From NCBI GenBank assembly GCA_951406725.2, contig OX597817.1, positions 152,644,001-152,708,000 on the forward strand: a stretch of DNA of 64,000 nt, written 5' to 3'. Numbering within the stretch: the stretch's first letter is position 1; each line of letters starts with the position of its first letter. Of this stretch, positions 1-64,000 are shown one piece after another. The stretch is from Octopus vulgaris. Taxonomy: Eukaryota. The translations under genes and the position numbers were made by a program. A model generated the notes under the pieces. It worked only from the letters and a program-made list of their open reading frames with translations, ran no database searches and was not told the DNA's origin.

Positions 1-128
1 GAATGAACTAGAACGACGTGAAATGAAGTGTTTTGCTCAAGAGTACAATGAATCGTCCGGTGCTGGATTCGAAACCGTATTCTCACGATCATGAGTGCAA
101 CGCCCTAACCACTAAGCCACGCGCCTCC
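1..128 (-). mobile_element. tRNA-headed SINE 5' part (family C/D)
   Basis: Minus strand reads GGAGGCGCGTGGCTTAGTGGTTAGGGCG...GGTTTCGAATCC (pol III A and B boxes), then CTTGAGCAAAACACTTCATTTCACGT, which is shared with copies at 12.3, 15.4 and 36.7 kb. Confidence 0.75.
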
Positions 129-129
129 A

Positions 130-181
130 CGTATATGTACAAACACACACATATACAAAAAGTACACCTACATTATCTCTC

Positions 182-221
<40 letters not shown>

Positions 222-251
222 TACATTCATGCATAAATACACACACGCACT

Positions 252-282
<31 letters not shown>

Positions 283-407
283 ACACGCACATATATAATG
301 TACAGTATATGAGAATGGGTTTTCATGTTGATGTGCCAATACCTAAAAGAATTTATGTCTGCGTTTGTTTGTTGGTGTGTGTATGTGTGTGTATGTGAGT
401 GTGTGCT

Positions 408-438
<31 letters not shown>

Positions 439-598
439 GTGTGTGTGTGTGTAAGTGTGTGTGTGTTCATGTCTGTATGCGTATGCTGTATACACAGAAT
501 GCAACGAAAACGTGTTGTTTTTCGATTTTCTGCTAGTCTCCTATCGACCTCTTTAGCTATCGACTTCTCAAGCCTTGATATGTATACTCTTATACGCC

Positions 599-671
<73 letters not shown>

Positions 672-711
672 CTGCGTCAATGAATTCAGAACGTTTTTGC
701 GAGGATGCAAT

Positions 712-766
<55 letters not shown>

Positions 767-777
767 CTTACACAAAC

Positions 778-836
<59 letters not shown>

Positions 837-1158
837 TGTTTGTGTGTGCATACGCTGTCACGGAAACGCTTGCATATACAAACACACACATATATGTATG
901 TACATGAGTGCCAATGCATTATACAAATATTCATATCTCTCTCTATATAATATACATATATACCGGAGTAAACACATAAATGTGAAACAAGGTGGGAAAA
1001 AGAGTACTCAAATACCAGTGGTAGAGTAATATGCTTTATTTAAAGCAGCAGAAAATTCAACAAAACCTGTTACTCTGAGTTTCACGTTGCCGTTCGTTGA
1101 ATTTTCTGCTGCTTTAAATAAAGCATAATGTACATATATATGCATATGCACATATACT

Positions 1159-1224
<66 letters not shown>

Positions 1225-1314
1225 GTAATGCATGTGCAGACATATATATGCTCATATGTATTGCTATGTATTAGTATATACATACATACTTTCATACATA
1301 CATACATACATACA

Positions 1315-1348
<34 letters not shown>

Positions 1349-1358
1349 GATACACACA

Positions 1359-1411
<53 letters not shown>

Positions 1412-1514
1412 TCAACAGGTGGTACCCCCCGAGATTCTCAGTGCAGAAAATACTTTGCGTTGAAATGATTCGAACTCCGATATCTTTATGAGGGACCAAT
1501 TCCGTATAATTTCT

Positions 1515-1564
<50 letters not shown>

Positions 1565-1760
1565 CACACATACACACGAATGTGTGCATGCTTGTATATG
1601 AGCGTGTGTGTATATACATTTATATGCATGCATAAAATAAAGGCACGCACACGCATAATAGATTTTGCTATTTCCATTGTACAGCATGAATAAATTAAAC
1701 ACTTCTGTATCAATGGTACACAGATTCTATTGGGCGAGCGTGCAAGCGTGCATATCTGTG

Positions 1761-1791
<31 letters not shown>

Positions 1792-1875
1792 TTGTGTGTG
1801 CGTTTTGTGTGTGCGTTTTGGTGTTTTGCCGGTGTTTGTTTTGTGTGTATTTATGTATATATATATATATATATC
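130..1875. repeat. Dense block of (AT)n, (AC)n, (CT)n and (CATA)n microsatellites with short unique islands
   Basis: Directly visible. Confidence 0.95.
961..1127 (-). mobile_element. Penelope pLTR-like element, family 1, with truncated hammerhead and a 32-bp inverted repeat
   Basis: Near-identical to 26904-27037; arms 1030-1061 and 1096-1127 are perfect reverse complements. Confidence 0.75.
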
Positions 1876-1934
1876 GTTTTTGGATTTGGTTTGCAAGATT
1901 CATTATGTGAGTTCGTGTGTCGAAACATATTCTG

Positions 1935-2160
1935 TTGTGTCTGGGGGAGTCATTTTCTATCTTTTACTCACCGGTAAAATTTCCTCTTATTTCTTATTTT
2001 TATATTCCTAAAATGTTCGTTGCGTCTTGCAACCTTTTCAATAGTCTTGACTCTGTCCGTTATTCACACTGCGTTCCTTATTGTTTGTTTGTGTGCATGT
2101 ATGTGTGTGCCTATGCATGCATGTATGTATGTATGTATTTATGTACGTACGTACGTACGT
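1935..2160 (-). mobile_element. Inverted copy of the hammerhead-bearing repeat found 3' of the Penelope ORF (family 5)
   Basis: Reverse complement of ~6950-7225; also matches 58880-58995. Confidence 0.8.
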
Positions 2161-2595
2161 ATGTATGTATGTATGTATGTATGTATGTATGTATGTATGT
2201 ACATATGTATGTATGTATGTATGTACGTACGTACGTATGTTTGTATGTATGTATTTATGTATGTATGAATGTATGTATGTATGTATGTATGTATGTAAGT
2301 ATGTATGTATGAATGTATGTGTGTATGTATGTACGTTTGTATGTATGTATTTGTGTATGTATGTATGTATGTATGTATGTATGTATGTATGTACGTACGT
2401 ACGTACGTACGTACGTATGTATGTATGTATGTATGTACGTACGTACGTATGTTTGTATGTATTTATGTATGTATGAATGTATGTATGTACGTACGTATGT
2501 ATGTATGTATGTATGTACGTATGTATGTATGTATGTATGTATGTAAGTATGTATGTACGTACGTACGTACGTATGTATGTATGTATGTATGTATG

Positions 2596-2629
<34 letters not shown>

Positions 2630-2866
2630 TATACGTACGTACGTATGTTTGTATGTATGTATGTATGTATGTATGTATGTACGTACGTACGTATGTTTGT
2701 ATGTATGTATATATGTATTTATGTATGTATGAATGTATGTATGTATGAATGTATGTGTGTATGTATGTATGTTTGTATGTATGTATTTGTGTATGTATGT
2801 ATGTATGTATTTATGTATGTATGTATGTATGTATGCATGTATGTATGTATGCATGTATGTATGTAT
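2110..2866. repeat. (TATG)n/(TACG)n tetranucleotide array
   Basis: Directly visible. Confidence 0.95.
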
Positions 2867-3229
2867 GGCTCACAGAACATCAAGAAAGAAAACTAAAACA
2901 TACGATGTTACAAAACATCTAAAAGAAAATATACACAGAAATCAACCAGTACCAAAAACGAAAGAGAGTCCTGCTGCATGAACTAAAAAGCACCACTACT
3001 CCACACGAAAGAGACAGATTCATGACAAACATCCAACAAGAATACCGCCGAGTTTAACCATGCCTGTAACAAACACTTCAACAATAGACTCAAGTGGAGG
3101 AAACAGCAACAACAACGATCCCAGCATGTTAAGAATCAATGCAAATACCCAAACAATATCGACGGGATTGTCATGTCAGAATGTAAACTACCAGAGGTCA
3201 TCGACGCCAGGACACTGGAAAACAATACC

Positions 3230-3460
3230 TGTTTCTTTACTATCCACAAGGGGCCAAACATAGAGAGGACAAACAAGGACAGACAGACGGATTAAGTCGA
3301 TTATATCGACCCCAGTGCGTAACTGGTACTTAATTTATCGACCCCGAAAGGATGAAAGGCAAAGTCGACCTCGGCGGAATTTGAACTCAGAATGTAACGG
3401 CAGACGAAATACCGCCAAGCATTTCGCCCGGCGTGCTAACGACTCTGCCAGCTCGCCGCA
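3230..3460 (-). mobile_element. SINE family B, full length, with 20-bp TSD
   Basis: Head GGCGAGCTGGCAGA..., core GTCGACTTTGCCTTTCATCCTTTCGGGGTCGATAAATTAAGTACCAG; TSD GGACACYGGAAAACAATACC at 3210-3229 and 3462-3481. Confidence 0.9.
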
Positions 3461-3659
3461 TGGACACCGGAAAACAATACCGCCAACAACAACAACAACA
3501 ATAAATACGCTTCTGGAAGATATGGTGCAGTACAGCTAGATACAGATGAAATTCATGCTTTAGAGTTACCACCAAAATTCGCTACATGTAAAAAAGTTAG
3601 AAAAATTGATTGTCTGTTTGAAATTGAAAAAAAAACGTTCTTAAAATTAAGATGGAGGT

Positions 3660-4080
3660 TAGGACAATACAACAACGACAACAACAGAAACATACGAAAC
3701 CAAAACAACAACAACAATAGCAATAGCGGTGTTGATGACAACAACAATAGTGGCAATAACAACAACAACCACGACAACCACAACATTCCTCACTCAGACA
3801 ACTATAACAACAACAACAACAAAAGCGTACGAAACAGAAACTACTATTATAATAACAACAACAGTAAGATGATGATAGCAACAATAACAAGAACAACATC
3901 CCACACACAGATAACGATAACAGCCATATCATCCACACCACTACCAACAACACCACCCACAACAATAACAATAGGCACAACACAAGCACTACCACCACCA
4001 CCGCCACCAACAGCAACAACAACAACAACAACAACAACAATACCAGCAACTATAACAACAACAACTACAACGATAATAAC
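3660..4080. repeat. Degenerate (CAA)n/(CCA)n tract
   Basis: Directly visible. Confidence 0.85.
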
Positions 4081-4122
4081 ACTCTGCACTCTGTCTTCTA
4101 TAACCCTAACAAATCTTATGAC

Positions 4123-6430
4123 ATGCCGAGGATCTACCCCACAGACTTACCCTTCAACAAAAGGGTATGTATCCCACCCCAAATTGACAGTGAAACAGAA
4201 GCAAAGATCTCCTTAGCTAGAAATAGACTCCGACATATCTTAGACCGATACAATAAATCCACTAAAAAACATAGTGAGGATGTGACCCACCAATTCAGCT
4301 CATCTGTGGATAAAGGCCTGCAAAAACTGAAACAGCGAATTAGGAACAGAGAATTAGCGTGCCTCCCTAGGGACAAGTCTGGCAGACTATCAATAGACAG
4401 CCCACAGAACTATGTCCAGACCATGCAACAGCACATCAGTAGCATGAGAGAAGTTACACCACAGGAACATGAAAGAGTGGAAAAACTCCTCAAGCTCACA
4501 TGGGAATGTGGTGCAACATAATCGAACCTATAAAAAGGACGGCACACAATTTTCAGGCATCCAACAATGATGTTCCTACACTATACGGAACCCTACATAA
4601 ACCCTACATAAACCCTGTCGTTGGACCCCCAACCAGACCAGTTTGCGGAGTGAATATCTCCAGCAACTATAGACTGTCCTACTTCCTCTCACTGGTATTA
4701 CGACCTCTCATAGAGATGTCTCCAAATGTCTGCGTGAGCACGGAAGATCTCAGTAAAATCAGTTCTTGCAACCATTCCAACGACCTCACAGGTTGTGTAG
4801 TGGGTAGTATGGATGTAATTTCACTCTACCCATCTATAGACATAGATTTTTCTGTGGAGAAACGCATTCAGGTAATCTGTGAGAGTGAGGTGGAGTTCTG
4901 TAAGGTCAACACGAGGGAACTGGACCTCCTCCTCAGACAAAGCTATGACAGTAACGATTTAGATGACCATGACCTCAGTAGATTCTGCCCCACCAGGTCG
5001 CAGAGGGGTGGACCACCCACCATCACTTCAACAGTGAAGAAAGGCACTACAGAGTGCTGAAGTAGCTGGACCACACCCATCAAAAACCCTGAGAACAACA
5101 ATCAGGTGAAAGAAATGATTGCATATGCAATAGGGGTCAGTGTAAAAACCACCTTGAAGAACCACATAGTAAAGTTTAACAAAAAACTATACATGCGGGT
5201 TCAAGGTACAGCCATCGGTGTCGGTGTAACTGGAGATGTGGCCGGCCTCTTCATGACCTGGTGGGACAGAAGACTTAAAGAAATGTTAGCAGAACAGTCC
5301 ACACCTCTTCTACTCTACAGTAGCTATGTAGATGACATTAATATCATAGTTAGAATCAACTCTAGTGATGGTTGTGTAGAAACTGAAAAGAACGTAATGG
5401 AGAGCATCCAGCAAATAGCTAACTCCATCCACCAAAGTATCAAGGTAACTATAGATTACCCCACTAAGCACCCCAACAATAGACTTCCTGTACTTGATAC
5501 TGAACTTTGGTTAGAGACTGTGAACAATAGAGTGCAGCTCCTCCACTCCTATTACATGAAACCCATAATTTCAAAATACGTTTTTCACAAGAACTCAGCT
5601 TTGTCACAACATGAAAATTAACATACATATAGCAGACTTGTTAGGATAATGAACAATGTCTCCCCACTATGCGAACCCTATGAAACGAAAAAAACATATA
5701 CAGAACTTCATGCATCGCATGCAGTTCTCTGGATATGATCAAAAAGATAGGGTTCGAGTATACAGGGGGGCTAGAAAGAAATTAGATAACATTATACGTA
5801 ATGATACCAATGGTACCTGCCCAAGATATAGAAACAAAGAATGGAATAGGATACAAAGAACTTGCGATATAGCAAACAGGGTGAACACGTGATATAAAAC
5901 CGACAAATATCAAGGATTGATGCTTGTGGAGGCCACAGCCCATGGAGAACTAGCCCGTAGATTTAGAAAAGCTCTGAAGGAGACCAAACTCAACATTAAG
6001 ATTGATGAAAAGCCAAGGAACTCCGTCAGATCACAACTATGTAGGACGTACTCCTTTGAGAATACCACATGCACCAATGATAACTGCATGGTATGTAGGA
6101 TTAACCCTGGCATTAACTGTAGAACCAGAAATGTAGTTTACAGCATAAGATGCATAAAAGGTGCTTGTAAAGACATGAACATGACATACATAAGAGAGAT
6201 ATCTAGGAGCCTTGCGGAACGACTAAATGAACATCTGAGACAATATGACGACAAAAAACTGTCCTCCATACTCTACCAACATGCTAAAGACCAGCATGGA
6301 GGCAACCCCGGTCAACTTGACATCCGCATCTTATCCAAGCATCCAAAATACCCAACACTCAGACAAATACGGGAGTGCGTCCTTATAAATGAAACTTCCC
6401 CAATACTGAAGAGGAATATATACATAGTAG
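4123..6430 (+). pseudogene. Penelope-like retroelement ORF (reverse transcriptase + GIY-YIG endonuclease), Naiad-like, disrupted
   Basis: Motifs in order: DKSG; PTLYG..HK...PPTRPV; GSMDVISLYPSI; QGTAIG; YVDD; LPVLD; RMQFSGY; linker CTNDNCMVC..C; NVVYSIRC..C...YIREISRSLAERLNEH...HAKDQH...RQIREC. Frameshifts near 4500 and 5610-5695; in-frame TGA at 5058 and 5890. Confidence 0.92.
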
Positions 6431-6750
6431 ATATCATACCCCCATACCCACAGTTTACACAGGTAGAGTAGAATAGTTAGTGGGCTGTTATATAGATAGA
6501 TGCATGTATGTGTGGGTGGGTGGGTGTATATGCACATGTATGCAAGCATATGGATATGAAAATAAACAGATCAACATACAGACGGATAGGTACATAGATT
6601 ATAGGAGCAGACAAGCACACATACGCAAATGGAGACTGAAATACATGACCATATATACACACACTTTACTTCACACAAGGATATATATGGAGACATGTGT
6701 CCACACATATGAGATGCACATCCATACATACAAACACGGTACATGGTTGC

Positions 6751-6793
<43 letters not shown>

Positions 6794-7218
6794 ATACATG
6801 CACACCACAAGGAGACAGAGGTGCATACATATATAAACACATGCACACACACATACATAAAAACACACAAACACGGACACGCAAGCGCATGAATATGCAG
6901 AATACATACATACAGATGCACACACATACATAGAAATATACATATGCACATACATACATACATACATACATACATACATACATACATACATACATACATA
7001 CATACATAAATACATACATACATGCATGCATGCATAGGCACACACATACATGCACACAAACAAACAAAAAGGAACGCAGTGTAAATAACGGACAGAGTCA
7101 AGACTATTGAAAAGGTTGCGAGACGCAACGAAAATAAAAATAAGAAATAAGTGGAACTTTTACCGGTGAATTTGTTAAATTATAAGGCGCAAAAAGAAAA
7201 TGACTCTCCCCAGACACG

Positions 7219-7225
<7 letters not shown>
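6430..7225 (+). mobile_element. Putative 3' UTR/pLTR of the Penelope element, microsatellite-expanded, with partial hammerhead at 7104-7133
   Basis: 6580-6650 and 7050-7155 are contiguous in the copy at 58786-58995; motif cta-TTGAAAA-g-gttgcg-aga-cgcaac-GAAA. Confidence 0.65.
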
Positions 7226-7259
<34 letters not shown>

Positions 7260-7267
7260 ATACATAC

Positions 7268-7624
7268 TTTCTCTTTTACTCTTTTACTCTTTTATTTGTT
7301 TCAGCCAAAGCATTTAGTCGAGCAAATCCACCCCAGGACTTATTCTTTCGAAGCCTAGTTACGCTTAGTTACGGGGACGTAAACACACCAGCATCGGTTG
7401 TCAAGCGATGTTGGGGGACAAACACAGACACACAAACATATACACACGCATATATATATACGACGGGCTTCTTTCAGTTTCCGTCTACAAAAACCAATCA
7501 CAAGGTTTTGATCGGCCCGAGGCTATAGTAGAAAACACTTGTCCAAGGTGCCACGTAGTGGGAATGAACCCTGAACCATGTGGTTGGTAAGCAAGCCACT
7601 TATCACACAGCCACTCCTGCGCCT
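7268..7624 (-). mobile_element. SINE family A (tRNA head, internal microsatellite)
   Basis: Reverse complement of GGCGCAGGAGTGGCTGTGTG...ACCTTGGACAAGTG...GTAGACGGAAACTGAAAGAAGCCCGTCG; ~18 copies in the window. Confidence 0.9.
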
Positions 7625-7725
7625 ATATTAAAAAAAATTTTTAATTGGGATAAGTTACTAAGTTGTACTTATCAGACTACGAAATTTATAATCATAAATT
7701 TGTGTGTGTGTGTCTGTTCGCGCGC

Positions 7726-7770
<45 letters not shown>

Positions 7771-7951
7771 CATATACATGCGCAGATACACACATATACA
7801 TGCGCAGATGTGAATACTGGTTCCCACTTACGCGCACATTCTGTCACATGCATACGCACGCTTACATATATGGGTATAATTCAAGACGAACCTAATTATC
7901 GACACGCACACGCACAAACACACACATACACACACATATGTAGAGAAAGAA

Positions 7952-7996
<45 letters not shown>

Positions 7997-8076
7997 TGAG
8001 AGACAGAGCAACATGTACATGCACACAATTGTGCCCACATAGACTTCAGACCTCTCCAAACACACATTTGTAAGTG

Positions 8077-8157
<81 letters not shown>

Positions 8158-8329
8158 GGATATTTTACACGTGTAAATGTAGGGGACGCAATATGAGTGT
8201 CGAATAAAATATTTTTACATTGCTTTAGTCAATATATGGATTAAACACCGTAACTAATGGTTACTGCTACTGTTGTTGGTGTTGTTAGTTTACCCCAATA
8301 ACGCTAACCTAAATACATAACCTGTTAGA

Positions 8330-8830
8330 GGATCGATTTCTATTCAGTATATTTAAAGGTGTGTAATAATTCTTTTGTTTCCAGTATAAAGCCGCATCAA
8401 CTTTTGTCTACTGCTACTTGGGTATACAATACACTTGATATTACCTTCGATGACGTAACTAAATCTGACGTCCCAGAGTTCAACAATGTAGTTTCTCGAC
8501 AATGTCACCCTAAGTGACAATTTTATAAGTGATATATTCTCTTATGAAGCTTGTTTTCCAATTTAAAATAGAAGTGCAAATGGCCGTCTCTCTTAGTCAT
8601 ACAGTCGATGTTTGCTAGAAAACAATATGTTCCACAACGTTATTCCTTCGATTTTCGTGTCGGAAAGTTTCAGGCAAGACTCTGACAGATGCTCTTCATA
8701 CACTTGACATCTTGTCATTTCTGTTCAATAACTAAAATCGTTTTCATGCATGACCGGCGATCTTAAAAATATTAACTCACATCACTCATATTTCTTGCCA
8801 AGAAAACATTTAAAACTTTCCTCTCACAAT
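8330..8830 (+). pseudogene. Highly decayed non-LTR RT fragment, CRE-like
   Basis: Broken translation LTS-EFN-M*FLDNVTLSD resembles the SxLNxWYLDDxTLG catalytic motif; 8640-8830 is homologous to 9540-9740. Confidence 0.45.
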
Positions 8831-8844
8831 TCACCTTCTTTAAG

Positions 8845-9045
8845 ACGGCAAGCTTGGTAGAAACGTTAGCACGCCGATCAAAATGCTTTGCAGTATTTTT
8901 TCAGGCTTTAAGTTCTGAGTTCAAATTCTGCTGAAGTCGACTTTGCTTTTGATCCTTTCGGGATCGATAAAATAAGTACCAATTGAGCATTGGGGTCAAT
9001 GTAATCAACTAGCCCTCTCCCTTAAAATTTCAGGCCTTGTTCCTA
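8845..9045 (+). mobile_element. SINE family B, diverged
   Basis: Core GTCGACTTTGCTTTTGATCCTTTCGGGATCGATAAAATAAGTACC. Confidence 0.85.
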
Positions 9046-9065
9046 TATACCTTCTTCATATATAC

Positions 9066-9478
9066 ATATTTCTTTACTACCCACAAGGGGCTAAACATAG
9101 AGGGGACAAACAAGGACAGACAAACGGATTAAGTTGATTACATCGACCCCAGTGCGTAACTGGTACTTAATTTATCGACCCCGAAAGGATGAAAGGCAAA
9201 GTCGACCTCGGCGGAATTTGAACTCAGAACGTAACGGCAGACGAAATACTTATTTCTTTATTACCCACAAGGGGCTAAACATAGAGGGGACAAACAAGGA
9301 CAGACATAGGTATTAAGTCGATTATATCGACCCCAGTGTGTAACTGGTACTTAACTTATCGACCCCGAAAGGATGAAAGGCAAAGTCGACCTCGGCGGAA
9401 TTTGAACTCAGAACGTAGCGCCAGACGAAATACCGCTAAGCATTTCGCCCGGCGTGCTAACGTTTCTGCCTGCTCACC
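9066..9478 (-). mobile_element. SINE family B with duplicated body-tail unit and 17-bp flanking direct repeat
   Basis: Two core copies and one head; ACCTTCTTCATATATAC at 9049-9065 and 9476-9492. Confidence 0.88.
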
Positions 9479-9499
9479 TTCTTCATATATACCTTCTTC

Positions 9500-9950
9500 A
9501 TATCAGCATATTGCTTGCCTGCTCCACTTCCCTGCTGTGACATGGGATTACTTCTTACTATTATCAATGTCGAAAAGTTCGGATCAGACTCTGACTGCTG
9601 CTCCACATATGTACAGTTTAGTCTTTTTTGTTCAATAACAAAATAACTTCTTTCTCCTGCATGGCCAAAAATCTTCAAAATATTAAACCACATTAGGCCT
9701 TTCTCTTGCTTCGAAAATGGCTTTAACCTCCCTGCCAATATACAGGCGGTACAGGCTAGATTTGATGATCTTTTGCCTACTTTTGTCAGGAACAGCTCCA
9801 TGTATTAGTGAAAAATCAGTGGTGGTGGAGAGCATAAAGATTAAAGTTGTTGTTGAGAAGACGTTAGTTGACACGGGGGACTGGAAGCTATCTGAATACT
9901 GGAAAAGAGTTACCTGTATCATGATGATTCGCGCCAGGTAACAAAATGCC
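9500..9950 (+). pseudogene. Second decayed CRE-like RT fragment
   Basis: Broken translation LQNIKPH*AFLLLRK..., LLSGTAPCI, RGLEAI*N resembles the post-catalytic region LxxHxAxxLLR...LRTxPC of CRE-type RTs. Confidence 0.4.
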
Positions 9951-9984
9951 GACATTATGACTATAGTTCAATGCTTTGCGAACA

Positions 9985-10610
9985 CTGTAAAAGCTGTAAG
10001 ATGTGATATAGATATCATGAAAACCAAGTTCCCCCAAACTGTTATGGTCACTGGGTGTGTTTCCAGTGAGAGTGACGTCACGCCGTCCACATCTTTGAAC
10101 AAAGTCTTAGGCTCAATTCAGACGTCTATGTGAAACTGTCGGAAACTGTGGTCCTGGCTGGAGATGGTTGCTGCTAGAAGCCCATATGCTTAGTATCCGG
10201 ATTCGGCTCCTTGTCATACTTCCCGGAAACAGTCAGAAGTGATTGTCGAAAAATTTATACGTCTTCACCAACCCCAATTTCTGCCCCCTAATTCTCCAGA
10301 TTATATCCCCGCGGACTGGTATGTGAGGTGTATAACTGATAAAAAGACACCGAACATTCTTTCCGCAACGCTGAGGCCAAGCTGGTGGCAAAGGTCAATG
10401 AGGTGTTCGAAGATCTTCCCAGGGGCACAGCAAGGAATCAGGTTCCGGTGCTGTATTGACGCTGTGGTGAAAACTTTGAGTAACTGTTATCTCCCAGCCA
10501 TAATCTAGCCATTATCTTCTAATTTTTAAAAATATTTTAATTTATGACGGGATAGTGTGGTTCCTTTTTATTTTATGCAAACTATCAAATTTAACCCGTA
10601 TACCTTCTAC
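9985..10610 (+). mobile_element. Tc1/mariner (maT-like, DDD) transposase 3' half, decayed
   Basis: KTKFPQTVMVTGCVSSE, DSAPCHTS, LPPNSPDYIPADWYV. Confidence 0.85.
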
Positions 10611-10904
10611 GTTCTACGCATACCTTCTACGTCCTAGATCTTCACACCAGCCTATTATTGCTTATCTGTCCCAATTTTCCACTTTCATATGGGATTGTTT
10701 CTCCGTTTTTATCAATTTCGACTTGTCTAACTCAGTTTGGGTTCAGATTTGATTACCTGTTAAACATGGAGGTTTGGGATTTCGTGCGTTGCTTGACTTC
10801 ACTTTGCTGTGATTTTTATCTTTACTGCACGTCTCAGTCTATTTTTATTTTGTATACAGGTCACTCCCTGAGTGTTCTGTATATTAAATAAAAATGAAGT
10901 AGAA

Positions 10905-11155
10905 TCTCACACCTTATATAATAAAATAGATCTGTGAGTGTGCGTGTGTATACGTGTTCGCCTTTCACGCGAAAACGGCTGTACGAATTGATTCCATACT
11001 TGGAGTGCATAAATAATTTGACCTGGGATACAATAGTATAGTCTTGATTATTTTTTATTAAAAATAAATAATATTGCTTAATATAAGATTAACTTCTTTA
11101 AAAAAATTTTTGAATGTCAACTTCCGGTACTGACGTAACAACTGCGGCTAGCTAG
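10905..11155 (+). mobile_element. Short non-autonomous Helitron-like element
   Basis: TATATAATAAAA + GT-rich start, CACGCGAAAACGGCTG motif, ends CTAG; layout like 39860-40407. Confidence 0.4.
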
Positions 11156-11193
11156 ACACATACATGTATGTCTGATGCAGCAACTGTGGTTAA

Positions 11194-11253
<60 letters not shown>

Positions 11254-11520
11254 CACACACACACATGTATACAATACGCCTTTATGTATGCAATACACTG
11301 TTGATGAATATCTGCATTTTAAACGCTTCTATTTCATTTCAGACGCATTGATTTTTTGATTCCTGGGGAAAATACATGAACGTCACAGCTTCTTATATAT
11401 TTTTAGCTTGAAAATCTTACTCATTACGTTCCCATAGAAACAGTTTGTGTGCATTGGAACTAGGTTTGTTTTGCTTCTAAGGAGTTCTGTTGTCTTTCTT
11501 CTCAGGAGTTCTGTAACTAT

Positions 11521-12249
<729 letters not shown>

Positions 12250-12250
<1 letters not shown>

Positions 12251-12495
12251 GCAGCATAGTGGTTAGGGTGTTGGACCCATGAACACAAGATTGTGGTTTC
12301 GATTCCTTGACGAGACAGCGCGTTGTTTTTCTTGAGTAAAGCACTTCATTTCACGTTGCTCCAGCCCACTCAGCTGGCAAAAATAAGTAATCCTGTGAAG
12401 GACCGGCGTCCCGTTCAGGTGGGGAATTTATACGCCATGGAGACCGGGAAACCGGGTCTTATGAGTCAGCATGACCCGAGAAGCTAACTTTATTT
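12250..12495 (+). mobile_element. tRNA-headed SINE (family D)
   Basis: AGTGGTTAGGGTG...GGTTTCGATTCC; tail ACGCCATGGAGACCGGGAAACCGGG shared with 49569-49880. Confidence 0.8.
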
Positions 12496-12504
12496 TTCTA
12501 CTTA

Positions 12505-12598
12505 GAGATCCTTCGGAGAAACCCCATTTCGGCAACTTGCATTGGCGAGCGTGCTCTTTCAGTCATTACCCAACATTCATAATCATAGGTGAGAATAC
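12505..12598 (-). pseudogene. RTE-clade LINE fragment
   Basis: Minus-strand translation LTYDYECWVMTERARSPMQVAEMGFLRRI matches the RTE post-RT motif LTYGxExW...QAAEMxFLRR. Confidence 0.75.
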
Positions 12599-13237
12599 TT
12601 ATTTTAGAATTATTTGTTTTGTACTAACGTATGATATCTACTTTCTGTAGCGAGTCATACCACCATGTGATACCTGTTTACGATCAAGTGGACTGTACTA
12701 CCACACATTAGATATTACAGTAAGTTATATCACAATGTGGTACCTAGAGTATCACAAGAAATCTTCCTATGACACATTTTTTCCAATCTATACCTATAGA
12801 TTATTCCAAAATCCTTTACAGAGCATACAAGCTCATATGAAAGTGATAACACACATCTTCATACATTTCTTTAAACACCAATGCTCAACAACTCCGAAAT
12901 ATTTAACAGCTTACAAATATCCTAAAAATTATGGCTTTACAGGAAAACCAACAATAAGACTAACTGCAACAACAATAAAACAAGAAATACTGATATTATC
13001 TCCCTTTTCGTGCATCACATGATCAAACAAAATATATTTAATGATACACGCTTTACTCACAAACATCAACTTTATAAACTTGATACAAAACCACTAAAGT
13101 TCTGCAATACAACATTAACGTCATTGATAACATTTTTATGGAAGTAAAAGATTTTATCATCCTTTGCGACAATCGTAAACAATACTGCACCAGAAATGCG
13201 GTTTTCAAACCCCTCACCAGGAACACCAAGTACTTTA

Positions 13238-13291
13238 AATACATACATACATACATACATACATACATACATACATACATACATGCATGCA

Positions 13292-13325
<34 letters not shown>

Positions 13326-13900
13326 CATGTATAAATACATATATGCATACATACATACATACATACACACATACATACATACATACATACATACATACAT
13401 ACATACATACATACATACATACATACATACATAATACATTCATATATACATACATGCATTCATACATACATACATGCATGCATTCATACATACATGCATA
13501 CATACATACATACATACTTACATACATACATACTTACATACATACATTCACACATACATGCATGCATTCATACATACATACATGCATTCATACATACATT
13601 CATACATGCATGCATGCATACATACATACATACATACACACACATACATGCATTCATACAAACATACATACATGCATGCATACATACATATATGCATTCA
13701 TACATAGATACATACATACATACATACATACACACACATACATACACACGTACGTACGCACATTCACGAATGCATATGTGCAAATACCCAACGCCTCCAT
13801 ATATATATATATGCATGCGTGCACATATGTGTGTATGTATGTATGTATCTATGTATGTATTTATCTATTTTTATATGTACGCATGCATGTGTATGCGTGT
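13238..13900. repeat. (CATA)n/(CATG)n/(CATT)n array
   Basis: Directly visible. Confidence 0.95.
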
Positions 13901-15070
13901 GTGTTTGTGTTTGTACCTCCCACCGCTTTGCAACGGGTGTTGGTTTGTTATCGTCCGCGTAACATAGCTGCCTGGCAAAAGAAACCGATAGAATAAATGC
14001 CAAACTTTAAAAAGTGAGCCCTAGGGTCTATATATTCGACTAAAATTTTCAAGGCTGTGCCCCAGTATGGTCAGGATCCAATGTCTGATACAAGTAAAGG
14101 GTAAAAGCTAAAAGCTAATAATATATCGCAACTGCCTACAACCAAAGTAAAACTCCGTGACAGGAGTGGCTGTGTGGTAAGTAGCTTGCTTACCAACCAC
14201 ATGGTTCCAGGTTCAGTCCCACTGCGTGGCACTTTGGGCAAGTGTTTTCTACTATAGCCTCGGGCCAACCAAAGCCTTGTGAGTGGATTTAGTAGACGGA
14301 AACTGAAAGAAGCCTGTCGTATATATGTATATATATATGTGTGTGTATATGTTTGTGTGTCTGTGTTTGTCCCCCCAACATCGCTTGACAACCGATGCTG
14401 GTGTGTTTACGTCCCCGTAACTTAGCGGTTCGGCAAAAGAGACCGATAGAATAAGTGCTAGGCTTCGAAAAGAATAAGTCCTGGGGTCGATTTGCTCGAC
14501 TAAAGGCGGTGCTCCAGCATGGCCGTCGTCAAATGACTGAAACAAGTAAAAGAGTAAAAATGCAAAAATAAATATATAACTTAATAAAAATAAACACTTG
14601 TTTCAATATGTATTGCAAAATATAACAACCAGACACTGTGCAGAATAATCAGAAGCGTTATAGGCGCAAGCGTGGCTGTGCGGTAAGAAGCTTGCCTGCC
14701 AATACATAGTACCAAGTTCAGTACTACTGCGTGGCACCTTTGGCAAGCGTATCATCGTGCCGACCAAATCCTTGTGAGTGGATTTGCTAGACGGAGACTG
14801 AAAGAAATCCGTCTTATATATATATATGATATCTGCATCACTGTGTGTGTGTGTTTATGTGTTTCTTCCCCACCACTGCTTGACAAGAGGTGTTGGTGTG
14901 TTTACATCCCCATACTATAGCGGTTCGGCAAGAGAATACGACAGAATAAGTATCGGGCTTTAAAAAATAAGTACCGGGGTCGATTTGTTCGACTAGAACT
15001 TCTTCAAGATGGTGCCCCAGCATGGCCGCAGTCTATCGACTGAAACAAGTGAAATATTAAAAGATAAAAG
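13900..15070 (+). mobile_element. Three adjacent SINE family A copies (13900-14110 3' half; 14158-14560 full; 14662-15070 diverged)
   Basis: Mutual similarity; A/B-box head; GAAACAAGTAAAAGAG tail. Confidence 0.9.
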
Positions 15071-15106
15071 GAATGGTCATATCTTTATGTTGTTATGAGA
15101 ACCTTA

Positions 15107-15468
15107 GGAGGAGGAGAAGGAGGAGGAGGAGGAGGAGGAGGAGGAGACCCCCTTTGGTCAGAAATGACCATGGGATTGCACCTAGAAAGTTACCCTCCGA
15201 GGCACAAGTCCGGGCAAGGTTGTTTATGGAAGATCAGCAGTCGCCCATACATACCATCCTCTCCTCACCACACCACTTATGTTATCCAAGGGAAAGGCAA
15301 AGGCCGATACAGCTTGGCACCAGTGAAGTCGCAACTCATTTCTACAGATGAGTGAACTGGAGCAACGTGAAATAAAGTGTCTTGCTCAAGAACACAACAC
15401 GCAGCCCGGTCCGGGAATCGAACTCACAACTTCACGATCGTAAGCTCGACGCTCTAACCACTGAGCCA
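15107..15468 (-). mobile_element. tRNA-headed SINE with (CCT)n tail and 12-bp TSD
   Basis: ATGGCTCAGTGGTTAGAGCG...GAGTTCGATTCCC; TSD ATGAGAACCTTA at 15095 and 15468. Confidence 0.85.
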
Positions 15469-16035
15469 TGAGAACCTTAAGAAATATAACTAAGGTTTCT
15501 TAGCAGCAGCATGGGAGCACCTGAGCCATGAGAACCTTAAGTAATATAACTACTCTGCAACAGCAAGCAAAGGCCTTCATCTTACATTTCTCGAAAATCA
15601 GTCAACAAAAGCTACACACAGAAGATGAGAATACCTTCCACCTAGACCATAATTTTTGTGGTCCCGTTCTTCCATGAGAGATCGACAAAGTAAGAGAGAA
15701 ACCAAAAAATGCCCCAGGACCTGACGGCTTCACAAACATACACCTAAAATTTCTAGGGTCTGTAGGATCACTGTACTCACCAACATCTACAAATACTTGT
15801 AACACTACTATCGAATTTGCAGAATCTGGAAGCCGGTCAAAAGTATAATAATTCTGAAGATCAACAAAACCTAAGGGAAGTAACATCATATATATTCCTC
15901 TTCCTTATATGTGTATCTTCAAAAAATCTAGAAAAGCTAGTCTTTGAAATCATTAACCGACATATTCCCTTTTCCAAATCACAACACGGATTATACAACT
16001 CATCATTATACAACTGAGAAACCTCATTTAGAAAA

Positions 16036-16545
16036 TATTGGGTTGTCCGAAAAGTTCGTGCTGATTTATAGCAACTTACTTTTCGACTTATTTTAGAACA
16101 TGGTTGAGTCCATAAAATAGGATTTGGTTACACCTCCATTCAGAGCACAGTTTAAGCTATCTTTTCGTGGAAGAAGGTTTATGTTCCTGTAACTTGTGTT
16201 AATTCTGTAACCCTTTAAAATGGAAGATAAGAAAGTTCATTTTCAGCACTTGATGCTTTAGGAACTAGACAAAAATTGCTGCAGCTCGGCTGGGATGTGT
16301 TACCCCACTCTCCATATTCACCAGATATTGCTCCTTCGGATTTCCACTTACTCAGGTCTCTGCAGTATAGTCTTAATGGTAAAAATTTCAATTCCTTGGA
16401 TGACGTAAAAAGTTAAAGGTATGATGGAGACGCATTGTGCAAAAAAATGGCTCATATTTTTTTGTTTAAAAATGTAATGGCAAGTATTTATTGACCTTTT
16501 TCTTTCCTTTAAAAATCGGACCGAACTTTCCGGACAACCCAACAT
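16036..16545 (+). mobile_element. Internally deleted mariner element
   Basis: TIRs TTGGGTTGTCCGAAAAGTTCG / CGAACTTTCCGGACAACCCAA; MEDKKVHFQHLML fused to LGWDVLPHSPYSPDIAPSDFHLLRSL. Confidence 0.9.
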
Positions 16546-16914
16546 AAATACACGATGGCTACAACAAAAAACTCACATACACCGTTATAGCTACCATAGA
16601 TATCAGTAAAACTATTGACTTAGTTCATCGCTATCCATTCATACAAAACAATCTTCAATATACCCTTAAGAAACAACACAAAACGCTGACTTGTAAACTA
16701 TTTGTGAGACTGCCAAGCCTATGTAGTCTTTATAAACAGCAATTTAAGAACTTACAAATTTCTCCTAATAGAGTACCATAAGGATCCACCCTCGTACCTA
16801 CTTTATTCACCCTATCCATACGTGACCTTTCCATATGGTCACAAAACATACAGTGTGCCGTATTGAGATACCATCATTACGCTCACACATCATTCTATTA
16901 TTATCTAGACAAAA

Positions 16915-17320
16915 GGCGGTGAGCTGGCAGAATCGTTAGCACCCCGGATAAAATCCTTAGTGGTTCTACTTCCGGCATTACGTTGTGAGGTTGATTCTGC
17001 CTATTTTCCTTTCGGGGTCAATAAAATAAATTACCTATTTCTTTACTACCCACAAGGGGCTAAACACAGAGAGGACAAACAAGGACAGACATAGGTATTA
17101 AGTCGATTACATCGACCCCAGTGCGTAACTGGTACTTAATTTATCGACCCCGAAAGGATGAAAGGCAAAGTCGACCTCGGCGGAATTTGAATTCACAACG
17201 TAACGGCAGACGAAATACCGCTAAGCATTTCGCCCGACGTGCTAACGTTTCTGCCATTCAAGTGTTCCTCCCTTAAAAATTGCTGGAAATTGCTGACCTT
17301 ATGCCACAATTAAGACATTG
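16915..17320. mobile_element. Nested SINE family B copies (old plus-strand copy interrupted by minus-strand copy 17036-17255)
   Basis: Family B head and core on both strands. Confidence 0.85.
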
Positions 17321-17468
17321 CTGCACAACGATTGTAAACCTGCATAAATCACATAAAGACCTGGGTTTAAAACAACCTACTTAAAAGATCATCTACGAAA
17401 TCCATTGCCTCTCTCTTTAAGCAGGAACATTGGAAAACAACCAATACAACAGAATGCAAAACAACATA

Positions 17469-18485
17469 TCTATATATATAAAACTGTAGTTGTGTGAGTG
17501 TCTGTCCCCTTCGATTTAGATTCCTAACTACTCCCACATTTTGCGGTGCAGTTTAACCAAACTCGGGTATCTTATAGTCGTGATTCATATCGAGCCCGTC
17601 TGGTTATTAGCGCGCGTCTACAATGAGTCTACGATTTTAAAAATAATTTAACATAATTTTTTATTCCATTTTAATGCATAATTTTTCGTGTGTCGATGGC
17701 GGCGGAGTTGGCGTCCATAGTCACACCTGCACCTGTTTGCTTCTCCCCTTCTTCCCTCCCTCGTGAAGCTGTGGGGAAGGGAGTGTAAAGAAATCAACGT
17801 CGTAATGCGTTGTGAAGGAAACCAGCGTTCTTTTAGAACAACGACTTCATGGCTTGAAGACACCAAAACAAAAATGGCTAAGAAGCCGAATTTATAAGGG
17901 AAGTAACTCTCTAAAAATGCTTATATAGTTATTTCCCTTACAAACCCGAGCAACGCCGGGCGATACTGCTAGTCTATATATATAAAACTGTAGTTGTGTG
18001 AGTGTCTGTTCCCTTCGATTTAGATTCCTAACTACTCCCACATTTTGCGGTGCAGTTTAACCAAATTCGGGTATCTTATAGTCGTGATTCATATCGAGCC
18101 CGTCTGGCTACTAGCGCGCGTCTACGATGAGTCTACGATTTTAAAAATAATTTATCATCATTTTTTATTCCATTTTAATGCATAATTTTTCGTGTGTCGA
18201 TGGCGGCGGAGTTGGCGTCCATGGTCACACCTGCGCCTGTTTGCTTCTCCCCCTTCTTCCCTCCCTCGTGAAGCTGTGGGGAAGGGAGTGTAAGGAAATC
18301 AACGTCGTAAAGCGTTGTCAAGGAGACCAGCGTTCTTTTAGAACAACGACTTCATGGCTTGAAGACACCAAAACAGAAATGGCTAAGAAAGCCCGAATTG
18401 GCATCTATAAGGGAAGTAACTCTCTAAAAATGCTTATATAGTTATTTCCCTTACAAACCCGAGCAACGCCGGGCGATACTGCTAG
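17469..18485 (+). mobile_element. Head-to-tail dimer of a ~505-bp non-autonomous Helitron
   Basis: Each unit starts TC and ends CTAG after hairpin CCCGAGCAACGCCGGG; junction CTAG|TC at 17972/17973; flanked by A and T, no TSD. Confidence 0.9.
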
Positions 18486-18924
18486 TGCAATATAAACAAA
18501 TTATAGACACAGGCGTGGCAGTGTGGTAAGAATTGATTAAACATTTAATTTTTTTTACCCACAGTCGTGAATTTGTGATGTGCATTAAATTCATTGATTG
18601 ACCTGATACACGCTTATAAGGCTATGTAGTGCACCGCTGACTTTGCTGGATGTGTAGCACAAAATGGCGGGAAATCCTCTATATTAAACCATTAGTGACG
18701 CACTGTTAGTAACTCTCTGCGGTAATATTCCAGAGTATAACATTGTGTTTTCAAGCATTGAAAATTTCTCTTATCATTCCCATTACCAGTAAGGTACTTG
18801 ACAAATATAAATTCGTCAAAAATACGTTTTAGATGCGTGGTATATCACCCGCCATATAGGCCATTATATTTAAACTGCCAAAGGATGATCCATCGAGTTG
18901 GATGATAATCATGCAATGTAGAAG

Positions 18925-19109
18925 TTAGGCGTCGCTGTGTGATAAAAAATTTGCTTTTCAATCATATGGTCCCAGGCTCAGTTCTACTGCGCCACTGCAT
19001 GGTACATTGGGCAAACATCTGCAAAAACTTTGAAACGACCAAAGCCTTGTAATTTGCTTTGGTAGCCGGAAAGTGAAATCTCATCGTGTACAGACATCTC
19101 TCTCTCCCT

Positions 19110-19195
<86 letters not shown>

Positions 19196-19270
19196 AATTA
19201 ATTTACTCTGCCATGTATTGAGTACCTTATTTACTGTGGTTAACCCGACTCAACCCGGGACCTACATATA

Positions 19271-19342
<72 letters not shown>

Positions 19343-19610
19343 ATTATGTATATGTGCATGCGCGTGAGTGCGTGCGTGCGTGTTTTTGTATCTATGTTTG
19401 TCCTGCACCACCGCTTGACAACCGGTATCTGTGTTTACATCCCTTGACACAAAGAGTTCGGCGAAAGAGACCAACAGAAAATGCACCAGGCTTTAGAAAA
19501 GTAAGTACTGAGGTCGATTCGTTCGACTGAGAATAATAATAAAAAGAGAAAAGAATTCTTCAAGGCAGTATCCCAGCATGACCGCGATCTAATGACAGAA
19601 ATAAGTAGAA
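18925..19610 (+). mobile_element. Diverged SINE family A split by microsatellites and a pLTR-like insert (19190-19263)
   Basis: Head at 18925-19090 and tail at 19380-19610. Confidence 0.7.
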
Positions 19611-20249
19611 CATTGATATTATCGTCCACTATCTCGTTGAATGTTTTGATGCATTGTATTTGCACTTAATGGAATTCATTTTTGAATAGACCGAGATAAT
19701 ATCTTCACAAGAGTTTACCAGCATTTCTTTAATTGATCGTATTTTTATTTCCCCAGCGACACACCATTGTCCTTACTGCATTGTATTTAAGGAGGTATTG
19801 TATGATGTCCTCCATTAACAGAATGTTTTAAAATTTGTTCAATTTCAATTTTCTTTCTTTCAGCACCTTAAAAGGAATCATTATCTTTATTTTTCTTACA
19901 AGAAAAGCAAACTCGAATTAGTTTGCTTTTCATCTTCGCAGATTTCTTGACTTTATTAATACAAGTCCCCCACCCCCACAGCAAATTAACTGGCACTCTG
20001 TCGTTTAGGACGATGAGGGTTCAAGTTGATCGAATCCATGGAACAACCTGCTCATGAAATTAACTTGCAAGTGGCTGAGCACTTCACAGATACGTATGCC
20101 CTTAACGTAGTTCTTAGGAAGATTTTAGCGTGACACAGAATGTGACAAGCTGGCCCTTTGAATTACAGGTACTATTGGTTTTTACCTGCTGATATTGATG
20201 TATTGGTAAAGGAAAGATATGAATCCAAAATTTCAATAGTCTTGTGAAT

Positions 20250-20645
20250 ATTCTTTTCTACTCTAGGCACAAGGTCCGAAATTTTTGGGGAGGGGCCCAG
20301 TCGATTAGATCGACCCCAGTACGCAACTGCTACTTAATTTATCAACCCCGAAAGGATGAAAGGCAAAGTCGACCTCGGCGGAATTTGAACTCAGAACATA
20401 AAGACAGACGAAATACCTATTTCTTTACTACCCACAAGGGGCTAAACACAGAGAGGACAAACAAGGACAGACAAACGGATTAAGTCGATTATATCGACCC
20501 CAGTGCGTAACTGGTACCTATTTAATCGACCCCGAGAGGAGGAAGGGCAAAGTCGACCTCGGCGGAATTTGAACTCAGGACGTAGCAGCAGACGAAATGC
20601 CGCTAAGCATTTCGTCCGGCGTGCTAACGATTCTGCCAGCTCGCC
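20250..20645 (-). mobile_element. SINE family B with two body units
   Basis: Two cores and one head; junction GAAATACCTATTTCTTTAC. Confidence 0.88.
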
Positions 20646-20834
20646 TGTCTGCACTTTTTAGTACCAGCTACTACCTATTATAATTATTAGGTATTTTGAC
20701 CGCTTTACACAAATTCACATCTCTCAATTCATCTACATCTCTCCGATATCTATGAGTGTTATGCATTCGGTGGTTGTCTCTAAACTGCATTTGCTCTCAA
20801 CATGGCGACATCGCACAGAAAGTGATGCAGCCAG

Positions 20835-21051
20835 TACGAGTGGGTGATGAAACGTTCCTGGTTTCAAGGGTGTCGCGAAAGGCCTGGCTGGAAACTCAAC
20901 CTTCCGAGTTCTTTTACGTCTCTCAGAAAAACTGAAGGACCGCTGCAATGTGTGAATCTAAGAGGGGAATATGTTGAATAAAATCATAATCAACTGATTC
21001 TCCAGTATTTTCTTTTTCCCAAAGCTAGAAACATTTCAGTACCCACTCGTA
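20835..21051. mobile_element. Mariner-type MITE (~215 bp)
   Basis: TIRs TACGAGTGGGTGATGAAACGTTCCTGGTTT / AAAGCTAGAAACATTTCAGTACCCACTCGTA with TA ends; an internal piece recurs at 59041-59100. Confidence 0.85.
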
Positions 21052-22324
21052 TTTTTAGCTTAGCATTGCCACAAGTCAGATTTTCCCCTACACATTTGAA
21101 TATGAAGCTGAGAGCAAGCAATAAAATTTTTTAAAGGCCAGAAGACGACAACGTTCATGAGAAAATATAATTAATTTGTTTATGGGATATAAAAAACAAT
21201 AAGCAGCATATGGCTGATGAAAATCTAAGTCAAAGCACCCATTTGGAAACAGGTATTACATATAATATTTCACTGTCTGGTGATTCCAACTATTGATAAA
21301 TTATTAAAACTATGTTTTAGGAAACAATAAGCAATAAAAGCTAATTATATATAAATAAGTAATGCACATCAGCAAACTATATTTTATTGCATTATTTTAT
21401 GTATTTTTTGATATTTATTTTTATGCGAATGTCAGCTTTCGACCGCAAGAGTTCCATTGACCTTCTTTTGATCCCCAGATGTTTATCGACTCCTAAGGAT
21501 GGTTCCATCTATCCTGAGGGATAGATCGGTATCGATCACTTTGAGTTGAGGAGAGAGAAATCTATTGCAGGAGTGAGAGGTTGAAAGGAAGGGTGGGGGT
21601 GATAGAGGATTCGGGCAGAAGTAAAGTAGGGAATGATATAGAAGAAAAAGAGAACAAGAACTAAACAAAGAAAAGATTTGTCTCGATTGGCTGTCACGTA
21701 CACGTTTGTCTTTGAGCTCACTCAACTGTATCTTGAAGATACGGAAGACTGCCAAATGAACACAAAAGACCAACAGCCAAGGTCAACAGACGGTCAAAGT
21801 GAGAGTGTGGCTCTGAGAGAGACAGAGAAAAAGTGAGAGAGTGAGAAAGGGAGAGGGGAAAGAGTGTGTAAGTGAAGAAGGCAGAAGAAGAAGAAGAAGA
21901 AGAAGAAGAAGAGTGAGTGAGAGAGAGAGAGAGAAGAGGAGGAGAGAGAGAAAACGGAGTGCGTCGAAGGATGCCAGCGTTCAGATGGAATAACAATCTC
22001 GTATCCGCCTGTATGTCTGCAGTAATGAATATGTATGATCTCTGCTGCTTTATCATGCAGATTTGTTGGAGAATGATCAAGAGTGAGATGGAAAAGCTGA
22101 ATTATGCTTAACAAATTCCAATAAAACAGCCCTGTCTCTTCAACATTCGGTGGCCAAATAAAATCCACATCACGCAACAGAACCTGATAAAATTACAAAA
22201 ATACACCTAAAATACACAGGATTTTGTATTTAAATCACTTCGCTCACCAAATCTCTTCAATTACTTGCACTAGGGATGTTAAACTTTAAGAAATTAAAGA
22301 CTAAGCAAAATTATAATTTATTAG

Positions 22325-22535
22325 TTTCAAATTTTGGTACAAGGCCAACAATTTCGGGGGAAGGGGGAAATCGATTACATTGACCTAAGTGTTCAACTGG
22401 TACTTATTTTATCGATTCCGAAAGGAGGAAAGGCAAAGTCGACGCCTGTGGCATTTGAACCCAGAACGTAAAGACGGACGAAATGCCGCTAGACATTTTG
22501 TCTAGAGTGCTAGCACTTCTGCCTGCTCACCGCCT
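22325..22535 (-). mobile_element. SINE family B, diverged
   Basis: Core and head similarity. Confidence 0.85.
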
Positions 22536-22812
22536 TCAGCAAAATCATAATTTATTGCCCGAAACGAAACCAAACTAAAAGAGTAGACCCGTGCAGACAC
22601 AACACTCTCCTTCCTCCACATCAGTCTATAAAGATTCCTTCTTGAAATCACTGAATCACACATTCCCCTCTCAAAATTACAATACAGATTACAGTAGAGT
22701 TTCATTGTGCACACAAGAGTAAAAGCGATAATATGAATTGTGAAATTAACTCTAATGATAATTTTCCTGAACTAAATTTCGATGACTTTGATAATACAGT
22801 CAACACCAAGTT

Positions 22813-22896
<84 letters not shown>

Positions 22897-22917
22897 GTAA
22901 TAATAATAATAATAATA

Positions 22918-23440
22918 GACTTCTGATCTTAACTGATTGGAAGTGTTATCATGTACATTGTTTTGTCTTGGTATAAAAGATGGGATACAGCAAATATTCT
23001 GCTCAGTACCACAGATTTGCTTGTCAGTTGTTTGACCTTAACCAGTTGAGCATGTCCCTTAGTGGCTGACGATATGTGCATCTCTGATCATGAGCAGAAG
23101 TAGTGGGGGAGCATCATAGCCATGTGTTGAAAGGAATTCTTAGAGGTTTGGATAATTCACTTTTGGAAACATTGGTGGTTCGTTCAACATCCTTAAACAG
23201 TTCTTATTCAGGGACCTTTTGAGCGTGATGGGCTACTAGACCAGAAGAAAATTCTAACTGGGCCCCACCTACAAGGTCATGCGCTGTTTATCTTGATATG
23301 AGATTACCATGTCGTGCACATATGGTTGTGATGCATGTGCTTGGTGTACCCTTATCAGACGGGTAGTCATGATGGGTATACTGGGCTTCGTATATTTTAC
23401 CCCAGTGTCACTTTGATGGCTTGCACTGCTCTCTCACTCA
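22918..23440 (+). mobile_element. Probable non-LTR retroelement 3' end inserted in an (AAT)n tract
   Basis: Complex ~520-bp sequence flanked by (AAT)n at 22815-22917 and 23440-23469. Confidence 0.5.
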
Positions 23441-24288
23441 ATAATAATAACAACAACAACAACAACAATCCTGCTTTAACACCTAATTCTGAGAGGAGGA
23501 CTTGTATGAATTATTTTAACCACGATTACCAAACACAATTGAATAAATGACTGTGTAATTATAAAACCAAAATTGCCTGTCCTTTAAAAAATCAGTGTTT
23601 AACGAAAAATATAGTGCATCAATGTAAGGTTATAACAGATCTATTATTACATAGGTTTATCTGCTACAATTTGGAAATCTAGATTTCATAATCATTTTCA
23701 TTCATTTAAGTGTAAAAGAAAAAGTAATTCTACAAATCTTAGTAAATGCATTTAAGATTTAAAAGACAGGGAGATTAAGTATGATTTAAAGTGGTCCATT
23801 ATTAATTACGGGCCATCGTATAATATTGGCAATTTTAAATGTGATCTTTGCCTTGAAGAATTATATAATTATTCATGAATTAATTTTATTAAATTATAAT
23901 GGTAATTTTACAAGGAAATATTATCACAAAACTAGGAAGGTATATAAATATTTCAATTCTTAATTATAATTGCTTTTCATATATTATACAATAAGCATAG
24001 TTTTTCTAAAAATATTTTGCATATTTAATAAGCAGGTAACTAATTGTCGCGACGTAGGATCGCTGTTTCTAACAGTCGTAACGTAGAATTCATACGTTAA
24101 TTCTTTTATTCTTCGTTATTCACTGACGTCACTAAAAGTTGAATACTAAACTAGCTTTTCTTAGAATATTTTTTCTTAACGTTCTTTTTGTATGCTTTCA
24201 TGTACTGGAAGTATTTTCTTAGTTCACTTTGAATTTAACTAATTTTGGATTGCCTTGAAAACGCGCTAACATATATTTTCGGATATGT

Positions 24289-24331
<43 letters not shown>

Positions 24332-24642
24332 TGCATGCGCGTGTGCAGCTTCAACATATTTGCTTATTCTAATCCAGATAACGCATCAGGTAAATGTTTC
24401 CTCACAACTATTTTAGATATGGCTACGTCTTGTTACATTAACATCTTATTACATCATTTTACATATATTATTTTGTATTATCTTAAAATAATATTAAGGC
24501 TCATCGCCTTTATATATCGGAGTCGATAAAATAAATACCCCTAAAGTACTGGGATCATTGTTATTGAATTGCCTTTCCCCTCAAAATTGCTCATCTTGCG
24601 CCAAAGTCAGAAAGAATTATTATTACATAATGTTGTTAGCAG

Positions 24643-25050
24643 AATTTTTGTAACTAAACACTTTCAAACCTCGTATACTTTTCGAATGTGTCAGATAAAA
24701 CATCTCTTACTCTTGGCGTTGTTGAGAAAATTCTGTACTTTGGAAGTTATTTTTTTGTTAAAGTTGTCGTATTTCGGTAATTTCAACCAATCAATGACGT
24801 GTATTCAGCTGAATACAATTACTGCCGTTGCTTGTCAACAACAACTATCGGCGGTGTATATTTCGTTTGTCACTGTTTACAGAAATAGGACAATTTTAAC
24901 AAGAAATAACCTCCAAAATACAGAATTTTCTCAACAACGCCAAGAGTAAAAGATGTTTTATGTGACACATTCTACCAGTATATGAAGTTTGAAAGTGTTT
25001 AGTTACAAAAATTATTTTTTAAATCTGTCAGTCAAAAGGTAAAGATCACT
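24643..25050. mobile_element. Foldback MITE with ~130-bp inverted arms
   Basis: 24643-24775 is the reverse complement of 24882-25013. Confidence 0.85.
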
Positions 25051-25409
25051 CATCGAATGTATAAAAAGGAATTCACAAAGTTGAAAATTGTTGAAATCAT
25101 TTTCGTTGAGATTTAGCGTCTGGCGTACGAAACCGCGAATAACGGCCTTCAACCAATATTTTTCGCTTTCAAAAGCCACCGCGATGCAACTTGCGAGAAA
25201 AATTATTCTTACATTCTGAAATAAATTTTCGAATCTCGTTTGTTAACTTTTCTGATGCTAAAAATATCCTGCAAAATTTTCAATTTAAAAATTGCATAAA
25301 AATAAATTACAAGAAGATGCTAGGTTTTTTTCTCTAACTTTTTTACATAGTTTAACCTACGCAAGTTAATGTTTGATAAAAATAAAAAAAGGAATTTTGA
25401 AAGAAATAT

Positions 25410-25567
25410 CAAGCGTGGTTGTGTGGTAAGAAGCTTGCTTCCCAACGACATGGTTCCGGGTTCACCCCCACCGAGTGGCACCGTGGGCAAGTGCATTCTG
25501 CTATAGCCTCGGGCCGACCAAGGCCTTGTGAGTGGATTTGGTAGACGGAAACTGAAAGAAACCCGTC

Positions 25568-25570
<3 letters not shown>
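25410..25570 (+). mobile_element. SINE family A 5' half
   Basis: Head and core match. Confidence 0.85.
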
Positions 25571-25604
<34 letters not shown>

Positions 25605-25703
25605 ATCCAAACATGAACAAAGAGAAAACACAATAGCTCGAGGACGTGGAATAAGTATAGTGTTATTGGACGCCCAGGAAAGGAAAGGAAAGAAAGAAGG
25701 AGG

Positions 25704-25738
25704 ATTTGCCGTTTCGAGCGGAGCTCTTCGTCAGAAAT
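25704..25738 (-). ncRNA. Minimal type I hammerhead motif (family 3), cleavage-site U mutated
   Basis: attt-CTGACGA-a-gagc-tcc-gctc-GAAA-cg-GC-aaat. Confidence 0.6.
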
Positions 25739-26581
25739 ATAGAAAAATAGAAAAAGTCCAAAGAAGGGAAGACGGAGAAAAACAAGGGAGACAACGGGAG
25801 TGGGGTGTTTTCATCTTTTAAAACTCACTTCACTGAAGTATAAAATACACTATATTTGGCGAAGTAGTAAAGGGAATATCACCCAGTAAATAATGTACAA
25901 TATTACAGAAAAGTGAAAAAGAAAAATTAGCATATTTAAAAAAAAAAAAATTAGCATATCAAAAAAAAAAAATCATTGACATTAGTTACTCAGGGACGCT
26001 GTCCGTATAAGAAATAATAGCTAACTCAGTGCTAACACATTTAATATAGTGAGCATTCGAATTCTAATTATAAATAATTAGGCGCTGTCGGAAAGACAAC
26101 ATTAGCTCAATGACTAATATTACTTGTAATCATTTCTGCAAGTACAGGAAACATCTCCAGACATGTTTCGGTCTTATTTGATGTTAAGAGGTGAGTATTG
26201 GACAAGTCTATTACTGGATTTGATTGCTATCTTCTGATTATGAGCTTCTGTCTACAGTGTCTAGAGTGTGAAGGCTGTAAAAAAAAAAAAATCCATCTGA
26301 CGTTAAATTCATCAATTAAATTTTTTTTGGCTCACAAATAAATTAGAAACTATGCTCATTAATGCTTCTACATTGTTGTCACAAGATCTCGTGACCATGA
26401 CTCTCTTGCTCTCTCTCTCCCTCTCTCTCTCTCTCACTGTGCGTGTGTATGTACGTATACATACATATATATATGTATATATATACATGTATATATGTAT
26501 ATATATACATGCAAATATATATGGCGGTGCCCCAGCATGGCCACAGCTCATAAGCTGAAACTAGAATCAATCAATCAATCA

Positions 26582-26619
<38 letters not shown>

Positions 26620-26620
<1 letters not shown>

Positions 26621-26820
26621 TTTATTTTAAGCAGCAGAAAATTCAACAAAATCTGTTACTCTGAGTTTCTCGTTGCCGTTCATCAGACAGTATATATGTG
26701 TGTGTGTGTATATACACATATATATATACATACATATGTGTGTGTGGATATATACATACATGTGTGTGTGTATGTGTGTATGTATGTATATATATATATG
26801 TATATATATATATACATATG

Positions 26821-26906
<86 letters not shown>

Positions 26907-27175
26907 AGTAAACACATAAATGTGAAACAAGGTGGAAAAAGAGTACTCAAATACCAGTGGTAGAGTAATATGCTTTATTTTAAGCAGCAGAAAATTCAAC
27001 AAAATCTGTTACTCTGAGTTTCTCGTTGTCGTTCATCAGACGATGAACGGCAACGAGAAACTCAGAGTAACAGATTTTGTTGAATTTTCTGCTGCTTAAA
27101 ATAAAGCATATTACTCTACCACTGGTATTTGAGTACTCTTTTTTCCACCTTGTTTCACATTTATGTGTTTACTCC

Positions 27176-27273
<98 letters not shown>

Positions 27274-27378
27274 CATACATACACACATACACACACACAT
27301 GTATGTATATATCCACACACACACATATGTATGTATATATATATGTGTATATACACACACACACACACATATATGTAT
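26620..27378. mobile_element. Tandem plus inverted array of the family 1 hammerhead/pLTR element
   Basis: Direct repeat 26620-26688 / 26973-27041; palindrome ~26691-27037 vs 27042-27378. Confidence 0.85.
26653..26690 (-). ncRNA. Minimal type I hammerhead ribozyme (family 1)
   Basis: ctgt-CTGATGA-acggcaacga-GAAA-ctc-a-gag-TA-acag: 4-bp stem I, intact core, short stem III, GUA triplet. Confidence 0.8.
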
Positions 27379-28464
27379 ATATATGTATATGTATATATAT
27401 ATCATTATACATAAGCATATATTTATGTTTGGGGAAAGAGGGAGGAACGGGAGAGACGGAGAGATGAGTCATAAAAATTGAATTATTTGGAGGTAATTTT
27501 TTGCTGCTCTAGAATTTATTAATAAAAAAAAAAAGAATAAGGAGGCCGCCTGTTGGGAGCGAAATATTACTCCTCGATTAATTGTTCAAAGTTAGCGTTG
27601 CTAAATGAAATTGTAGACAGCATTAATTCAAAAGCAACAACCATACACACTCAGACACACACAGACACAGACACACACACAGACACAGACACACACAGAC
27701 ACAGACTCACACAGATACACACAGACACAGACTCACACAGACACACATTAATAAACCCACTCACACGCACACATAAAAAAAAAGGAGATTAGGCGCCAAC
27801 AATTGGTTATAAATGATCCTTAGTTTCCTCTTGTCCGTACATGTCCAGACGACTACTTTTTCAACGCAGTTCAAATCAGTTCCCGGACGCCTTGCGATTT
27901 TGACGTTGTTCGTCTATAAGCAGACGACAGCGAGAGGCCACTTCGTAGACAAGAGGTGTACGGATGGAAACAATGTATTTACAGAACATTATTTGTATGT
28001 TGATTGTTCTGCGATCTATTATTATTACTATTAGCATTGTTATTGTTTTTGAATATGATAATCATAATGATGATTATTGTGATAGTGATGGTGATGAGAA
28101 GGTGGACGAGTAGGATAGGGATTAAGATGTTACCATTATTACTGTTATGATAATGAAAGCAATATCGTTTGTAATTCGATGAGAAATTCAGAATATCCAT
28201 TAAATAGGAACCCCAATGGAGTAAGTGTGCCAGCTCTTGTAATTGTTGGTGTGGTGTGTGTATGCGTATTTATTTATTTGCACATACATGCACACATACA
28301 CACATATATGTATATGCTGATATATGCACACACGTATTATAGAAATATGTGCATATATATGAATATTTACACAACACGCACGCACACACACGTATGTGTA
28401 TGCCAGTATATATACATAATACATACGTAAATACATATATATATATGCAATATGTGTACATATG

Positions 28465-28510
<46 letters not shown>

Positions 28511-28520
28511 TATCTATCTA

Positions 28521-28564
<44 letters not shown>

Positions 28565-28734
28565 TTTGTATGTTTGTATGTATAAATGTGTGTATGTGTG
28601 AACGCATGTGTGCGAATGTATATATATTTATGCATATACAATATATAGAGAGATATAGGAACTGTCTAACAGAAAAAGAGGTAGAAAGATAAATGGCGGA
28701 CACAAACAGATAACCAACATGCAGCAAGCTAGCT

Positions 28735-29540
28735 AGATTGTGTGTGGATAAGAAGGTAGTTTTGTAACCATGTCATTTCGGGTTCAGTTCCACTGCATGA
28801 TCCCCCGGGCGTGTGTTTTCTATTATAGCTACCGGCTGACCAATGCCTTGCGAGCAAATTTGTTGGTTGACGGAAATTGCGAGGAAGCCTGTGGCGTATG
28901 CGTGTGTGTATCTTTGTGTCTGTGTTTGTCACATCTCAACCGTCTGACAATTTGTGTTTACGTCCCCATAACTTTGCGGTTCGGCAAAAAAGACCGATAG
29001 AATAAGTACCTCACTTAAAAATAACATAAGTACTAGCGTCAATTTTCTTCGACTAAAACTTGTCAAAGCGGTGCTCCAGCCTGACTACTATTCAATGACT
29101 TAAAGAAATAAATTATAAAGGCGCGGGAGTGGCTGTGTGGTAAGTAGCTTGCTAACCAACCACATGGTTCCAGGTTCAATCCCACTGCGTGGCATCTTGG
29201 GCAAGTGTCTTCTGCTATAGCCCCGGGCCGACCAATGCCTTGTGAGTGGATTTGGTAGACGGAAACTGAAAGAAGCCCGTCGTATATATGTATATATATA
29301 TATGTATGTGTGTGTGTGTGTTTGTGTGTCTGTGTTTGTCCCCCTAGCATTGCTTGACAACCGATGCTGGTGTTTTTACGTCCCCATCACTTAGCGGTTC
29401 GGCAAAAGAGACCGATAGAATAAGTACTGGGCTTACAAAGAATAAGTCCCGGGGTCGATTTGCTCGACTAAAGGCGGTGCTCCAGCATGGCCGCAGTCAA
29501 ATGACTGAAACAAGTAAAAGAGTAAAAGAGAAAGAGTAAA
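28735..29540 (+). mobile_element. Two SINE family A copies (old 28735-29110; young 29120-29540)
   Basis: Family similarity. Confidence 0.9.
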
Positions 29541-30082
29541 GACAGACAGAAAGAACATTATTTTCTACAATTTAGCTCCTATTTTCTTTTCAATAATGAT
29601 ATTCACACTGTATCACTGTTCTCTGAAGGCTCACCTTGGATCACTTCAAAATATCCAATAAGTTTATTTTCATTCTTCGAGACTCATTGAAATAAAGTAT
29701 TTGCTCCGTCATATTCTGGGTTTCCTGTCAAATTTCTGATCCTGTACCCTAGCAGAATCATTACAACATTGGTTGCAAAATTCCTTGAGATATTTATTCC
29801 AGCTCTTTACGTTTCGAGTTCAAGCCCCGCTGATGTTAATTTTACATTTGATCCCTCTGGGTCAATAAGTTAAAGAACCAATCGATGGTACCGATTAATT
29901 CCTTCCCCTCAAAATTTCTGGCTTTGTGTCAAAATTAAAAATAATTGTTATGACTTGATAGAGCGGCGACCTGGTACATTCGTTTGAGCACATCTTTTCA
30001 AGGCGTTCAAACATTAGTATTATTTTTAAAAGCCTTAAATTATATGTGCATTTATAATGATATTTAATATGCTCATGTACAT

Positions 30083-30680
30083 ATGAATGAGGGAAGACCT
30101 TTCGCTGCAGAAGTAGTACAGGGAGAAATTTATTCTCTTATACAGCATATGTGAAAATACATTGGGCTGTGAATGAAGTGTTTCTGTATCGTTACGCGTC
30201 ATCAGTCACGAATGCCGAATTCGTTGATCACAGCCCTATCAGAGCGATGATTTTGATATACAAGAACAGCATGCAGTAAATTTGCTGGCTTGAGTAAAGC
30301 TTGGTCAGGCTGGAATTAATTAAGCGAAGCAACGTTGAGTAAAATATATGCATGTACAATTATATTTGATTCGCTCGGGTGCATTTGAACGTGGGATAAT
30401 CTTTCGCTGCTGAAATAGTCCCGGTGGAAATTTCTCCTATCAGAAAACATGTGTGAAAACAAATTGGGCAATGAATGACATCAATGGGCCGTCGGACGCT
30501 CGCATTTCTAAGTTGTTTCGTATAATCAATCACGAATACCGAATTTGGTGATCACAGCCCTACCAGAACGATAGTTCATATATATAAGGCTAGCAAAACA
30601 GCAAATTTGTTGACCTCCCCCTACCAAGTGGCACACCGCTTGTGACTAACTGGCGTACCTATATTGGAAGGTACTGTAGT
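30083..30680. repeat. Diverged tandem duplication (~210-230 bp core, ~300 bp period), possibly from a DNA transposon
   Basis: CTTTCGCTGC..., TCACGAATRCCGAATT..TGATCACAGCCCTA each occur twice. Confidence 0.7.
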
Positions 30681-31004
30681 TACATTTATATGCATTCTAG
30701 ACATCTAAAAGAAAGCCATTTCAAATGATTCGTAAAATATTTAAACAAAAGCAAGCTTCGACTAATGAATCACAGATACACTTTTTATTCGCTATCTTCA
30801 ATCGTTACTATAACAAACACTGTTTTTCTGCACTAGCTACTCTCTTAATCTTCTCTATCTAGACCCGCTTGGACCACTCTGTCTATTCGCTCCTTCTTCT
30901 GATTATCAACCATACTGCGTCTCACATTCCAAAACACTGCACTAAATATTTTGCCTAGAGCTTCATCTATAGATCTGCAACTATCTACAATTTACTTCAT
31001 CTTC

Positions 31005-31960
31005 ACGTCCGTCTTTTACGCTCTGAGTTCAAACTCCGCTTTTCATCCTTTGGAGGTCGACAGAATAGTATCAATTGAGTATTGAGCGTCGATGTAATCG
31101 ACTTACCCCCCTCCCCCCCGCGCAAATTGCTGACCTGGTGCCAAAATGTCAAACTGAAAAATTAACATCTATAAAGCGTCGAGCTAGCAGAATCGTTAGC
31201 ACACCGGGCAAAATGCTTAGCGGTATTTCGTCTGTCGTTACGTTGTGAGTTCAAATTCCGCCGAGGTCGACTTTGCCTTTCATCATTTCGGGGTCGATAA
31301 ATTAAGTACCAGTTACGCACTGGGGTTGATGTAATCGACTTAATACCTATGTCTGTCCTTGTTTGTCCCCTCTGTGTTTAGCCCCTTGTGGGTAATAAAG
31401 AAATAGGTATTTCGTTCTGAGTTCAAATTCCGCCGAGGTCGACTTTGCCTTTCATCCTTTCGGGGTCGATTAAATAAGTACCAGTTACGCACTGGGGTCG
31501 ATATAATCGACTAAATCCGTCTGTCTGTCCTTATTTGTCTCCTCTGTGTTTAGCCCCTTGTGGGTAGTAAAGAAATTGGTATTTCGTCTACCGTTACGTT
31601 CTGAGTTCAAATTCCGCCGAGGTCGACTTTGCCTTTCATCCTTTCGAGGTCGATAAATTAAGTACCAGTTACGCACTGGGGTCGATGTAATCGACTTAAT
31701 CTCTTTATCCGTCCTTGTTTGTCCTCTCTATGCTTAGCCCCTTGTGGGCAATAAAGAAATAAGAATCGTTAGTACGCCGGGCAAAATGCTTTGCAGCATT
31801 TCGTCCGTCTTCAGGTTCTGTGTTCGAATTCCGCCGAGGTCGACTTTGCCCTTCATTCTTTCGGAGTCGATAAAATACGTATCATTTGAACAATGGGGGC
31901 AATGTAATCGACTTACTTCTTTCCCTAAATAGCTGGCCTTGTGCCAAAATTTGAAATCAA
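31005..31960 (+). mobile_element. Cluster of SINE family B, including one head with three body-tail units (31175-31760)
   Basis: Five core copies in tandem. Confidence 0.9.
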
Positions 31961-32115
31961 TAAATTAACACCCAAATAGGAAAACAGTGCATACAAAGCA
32001 CGTATGCTCATACACATACTTGCAAACACACACGTACACGCATCATGAGCTCTTGCGTGTATATATACTTGCATCCACTCACTCGCATACGCACATGCAC
32101 TCACTCACTCACTCT

Positions 32116-32146
<31 letters not shown>

Positions 32147-32240
32147 CAGAATATTATATAGTATGACCCTGTAGTCTGTTCCATTAAAAAATTTCCTCGA
32201 CGTTCCACATGCTGACGGTTCCGCAGATAACAGATGCCTA

Positions 32241-32279
<39 letters not shown>

Positions 32280-32287
32280 ATCTATCT

Positions 32288-32505
32288 TATTTCTTTATTG
32301 CCCACAAGGGGTTACACATAGAGGGGACAAACAAGGACAAACAAACTAATTAAGTCGATTACATCGACCCCAGTGCGTAACTGGTACTTAATTTATCGAC
32401 CCCGAAAGGATGAAAGGCAAAGCCGACCTCGGATGAATTTGAACTCAGAACGTAACGGCTGACGAAATATCGCCCTGCGTGCTAACGTTACTGCCAGCTC
32501 GCCAC
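32288..32505 (-). mobile_element. SINE family B
   Basis: Family similarity; sits between (ATCT)n tracts. Confidence 0.9.
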
Positions 32506-32513
32506 TTTGACAG

Positions 32514-32602
<89 letters not shown>

Positions 32603-32949
32603 CCTGTCTGCCTATCTCTCCTTTTCTCTATCTGTATGGATGCACGTGTGCGTGAGTGTTTGCGCGTGTTTGTATGCACCACTCAGAGAAGTCGTATATA
32701 CATACACACAGACAAAAACGAACGAAACATCTACAACCACCGGGACCACCAAACACTTCCATCCGCATACAAGTTGACCTCGCAAGATGATATGATTTGA
32801 TCGACATAATAATAATAATTCGACAGCTAATAAGATCGTCTAGTTAAGTTCATAATCAATACAACTGTCTTTATTAAGCTTCGTAGCTTAATCAGTTTTT
32901 ACAGCAGGACTAATTTTTAAATAATGTTTCGTGATACGTTGCATTTCTC

Positions 32950-32999
<50 letters not shown>

Positions 33000-33118
33000 A
33001 ACATACACACGCACACACACATGCGCGCGCACACACACACACACACGCGCGCGCATACACACAAACACATATGAATCTTTGTATGATCTCTGTAAATGTG
33101 TGTAGGTATTTACATTAG

Positions 33119-33352
33119 AAGGCGGCGAGCTGGCAGAACCGTTAGCATGCCGGGCGAAATGCGTAGCCATATTTCGCCTGCCGTTGCATTCTGAGTTCAA
33201 ATTTCGCCGAGCTCGACTTTGCCTTTCATCCTTTCGGGGTCGATAAATTAAGTACCAGTTACGCACTGGGGTCGATGTCATCGACTTAATCCGTTTGTCT
33301 GTCCTTGTTTGTCCCCTCTGCGTTTAGCCCCCTTGTGGATAGTAAAGAAATA
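33119..33352 (+). mobile_element. SINE family B with 16-bp TSD
   Basis: TAGGTATTTACATTAG at 33103-33118 and 33351-33366. Confidence 0.9.
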
Positions 33353-33677
33353 GGTATTTACATTAGCATAATGCATTTCAATCGTACAATGGTTCGTTAT
33401 TCTTGAAAAAAAATACTTCTAAAGTTGTAAGGTATTGATATCAATACATAAATAAATATGCACTCTAATTTACCATGTGTATAGTTTTTATTGTGCGTGT
33501 GTATGTGTGTGTGTATGTGTGTCTTTGTGTGGACGGGTGGGTGAGTGATGGTGGCGTGAAGAGGGAGTTGATGGTAGTAGTGGGTGGACCGTAGACATCT
33601 CGCATGCTTTTTCAGAACTATATATTAACCCATTGCCTGTCATGAGCCCCATTTGGGGATCTCCTAAAAACGAGTGT

Positions 33678-33775
33678 AGGACAAACGCCCCCACGGACAA
33701 AAGCCCTCACGGACAAAAGCTCCTCGGACAAAAGCCCTGTAGTTAAATTGTGAAAGTGGACAAAAACCCCTCGGT
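33678..33775 (+). repeat. Five copies of a 15-16 bp GGACAAAAGCCCCYC motif
   Basis: Four tandem copies and one spaced copy. Confidence 0.85.
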
Positions 33776-34127
33776 TATATTTTGGGCTATTATTTTTGTT
33801 TCTCCATCGTCGCTTGACAACCGATGTTGGTGTATTTACGTCCCCGTAACTTAGCGGTTCGGCAAAAGAGATCGATAGAATAATTACTAGGCCCACGAAG
33901 AATAAGTCCTGGGGTCGATTCGTTCCACTAAAGTAGGTGCTCGAGAGTATAGTTATATGTTTAGGCAGGCAAATATATACATTAGTCAAACCACGAAGCC
34001 ACACGCCTCCACAATTTTTACACACACACACACACACATCAGGTTTATACCTGTAATTATTGAGCCACTGAGATATGTAACACACTGCTTAAATACAAAT
34101 CTTGAGACATTAGGCTTCTCAAAACCA

Positions 34128-34770
34128 GAAAGGAGAAAAGCGGATTCAAAGATTACAGATCGACGGCATCGGTGGAACTCCAAAAATCTGTAAAACTTTC
34201 CGCAAGTTTACCATTTAAGTATATATTTTGCCTGCCTAAACATATAACTATACGCATAGAAATACATACATAATACATACAAATCTGCACATACATACAT
34301 ACATACATACATACATACATACATACATACATACATACATACATACATACATACATACATACATACATACGTACACACACACATACATAAATACATACAT
34401 ACATACATACCTTGTTTTGATGTTGAAATTCCAATGAAGGAATCTTGGATCTAGGTTAGAAACCAGTTCCTTCTTTATTAGTCAGAAATCTTGAAATAAA
34501 CTGAATGATGACATACATACATACATACATACCCAATGAATGAACTTTGTTTCTTGAATAGAAACCGGATCTTTCTCAATTGGCAAGAAATCTTGAAATA
34601 AAACTGAACAATGACATACATACATACACACACACACACACGCATACATACATACATACATACACATACACGCATACATACATACATTCATACAGGCGTA
34701 CACACACGCACGTATACATATATACATACATACATACATACATACATACATACATACATACATACATACA
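34128..34770 (+). repeat. Local segmental duplication, copy 1 (copy 2 at 36752-37460)
   Basis: AAAGGAGAAAAGCGGATTCAAAGATTACAGATCGACG... and the following blocks are repeated colinearly. Confidence 0.9.
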
Positions 34771-34774
34771 TACA

Positions 34775-35533
34775 TACGAAGTCTGATGAATAAGTATCCG
34801 GCCTGCTGCCATTGTAACGAAGCTAAAGCACGTGGAGCAAAGCCGTTAGGCAAAAATTGATCTTGAACTCTGCTATGCATGCTCGCTACGTTTTAACGTT
34901 CTAGCTCACTTCCGCTGTTTACAGCAATGCTTTTAAGGAAGATGTGTAGCGTGTCATCGTCGCATTGACCAAGACAGAGAAAGTTGTCATGGCGATACCT
35001 GCTCAGTGGCCTGTGCAAAGTTGCAGAAAGTGTATGGCGAGGTATGTATGAGCCTCACACAAGTGTACGAGTGGTTAAGACGATTCCAAAATGGCCGAAA
35101 AAATGTTGGTGAACGTTCAGAGAGACCCAGAACCAGCAGAACTTAGAAAAACATCGCAGATGTGCGTGCAACTGTGAGGGGAAATCACCGAATCACCATC
35201 CATGAGTCATTATAGGATGTGCAGAAAAATAACGGTTCAGTTCAGTCCATTATCACTGAAGATTTTGGTATGAGACGGTTTTCAGCTGATCAAAAAGGCA
35301 CTCGGGCTTCAGTTATACAAGATCTCATTGATTGTGTGGAGAATGAGGAAAACTTTGAAAATTTGCATAGGCTTCTGAGCAGGTATCTCCAAACGTTTGG
35401 CAAAATTTGATGCAGATTCTCTGCTCAACTTTCTGTCATGGTCAATGCGACGATCACATGCCACACACGTTCCTTCCAAGCACTGCTGTTAACAGCGGAA
35501 GTAAGCTAGAACGTTAAAACAGAGTTCAAAATC
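34775..35533 (+). mobile_element. Mariner derivative: N-terminal transposase remnant with inverted duplication of its 5' region
   Basis: KLQKVYGEVCMSLTQVYEWLRRFQNGR (mariner HTH); 34859-34986 inverted at 35426-35533. Confidence 0.85.
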
Positions 35534-35534
35534 A

Positions 35535-35725
35535 GGCGTTGAAGTGGCTGTGTGGTAAGTAGCTTGCTTACCAGCCAGATGGTTCCGGGTTCAGTCCCAC
35601 TGCGTGGCACCTTGGGCAAGTGTCTTCTACTACAGCCTCGGACCGACCAAAGCCTTGAGTTGATTTGGTAGACGGAAACTGAAAAAAACCCGTCGTATAC
35701 ATGTATGTGTTTATATATATATATT

Positions 35726-35778
<53 letters not shown>

Positions 35779-35989
35779 GTGTATGTGTATATTTGTGTGC
35801 TTGTGTTTGTCCCCACAACATCACTTGACAACCGATGCTGGTGTGTTTACGTCCTCGTAATGTAGCGGTTCGGATAGAATAAGTACTAGGCTTACAAAGA
35901 ATAAGTCCTGGAGTCGATTTGCTCGACTAAAGGCGGTGCTCCAGCATGGCGGCAGTCAAATGACTGAAACAAATAAAAGCGAGTAAAGA

Positions 35990-36052
<63 letters not shown>

Positions 36053-36270
36053 TGTATATGTTTGTTTGTCTGTGTTTGTTTCCCCACCATCGCTTGACAA
36101 CCGATGCTGGTGTGTTTATGTCCCCGTAACTTAGCGGTTCGGCAAAATTGACCGATATAATAAGTACTAGGCTCACAAAGAATAAGTCCGGGTATCGATT
36201 CGTTCTACTAAAGTAGGTGCTCCACCATGGCCGCAATCACATGACTGAAATAATTAACAGAATAAAAGAA
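35535..36270 (+). mobile_element. SINE family A full copy plus a 3' half copy
   Basis: Family similarity. Confidence 0.9.
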
Positions 36271-36589
36271 TATGTGTGTGTGTGTGTGTTTTGGTCCCAT
36301 TCTCGGCAAATTTCTTGTCAGTGCCTCCACAGCGGAAGCAATATTATCGATAATGACCGAAATTGCTCTTGACTCTCTGGCCGATAACTAAAGTGGAGTT
36401 GTTAACCTGTACATTTTGTTCATCTGTGTATTTAGTAGACGCTCGTATGCTTATTTACTACATGTTTTTTAAAAACTATATATATGTATATGTCATATTT
36501 TTCGTTTGTTGTCTTTTTATTTAAACCTGAAAAAAAATATATATACTACATAGATCCTTCTCAAATCATTTGACTCATAAGGTCGCTAA

Positions 36590-36752
36590 ATTGGTTTCTG
36601 TGGTGCATATGTTCCTCCTTGGACTGGATGCCAGTCCGTTGCAGGATTACTCCTCTTTGTCAGATGAGTCTATTGAAGCAGCGTAAAACGAAGTGTTTTG
36701 CTTAAAAATATAACGTAGCTCCCGGTCCAGGAATCGAAGACACAATCTTACG
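36590..36752 (-). mobile_element. Diverged tRNA-headed SINE (family D)
   Basis: Reverse complement similar to 12270-12450. Confidence 0.6.
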
Positions 36753-37082
36753 AAAGGAGAAAAGCGGATTCAAAGATTACAGATCGACGCCATCGGTGGA
36801 ACTCCAAAAATCTGTAAAACTTTCCACGAGTTTACCATTTAAGTATATATTTGCCTGCCTAAACATATAACTATACGCATGGAAATACATACAACATACA
36901 TACATACATACATACATACATACATACATACATACATACATACATACATAAATACATACATACCTTGTTTTGATGTTGAAATTCCAATGAAGGAATCTTG
37001 GATCTAGGTTAGAAACCAGTTCTTTCTTTATTAGTCAGAAATCTTGAAATAAGCTGAATGATGACATACATACATACATACA

Positions 37083-37115
<33 letters not shown>

Positions 37116-37460
37116 GCATACATTCATACCCAATGAATGAACGTTGGATCTTGATTAGAAACCGGATCTTTCTCTATTGGCAAGAAATCTTGAAATAAAA
37201 TTGAACAATGACATACATACATACACACACACACACATACATACATACATACACATACATGCATACATACATACATTCATACAGGCATACAGGCATATAC
37301 ATACGCACGTATACATACATACATACATACATACATACATACACATACACGCATACATACATACATTCATACAGGCATACACATACGCACGTATACATAC
37401 ATACATACATACATACATACAAACATACATACATACATACATACGTACATCATACATACA
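36752..37460 (+). repeat. Local segmental duplication, copy 2
   Basis: Colinear with 34128-34770. Confidence 0.9.
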
Positions 37461-37742
37461 TACATACATACAAACATGTTATTTATCACGGTACGCCCAT
37501 AAGCGTTATTATCTCCAGAAGAACACCGTAGTTAATTTGGTTTAGCTTCTGTTGCATATAACGGGACCCCTCCCCCCACACACACACAAATGCAAGCATG
37601 TCTGTGTGGTTAGAAGCTTGCTTCGCAACTATACGATTCAGTCCCACTGTTTGGCACCTTGCGCAATAGCTTCTGCAATAGCCTCGGGCTTGCCAATACC
37701 TTGTGAGTAGATTTGGTAGACGAAAACTGAAAGAAATCTGTC

Positions 37743-37906
<164 letters not shown>

Positions 37907-39004
37907 CAAGGATTGGACAAGATAATGGAAACACCTAAAAATTTCAAACAAATTTATTTTTATATGAGGTAGGACCGCCTTTGGGAGTAATTACAACTTG
38001 AATTCCACGAGGTATGGAGTCGTACAAAGTTTGAATCGTTTCCAAAGGAATTTTTGCCCATTCTTCAGCTAAAACAGTCTCCAGTTCTTGTAGTGATGAC
38101 GGTGGAGAATATCGACACCTTAATTGTTTTTCTAAAATGCACCATAAATGTTGAATAATATTGAGATCTTGGGACTGTGGTAGCCAGATAAGATGTTCAG
38201 CTTCACTAGAATGTTCCTCGTGCCATTCAGTGGCAACTTTAGCTGTGTGAATTGGTTCATTATCATCCTGAAGGATTGCGTTTTGTTCCCGGAAACAGTT
38301 CCGCAACCATAGGATGAATTTGATCAGATAAAATGCTTAAATAGTCTTGACTATTAATTCTGCCATGAAGGGAAACCATCGGGTCTGTTGATTTCCAAGA
38401 TTTAGCCCCCCCCCCTCCATCCTATTTTATCACAGATCCCCCTCCACGTTTAACTGTTCGATGAAGGCAACCTGGGTCAAATGATTCTTTTGGCTGTCTC
38501 CTGACGTATACTAGGCCGGTGTTCGGAAATACGGTAAAGGATGACTCGTCCGAGAAAATATCCTTCTTCCACTGTTCTAGGAACCAATTCTGTAGGTTTT
38601 TACTCCACTCTAAACGCTTTGCAACGTTTGTTTTTGAAAGTAGTGGTTTTTCGATTGCCGCCCTCCCGTGAAATCAGACTTTGTGTAGCTCCCGGCAAAC
38701 AGTTTTGTGGAAATTGGGTTCTCAAGGTGGCCATTAAGCTCTGCAGTAATTTTGGGAGCCGTACTTTGTAATCCTACCTAACAATTCGCGTAAGAGTCCG
38801 ATGATCCCTATCTGAAAGTTTTGGTTTTCTTCCGGAGTTTTGTTTCGACGAGGAGGTTTCTCCCTTTTTCTCAAAGGCTGTCATTACTTTGAGACAGTAC
38901 TTTTTGATACACCAAACATTACGGCTGTTTTAGTTATGCTAGCGCCTGCCATATGAGCACCAACAATTTGACCTCTTTGAAAGTTCGATAGGTCTGTCAT
39001 TTTT
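37907..39004 (-). mobile_element. Tc1-family transposon, decayed, 5' TIR missing
   Basis: ATG at 39000 (MTDLSNFQRGQIVGA); LQDDNEPIH...WLPQSQDLNIIQHLW; terminal TA-CAAGGATTGGACAAGATAATGGAAACACCT. Confidence 0.9.
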
Positions 39005-39780
39005 TGTTAACACAACGTTTCGGCTGATATCTGTAAACAGTTCTACTCATTACACTCGTGGTTACTATTTCAAATGTTCTCGCTTTGGCTCCCTAAATTA
39101 CCGAAAAAACTGATGCAGCAGATAATACCTTACTGCAGTGGCCTTTGCCGGTTAGAGAACGTATACATTTAAATTTAAATTTAAAATGAGGGTGATAAAT
39201 TAGATATTAATTTCTTAATGATATTAATTTCTTAATGATCTGCAGCATCAGTTTTTCCGGTAAATTAGGGAGCCAAAGCGAGGATATTTGAAATAGTAAC
39301 CACGAGTGTAATGGGTAGAACTGTTTACAGGTCTGACTTTGTGCTGACGTCCTAGTGTGCAAATTATATTCATTTGTACGGTCGAATCGATGATCTACGG
39401 ACATTTATGTAAGTAAAATTACGTAATATGTTAATAGCGAAACATGTATGCGAATGATCCATATTTTTATTGCTTTTTCTTTTGGCTTGTTCAATTACGT
39501 TTTGGTTGTTTTGCTGAATTTTTCTTGAGAACATTTCTTAGTGGTAAGGCCATAGCGGATCTATTTCTAGCATAAGGGTGTCCACATAGTGGTTTCCCTC
39601 TAATATGTATATAATACAATTTTACTGAATCTTCAGGTTTTTTATATGCTAGACCACTGGTGTGAAATCGATGTTAATTAAATTAATATCAAATTTCTCA
39701 CCCTCATTTTAAATTTATATATATATACTTTATTTAAAAGCAGCAGAAAATTCACAAAACCTGTTACTCTGAGTTTACTT
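39005..39780. mobile_element. Composite of pLTR-like fragments with overlapping inverted repeats
   Basis: 39031-39123 vs 39238-39330 inverted; 39170-39213 vs 39678-39716 inverted; hammerhead halves at 39009-39030 (family 2) and 39761-39777 (family 1); 39480-39600 is similar to 51310-51430. Confidence 0.7.
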
Positions 39781-39796
39781 TCGTAAACCTTCCCAT

Positions 39797-39859
<63 letters not shown>

Positions 39860-39873
<14 letters not shown>

Positions 39874-40407
39874 AACGGCAGTTTGTCTGTCTGTGTGTCT
39901 GTGTGTCTGTCAGGTTGTACCCTCACCCTGACCACGGCTTTCAACCGATTCTGATGAAACTTGACATACACATAGCCCAATGTCATAATTCAAAACTAAC
40001 GTAGCAAAAATTTTGAAAAGTTCCCCCAGTTCTGTAAAAAATCCATAAATTCGACATGGGGTCGAGAATCTAAGCTTTTTATACGCAACACATTTTCTGT
40101 TGTAGTTTTCGCAACTTGCAATCGATTTTCACCAAACTCATGGTGAAGCTTAATGTTACCCTAAGAAACTTAATTCTGACGTTAGTTTTCCATGCAATAC
40201 CTTATCATCAGAAAAAATCGATAAAATCATGCCATTTTGGGAAATCGCGTTGTCGCCCAAAGGGACAGCTAGGAACATCGTATACACAGAGGACACTGCA
40301 ACCTACACATGCGCCTTCGTTCCCTAGAGGGAAAGGACTAGATTGGGATTAGTCGTTGCCTACTAGGGGCTCTTATATACCAGGGCAACGCCGGGCTATG
40401 CTGCTAG
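39860..40407 (+). mobile_element. Non-autonomous Helitron
   Basis: 3' end CCAGGGCAACGCCGGG...TGCTAG|T, same terminus type as the 17.5 kb dimer. Confidence 0.75.
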
Positions 40408-41149
40408 TATATATATATATATATAGATAGATATACATATATATATATACATATATATATACACGCACACTCACACACACGTACAGACATACATACATTC
40501 ATATATGCATACATATATAAATATATAAGTTTTATATATATATACACATACACAAACGCACATCCATACATATATGTGTGTGTGTGTGTGTGTGAGTTTG
40601 TTGTAATAAAAGAAAGAAAAGTGCTCAATATCATAAATTGGAATATTAATTGGAAACTGTCGGTTCAAACCAGCGCTGGCAACTACTATTAGTGTTTTTT
40701 CTGCATAGTTGTCATTTCGTTCGTCAGATCAGCATGCTGGAAAATAACTTCAAACCAATGTTAGCAGATAACAGCATGCATCTCGCTTTGATGTCGCATT
40801 AACACAGGTGTTAAAATGAAAACCTTTCAACTTTTAAGACAATAGAATGAAGAGCGATATCTCAAGAGAGATTGAGTTTGACAGGGATGTAACCTGCAAT
40901 CTCAAAACGGGAACAGGAATTGACGCTAATGACTTTTGAGTGAGACGTTATAACAAAGGAAGTTGAGAAAGATGGAAGCTGTCACAGCTGTTAATTTCTT
41001 CAAAATTCATTGTTCATAAAGTTACATGCAGTTTGTAAATTTAAAGTCGATGCAAGGCAGATTTAGCAATCACCACTCCTCTTCCCCAATGTCTTTCCTT
41101 GCATTTTCTTTGTTATCAGACTCATAAATGCTTGCGTAAATTCTATATT

Positions 41150-43530
41150 TTCACTCAGATCAATACAAATCCAATACGTAGATCAACATATGTAAAAATG
41201 TAAGGATCATACAAATATCAACACATACTCAGATCAACGCATATATGGACCAACACATATTTGAATCAGCACTTACATAGATAATCCTTTATTTAAATCA
41301 ACACATACTCAAATCAAAACATTGTTAGATCAACACATACTTAGATCAGCACATACTAAGTTCTACGCATACTCAGATCAACGCATAATTAGATCAACAT
41401 GTACTTCTATCAACACATACTTAGATCAGCTCTTACGCAGATCAACGCTTGCTGAAATTACTGCATACAATGCATATTTAGATATACACATACTTCGATC
41501 ACAACTTACCAAAAAACTCTACATACCAGGATCAACATATACTCATATATACATATTCACATCAACACATACGCTGATCATCATATATTAAAGTCAAACT
41601 ATATTCAAAGCAATTCATATTCAGATCAACATATATCAAAAAGTATTTAAATCAACACATAGGCAGATTAACACATACTCTAATTAACGACACTCAGATC
41701 AATACGTTGATCAACGCTCAGGCCTAAACAGAAACCAATACACAAATCAAACGTATAGATCAACTTACAGATCACCACACAAAGTTCAATACACAGATCA
41801 ATGCATAGGTGAACAAACAGAGATCATACACGTAGAATCACAAATCAACAAGTGAATAGCATGTAGTCGATTTAAGTGTTCAGATGTGCTGATATTGATA
41901 TTGAGCTTCATGTTGATCTGTAAGTTAGTCTATGTGTTGATCTATACCTGAACTGTGGTTCACTGTCCGTTGGTCTACTAGTTAATACGTGTGATGGTCT
42001 GTGTGCTGATCTGAGTGTTAATCTGTTTATTGATCTTCATGTATATCTGTCTGTCTGTGCATTGATATGCGTGTTGGTCATATTGCTGACCGCTTTTGAT
42101 TATGCATCAATTTTGTATTGCTCATTGAGTGAATGTATCTGCTGAGCTGTGTAGTAGTTTGTGTGTGTATTTAATTGTTGCTCTTTTTTTAAGTTAAGAA
42201 ATGTATTGATCTATGTATTGATATAGATATCAATATGTATAGTTATGTGTCCATTGTCTTAATGCTATGTGTGTTGCATATGTTGATCAATGTTTTTTTT
42301 TATCAATATGTAGATTGATATGTAGTTCATTTATGTCTTGGTTAATTTATCATTCTATGATTTGATCTATGTTGATACTCATGATAACATAAGTGTGTTG
42401 AACTTTTTTTTATATATACGTTGATCTGCCTGTTGATCTATGAGTTGATCTGCGTTGATCTATGTTTTTATTAGTATGCTGATTTCTGTATTGATCGATG
42501 TACTGATCGATATGCTCATCTGTGCGTTAAACTTTGAGTTCATCGATGCGTTGGCCAATGTATTAATGTATACTGATCTATGGTGACACCTGTGATATTT
42601 GAGTTGATATCTGCATTGCTCTGCCCGTTGATCTCTATATTGATCAATATACTGATCAATATGTTCATCTGTGTGTTGGACTTTGTGTTCATCGATGTGT
42701 TGGTCAGTGTATTTATAGATATGCTAATATCTATGTGTTGACTTTTGAATTGATACGTGTGTTGATCTGCGTGTTGATCTATGTTGATCTGTTTTATTAG
42801 TGTGTTGATCTGTGCAACTATCACTTTGTTGATTTGTGTGTTGATATATATGTGTTGATCAGTGAGGTTGATCTAGCAGATGTTCAGTTTGAACTCCTGT
42901 GGCTTGTTGATTTTGTTTTTAGCACACCCCCGCGTCATTCTTGATCGAGCAGACATATAAACAAAGATAGTTGATAAACGTGTGTTAATGTTTGACTTGA
43001 TATGTACATATGTTCATACGTGTGTCGACATGGTTGCTGATCAAGAAAATTTTCTATAAGATATTCAGAACTCTGATCTGAGTATACATGTATGTAGTGA
43101 TTCATGTGTTCATCTATTTGTTGACCTGTGTTTTTAATTGTATATTGAGCTATGTATACTTATCCATACCTTGATCTGTGTTGATCTTTGTATTTATGTT
43201 GATCAATGTATTGATGTGCTAATGTGTTGATCAACGTATTAATTTACCATTTGGCCTGTACACGGATATATACGTTGATCCGAGCATTGTTCTAAGTGGT
43301 GTTCTCACTGTTAATATAAGTAATATTTTGCATGATTAAATAAACGTCTAGGTACGTTTTGATCTGTATCCTTAACTTCCACTGGTGCGTCGATCTATCA
43401 ACTGATCTGCCTCTCGACCAGTACATTGATCTGAGCACTGATCGCGAGGGTGATCTATATGCAGATATGAGTGATGCGTTGTGTGATTATATGACCTGCC
43501 TATTGTTTTGGGTATCAATGTCTGTTGATA
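41150..43530. repeat. Degenerate GATC-containing minisatellite with a strand switch near 41870
   Basis: AGATCAACACATACTY (16-mer) and GATCAAYACACA (12-mer) on the left; TGTTGATCTRTG units on the right. Confidence 0.85.
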
Positions 43531-43544
43531 TGTGTCCTGTATAC

Positions 43545-43720
43545 TCTTTACTCTTTTACTTGTTTCAGTCATTTGACTGCGGCCATGCTGGAGCACCACT
43601 TTTAGTCGAGCAAATCGACCCCGGGACTTATTCTTTGTAAGCCCAGTACTTATTCAATCGGTCTCTTTTGCCGAACCGCTAAGTGACGGGGACGTAAACA
43701 CACCAGCATCGGTTGTCAAG

Positions 43721-43752
<32 letters not shown>

Positions 43753-43918
43753 CATATATACGACAGTTTCCGTTTCCGTCTACCAAATCCACTCACAAGG
43801 CATTGGTCGGCCCGGGGCTATAGTAGAAGACACTTGCCCAAGATGCCACGCAGTGGGACTGAACCCGGAACCATGTGGTTGATTAGCAAGCTACTTACCA
43901 CACAGCCACTCCTGCGCC
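43545..43918 (-). mobile_element. SINE family A, young
   Basis: Close to 29120-29540. Confidence 0.92.
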
Positions 43919-44009
43919 TATGGTGATCTCACTTCAGTGTCCTCTATTTTAACAGACTTCCCTAGGTGAGTGAAGCTGACGGAGTTAATGATCAACTTGA
44001 ATTCTTGTA

Positions 44010-44080
44010 GGCCGTTATTACTGATGTTGTTGTTGCAGTTGTTGCGGTTGTTATTGTTGTTGTTGCTGCTGCTGCTGCTG

Positions 44081-44146
<66 letters not shown>

Positions 44147-44216
44147 TTGGTGGTGGTGCTGCCTTCGCTGCAGCTGTTGTTATTGTTGCTGTTGTTGTTG
44201 GTGGTGGTGGTGGTGT
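44010..44216. repeat. (TTG)/(CTG)/(CTA)/(GGT) trinucleotide tract
   Basis: Directly visible. Confidence 0.9.
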
Positions 44217-44534
44217 AATCTAGTTGTTGGTCTGCTTGATCCAAATCAACCTGGAAGGAGCAAACCTATGACAAAACAGTGTTCCAATTGTACCCAACAT
44301 GTCTTTAACTCCGAACTAGAATATCTAAGAATTCTCTACCCAATGTGTGGGCACCGCCTTGAATAAGTTTTAGTCGAATGTAACGACTCTAATACATATA
44401 TCTTTTGAAAAGCCTGGTACTTATTTTATCGGTCTCTTTTACAGAACCGCTAAGTTATGGGGACGTAAACACACAAGCACATGTTGTCAAGCTGTAGTGG
44501 GGGAGGAGGTACAAACACAAGCACAAAGACTCAT

Positions 44535-44594
<60 letters not shown>

Positions 44595-44619
44595 TTGTGT
44601 ATATATATGTATATATATA

Positions 44620-44675
<56 letters not shown>

Positions 44676-44702
44676 AAATATATATGTATACGTATGTATA
44701 TA

Positions 44703-44780
44703 TAGGGGTTGGACAAAATAATGTGAATACCTAGCATCATAGCATCATAATTTTGAAATGTCTATAAAACCAGTTTTATA
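44703..44780 (+). mobile_element. Isolated Tc1 TIR end, same family as 37907-39004
   Basis: AGGGGTTGGACAAAATAATGTGAATACCT resembles AAGGATTGGACAAGATAATGGAAACACCT. Confidence 0.65.
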
Positions 44781-44858
44781 TTTAAGAGATGGGAATTATG
44801 TATATTATTTACATTATTTACATTTGACAGATATTTGTCCTCATCTTATTTGTTGTTA

Positions 44859-44902
44859 ACACAACGTTTCGGCTGATATACTCTCCAGCCTTCATCAGGT
44901 GT
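44859..44902 (-). ncRNA. Minimal type I hammerhead ribozyme (family 2) in pLTR-like fragment 44790-44917
   Basis: acac-CTGATGA-a-ggctg-(10 nt)-cagcc-GAAA-cg-TT-gtgt. Confidence 0.78.
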
Positions 44903-44916
44903 CTTGGGGAAATTTC

Positions 44917-44959
<43 letters not shown>

Positions 44960-45273
44960 TTCTCTGGTTGACTTGAAGACCCCATCCTATTAGGGGCCTT
45001 AACTCCCACATTTTAGAGCTCCATGTGCTCCATTTTTCAGGAGCAAATTCCTTTGAATGGGTTTGGATTTTGGAATCTGGGCTTAAAGATGAGTGGTATG
45101 GGATAAATATGTCATGATTAGAATTTTTTTTAGGGTGTGTAAAAGGGGAAAGAACCCCAATTAAAACTCGTAATCTCCAATGTTGATGAAATCCGAATCA
45201 TAGAAAAAATATAAAAGAAAAGTCTTATTCCTCAATTCCATGTGAAACGGGCAACGCCGGGTATCTCTGCTAG
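44960..45273 (+). mobile_element. Helitron 3' portion
   Basis: ACGGGCAACGCCGGGTATCTCTGCTAG|T terminus. Confidence 0.65.
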
Positions 45274-45313
45274 TATGTATATATGTATGTAGACTGGTAT
45301 ATGTATATGCATA

Positions 45314-45371
<58 letters not shown>

Positions 45372-46094
45372 CACGTACGCGCGCATACACACTCGCACAA
45401 GCAAACGCGCGCTTTGTTTCTCAGATGTGTCGCGTCATAGTGATTAGAGAGAAAATGGTTCCAGAGTGAAAATATTTTGAGGATCTCCATTGGTCAGTTC
45501 AAATCACGTTGAGCAGAAAATTGACACAGCGACAACAAATATTCACGTCTGTTGCTCCACCCACCTCATGAATATTCATTTGTTGTCTCTTGCTTGAACT
45601 TTTAATCATAGACGTCTGTTAGACCAGGGCTGACCAACATAAGGCCATCAATTACAATAATCACTTAAAACACTGTTTTTACTGCAATCATATTTTGCTT
45701 TCTGAGTTCAAATTCTGTCGAGGTCAATTTCACTTTTATGCTTTCGGGGTCAGTAAAATAAGTCCCAGTTGAGCACTAGGGACGATATAATCCACTAGCT
45801 TTATCCCTCCAAATTGCAGAAGAATCATTGCTATAATCATCACCAATCGAATCAACGAGAGAGGCTGTATGAGGTCGCTTCACCTGGAGGAAATGCCAGC
45901 AAGAGTTCCTTCGAGTTTCACCCTGGGACATATTAGATATGATCCGAAATACACTGTGGCTGAAAAGCAAGACATGGTAGCCGTTATTGCAATGCCTTTG
46001 GATCATAGTTCATCTTGGTCAGATATATTCATCGTGATCAGATCATAGTTCATCTTGATCACGTATGTTCGACCTCATCAGATATGTACGACTA

Positions 46095-46274
46095 GCATCA
46101 TCAGCTTCATGATCAACATCATCTTCACCAACAGCAGCGGCAGCGACAACAACAATACCAACAACAAGCTAATATCTTTACAATTACTGCGACTTCCTCT
46201 AGCATTTCTACTGTCACCACTACAAATACAAATGCTAGTACTTCTACTACTACTACCATCACGAGTACTACCAT

Positions 46275-46318
<44 letters not shown>

Positions 46319-46402
46319 ACAACACCACCACCACCTCCGTCTCCGCCGCCGCCGCCACCATCATCATCGTCATCGTCCACGTCATCGTCATCATCATCAT
46401 CG

Positions 46403-46459
<57 letters not shown>

Positions 46460-46843
46460 ATCATCATCATCACGATCACTTTCACTATCCCCACTAAAAA
46501 CCATTATAAATATTAACACGACCACAACGACGGCGGCCGGGACTACCACTACCACCAAGACCACCACCACCACCACCAACACTACCACGACTGCCACCAC
46601 AGCTGCCATCATCACAGCCGTCATCAACGCCACAGTAAATTGCACCACAAACACCAACCACCAGCAACAGCACCTGTAAAACAATTACATCTGCCAGCGT
46701 CTTCATCCTGCCCCCCCCCCGTCACACACCTTACATTTCCTTATCGATTACTTCATTCACTGGCCGCCATTTTAGAACAGTTTTTATGGCAGATTGCATT
46801 TCTAATTCTATTGCTGTCGTTATCTCGTACACATACACGCACA

Positions 46844-46918
<75 letters not shown>

Positions 46919-47327
46919 ACACACACAGAGACTTTCACATACGCAAGCACAAACATATACATACATATGCATGCACACATACAAGCATACATAAACACAT
47001 ACATCCAAAACACTATCATCATCATCACAAACATATACATCCTTGCACATGTATATACATACATACATACACACATACATATATATATATATACATACAT
47101 ACATACATACATACATACATGCATACATACAAGCATATGTATATGTGTGTGTCTATATGTATATCATCTGTACATAAATATGTGTATACATATGTTTTGA
47201 TGTATATGTACTCTTAGATCATTATATATACATATTTAAATATACACGATGTGTGCATATGTATGTATGTTTGTGTGTGCGTATATATATGCAACAAAGC
47301 CTTCATAAACAAGAAACCCTTAAGCAG

Positions 47328-47369
<42 letters not shown>

Positions 47370-47485
47370 CATATATATATGTATGTATATATATATATAT
47401 ATATGCATATATATATGTATATATATATATACGTGTGTGTTTATATACATGCATATATATGTATATATATGTATATATTTATATG

Positions 47486-47548
<63 letters not shown>

Positions 47549-47661
47549 GTTTTATGTCTGTGTGTATGTATAAATGCATGTAAGTGTGTATGTGCGTGAA
47601 AGTGAAGCCACTCATATATGAATTAGCTTTTCTAATTAGTGCCAATCACAATTTAAAAAAT

Positions 47662-47702
<41 letters not shown>

Positions 47703-47997
47703 GAGAGCAGTATCAGTAGCGCCATCGTCACCTCCATCACCGCCACATCCGCCACCGCCTGCCACAACCGCCAGCACCGCCGCCACCGCCTGCCACCATC
47801 TCCACCGACATCACCGCAGAAGCGCAGGGAACGTATAAAATGAATTACCATTAGCATTTACAGCAAGAACAACTGAATGAATAACAGCGATAACAATGGC
47901 AGCACTAGGACCACTTCCACGAACAACTAACTGTAACGACAACAACAACAACAACGACCCAAAAGCCATAACAATTAAGGAAACAAAAGTAGCATCG

Positions 47998-48028
<31 letters not shown>

Positions 48029-48838
48029 CCACAGCGACAACAACAACAACAACAACTGCAGCAATCAGACAATGGACCACAAAGGGATTACAACAATAAC
48101 AACGTAACATTGTAACAACGGCAACAACGACAATAATATTATCGCAACAAGAATTCTATTGTCATTGATAGCAACAACAAGAACGCCGCCGATACACACT
48201 GTAAAGCAACAGCTACACCAACAGCTGCAACGATACCATTTATCATTCACGCCATAGCAACAATATTATTATCATTCATAGCAACAATAGCAAAATGATA
48301 CTTTGAAATTCGAAACAACAAATGATACTTTGAAATTCGAAACAACGACAACAAAAACAACAACAACAATAGCAGTTGCAGCAATAGCAACAACGTTATC
48401 ATTCGCAATAGCAACGACAGTTACAACAACGTGAAGATCGTTAATTACTGTTCACAATAGCAACAGTACCATTGCCAGTGGTAACAACTGCAACAATACC
48501 GTTCACAACAACAAAAAGATCATTGCCGTTAACAACAACTACAATACCTGTAACATTCGCATCAACAATAACACAATCACCATTATCATTCGCATCAACA
48601 ATAACACCAACATCACTACCATTCACAGCAGCAGCAGCAGCAGTTGCCGTTCAAGAATTTAGACCTGGAGATCTCCATTTCCAGCGACTTCGAGGGCCAC
48701 CTCCCAGTGGTGTCGGGCGTCAACGAAGAGCCCTCAACTACAACAAGACGGCCAAAGTTTTTTATTCCAAGGTCTGGGGTCTCCCGCCCCTATGCCCTAG
48801 ACCATCACCTAATCACCCTTACCCGTCTTGTTGCTTAA

Positions 48839-48873
<35 letters not shown>

Positions 48874-49933
48874 GTAACAGCAGCAGTAACAGCAGCAGTA
48901 GCAGCAGCAACAGCAGCAACAACACCAACCACAACAATAGCTACAATACCATTATCAGTAGCAACGAAGGGACAACACCGTTCGCAACAGTAAAGAAGAT
49001 CATTGTCGTTCGTAACATGCACAATCCAAGTAAAACTCGCGTCAACAATAACATCAACACCATTATCATTCGCAACATCAACAGTAGCAGCATCAACATC
49101 AGCAGCAACAACAGCAGCCACAGCAATAATAACAGCGACTTTCATATCACAATTCACAACAATAGCAACAGACCACCATTACCAATAGCAATAATAGGAA
49201 CAATACCACTAGCAACAACAAAAAAGTCATTGTCGTTCACAACTACAATATCAGTCACATTCGCATCAGCAATAACAACATTCAATGACAATTAGCAGCA
49301 AGAAGACTAAGAAGAAGGTGACGACGACGAAGAAGAAGACCAAGAAGAATAAGAACAATAACAACAACAACATTCCCATTACCATTCGCAACAACAGCAA
49401 TAACGACGATAAAAGTAAAAAAACAAGAGCAATACCACCTACATACGCAAGAATAACACCAATACCATTCATATGAACAAACAATAATGAAGAAGCCGTA
49501 ACAAATAGTAAAGCAATGATAACAATTATACCATTCGCAACAAAAATAACACCTACAATCAACAAAAGTGGAGGCGCAATGGCCCAGTGATTAGGGCAGC
49601 GAACTCGTGTCGGAGGATCGCGGTTTCGATTCCCAGACCGGGCGTTGCGTATGTTTATTGAGCGAAAACACCTAAAGCTCCACGAGGCTACGGCAGGGGG
49701 TGGTGGCGACCACTGTTGTACTCTTTCGCCCCAACTTTCTCTCACTCTTTCTTCCTGTTTCTTGAGTAACGCTGCGATGGGCTGGCGTCCCGTCCAGCTG
49801 GGGGGGGGGAACACATACGCCATAGAAACCGGGAAACCGGGCCCATGAGCCTGGCTAGGCTTGAAAAGGGCGCATAAATAAACAAAAACAAACAACAAAA
49901 ACCATTATAAGTAGTACAATACCGTAAGGATTC

Positions 49934-49972
<39 letters not shown>

Positions 49973-50890
49973 GGAATGGTTAAAGCATTGTTTGTCATTT
50001 TTGGTGTAGTATAACAACAATCAGAATGAGAAAGAAAACTACAAAACTATTCAACAATACCACTGCCATTACCACCATCGTCAACATTACCGCCATCATC
50101 AGCACCATCTCCACCACTCTCATGAGCCTGATCACCACCAACACCATCGCCACCGTCGCCACCACCGCCACCACCACCACCACAACCACCACCACCACCA
50201 CTATCAACACACCAATATTACTATTACCATCAGCATTGACCATCATCATCATCCTCATCAACATCACCTCCACGGCCATCGTCGCCACCATTATTGGCTC
50301 CACGACGACTATCACCACCACCACCACTACTATCACTACCACAAACAATATCACCACCATAGCCATCATAACCATCACCATCACCATCACCATCACCATC
50401 ACAACTACTATCATCACCACAACCACCGTTACCACCATAACCGTTACCATCCCTACTACTACTACCACCACCACCCACCACCACCACCATCACCACCACC
50501 ACCACCAAAACCATCATTACCACTATTGCCGCCACCACTACCAACATATTACTATCACCAACAACCTCCTCATCACTATCGCCACCACCCATCTTCATTA
50601 TGATTACCACCACCACCGCAACCACCGTCATCGCCATCCGTACGAGTCAAAACTACAGCAACAGGAAGACGAGCAACAACAATACGAACGACAATAGCAA
50701 CCATAATAACAAAGACGTCAGAAACCAAACGAAAACTTCTGTAGCAGCAGCAGCAGCATCAGCATCAGCAACAGCAGCAGCAACAATGACCGCAGCAGCA
50801 ACAATGTCCGCAGCAGCAACGGCCTCAACAGCAACAGCGTCCGCAGCAGCTGCTTCACGCACGCACTGCAATACCCTACGCCACCACCAA
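46095..50890. repeat. Long low-complexity domain of (CAA), (CAC), (CAT), (CTA), (CAG) trinucleotide and dinucleotide tracts
   Basis: Directly visible; strong C/A skew on the plus strand. Confidence 0.9.
49569..49882 (+). mobile_element. tRNA-headed SINE (family C), full length
   Basis: GGAGGCGCAATGGCCCAGTGATTAGGGCAGCG...GGTTTCGATTCCC; A-rich tail. Confidence 0.88.
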
Positions 50891-51138
50891 TAGATAATGT
50901 TACATGCATTGGTGCAGAAGGTTACCACAGAGATCTGTTTATCTCTTCTTAATACTGATCACTGCATCAACAAATAGTTCAAAAGTCTTCAGCAAGGCTT
51001 TCAACCGAATTGAATTTTCTCTTATTTGTATTTTTTCTTGTGTTTACAAATTATATTCAATTATCTATTTCCTTGTCTTCTCCCTCAATCCATCCCTTCC
51101 TCCCTAACCATCTGTCTCAGTCTGTCTCTGTCTTTGCC

Positions 51139-51287
<149 letters not shown>

Positions 51288-51433
51288 CTGTATATTTTGT
51301 ATATTTTCATTTGTCTTGCTCGCTTACGTTCTGGCGTTTGCTAAATTTTCTTGAGAACATTCCTTTCTTAGTGGTAAGACCATAGGGAGTCGACTTCTCG
51401 CATAATGGATGTCCACTTAGTGGTCATCCAGCT

Positions 51434-51494
<61 letters not shown>

Positions 51495-51544
51495 GGAAAA
51501 AAGTCAAGATAGAAAATGCTAAAATAATTTTATAAAAAACATTT

Positions 51545-51580
51545 CAGTACCGGTTTCAGTTATTGAGACTTTTTCAACCT
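51545..51580 (-). ncRNA. Hammerhead-like motif with U3-A8 core (family 6)
   Basis: gg-TTGAAAA-agt-ctcaata-act-GAAA-ccgg-TA-ct. Confidence 0.5.
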
Positions 51581-52013
51581 TAAGTATGGAAAACAATTGA
51601 ATTTAGAAAAATTTAAAAAGTTTTTTTTAAAAGAATATTTGTATAGTATTCAAATACAAGGGGCATTTTCCTTGTTTCTGCTTGTCCCTGTCTCTCTTAT
51701 TTACTCTTGTGGGTTCTCGAACGGTGTTATTGAATCGAGGGTTCTTTTGAAAATACCTAGTTTCAAAAGTTATGAAGAAACCCTCGATTCAATAACACCA
51801 TTTACAAACTCTATGCTTGGAATGACCAATTTTAAATACTACTGGAACTTACAAACAAAGTACAGGAAACTTATATGTATACCATTCTGCTTAAATAATG
51901 GAACTGCGGATACAATATCCCTGCATATCTCACATCTGTTTTCATTCCTTCACTTCACTCTCTATTTCATATCTTCTCTAGAATAACTGTTGCTTAACCA
52001 TCTTCTAACATTG

Positions 52014-52272
52014 TCTCCGATGAACGATATATATAATATCCCGGAAACAGCTATAAGGTCGTCTCTTTAAAGATGTTCCATTCACTGTCTTGGATTTTTA
52101 TCTCATTCTGTTAATTTTTTTTTATATATACGCATGCTAATATATGACCTACGTTGGACTCCTCATTCGCATAATCACCGAATCTGGAGCTTAACTATAG
52201 TCTGTCCATAGTACTTACTCTGCATTATCTGATACCTTTGAGTTTTCTTGACACCATTACCTCTCATAACTT

Positions 52273-52275
<3 letters not shown>
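52014..52275 (+). mobile_element. Family 4 hammerhead-led pLTR-like element
   Basis: tct-CCGATGA-..gatat..atatc..-GAAA-cagcta-TA-agg at 52014-52058; homologous to the reverse complement of 55165-55430. Confidence 0.7.
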
Positions 52276-52354
<79 letters not shown>

Positions 52355-52424
52355 CCACATAATCAGACTAAATATTTGTATATGTGTATATATGCATGTA
52401 TGCATATATACATACGCTTTTATT

Positions 52425-52674
52425 ATTCTTTTATTCTTTTTTCTTTTACTTGTTTCAGTCATTTGACTGCAGCCATGCTGGTGCACCGCCTTTAGTCGAC
52501 GAAATCGATCCCAGAGCTTATGGTTTGTAAGCCTAGTACTTATTCTATCGGTCCCTTTTACCGAACTGCTAAGTTACGAGGACGTAAACACACCAACATC
52601 GGTTGTCAAAGGATGACAGGAGAGAAAAACAGACACATTCACACACACACGCACACACACACACGCACACACAC

Positions 52675-52736
<62 letters not shown>

Positions 52737-52892
52737 GACGGCCTTCTTTCAGTTTCCCTTTGCCAAATCTATTCACACGGCTTTGGTCGACTCGAGGCTA
52801 TAGTAGAAGACACTTGACCAAGGTGCCACGCAGTGAGACTGAAACCGGAACCATGTGGTTGGGAAGCAAGCTTCTTACCACACAACGATGCC
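52425..52892 (-). mobile_element. SINE family A
   Basis: Family similarity. Confidence 0.9.
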
Positions 52893-53467
52893 TGGACCTA
52901 TATATATATACGAATATATATATATATGGATATAGATATAGATATTCTTGTATTCCGTTCTACATATATTGCTACTAACACCATTATAATTATAATCATT
53001 ATTACGCTCATGTTAATATGTGCATACATATACATAGATGCATTCACACACACACATAAACACACATACACACGTATGCATGCGTACTGAAACACACCTA
53101 TACATATACACACATAGACACACACAAACACAGATACTTATACACAAATACATGTGTCCATAAACGCGCGTATATAGAGTGGATGATTCTTTCGCGTTCG
53201 CACTAAATGCAATTAAGAGAGAAACAAAAAAACTCAATACAGTTATGTAGCGTGAAATGCTATTATTTATTCAAAGCTGAGTTTGCACGAATCGTTACTC
53301 AAGGTTTTTCGTTAATGATCTTCATTTATAATTCCTCAAAAATACAAGGTGTATCTTAATGGATCTGTGTTCGATAGTAATCAATAATTTCGTAGAATAT
53401 CAAATTTAGGGCGTAAATAATGTAGGCGATTAGGACACGGAGAGACAAATCAAGGTATATACACATA

Positions 53468-53630
53468 GGCGCAAGAGTGGTTGTGTCGTAAAAAGCTTGC
53501 TTTCCAGCCTCATGGTTTCGGGTTCATCCCATTGCGTGGAAACTTGTGCAAGTGTCTTCTACTTTAGCCCCGAACCGACCAAAGCCTTGTGAGTGGATTT
53601 GGTAGAGAGAAACTGAAAGAAGCTCGTCAT
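53468..53630 (+). mobile_element. SINE family A 5' half
   Basis: Family similarity. Confidence 0.85.
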
Positions 53631-53834
53631 ACACACACACACACATACACACACACGCACACACACACACACATACACACACACACATACACACACAATC
53701 ACACACACACACACACTCACACACACAATTGTAATATGCGCACTGAAACGCCAACGCCTGTACGTAGAAATAGACCCCAAATAGTCTACAAACCACTTAA
53801 GTTACCACAATGTATATATATATATATATATAGA

Positions 53835-54022
53835 CTAATGCTCCACAACCGTTATACCGCGGTACACTGGTGTACTACCTGACGATGCTAGGTGTGCCGC
53901 TGTGTAACCGGAATATAATTATTTTCCTTATATTTTTCGTTATATATTTAATTTAGGTGTGTCGCCGAAATTCGAAAAAAATACAAGTGTGCCAAAAGGG
54001 GAAAAAATAACACAAAACCCTA
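53835..54022. mobile_element. Possible decayed hAT-type MITE
   Basis: Repeated subterminal-type GTGTGCC motifs; termini poorly preserved. Confidence 0.3.
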
Positions 54023-54728
54023 CAATACAAGTGTCCCACTGTAGACAGGGTGAGGGACAGTTCTGATGCCCATCTCTGTCTAGCAGTTGGTTACCAGGAT
54101 GGAATTGTGACGAGCAGTATTTCGTAGGCTGTGGCAAGCGGTGTTTAGTAAGATGTGTTCAAAGTGATGTTTCAGCCGGCTCCTTAAATTTAGAATAATA
54201 TGTTGGCAGGTCAGCTTATTAGATATATAGTAATCATACACTATAACTACAACTATTTAGGATAGTTATAACTGCCTCCTCTAAAAAAGTCTCAAAACTT
54301 CTGGAAGGCACTTCATATAACACACACACAGCGTGCGCGCAGTGTCTGAGGTTTTAGTTTTTCACATTAACAGATGTGTTCATCAGCAGATAGATATCAT
54401 TTATCTTATACAAGCTGTTGTTATTTTAAAAAAGTGGTTATTGCTTAATGGAAATGAAGCGAAAGAAATCTATCACGAATGGATTTGTCATCACTCTAAG
54501 TACAATATTTTAATGTACCGAGATACAATATTTTGTGATATGTGTGATACAGTATTTTAATGCATCACACAAAATGATTCTATAAAAACTGATTTCAATA
54601 TTTAAAATCGTTTCAGAGCCGTATAGAAAGTTATATAAATTAATGTTTCTCAAAATACACACACCGGCATAAACACGTACGTATAAATAAGCATATATAT
54701 ATAAATAAGCATATATATATATATATAT

Positions 54729-55119
54729 GGTAAGTAGCTTGCTAACCAGTCACATGGTTCCGGGTTCAGTCCCACTGCGTGGCATCTTGGGCAAGTGTCT
54801 TCTGCTATAGCCCCGGGCCGACCAATGCCTTGTGAGTGGATTTGGTAGACGGAAACTGAAAGAAGCCTGTCGTATATGTGTATATGTGTATGTGTGTGTG
54901 TTTGTGTGTGTGTGTTGGTCTCCCTAGCATTGCTTGACAACCGATGCTGGTGTGTTTACGTCCCCGTCACTTAGCGGTTCGGCAAAAGAGACCGATAGAA
55001 TAAGTACTGGGCTTACGAAAAGAATAAGTCCCGGGGTCGATTTGCTCGACTAAAAGCGGTGCTCCAGCATGGCCGCAGTCAAATGACTGAAACAAGTAAA
55101 AGAGTAAAAGAGTAAAGAG
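54729..55119 (+). mobile_element. SINE family A, young, 5' truncated
   Basis: Close to 29120-29540. Confidence 0.92.
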
Positions 55120-55164
<45 letters not shown>

Positions 55165-55430
55165 ATAAATAAGAGATAATGGTGTCATTGAGACCCAAAG
55201 GTGTCAGGTAATGCTGAATAAGAGCTATAGACAGAACATAGTTAAGTTCCAGATTCGGTAATATTGCGAATAAAGGGTTCAACGTTGGTTCTATGCTAGC
55301 GTGTGTATATATGAATTTTTTGCGTAATGAGGTAAAAAAACCAAGGGTGTATAGATATTAGAGCATTTATAGATAGCAGGTCTTACAGCTGTTTCTAAGA
55401 TATTAATTAATAATATCCCTTCATCGGAGA
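55165..55430 (-). mobile_element. Family 4 hammerhead-led pLTR-like element, second copy
   Basis: tct-CCGATGA-agg-gatatt-..-aatatc-tta-GAAA-cagctg-TA-aga at 55381-55430. Confidence 0.72.
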
Positions 55431-56015
55431 CTGTGAGGGAAAATTAAGTCATAGTTAGTTTCGATGAGATCGAACCTATTTGTATCACATCGAAACTAAG
55501 ACTTAATTTTTCCTCTCACACCATCGTCCATGTTTCTTTTCCTCACGTGACCATCTTTTTTTTTCTGCACGAACATTCTCCCTTCTATCCTTTCTCTTTT
55601 CAAAGAAAATATTTCTCCCAGCATTCAATATTTTCCTCTCGTTCTGGTCCAACGACCCTCCATGTTTGTTTTCGTTCGGTTTCCTTGTATGTCTCCACTG
55701 TCCTGTTTTTGTTCCCAACTTTGACTCTCCATAAATCCTAAATTTTATTTTAGAACTTATTGGAGCAACTGTCTTTGAAGACTTATATTGTCATTAAATG
55801 CTCGAAATGAGGAGCAGATAGACAGTCAACAACTGATGAAGGGCCATTCTCCTTTTTTACTTATCCTGTCTTCCATTTATTTCTCGCTTGCGTATTTAAC
55901 ATGTTTGTGTTCGTACATGTTGTTTACACAGTTGGTGACGTCCTGTACTCATATATGCATATATATACATATATATATACATATATATATACATATATAT
56001 ACATACATACATACA

Positions 56016-56051
<36 letters not shown>

Positions 56052-56055
56052 TATA

Positions 56056-56090
<35 letters not shown>

Positions 56091-56137
56091 TATTTATATT
56101 ATATATACACATATATATATTATTTATATTATATATA

Positions 56138-56974
56138 CCGTAAATTTTCAAGTATAATCCGCATTTTTTCCCAAAATTTAAAGGTCAAAATCCCTAGTGT
56201 GTACTATATATGGGGTTAAAAATGAAAAACATTTTCTAAGAAATGTCTGAGTCTCTATTTGCTGTTCAGTAATGTTTATTCAGACGCATTTTGTGATGTC
56301 GGACGCGAAAATACCTTAAGCTAAGCCTGAAAGGAATGAAGAATCATCTATAACTTACAGTAAACAACATTTATTAAAATAAAAGTATTCAGAACACAGA
56401 ATAACATGTAACAAAAACAATTTACAAACATATTTACATTCCCATATAACAGTTAAGAACATCACCATTATTATATTACGCATGCGCGGAAGTGTTTGTT
56501 CGACTAGGTGCTGCTGGCTTTACACTACAATGAGGGAGATTTACACTACAATGATGCTGACATGTTTACGGAGGAACAAATGGAACAGTTATTTGATGGT
56601 GAAAGTGACGTTGAATTTGAAGGATTTCAATAAATGTTTTTGCTTTTGCTTTTGTAACTGATAAAGATAAATATGTAAAGGCAATTTACTTAATATTTAT
56701 TTTTCATTGGCGTTATTACTGTTATTTCTTTATTTTCTGAAAACAAAATGCACAAAAAAGCTACACGTTTGCATTATGTTCTATATACAGTAATAATAAA
56801 AAAGGACGTTACCGTATACATTTTTACAAACCAAGGACGTTATATAGACCTCCTTGACTCAAGTTAGAGAAAGGGTGCGTATTATACACAAGGTTTAGGT
56901 TTTTCAGAGGTACAGCCCCCTAAAAATCCCCTGCGTATTATACTCAAGGGCGGACTATACTCGAGGATTTACGG
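56138..56974. mobile_element. Non-autonomous Tc1/mariner-superfamily (pogo/Tc2-type) DNA transposon
   Basis: TA|CCGTAAATTTTCAAGTATAATCCGC ... GCGGACTATACTCGAGGATTTACGG|TA; subterminal TGCGTATTATAC repeats. Confidence 0.88.
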
Positions 56975-56979
56975 TATGT

Positions 56980-57250
56980 GTGTGTGTCTTTTTCTGTCTA
57001 TCCCACCATCACTGCATGACAACAAGTGGTAGTGTGTTTATGTCCCCGTAACTTAACGATAAAATCCTTAAATCCTTAAAAATGTTTTAGCCCGAAGGCC
57101 ACGGCCATGCTGGGGTACCACCGCTGATAGAATAAGTACCAGGCTTAAAGAAGAAGAAAAAAATCTTGGGGTCGATTCATTCGATTGAAAATTCTTCAAG
57201 GTGGTGCCACAGCACCGTCGAAGTGTAATGAGTAAATCAAGTAAAGAAGA
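56980..57250 (+). mobile_element. Diverged SINE family A 3' half with an inverted tail fragment inserted (57062-57125)
   Basis: Family similarity on both strands. Confidence 0.7.
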
Positions 57251-57481
57251 TTAAAAAAATATTAAAAATATCTATCTATCTATCTGTCTGTCTGTCTGTC
57301 TGTATAATATGCACTAAGTAAACTTCACCCATGATTCCAAAACATGCTTCTCAGTAGACTTACCAAATCATCGATTCGGTATTCCATACGTTCTTTCCAA
57401 TGAATTCATTTAAAACAACTTTCTTTTCCTTTTGACGGTTCATAACATTATTGTAGTGTAATAAAATTCTTAATTCCACAC

Positions 57482-57482
57482 G

Positions 57483-57561
<79 letters not shown>

Positions 57562-57807
57562 GGTTATACTTCCATGTTTATTTACAACCTGCCTGATATT
57601 TCATCAAGAGATTAGCACAGCTGTATCCCAGATTATTTAGAGAATCTTTTGTGTATACAACATATTCATATATGCGTGTATTTGTGCGCGTACATGTGTG
57701 TGTGTTTCTGCACACACATATGAGTGTGTGTGTGTTGTGTGCATACACACACACACACACACACGTATATACACACACACACACACATATATACGTATAT
57801 GTATGTA

Positions 57808-57871
<64 letters not shown>

Positions 57872-58252
57872 TATGTATATGTGTGTGTATATATATGTAT
57901 ATACGCACACATATATATGTATATAGACACATATATATATACGTATGCATATGTATATATATATGTACATATGTATATGTGTGTGTATATATATGTATAT
58001 ACACACACATATATATGTATATAGACACATATATATACGTATGCATATGTATATGTATATGTATACACACAGAAACACACACACGCACGCATGCACAAAA
58101 GACACAAACACACACACATGCACAGACACATATATACAAGTGGTTTAATATTAAGAATATCACCCTACAACATTGTTACGAACTATGAAAAACAATTTTT
58201 TCTGGAGTAGATTCATTGGATGGAACGAATGAAATACTGAATCGATGAATCG

Positions 58253-58289
<37 letters not shown>

Positions 58290-58662
58290 TGTGTGTGTGC
58301 GTATGTGTGTGTGTATGTGTGTGTGAGTGTGTGTGTGTGTTTGTGTGCGTTTGCGAACGTGAGTGTGCGTGAGTGTGTGTGTGTGTGTGTGAGTGAGTGT
58401 GTGTGTGTGTTTGTGTGTGTGTATGTGTGTGTAAGTGTGTGTGTGTGTTTGTGTGTGTTTGCGCACGTGAGTGTGCGTGAGTGTGTGTGTGTGTGTGTGA
58501 GTGTGAGTGCGTGCTTGCGCGCGTGTCTGTGTACGCGAGTGTGTGTGTGTGCGTGTGTGTGTGTATGTGGGATATGTCCTGTGAGACGTATCTTTTAGAA
58601 TAAGGATTAAAGGTTGCTCAGTACAGCATGTCTGTCTGTTTGTCTGTCTGTATGTCAATCTG

Positions 58663-58745
<83 letters not shown>

Positions 58746-58785
58746 GTCTATCTATTTATCTATCTATCTATCTATCTACCTACCT
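57482..58785. repeat. (AC)n/(AT)n/(GT)n/(ATCT)n block
   Basis: Directly visible. Confidence 0.95.
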
Positions 58786-58994
58786 ACTGACGGATAGTTA
58801 CATAGGTTATATGAACAAACAAGCACATACGCAAATGAAGACTGAAACACATGACCATACGCACACACTGATCCACACACATGCGCACAAACAAACAAAA
58901 AGGAACGCAGTGTGAGTAACGGACAGTCAACGACTATTGAAAAGGTTGCAAGACGCAACGAAAATTTTAGAAAATGAAAAAGAAATAAGTGGAA

Positions 58995-58995
<1 letters not shown>
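58786..58995 (+). mobile_element. Solo family 5 element with U3-A8 hammerhead at 58934-58970
   Basis: cta-TTGAAAA-g-gttgc-aagac-gcaac-GAAA-at-TT-tag; homologous to 6580-7155. Confidence 0.72.
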
Positions 58996-59044
<49 letters not shown>

Positions 59045-59094
59045 GGAATATGTCGAATAAAATCATAACTGATCCACTTGTATTATTTTTTATC

Positions 59095-59570
59095 CAAAGC
59101 CATTTTGTTGCACAATACGTTTCCATCTTTCCTTTAACTTGAAAATACCCTCTTCCCAGAATTGAGGTGGTTTCATGGCAAAGAATTCATCAAGGTAGCT
59201 TTTTACGTCATCCAAGGAATTGAAATTTTTACCATTAAGACTATTCTGCAGAGACCTGAATAAGTGGAAATCCGAAGGAGCAATATCTGGTGAATATGGA
59301 GGGGGCGGGGTAACACATCCCAGCCGAGCTACAGCAATTTTTGTCTGGTTCCCAAAGCATCAAGTGCCGAAAATGAACTTTCTTATCTTCCATTTTAATG
59401 AGGTACAGAATTAACACAGGAACATAAACCTTCTTCCATGAAAAGATAGCTTAAATTGTGCTCTAAATGGAGGTGTAGTCAAATTCTATTTTATGGACTC
59501 AACCATGTTCTAAAATAAGTCGAAAGGTAAGCTACTATAAATCGGCACTAACTTTCCGGACAATCAATAT
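59095..59570 (-). mobile_element. Second copy of the internally deleted mariner
   Basis: Reverse complement of 16036-16450, including the YSPDIAPSDFHLFRSL motif. Confidence 0.9.
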
Positions 59571-59706
59571 ATAAACATACAGAAAGCGATGTAAATATAC
59601 ACAGTTAATTTTGATATAGATATGTAAATATACATACAAGAATATACTCACATAGAAATATATAGGGATATATATATATGTATGTATGTGTGTGCGTGCG
59701 CGTGCG

Positions 59707-59809
<103 letters not shown>

Positions 59810-62099
59810 CTATCTATCTATATAAAGATAGATAGGCAGACAGACAGACAGAAAGATAGATAGATAGATAGATAGACAGATAGATAGATAGATAGAAAAA
59901 TTAAGTATATTCAAGAAATAAACTCATATGTATAAGCATGTAAATGTTTATATATACTGAAAAATTTGCTTGTAAACATGGAGTATAAAAAGTATAGAAA
60001 ACTAAGGGGAGAGTGCATAGTTTTATAACTCGACAGCTGTTTCTGGGAACTCGGAATTATGTAATAGTTATGTTGTTCATGATTAGCGGATGGAATGAGG
60101 AAAACGTCATGGATTTACAAGTAGATGGTCGCATAGAGACATTGCCGTAATACCGATTTACTTCGTCAAGAGGAAAATTGGCAAGTTTCCTCCCGACGAA
60201 AGAGGGTAGGTCATAGAGATTGGACGTGTGGCATCTGGAATGTTGTAATGTGCTCACTCTCCTTTAGCACTCGGGCAATGTGTTTGGTGAAACTTCCTTT
60301 TTGGCTAGAGGACAAGCAGTGGGGAAAAGTGACAGTATTTTCAGGGAAACTCTAGAATTAACTGCCTGGTTTCCTCCGGAAAACATTTAGTACGGGAACT
60401 GTGGATAATTTCCAGAAATCACTGGCTCGGCAGTTCTATCGCAAGGATATTGCCAGTTCGAGACAATTTCTATACGCATAGACGTGCCGTCAGCTGGATC
60501 GTCTAAGATGCAACCAGAGCAACTAAACAGCTGAATGCCCGCTCATTGTTGACTTACATAGTTTTGTCGAGTAACTGTCTTAGCAAGTAGAACAGATCTA
60601 GCTTCAGCCGAATTTATTGTGAAGATCACCCCACCGCTCACTATTGGCTAAGAAGGGCTGGCACTTACCCTCTGTCTATTGGCTATGGAGAAACAGGTTG
60701 TGTAGTGGAAATTTCTTTATAATCGTAATTTGTACCATTTGAACGGTATTTCTATAAAATTTCATAAATATAATCCATTTTCCTGAAAGCTATGAGGGAA
60801 ATATCGGGTCTTGTGAATTTTCCGAAAGTCCTCCCCCAACTCCACCACATTCGTTTGCACAATTATTTTTTCATATTCGCTTTCTACACAGATTTTTTTT
60901 ACATCTGGTAGGTTGGTTTGTTTTGTTTTAGTTAACAGGTCGTAAACTTTATATTGACCATCTTTTTTAGGTAAATGTCTACTTTTCAGTACTTTCTATT
61001 GCTATTACGGCGGTTTTCGGTTATTCTACCTTAAGCTTTCTCTTAGGTTATATTATTTATTTAGGCTTTTCTCTGAGTAAGGGAGAATATAATGATTCAA
61101 CGTCACTTATACTCAAGTGTTATCATCATATCTAAAACCCTAACTACAGTTATAACGTCATAGAGACATATATGCATGGAACGCTACATCAACGACCATG
61201 TATGTTGAATATTTTAATCGTGTCCTTTAAACCGCTATAAGAAACATAAATCAAAGATTACAGAAATGCATATTTATCTATGCTCAGTTGAAAAACAAAC
61301 GTGAAGAGAAACATTTTCTTTTTAATTATTTTTATTATAGAAATATAACATTTCATATTATTTACAAGAAAAAAGATAACTTAGTCGTGAAGAAAAACGA
61401 CTATAATTTCCTTAGCTAATTTCTTCTTTCTATCTAACACGTTAACCAACAAATCAAAATAGATTTGTGGTTAACTTAGACATGGCATAAAATTTACCGA
61501 TGCCTCCAAAAGAGTGAGTTATGTGGCACCAACGAACACTAAAGTCTCTCCCCAAATCCAGGGTTTTTATAACTGCTCAACCTGACCAAAAATAATAGAA
61601 ATTCAGGACAAACATTCTTTTCGAAACTTCTAGAATCTTTATATGAGCAGTTATATTAACCAATGAAAAAACGAAAATGATAATTCTTCGGCAAAGACAT
61701 TACGTCATATTGACAATTCGCGCCACATTTCAAAATGGCTAAAATGGTTATTGCTACACTATCTTTATACTAAAAGCTAACTGACGATGATCCACCGAAC
61801 AGGTCGGGAACATGAAGAATGGATTTATTTATTTTATCCTTCTCAACATCAATTTGAGAAGGTTATAATAAATAATATTATGAATGATATTCGACAAATC
61901 TGACAGAATCTAAACAATTAGCCGAAATGACCATCCCAGAATATAACAATATCTGTTTCAACACACGATTTCACACCAGGAATCTTTCAAAACAAATACA
62001 TAGACGTATTAGCCGAGAACTTCAGAGTAATATTGGAATTTACTAACCATGGTTTATTACCAACCCTGTCTGGCACCGAATACCATCTTCTCTGTTGTC

Positions 62100-62615
62100 T
62101 TCGATTCTATTAACTTTGAATTTTGAACAAAGATTTGAGTAGTTTCAATTGATTTGTACTCAATTTAAATTTCTTTGGATATTCGATAATTTATGTGTTA
62201 AAGAGCTGCTTTTGGCTACTGAAGAATTTCAACAACAGTTTCGCAAAGCTGTTCGAAAGACCTTAGAAAATAAAGTTCTATTTCGTAAACGAATATATTC
62301 AGTAAACTTTACATTGGACCACAGGCAAAAGAAATTACTGCAGGAAATTTTGACTTTGGGATTGGTTGGAACATTTCCAAATACTGTGATTGCATTGAGA
62401 ATTTTTAATATTTTCCCAGCATCTATTGCTTCCGGGAAAACGAATTTCAATGTGTTGAAGCAGGGGAAAAAATAATCATTCCTCAACTATGGGACAAGAA
62501 TATCTGATTGAACTTACCATGTTGAATATTAATTGTGATACTCCACACGAACACGACCTCACAAAATTAATCAAAGATTTTGCACCGCGAGAAGTTTGTA
62601 AAGCACTTGTAAAAT
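62100..62615 (+). pseudogene. hAT transposase C-terminal dimerisation domain remnant
   Basis: FPNTVIALRIFNIFPASIASGKTNFNVLK / NHSSTMGQEYLIELTMLNINCD...LIKDFA matches FPN..ALRI..TxPxSxASxERSFSxLK...RSTMxQxRL. Confidence 0.85.
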
Positions 62616-62882
62616 GATACAGTTCCCTTTTTATTTCGAAGGAATAGAAAATCATACATATATTGAAAAAAAAAAAAAAGAGATAAAGAGAAAAAATATA
62701 AATTTTTAACAACTGAGCTATATTTCCTACATACTTATACTATTTTTGCAGAAATTATCAAAAACAATAATAATAAAACATTTAAATGGTGATTGTGAAA
62801 AGTTTTCGCTTTCCATATTTGCTTCACCTCTGATATTGAAAGTGGCCTCAACCTGAACTTGAGTTCATCAACAGGACGGTCC

Positions 62883-62885
<3 letters not shown>

Positions 62886-62944
<59 letters not shown>

Positions 62945-62950
62945 AACTGC

Positions 62951-63006
<56 letters not shown>

Positions 63007-63185
63007 ATATATCTATCCATCCATCCATCCATCCATCCATCTATCTATCTATCTGTCTGTCTATCTGTCTGTCTGTCTGTCTTTCTGTCTTTCCGTCCGT
63101 CCGTCCGTCCGTCCGTCCGTCCGTCTGTCTGTCTGTCTGTCTGTCTGCCTGTCTGTCTGTCTGTTTGCCTGCCTGCCTGCCTGCC

Positions 63186-63248
<63 letters not shown>

Positions 63249-63265
63249 TTGTGTGTCTGTCTGTT
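62886..63265. repeat. Graded (CT)/(ATCT)/(ATCC)/(GTCC)/(GTCT)/(GCCT) array
   Basis: Directly visible. Confidence 0.95.
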
Positions 63266-63587
63266 TATGCGTGTATGTTTGTATATATATATATGTATGT
63301 ATGTGCCTGCACGCGCGTTTCTCCGGATATACTTTTCGAATTTCTCTCCAATGAAAAAAGAGCCGGTTTTTAACATAGAAACAAGGCTTTTATCATTGGA
63401 ATTTAGATAAGATCAACACATGAATGTATGTATTATACATGAATGCGTATGCACATGACTGTGCACAGCAACACATGGGCACAGGCATGGATGTTATTGC
63501 GTATATGGGTCTGATTACATGTAGCTATGTATGTATTGGTGACCAATATTTACGAATAGGAGACACGGCATTAACACATGACGTCTG

Positions 63588-63995
63588 CAAGAAGACGAAG
63601 ACGAAGAAGAAGGAGGAAGAGGAGGAGAGGAAGAAGAAGAGGAGAAAAAGAGGAGGAGGAGAAGAAACAGAAACAGGAGAAGGAGAAGGAGAAGAAGAAG
63701 CAAAAACAGAAGAAAAAGAAAAAGGGAAGAAGAAGAAGAAAAGAAGATGGAGAAGACCAGAAGAAGAAGAAGAAGAAGAAGGAGGAGGAGGAGGAGAAGT
63801 AGAAACAGAAGAAAAAGAAAAATATGAAAAAGGAAGAGTAGGAGGAGGAAGTGAAGAAGAAAAAACAGAAGAAACAGGAGAAGAAAAAGAAGAAAAAGAA
63901 GATGATGAAGATGAAGAAGAAGAAGAAGAAGAAGAAGAAGAAGAAGAAGAAGAAGAAGAAGAAGGACAACAACAACAACAACAACAACAACAACA
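63588..63995. repeat. (GAA)/(GAG) polypurine tract followed by (CAA)n
   Basis: Directly visible. Confidence 0.95.
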
Positions 63996-64000
63996 GCATT

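Follow-up and report, generated by a model that had tools for sequence, protein, structure and literature searches.

Two hammerhead ribozyme motifs lying 353 bp apart on one strand, with a microsatellite between them and the whole unit folded into a palindrome, raise the question of what kind of element left them in the Octopus vulgaris genome. An earlier note on the 64,000-nucleotide stretch that contains them (the window) had proposed a retrozyme with a heritable microsatellite cargo. The motifs themselves are real: a motif scan found the cores CUGAUGA..GAAA..GUA intact in two minus-strand copies, at 26686 and 27039 (26653 and 27006, originally given as the motif starts, are the 3′ ends of stem I). 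The predicted cuts fall after 26657 and 27010, which confirms the spacing of 353 nt, and the spacer is made up much as had been described, of 214 bp of AT/GT microsatellite (26691 to 26904) and 137 bp of family sequence (26905 to 27041).

Read from left to right, the locus starts with the 3′ end of an unrelated repeat on the plus strand (26523 to 26584), which we take to be SINE-like. It finishes in (CAAT)n, has a similar stretch at 29471 to 29518, and constitutes the left host flank; the flanking repeats of the locus are presumably octopus-like. An (AT)17 target tract (26585 to 26619), evident in the sequence and detected by TRF, adjoins the short, tail-less 3′ end of the element, as at the short ends at 39723 and 26968. 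The first of three terminal-repeat copies, A1 (26620 to 26690, minus strand), is a 71-bp 5′-truncated fragment with the short 3′ end, identical to A3 across 65 bp. It contains the first minimal type I hammerhead (26653 to 26690, minus strand), with a stem I of 4 bp and a stem II of 2 bp capped by a GCAA loop. After the captured mixed microsatellite follows A2 (26905 to 27041, minus strand), which is 5′-truncated two bases before the hammerhead core and bears a 3′ extension, or tail, of 63 to 68 nt from 26905 to about 26972; its hammerhead (27006 to 27041, minus strand) has a stem I of 2 bp and the stem II loop ACAA. A3 (27042 to 27177, plus strand) is an inverted, head-to-head copy with the full tail end, the same end as in the copy at 960 to 1095, and its core is broken: with the two initial core bases missing, and likewise the 5′ strand of stem I, it is not a hammerhead.

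At the junction with A3, within the last bases of A2, lies the palindrome centre AGAC (27038 to 27041), which is family-templated, its four bases being present in A1 and A2 and absent from A3. Beyond A3 stands the right-hand copy of the microsatellite (27178 to 27377), which we infer to be the original host flank because the microsatellite continues, unmirrored, for ~28 bp past 27377. In layout, the locus has two direct terminal repeats and an inverted one, which enclose host DNA; one end carries a tail, and the targets are TA, all three 3′ ends adjoining (TA)n. An open reading frame scan found none at the locus, and with microsatellites on both sides a target-site duplication is unreadable.

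The palindrome spans ~690 bp, the arm at 26691 to 27037 being mirrored at 27042 to 27377. Over 136 bp, the identity between the irregular microsatellite and its mirror is 94.9% (209 bits), while the next-best of the best 25 window matches listed reaches no more than 80% (113 bits); the mirroring is therefore not generic repeat similarity. In this respect the earlier note was right, both in that the whole unit, irregular microsatellite included, is mirrored and in that copying at this locus took in the microsatellite along with element sequence. The mirror stops exactly at the start of A1, whereas the right-hand microsatellite copy goes on.

Long TA tracts and palindromes are difficult to assemble, and an assembly or library chimera would explain why no contig among those listed from four sequencing runs spans the whole stretch. 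Read depth past the centre (840, 0, 190, and 1 in the four runs) is at most 0.5% of the adjacent family depth (174,229, 100,883, 166,639, and 5,372). A rare single-locus junction, however, is expected to appear so against a huge family, and the unique flanks resume on both sides. Furthermore, the arms differ at three point-type sites, in four repeat lengths, and in two bases at the tail end, where A2 is shorter than A3 by that much; the centre is family-templated, and the head-to-head design recurs at 960 to 1127 and in joints elsewhere. We thus hold a chimera to be very improbable. The stretch, whole or in part, is present in 22 of 24 sequencing-run rows from 11 studies, and the best-matching run (X1) may be the source sample. 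None of the runs listed as containing the stretch is an RNA run; one (X18) was only guessed to be RNA and was not used as evidence of expression.

To survey the repeat family, contigs of four sequencing runs were aligned to 26893 to 27062. Matching contigs numbered 10,635, 2,505, 4,841, and 400, so the repeat family of the core is a very abundant one. In all four runs (85, 45, 61, and 10 contigs, with a consensus agreement of 0.58 to 0.77), the loose end with the most support at 27041 starts, on the plus strand, with AGTTTTTGCTAG, and it is not microsatellite. Read by eye, the complement of this strand extends stem I to 12 of 13 pairs. Since stem I is completed by the 5′ strand of the family, both hammerhead copies at the locus are 5′-truncated inside stem I, and the extended pairing supports a genuine hammerhead in the parent family. 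Because the top continuation is non-repetitive in 4/4 runs, the microsatellite is, as judged from the top loose ends (293 lesser ones are unlisted), not the normal 5′ neighbour of the family.

Two alternative 3′ ends are found in the family, a short one at ~26968 to 26972 (also at 26620 and 39723) and a long one 63 to 70 nt further out (26905, 27177, and 960). The loose end corresponding to the short form, at 26968, adjoins TA repeats in 79, 11, 30, and 3 contigs of the four runs. Five of nine distinct joints, each consisting of one contig with a short side of 20 to 22 letters, read as head-to-head junctions of copies at other loci. At three positions A1, A2, and A3 agree with one another against the copy at 960 to 1095 (the 965 copy); at two of these, the base they carry is a common allele of the family (about 38 to 39% of depth). 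The run variant table appears to be blind at 27017 to 27037, as it omits 27029, a site at which the three other window copies that cover it depart from the reference; hence it does not give the family's base at hammerhead position 11.1. Sense copies at junctions (26690, 27041, and the joints) begin 0 to 6 nt before the core in six of seven cases, one of them ambiguous; a truncation hotspot in stem I is hinted at by this small and ascertainment-biased sample. In the element sense, the sequence 5′ of stem I is a T-rich run that ends in CTAG and resembles a splice acceptor, at the same agreement of only 0.58 to 0.77, and the Drosophila virilis Penelope intron likewise ends at the 5′ side of helix I (PMC4209133).

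The window contains two further loci of the family. One is a head-to-head pair (960 to 1127) with the tail at its left end and the short end at its right, without a mirrored flank or microsatellite cargo; stem II of its 960 to 1095 copy is closed by A-U. The other is a solo 54-bp short-end fragment (39723 to 39776) that adjoins (TA)n, is truncated within the hammerhead, and is likewise cargo-free. The family upstream motif occurs in the window at chance level only, with 2 matches at 3 mismatches against 1.85 expected.

The idea of an active non-LTR retrozyme, from which a 353-nt, mostly microsatellite monomer would be cut out, circularised, and re-inserted so as to spread the microsatellite, can be weighed against the family. 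In its favor are two complete cores in the same orientation, a stem III that is a short palindrome and could pair between two copies (compatible with dimers), a size within the 150 to 450 bp of animal retrozymes (PMC7229834), and the argument that PLE pLTRs are retrozyme ancestors (bioRxiv 2026.07.22.740005). In animals, non-LTR retrozymes form tandem families that have their monomer in common and for which circular RNAs have been demonstrated (PMC7229834), and a recent definition asks for two consecutive units with complete hammerheads (bioRxiv 2026.07.22.740005). Here, instead of at least two full tandem units with complete hammerheads, the tandem extends to only about 1.2 units with a direct repeat of only 74 nt, and a period of 353 is absent among 12 TRF rows. 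No whole monomer appears to be common to dispersed copies, as judged from the two other window loci, neither of which carries the spacer, and from the top loose ends in four runs.

The state of the ribozymes points the same way. Both copies retain the conserved core and an NUH site, but neither has a closed stem II or a stable stem I. The shortening of stem I noted earlier in the 27006 copy (2 bp) is borne out, and the 26653 copy is clipped as well (4 bp). In both, an A·A mismatch at 10.1/11.1 closes stem II, where the 965 copy has an A-U pair, and the upstream (27039) copy is without the GNRA loop, having ACAA through a private change at 27029, the first loop base. The monomer folds of the copies with 4-bp and 2-bp stem I have energies of -0.4 and +4.8 kcal/mol, and in vitro cleavage is poor even for PLE minimal hammerheads that are intact (PMC4209133).

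To force the dimeric hammerhead on the minus-strand transcript takes 19.7 kcal/mol if the inverted arm is absent, 42.6 kcal/mol if about 20 nt of it are included (start at 27060), and 234 kcal/mol with the whole arm; these penalties were computed without a positive control, and it is the contrast between transcripts that counts rather than the absolute values. The upstream ribozyme is thus predicted to be buried by the inverted arm in minus-strand transcripts that start outside the palindrome centre. Lacking the native 5′ leader, and with stem I reduced to 4 and 2 bp, the locus is predicted to be inert as a ribozyme unit, and a read-through transcript would form a ~345-bp hairpin instead of releasing a 353-nt circle. 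The 353-nt monomer also folds strongly (z of -7.6), which we rejected as evidence since it arises from the self-complementary AT/GT repeats.

None of the 14 Rfam matches up to E=10 in 26600 to 26720 was a hammerhead, nor was any of the best 150 of 304 matches in the whole window, where the hits were microsatellite-like miRNA models; such a miss is expected for a minimal hammerhead variant. Hammerhead pattern scans returned 0 loci in viral contigs, 0 in a first metagenome scan, and 1 in a second. The last was set aside as unrelated: its DNA looks bacterial, and a single 28/29 match is unaccompanied by further family sequence.

With a non-repetitive family 5′ neighbour, two cargo-free window copies, ribozymes that are truncated and mismatched, and the upstream one predicted to be sequestered, the proposed retrozyme with heritable cargo is unsupported, and we consider it the least probable of the readings. 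The other parts of the earlier interpretation, namely the link to Penelope pLTR hammerheads, with which the layout and the minimal type I motif agree, and the local co-copying of the microsatellite, are upheld. A variant in which the locus is a retrozyme at birth is only a little better placed and still highly improbable: a PLE integration would have trapped the target microsatellite between two hammerheads, and a transcript started near the centre would be cut as a dimer, perhaps helped by a PLE protein, circularised, and re-inserted.

The locus consists of three clipped 3′-end pieces of the hammerhead-bearing family, and we put at about 60% the probability that they were left by a single abortive integration of a Penelope-like element (PLE) into a TA tract, during which ~200 bp of the right-hand microsatellite were copied in inverted form. 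The observations behind this reading are the anatomy, the two 3′ ends, the abutment on TA, the truncation in stem I, and the three variants common to A1, A2, and A3. In a first step, the element's endonuclease would nick both strands of the (TA)n tract, and both ends would prime reverse transcription at two internal starts, yielding A1 with the short end and A3 with the tail end, head to head; such a product would resemble the simpler copy at 960 to 1127. In a second step, the left strand would switch template after 71 nt to the right flank, copying back towards the break and so producing the “cargo,” and would then run through element sequence (A2) and be joined to A3. A jump of the left strand to the right flank would make the mirror end at the start of A1 while the right-hand copy continues for ~28 bp. 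The three bases that A1, A2, and A3 share, unlike the 965 copy, fit one template and one event. Against an abortive integration stands the difference of two bases between the tail ends of A2 and A3, which simple copying does not explain, and the family tail of 63 to 70 nt is about twice the 30 to 40 bp usually reported for PLEs. Moreover, a local and a transduced flank are indistinguishable without an empty allele.

The latter point concerns the possibility, which we regard as unlikely, that the microsatellite flanked a donor copy of the same PLE family elsewhere on its 3′ side and came along on a single occasion in a read-through transcript, possibly antisense and self-priming, to be inserted as tandem plus inverted copies. 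Such transduction accounts for most of the facts explained by local flank copying. The plus strand is a perfect fold-back with a family-templated 4-nt loop, and self-priming on antisense read-through transcripts with simple-repeat flanks, followed by template jumps, has been proposed (PMC3846280). A transduced flank, however, is at odds with the right-hand copy continuing as similar microsatellite past the mirror; no donor lies within the window, and other family junctions have long asymmetric centres rather than tight hairpins.

A simple insertion of A1 and A3 might also have been expanded later by an inverted duplication at the DNA level, for example by a replication template switch at the TA tracts, which are self-complementary; A2 plus cargo is indeed a near-exact inverted copy of A3 plus flank. 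Yet AGAC is present in A2 and absent in A3, so that an extra switch onto A1 would be required, and the duplication begins exactly at the A1 truncation point. We deem this course improbable, and both it and an assembly chimera are less likely than integration or transduction.

The locus is probably a relic of a common kind, namely a tandem/inverted insertion of PLE type that captured host DNA. The assignment to PLEs is a structural one, the family being tied to no coding parent: a minimal type I hammerhead near the 3′ end, a 5′-truncated partial tandem with a head-to-head inverted copy, an optional 3′ tail with two alternative 3′ ends, and an AT-rich or (TA)n target are all present. A decayed Penelope-like coding region in several frames occupies 3440 to 6471 (plus strand) of the window. 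What we take to be RT-like motifs occur in it, and its Cys-rich linker is, we assume, suggestive of Neptune. ESM Atlas neighbours of its C-terminal piece score 0.97, some clusters having GIY-YIG in 13 to 18% of members; Pfam gave nothing significant for the open reading frame pieces at 3868 to 6468, and this decayed RT/GIY-YIG element has no match to the hammerhead family core. The window further contains a cluster of direct and inverted copies of a dispersed ~180- to 410-bp repeat (31176 to 33360; also at 3224, 9062, 17029, and 20299) and a 130-amino-acid frame (37944 to 38336, minus strand) that presumably resembles the C-terminus of a Tc1/mariner transposase.

As read, the locus is of little consequence: it adds a further truncated insertion of Penelope type to an animal genome rich in microsatellites. 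What is less usual is the captured DNA, which seems to be an inverted version of the flank next to it. An inverted target flank between two terminal repeats has modest mechanistic value as a readable footprint of template switching, and the origin of tandem/inverted PLE structures is still listed as open in PMC8557442 and PMC11167929. Among the papers listed by a literature search, judged by title and the beginning of the abstract, none points to inverted flank duplication by Penelope elements. If such events were frequent in this very large family, PLE insertions would duplicate microsatellites locally and create long hairpins. The ability of mobile elements to generate microsatellite families has been published for RTE elements (PMC2887409). 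Should the locus be a retrozyme at birth, target capture by PLEs would be one way in which retrozymes arise and compound microsatellites are spread genome-wide; real interest would arise only under the unlikely retrozyme reading.

Among known systems, animal non-LTR retrozymes share with the locus two same-strand type I hammerheads ~350 nt apart, a non-coding nature, and low GC. They are, however, multi-unit with mostly canonical hammerheads (PMC7229834; bioRxiv 2026.07.22.740005), whereas the locus comprises 1.2 units, with a spacer of its own, ribozymes that are damaged, and an arm in antisense. The minimal hammerheads of metazoan PLE pLTRs share with it a type I core, a short palindromic stem III fit for dimers, mostly truncated copies, and dual motifs 100 to 700 bp apart (PMC4209133). 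By comparison, stem II is here only 2 to 3 bp long, with a GNRA loop and without the G10.1-C11.1 pair, and stem I of the family, though clipped at this locus, is a long one of ~12 pairs (one mismatch, by eye).

For Poseidon PAc of Anolis, cutting and extension of both strands at AT-rich DNA have been shown; the tail is set by two internal starts of the RT, and hammerhead cleavage is unnecessary (PMC11167929). The two alternative 3′ ends downstream of the hammerhead, the AT-rich targets, and cDNA running through an uncleaved hammerhead make it similar to the locus, from which it differs in being a coding and biochemically characterised element; the available part of that account does not mention flank copying.

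More generally, PLE insertions have as their hallmarks 5′ truncation, partial tandems, a neighbouring copy in inverted orientation, one tailed end, and targets in microsatellites (PMC8557442, PMC8969392). Seven short family DNA probes had no match in the supplement of PMC8557442, a weak negative given that its lines are wrapped and long runs cut. Close counterparts are Penelope insertions of Adineta vaga, in which a pair of pLTRs in direct orientation plus an inverted one, host sequence trapped between pLTRs, and palindromes at the junction have been described (PMC3846280). The pLTR layout, the optional tail, the palindrome at the inverted junction, the host DNA between direct pLTRs, and the preference for simple AT-rich targets are all common to both. 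The octopus locus departs from them in its tail (63 to 70 nt, as opposed to about 31) and in having neither a readable target-site duplication nor a linked open reading frame, and, unlike in A. vaga, the DNA it captured is a microsatellite present a second time, in inverted orientation, as the neighbouring flank.
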